Source: Escherichia coli (lineage in GTDB: Bacteria; Pseudomonadota; Gammaproteobacteria; Enterobacterales; Enterobacteriaceae). From it: 462 nt of DNA. Positions 1 to 462 of the stretch are shown here, in pieces. A program made the position numbers and the translations under genes. The notes below the pieces were generated by a model. The model had not been told where the DNA came from. It ran no database searches and saw only the letters and a list, made by a program, of their open reading frames with translations. The DNA lies in assembly GCF_003334315.1 (NCBI RefSeq), contig NZ_QOWR01000132.1; one strand, 5' to 3'. Position 1 is the stretch's first letter; the number at the start of each line of letters is the position of its first letter.

Positions 1-462
1 GTGCAGCTTATTCTCCACGTGCCAGTGGTTTCGGATTGCTGTGGCGAACTTCTCTGCGGTTAAATCAGCAGAACTGATATAATATCTGACCGTCATTTCG
101 AGCTCTTTCTTTTGTTCTGCTATTATGGACCGAAAGGAGACTGCCACGCATAATTTCTTCAGCCCTTTCCATTCAAACGTGAAATCAATAAGTTCATCAG
201 GGACATCGCAAACAATATGAAGACGGATTTCTTCTCTGCCGTGACTCTTTTCACTCATTGCGTAACTGTCATGCGCTGGATTATTTAATTCTTTCAGCGG
301 AAATTTTTCCTCAAAGGCTTTATTTAGCCGCCCCTGGTTTCCTTTTACCGCGAATAAATAATCACCTCCCTGTTTTTGTATCTTCTCTGCAATATCTTTC
401 TGGCAACCCATCGCATCAGTTGTGATGATTTTTCCTTTAATATCCAGCATGTTAAGAAGTTC
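1..462 (-). CDS. ISAs1-family DDE transposase (H-repeat-associated protein), internal fragment; partial at both ends, roughly the central to C-proximal part of a ~375-aa protein
   Basis: Seen in sequence: minus-strand frame beginning at 462 is open for all 154 codons, while plus-strand frames 1 and 2 stop at 61-63 and 89-91. Recognition from memory, not a database search: motifs [46 protein letters not shown] and [12 protein letters not shown] match my recollection of enterobacterial H-repeat / ISEc1 transposases (Pfam DDE_Tnp_1-type domain). The N-terminal part of the protein would lie beyond position 462 and the last ~60 residues beyond position 1. Confidence 0.88.
1..462 (-). mobile_element. 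Internal portion of an ISAs1-family insertion sequence (ISEc1 / H-repeat-like); terminal inverted repeats and target-site duplication are not in the window
   Basis: The transposase ORF fills the entire window. GC of about 41.6% (192/462 by manual count) is typical of H-repeat elements and lower than the ~50% of enterobacterial chromosomes. An IS of ~1.2-1.3 kb would extend several hundred bp past the right edge and a shorter distance past the left edge. Confidence 0.75.

Follow-up and report, generated by a model that had tools for sequence, protein, structure and literature searches.

The DNA analysed here is a window of 462 nucleotides from Escherichia coli that reads through without a stop on one strand, and it raises the question of whether it belongs to an intact insertion sequence (IS) and, if so, whether that copy is still mobile.

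Location of the window within ydcC

The first-pass annotation had described an uninterrupted minus-strand transposase frame of 154 codons, and this description holds. In a six-frame translation of the window, minus-strand frame 0 is open over 154 of 154 codons (462→1), and the five remaining frames contain 5, 5, 8, 10 and 15 stops. When the mononucleotides of the window were shuffled 20,000 times, the frame never stayed open, so it is far beyond chance expectation at a G+C content of 41.6%. Its translation matches the NCBIfam profile of ISAs1 family transposases (NF033564) with 166.7 bits against a cutoff of 70, over profile positions 129–280 of 314, and also matches Pfam DDE_Tnp_1.

A megablast search of 5,426 complete E. 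coli genomes detected the window in 5,341, with a median of 5 sites in each. An identical match (462/462) occurred only in strain PD007, and K-12 strains match 461 of the 462 positions at ydcC. Identity is 456/462 to the O157-type (Q60*) ydcC allele and 453/462 to yhhI. The window lies in the middle of ydcC (b1460), the ISAs1-family H-repeat (H-rpt) transposase gene of K-12-type E. coli chromosomes. It covers (1–462, minus strand) codons 157–310 of the 378-aa DDE transposase, equivalent to positions 613–1074 of a 1291-bp H-rpt element that lies by pptA in the RhsE region. The sole difference from MG1655 (NC_000913.3) is the third position of His-304, at window position 19 on the minus strand, where CAC replaces CAT synonymously.

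In K-12 and PD007, the locus order is narI, yddE, nhoA, yddH, pptA, ydcC, yncI (a pseudogene), yncO/ydcD and the rhsE remnant. In the PD007 locus (L001), the ydcC ORF runs on the minus strand from 6930 to 5794, and an AAGGAG Shine-Dalgarno (SD) sequence precedes its ATG by 6 nt. The ORF comprises 378 codons, and the expectations of a start codon with a ribosome-binding site and of a full-length ORF of about 370–380 codons were thus borne out. The ATG is reached 468 bp to the right of the window and the end of the stop codon 207 bp to the left, close to the guesses of about 600 and 250 bp. The complete 378-codon ORF, encoding protein WP_000421020.1, was present in every inspected genome with at least 99.8% identity.

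At RhsE, ydcC lies at the distal end of the Rhs element, past the core, tip and immunity ORFs, an arrangement with analogues at RhsB and RhsC; in strain 98197, it comes directly after an RHS core protein. The G+C content of this PD007 stretch (L001 5467–10844) is a mosaic, with values of 51–54% in the housekeeping flanks, 44% in pptA, 40.5% in the ydcC element (41.6% in the window), 37.6% in the yncI element, 27.3% in ydcD and 58.1% in the rhsE core remnant. Such contrasts would fit an independent foreign origin for each of three components, the Rhs core, the tip/immunity region and the H-rpt. In genome MINF_8D (NZ_LR890606.1), an IS1414 (IS256-like) is annotated inside the matched pptA–ydcC–yncI stretch, and the pptA–ydcC match falls into two pieces spread over 3,054 bp instead of 1,731 bp.

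The gene, also known as H-rptE, has been catalogued in the Rhs literature since the 1990s. It is already known, RefSeq annotates it as an ISAs1-family transposase, and all our results are consistent with the existing annotation. The value of the analysis therefore lies in a clear call on the status of this copy, with little importance beyond annotation.

Ends of the element

The limits of the ydcC element were set by three independent copies. Homology to H-rptB (yhhI) and H-rptC2 (ybfL) extends over exactly 1291 bp (L001 7074→5784), with 98.0% and 95.0% identity, respectively, and is lost abruptly on both sides. Both termini read CAGGG, and a single ORF fills element positions 145–1281, its stop codon lying 10 nt from the right end.

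Members of the ISAs1 family typically have terminal inverted repeats of about 14–22 bp and direct repeats of about 8–10 bp. Terminal inverted repeats and a flanking target-site duplication (TSD) had both been proposed as marks of an intact copy, and here the evidence was divided. The CAGGG termini of the ydcC copy do pair, at 10 of 11 positions (CAGGGAAAGAT / CAGGGCAAGAT; CAGGG[A/C]AAGAT), but the repeat is short, with scattered matches only beyond it, so that end recognition by the transposase might be impaired. H-rpt ends occur in two variants (CAGGGAAAGATCATCAG... versus CAGGGAAAGATCACGTAACGC...), and the second left-end variant, present in ybfL and in the M70/ST131 copy, pairs further, at about 15–16 of 21 positions. 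No TSD was found: an adjacent exact direct repeat of at least 3 bp was absent from ydcC and from 10 further copies, which together represent at least seven junction contexts. A TSD marks a fresh insertion and does not define the family. Membership of ydcC in ISAs1 follows from transposase homology, the DDE triad, size and the single-ORF layout, with at best weak agreement from the inverted repeats and none from TSDs.

The ydcC element abuts a second, divergent ISAs1 element, that of yncI (L001 7075–8276), which shares about 67% identity with ydcC and carries a frameshift and stops. It has its own left end (CAGGGCAAGATCATG) at 8276, meets the ydcC left terminus at 7074/7075 and lacks approximately its last 90 bp. 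An inverted pair at L001 5784–5801 and 8259–8276 was considered as the two ends of one 2.5-kb element and rejected, as it consists of the right end of ydcC and the left end of this separate yncI element.

Family, catalytic residues and predicted fold of YdcC

Full-length YdcC matches NF033564 from end to end (profile positions 1–314 of 314; 416 bits against the cutoff of 70), in agreement with the family proposed from the window, and its Pfam architecture consists of DDE_Tnp_1_assoc (residues 9–94) followed by DDE_Tnp_1 (102–343). A search of 1.84 billion representative proteins retrieved 30,245 ISAs1 relatives, as representatives at 50% identity, typically of 370–390 aa. In the narrower comparison with ISEc1, the ydcC element is 98.0% identical to that of yhhI, whose product is named 'ISEc1 family' by PGAP, but PGAP calls YdcC itself 'ISEc5 family'. 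Literature matches to 'ISEc1' proved to be prefix matches to other ISEc1x names, and they thus provide no evidence of ISEc1 activity.

YdcC was aligned with 54 full-length homologues of 35–54% identity. Sixteen columns of this 55-sequence alignment are invariant (R17, D109, G110, K111, Q142, N150, E151, D172, K196, N198, R232, R236, W303, E306, H310 and D314), and YdcC has all 16 residues, including the DDE triad D109/D172/E306. Those encoded inside the window, on its minus strand, include the second catalytic Asp, D172 (codon GAT, 415–417), in the motif ITTDAMGCQ, and the catalytic Glu, E306 (codon GAG, 13–15), in the motif R-x-HW-x-V-E-N-x-LHW, flanked by W303 (22–24) and H310 (1–3). They also include K196 and N198 of the K-G-N motif (AAA GGA AAC, 337–345), as well as R232 (235–237) and R236 (223–225). 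The substitutions specific to K-12-type YdcC (E8G, V22M, E219A, P277L and A373T) all fall in variable columns. Two of them lie inside the window, namely A219 (274–276), which is Glu in every other E. coli copy examined, and L277 (100–102), which is Pro elsewhere.

A sequence search of the PDB with YdcC returned nothing meaningful (the best match was CheY, at E=0.97), and a fold search was therefore needed. The AlphaFold2 model built on the above alignment (pLDDT 93.6, pTM 0.91) places four long β-strands (residues 221–229, 232–242, 259–271 and 274–286) between the second Asp and the Glu, in a segment encoded at 73–270 on the minus strand that includes the invariant R232 and R236. The top fold matches in the PDB were Tn5 transposase (4dm0/1muh, E=3.8e-9, TMq 0.52), followed by piggyBac. 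In the model, strands 221–286 correspond to a putative Tn5/IS4-type insertion domain.

The Tn5 (IS50) transposase resembles the YdcC model in its RNase-H-like DDE core with a β-strand insertion between the second Asp and the Glu, and both proteins have a conserved aromatic/basic signature around the Glu. However, their sequence identity in the structural alignment is about 10%, YdcC has 378 aa against 455–460 residues in the Tn5 chains, and the N-terminal domain differs, being DDE_Tnp_1_assoc in YdcC. The IS4 family profile NF033592 scored 18.8 bits against a cutoff of 115, which places YdcC outside that family and limits the kinship to the level of the fold.

Given its conserved residues and predicted fold, YdcC is probably catalytically competent. 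The N-terminal helical DDE_Tnp_1_assoc domain, presumably DNA-binding, would be followed by the RNase-H-like core (D109, D172 and E306) and the β-strand insertion domain. By analogy with Tn5, YdcC would bind the CAGGG-terminated ends and carry out cut-and-paste transposition; the hairpin-mediated route of Tn5 is likewise attributed to YdcC by analogy only.

Other H-rpt copies and their decay

The closest comparison is the H-rptB/yhhI element of K-12. Like the ydcC element, it measures 1291 bp, with CAGGG termini, a 144-nt leader and a 378-codon ORF, and it adjoins the distal end of an Rhs element. The two products differ at 9 amino acids, and the loci are distinct (RhsB/yhhJ versus RhsE/pptA). 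In K-12, codon 198 of yhhI (L003 5379–6515) encodes Thr in the K-G-N motif, a substitution at a family-invariant position (N198T). YdcC and 54 of 54 distant homologues have Asn there, so YhhI may be impaired despite its open frame. A study of phage-surviving K-12 clones lists T198N, E219A and I25M as 'mutations' of YhhI (PMC11297538). The variants at 198 and 219 coincide with differences between the paralogues YhhI and YdcC, and those reported in that study probably arose from reads mapped to the wrong H-rpt copy, not from genuine mutation.

The earlier statement that several E. coli H-repeat copies are decayed was confirmed for yncI, ybfL, ybfD and the ydcC of O157:H7, and it extends to ybfQ and to the ydcC orthologues of 2015C-3121 and EC931. 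The Q60* mutation (CAA→TGA at codon 60 of ydcC) is found in 2015C-3121 and O157:H7, and 1,036 records, about 19% of genomes, carry exactly this allele. In O157:H7, a 64-bp insertion and a 1-bp indel/frameshift have been added to Q60*; in strain 9234 (L007), this insertion lies at element position ~953, inside the region matching the window. The gene is truncated at its 3′ end in EC931 and reduced to a scrambled remnant in UPEC 536. Intact ydcC alleles could not be counted with the K-12-type 63-mer around codon 60, which also occurs at ybfD and so lacks locus specificity. Judged by its sequence, ydcC is the best-preserved H-rpt ORF in K-12, unlike yhhI (N198T), ybfD, ybfL and yncI.

At RhsC, H-rpt copies are stacked head to tail: C1 is truncated at 381 bp, C2 is complete and C3 lacks its first 24 nt. 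Such stacking suggests repeated insertion beside H-rpt termini, or deletion from them.

Mobility of H-rpt copies in the population

We searched the 5,426 genomes for empty sites, using the joined flanks of three loci (the F138 site, yhhI and M70-type ydcC), and these flanks were contiguous in none of them. The H-rpt copies are thus not simple insertion/absence polymorphisms. Among 72,556 plasmid records, 25 matched, and those inspected were chromosome-like and typed as non-mobilizable. True plasmid insertions were rejected for the inspected records, which are chromosome-like fragments with xerC, Rhs ORFs, nrfB or the ansP–ydcC–yddH locus. Four PLSDB 'plasmids' (NZ_CP055112.1, NZ_OY757120.1, NZ_OY754386.1 and CP054253.1) carry chromosomal genes, among them xerC, an RHS dsORF, nrfB and ansP–ydcC–yddH–nhoA, and several further matching records are 1–5 Mb long. 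These are probably pieces of chromosome or wrongly assigned replicons, which would inflate counts of plasmid-borne H-rpt copies.

The junctions of the ydcC element are of two kinds. The right junction (IRR|ggcattattgtcg..., then pptA) is the same in K-12, 98197, 2015C-3121, O157:H7 and 19KM1831. The left junction varies by lineage, with a yncI element truncated to ~1202 bp in K-12, a yncI-like stretch of ~170 bp in 19KM1831, an RHS core gene 14 bp away in 98197 and other sequence in O157, and the breaks always fall exactly at the CAGGG terminus. M70/ST131 has lost the 5′ part of pptA, together with the intergenic spacer, through a deletion whose edge coincides exactly with the right terminus. 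In M70 (L009 2558) and in CP054253.1 (L014), the right terminus is directly followed by the 3′ end of pptA (…AEIAPQMEALIKK), with no Rhs upstream. These terminus-anchored rearrangements resemble transposase-mediated adjacent deletions, although replacement of Rhs tips by recombination could also give rise to them.

The ISAs1 family, whose prototype comes from Aeromonas salmonicida, shares with ydcC a single-ORF element of about 1.3 kb and the DDE triad. A relative, IS1358, has been transposed experimentally; our literature search retrieved incidental mentions of it only. The mobility of other members has been demonstrated: ISPmar4 was captured in trap plasmids (PMC3281130), and IS1548 insertions alter the expression of several Streptococcus agalactiae genes (PMC7096684). 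In contrast to mobile members of the family, transposition of E. coli H-rpt has not been observed (PMC3032704), TSDs are absent, and the inverted repeat of the ydcC copy is short (10/11). The mRNA of ydcC rises together with those of the IS1, IS2, IS3 and IS5 transposase genes in long-term stationary phase (PMC4032248).

The suggestion that the intact stretch fits a functional copy is thus upheld as regards the complete ORF, the complete element and the invariant residues, but signs of an active IS are missing. The further idea, that of an active IS affecting local genome plasticity, runs against the lack of empty sites in 5,426 genomes, the lack of genuine plasmid copies and the age and vertical inheritance of the copy described below. 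According to the population data, the ydcC copy is not a significant current driver of genome plasticity. It is, nonetheless, a natural candidate for asking whether E. coli H-rpt can still transpose.

Age of the copy and selection on its ORF

A query combining pptA and the element was covered by at least 80% in 2,842 of the 5,426 genomes. In ST131-type genomes, the element lies between ansP and yddH and is the only H-rpt copy. Between strains, ydcC shows dS values of 0.06–0.12 and dN values of 0.012–0.016, and the neighbouring nhoA shows 0.02–0.13 and 0.000–0.016, respectively. As the divergence of ydcC is like that of the neighbouring genes, the copy is old and has been vertically inherited at this locus.

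Pairwise dN/dS among H-rpt copies ranges from 0.05 to 0.33, and same-locus ydcC orthologues have a ratio of about 0.1, like nhoA and yddH; deep comparisons depart from neutrality with P=1e-9 to 1e-13. Individual branches, each compared with the neutral expectation, differ. The branch of M70/ST131, a single-copy genome, has 10 synonymous and 3 non-synonymous changes (P=2e-5), and that of 19KM1831 has 6 and 3 (P=0.004). The Q60* pseudogene of 2015C-3121 has 7 of each (P=0.014), and the K-12-type ydcC has 4 synonymous and 5 non-synonymous changes (P=0.10). Constraint on the window's own copy is thus not demonstrable on the K-12-type terminal branch (4 : 5), a ratio that, as a sequence pattern, would be compatible with relaxed constraint. 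Judging from the substitution patterns, the H-rpt ORF has been constrained for much of its history, which leaves a small possibility of retention at the host level. The dS between the K-12 paralogues ydcC and yhhI is 0.05, and that between ydcC orthologues of deep lineages is 0.11.

Status of the ydcC copy

We consider it highly probable that ydcC (H-rptE) is an intact, old, vertically inherited and quiescent IS copy with a Tn5/IS4-like DDE transposase that is probably competent. It is the single ORF of a complete 1291-bp element between the RhsE remnant/yncI and pptA, a long-standing resident of this locus that decays in several lineages and shows no sign of recent movement within E. coli. 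Many H-rpt copies are decayed, including yncI immediately upstream, ybfL, ybfQ, ybfD and the ydcC of O157:H7, 2015C-3121 and EC931, and the window frame might accordingly belong to a copy that is truncated or a pseudogene and lacks coding potential. We regard this as most improbable, since the window matches the intact ydcC allele at 462/462 positions as opposed to 456/462 for Q60* and 453/462 for yhhI, the complete 378 codons accompany every inspected match of at least 99.8% identity, and the element has its full 1291 bp. An IS that is currently active at a low transposition rate, and that shapes local plasticity by, for example, adjacent deletions, is unlikely as well, albeit less so. It would fit the intact ORF, catalytic residues and termini, the transcription of ydcC and its induction with other IS transposases (PMC4032248), and the lineage-specific left junctions that nevertheless break exactly at the IRL terminus. 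It would also fit the M70/ST131 deletion from the exact IRR into pptA and a ydcC–yhhI dS below that of deep ydcC orthologues, such as recent copying or gene conversion would produce. Yet insertion/empty-site polymorphism is absent at the three loci in 5,426 genomes, 11 copies lack a TSD, H-rpt is virtually absent from the 72,556 plasmids, transposition is stated not to have been observed (PMC3032704), and terminus-anchored junctions can also arise by recombinational replacement of Rhs tips.

Host-level purifying selection could, alternatively, hold a domesticated ydcC at its fixed locus, with roles in, for instance, the turnover of Rhs/T6SS toxin cassettes or stationary-phase physiology; we rate this, too, as improbable. 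The same-locus dN/dS of about 0.1, as for nhoA and yddH, speaks for it, as do the excess of synonymous changes on the M70 branch (10 : 3, P=2e-5), in a genome whose sole copy has no paralogue for gene conversion, the undetectable mobility and the consistent attachment of H-rpt to the distal end of Rhs/Vgr regions. The gene is dispensable, however, with nonsense mutations in about 19% of genomes, a truncation in EC931 and a remnant in UPEC 536. Moreover, the K-12 terminal branch looks neutral (4 : 5), the element retains IS termini and an IS-like 5′ leader, no phenotype has been reported for ydcC, and purifying selection on deep branches could stem from times when the element was mobile, or from functional alleles brought in by recombination. 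It is similarly doubtful that YdcC is a DDE enzyme kept by the host, through domestication or because it is useful under some conditions, and that it remodels Rhs toxin-tip cassettes, with the breaks at the CAGGG terminus as its possible footprint. If it were so kept, YdcC would have been fixed at the edge of an Rhs/Vgr region through much of E. coli diversification, as more than a dormant IS, under purifying selection no weaker than that acting on the neighbouring housekeeping genes, ST131-type genomes with their single copy included. The quiescent IS copy remains our preferred reading.

A predicted hairpin upstream of ydcC

Outside the window, 7–26 nt upstream of the ydcC ATG (L001 6937–6956), a 7-bp hairpin (CUCCUUA-CAUAAU-UAAGGAG) is predicted to sequester the SD sequence. 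Its folding energy is -8 kcal/mol (z=-1.71), and 11 of 200 shuffles fold as well. Rfam searches found no RNA family at E≤1 on either strand of the two tandem elements, and no covariation was available for the hairpin stem. A sigma-70-like promoter (TACACA-17-CATAAT, 9/12) has its -10 box in the hairpin loop; transcription from this promoter would thus leave the anti-SD arm out of the native mRNA, and translation of read-through transcripts would be blocked in the manner of IS10/IS50. The stem is kept in intact copies and is broken (AAGGTG) in the ybfL pseudogene.

Follow-up and report, generated by a model that had tools for sequence, protein, structure and literature searches.

The ydcC H-repeat marks the distal edge of a strain-variable RhsE island in Escherichia coli

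The window analysed here, a stretch of 462 nucleotides from Escherichia coli, is the middle of ydcC, the gene for the DDE transposase of an ISAs1-family H-repeat (ISEc1/ISEc5 type). We consider it very probable that this ydcC H-repeat forms the distal boundary of a K-12-like RhsE island and that its low GC content comes from an old element of non-core origin. The identity of the gene, the limits of the element, its deviation in GC content, the content of the island and its variability among strains were all observed directly. The locus itself is already known and has long been described, the element being H-rptE, that is ydcC (b1460) in the RhsE locus of K-12. Descriptions of the RhsE locus of K-12, with RhsE, ydcC, yncI and ydcD, go back to the 1990s.

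By exact count the window holds 192 G+C among 462 bases (41.56%), which reproduces the figure of about 41.6% given in the initial annotation of this DNA, and sub-windows of 100 nt within it range from 37 to 47%. Six-frame translation revealed a frame that is open from end to end, so that the window is coding throughout on the minus strand; translation, NF033564, Pfam and the RefSeq annotation all place positions 1-462 as an internal coding segment of ydcC, residues 157-310 of 378 aa. The 154-aa product of the window matches NCBIfam NF033564, the ISAs1 transposase equivalog model, with an E-value of 7e-49 and 166.7 bits (cutoff 70) over model positions 129-280 of 314, and Pfam DDE_Tnp_1 matches it as well. 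For the full-length protein of 378 aa the NF033564 score rises to 416 bits against the same cutoff of 70, with PF13808 (DDE_Tnp_1_assoc) covering residues 9-94 (E 6e-33) and PF01609 (DDE_Tnp_1) residues 102-343 (E 2e-30). The RefSeq name of the gene is ydcC, "ISAs1-like element ISEc5 family transposase". Two codons of the window, both inside the DDE_Tnp_1 match, are candidates for the catalytic triad. Asp172 of YdcC (GAT, positions 415-417, minus strand, in the motif IITTDAMG) is a candidate second Asp, going by motif position only, and Glu306 (GAG, positions 13-15, minus strand, in the motif HWHVENKLH) is a candidate catalytic Glu, since its motif is similar to the RW-IEN type found in DDE transposases like those of IS4/IS5.

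Among the matches listed, E. coli PD007 was alone in being 100% identical to the window, the next match being at 99.8%. PD007 has a 4.64-Mb chromosome with the local gene order of MG1655; it is a human milk isolate from India. MG1655 and many other strains are 99.8% identical to the window, and the sole difference from MG1655 lies at window position 19 (L001 20019, L001 being the locus around the window), where the window has G and MG1655 has A. The change is synonymous (His CAC vs CAT on the coding strand) and among the matches listed it is shared with PD007 only; it is also what sets the element apart from H-rptE of K-12. Otherwise the two are the same element: MG1655 ydcC is 99.9% identical over 1,291 bp, both are 1,291 bp long with an ORF of 378 aa and short, imperfect inverted repeats at their termini, and both close off an Rhs element on its downstream side.

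ydcC is the single gene of the H-repeat, which spans L001 19784-21074 (1,291 bp), limits that recur as match ends in other genomes. This length agrees with the 1.2-1.4 kb or so expected of a compact ISAs1-family element. Its ends, CAGGG...CCCTG, are exact in all six full-length copies (L001, L002, L004, L006, L007 and L012), and in these six the terminal inverted repeat CAGGGcAAGAT / CAGGGaAAGAT (right end ATCTTtCCCTG) matches at 10 of 11 positions. We take the element to be the classical H-repeat, H-rptE of RhsE, which goes under the names ISEc1/ISEc5 of the ISAs1 family in ISfinder and RefSeq. Zhao and colleagues are said to have described a 1,291-bp H-rpt in 1993, and Hill likewise reportedly dealt with H-repeats in 1994. 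Matches to the element were found in 5,341 of 5,426 complete genomes, at a median of five places per genome, and a K-12-like chromosome has H-repeat copies at RhsB, RhsC and RhsE. In K-12, yhhI (H-rptB, RhsB) is 98.0% identical to ydcC at the nucleotide level and ybfL, ybfD and ybfQ (H-rptC1-3, RhsC) are 95-96% identical. These copies have the same ends and likewise come after an rhs gene with its tip and small downstream ORF and border directly on a core gene. At RhsB, yhhI is preceded by rhsB-yhhH and borders on yhhJ; at RhsC, ybfQ, ybfL and ybfD are preceded by rhsC-ybfB-orphan tip-ybfC and border on ybgA. They differ from ydcC in occupying other chromosomal sites, and the RhsC copies are pseudogenes or fragments.

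The RhsE element corresponds to b1455-b1461 (PMC3032704, Table 6). Here it takes the form of a mosaic island, about 5.8 kb long and bounded by the core genes pptA and yncH, in which the order is rhsE 3' core fragment and tip, ydcD, the H-repeat remnant yncI, the ydcC H-repeat and pptA. yncO adjoins ydcD between yncI and rhsE, and past rhsE there is an AT-rich leader, followed by yncH and yncG. The rhsE fragment, a pseudogene, matches positions 734-1261 of 1261 of the NCBIfam model RHS_core with 1167 bits, a score below the full-length cutoff because only half of the gene (the 3' half) is there, and it also matches Rhs_assc_core and Pfam RHS and RHS_repeat. It carries the boundary motif PIQVIDPMGL, after which comes a C-terminal tip of about 150 aa (L001 22811-23320) that matches Pfam DUF6973 (E 6e-11), a domain of unknown function. 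H-repeats had initially been said to lie downstream of an rhs core and C-terminal tip, with Rhs core repeats and a PxxxxDPxGL motif as the features to look for nearby; the element indeed sits at the distal end of RhsE, next to a fragment with both the motif and the RHS_core match.

Between the tip and the H-repeats, ydcD (L001 22342-22824, minus strand, 27% GC, assigned to the YdcD family by NCBIfam) overlaps the rhsE stop codon and is presumed to be an orphan immunity gene. The DUF6973 tip of RhsE is a putative toxin, and YdcD its putative neutraliser. The small annotated gene yncO (L001 22242-22427, plus strand) lies on the other strand and overlaps ydcD at its 3' end, where the locus is at its most AT-rich (27-32% GC); it matched no NCBIfam or PADLOC family. 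Directly beyond the ydcC element lies the second H-repeat, yncI (L001 21075-22276), a much older pseudogene that is frameshifted and has an internal stop. Over 622 aligned nt it shares 67.5% identity with the ydcC element. It has kept its far terminal repeat (TTTCATGATCTTGCCCTG), but some 60 nt are missing where it borders on that element. A repeat search returned only one informative inverted repeat, 18 nt long and 89% complementary, which pairs the outer end of the ydcC element with that of yncI. Short direct repeats at the locus were set aside as chance, or as paralogy between the two H-repeats. GC content changes from part to part of the island, with 57-65% in the Rhs core, 27-40% in the tip and ydcD, and 37-42% in the H-repeats.

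The flanking DNA had been expected to be accessory. This holds for the inner flank, with yncI, ydcD and rhsE, but not for the outer flank, where pptA, yddH, nhoA, yddE and the narZ operon are ordinary core DNA of 50-56% GC; the element is therefore not enclosed by plain syntenic core on both sides, as its inner flank is accessory and strain-variable. The 38 features annotated in the 20 kb to each side include no rfb/wzx/wzy or sugar-nucleotide genes, so that the suggested O-antigen neighbourhood does not apply to this copy; an H-repeat remnant is found at an O-antigen cluster junction in Salmonella (PMC3715488). Defence genes, also proposed for the flanks, did not turn up among the five island proteins searched: PADLOC (E<=0.01) gave no match for YdcD, YncH, YncO, YdcC or the RhsE tip, and an anti-phage defence island was rejected on this basis. 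A classical tRNA-linked genomic island was likewise rejected, with no tRNA genes in the 40-kb locus, no integrase annotated within 20 kb on either side and no Rfam families in L001 18500-27000.

Synteny with related strains, which had been put forward as a check, shows that the locus varies and that some strains hold intact vgrG-rhs or PAAR-vgrG cargo. LR-17-1 has yncH, vgrG, a full-length rhs, dsORF-e4, an IS1 remnant, ydcC and pptA. EC28 and A42 have yncG, PAAR, vgrG, three hypothetical genes, a frameshifted ydcC, a GGDEF gene, a sulfatase gene and pptA. R6 has yddH, ydcC and ansP only, and Res13 a truncated H-repeat only. The DNA upstream of K-12 rhsE (L001 24842-25666) is identical to the DNA upstream of vgrG in LR-17-1 (L002 15376-16200; 100% over 825 nt), and K-12 rhsE is therefore a deletion derivative of a vgrG-rhs operon that has lost vgrG and the 5' half of rhs. 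LR-17-1 also has a solo 15-nt H-repeat terminal repeat (GATGATCTTTCCCTG; L002 8422-8436), 148 nt beyond the ydcC element and adjoining an IS1 fragment; it is the trace of a further, lost H-repeat.

Several breakpoints fall at the H-repeats themselves. In EC28, the PAAR-vgrG cargo has at its proximal end an extra 155-nt remnant of an H-repeat right end (L012 17607-17761), oriented like ydcC, and A42 (L011) has the same structure. Together with the ydcC element this remnant means that the PAAR-vgrG cargo is bracketed by H-repeat sequence. At the spot of the proximal remnant, K-12 and LR-17-1 read ...CGCCCCACCCTG|ATAACATG. In R6 (L004 12727), a 263-bp deletion into pptA (aligned to L001 19521-19783) stops exactly at the H-repeat terminal CAGGG, and yncI, ydcD, rhsE, yncH and yncG are all missing, the remaining H-repeat being the only copy in R6-type genomes. 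The right flank of this lone H-repeat aligns with the proximal island boundary, the DNA just past the EC28 remnant, an arrangement that would be expected if recombination between two H-repeats had removed the island. Overall, the left end of the H-repeat at the ydcC locus abuts three sequences, namely the intergenic DNA upstream of pptA, the interior of pptA and the GGDEF gene. The breakpoints located exactly at H-repeat termini in different strains hint at past activity.

One reading is that ydcC has been domesticated for a host function at the edge of a T6SS/Rhs island, for example the exchange or deletion of toxin cargo, with its AT-richness incidental. Between K-12 and R6, ydcC has a dS of 0.115 and a dN of 0.012, which gives a dN/dS of 0.11 and falls within the range of the flanking core genes; R6-type genomes keep the ORF intact with no other H-repeat copy present, the same position at the distal end of RhsB, RhsC and RhsE recurs with the orientation of rhs, and the island of EC28 and A42 is bracketed by H-repeat sequence. 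However, ydcC is frameshifted in EC28 and A42 and truncated in Res13, yncI, ybfL, ybfD and ybfQ are pseudogenes, and purifying selection would also be expected of an IS kept by transposition or gene conversion. We know of no host phenotype of ydcC. A literature search on ydcC and ISAs1 returned papers on Aeromonas IS elements and nothing concerning the function of ydcC. We regard domestication as improbable. The same slight credence goes to a more specific reading, in which the H-repeat at the edge of the pptA-yncH island would be a retained module that drives the turnover of T6SS/Rhs effector cargo. It is compatible with the ORF being intact under purifying selection even as the sole copy in a genome, with deletions in several strains that end exactly at H-repeat termini, with a second H-repeat end that brackets PAAR-vgrG cargo in some strains, and with the lone copy of R6 having proximal-boundary sequence on its right, as after recombination between H-repeats.

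As to the age of the insertion, 2,889 of 5,426 complete genomes have an H-repeat end no more than about 0.6 kb from yddH (at least 53%, a figure for genomes positively counted at the yddH junction, the remaining genomes having other junction forms), and 2,374 of the 5,426 have the K-12-type junction. The GGDEF/H-repeat junction of the EC28 type was seen in only 12 genomes at >=80% coverage and adds little to this estimate. A concatenated flank query found no clean empty site among complete E. coli genomes, and the 10 genomes with the flanks within about 1.5 kb of each other all hold IS1, ISAs1 or VgrG remnants. In a tree of copies, the H-repeats did not group by chromosomal site, K-12 ydcC being 98.0% identical to K-12 yhhI but 96.2% to ydcC of R6; vertical inheritance is therefore inseparable from gene conversion or re-insertion, and the similarity of dS between ydcC and its flanks, initially taken as proof of vertical co-divergence, was reduced to being consistent with it. 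The initial annotation had called the element horizontally acquired. Its composition does look foreign, but the acquisition is not recent, since at least 2,889 of the 5,426 genomes share the site and no clean empty counterpart was found; we infer that the acquisition is old and the insertion ancient.

These data also bear on whether the H-repeat might instead be a recently acquired, active IS whose low GC content comes from a low-GC donor. The intact ORF with its complete two-domain architecture, the exact element ends in every copy, the left end that abuts three different sequences, which implies past events exactly at the terminus, and a few plasmid-borne copies all speak for it. Yet the same junction occurs in thousands of genomes of divergent lineages, the copies differ by 2-5%, similar to core genes, and relatives with >=80% amino-acid identity occur on just 20 of 72,556 plasmids. 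Direct target-site duplications are a property of the ISAs1 family according to ISfinder. None was present around any of the six full-length copies compared, which weakens a simple recent insertion but not membership of the family; they may have been erased by later rearrangements. H-repeats are associated with Rhs tips, and no transposition of them has been observed (PMC3032704). Any present-day activity of the H-repeat would be a candidate property, and we regard a recent active insertion as very improbable.

How far GC content contributes to the argument was judged against a background of 150 kb from three arbitrary places on the PD007 chromosome (L008-L010). Windows of 462 nt in this sample have a mean GC of 51.8% (sd 4.0), with 41.56% (z = -2.55) or less in just 1.6% of cases; under a binomial with p = 0.5175, the z-score of the window is -4.4. 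The window is thus an outlier in a host of about 51-52% GC in the sampled 150 kb, as had been claimed, and the host is far from having a GC of about 42% itself. The low-GC windows of the sample are clustered, each short run being about 0.5-1 kb long. Equally low GC is found in 8.8% of the 462-nt windows from the 34 kb surrounding the island, so that the signal from 462 bases is real but moderate. A second low-GC patch at L001 6172-9230, 11-14 kb from the window, raises this local background of AT-rich windows; it covers two pseudogenes, that of the porin gene yddL and a frameshifted one with leucine-rich repeats, and has the look of a further accessory segment in decay. For the whole 1,291-bp H-repeat the deviation is decisive, since at 40.5% GC it is below every 1,291-nt window of the 150-kb sample (z = -3.8), and GC3 is 42% in ydcC vs 52-59% in six flanking core genes. 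Low GC alone is no proof of foreign origin, as 1.6-9% of same-size host windows are equally low, and the GC of 462 bases is insufficient on its own; it is gene identity and context that carry the argument. Ordinary local variation, of the kind seen in DNA that is weakly expressed or bound by H-NS, would fit these frequencies of equally AT-rich windows, and the low GC would then have no bearing on foreign origin; but this is scarcely credible for a window that is fully coding with a GC3 well below that of its neighbours, in an element lower than every window of its size sampled, multicopy, with inverted repeats and a transposase, and embedded in a strain-variable island.

We thus return to the ydcC H-repeat as the distal boundary of the island. 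It would be an element of non-core-genome origin whose composition has not drifted toward that of its E. coli host, and its low GC content (window 41.6%, whole element 40.5%, GC3 42%) may be read as a mark of foreign origin, which we infer to be its cause. The site is occupied in most lineages, with the ORF usually intact and under purifying selection, and the neighbouring cargo has undergone repeated swapping, truncation or deletion, with several breakpoints exactly at H-repeat termini. The H-repeat would now serve mainly as a landmark and as a substrate for recombination and deletion.

The element has relatives beyond the H-repeats. ISAs1 of Aeromonas salmonicida, ISKpn31 and ISAs12 belong to the same family by the NCBIfam equivalog model and by Pfam architecture. 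However, they share only about 48-50% amino-acid identity with it and often reside on conjugative plasmids, whereas elements of the H-repeat type are nearly all chromosomal. The neighbourhood is itself one of the vgrG-linked Rhs effector islands associated with type VI secretion (PMC2935791), intact in LR-17-1 and decayed in K-12, although the window belongs to an IS at the edge of the island and not to rhs. According to Jackson et al. (2009, PMC2935791), Rhs effector islands become diverse through C-terminal displacement; that paper makes no mention of H-repeats.

To conclude, we have placed a 462-nt stretch of AT-rich DNA within a transposase gene at the edge of an RhsE island. Beyond correct annotation this matters very little. 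The combination of a composition cue and the recognition of an H-repeat transposase did, however, correctly predict an adjoining Rhs/T6SS effector island, and it makes a useful heuristic for scanning genomes. For the biology of E. coli, the point is that a transposase gene, to all appearances immobile, has remained intact at effector-island edges across the lineages of the species.
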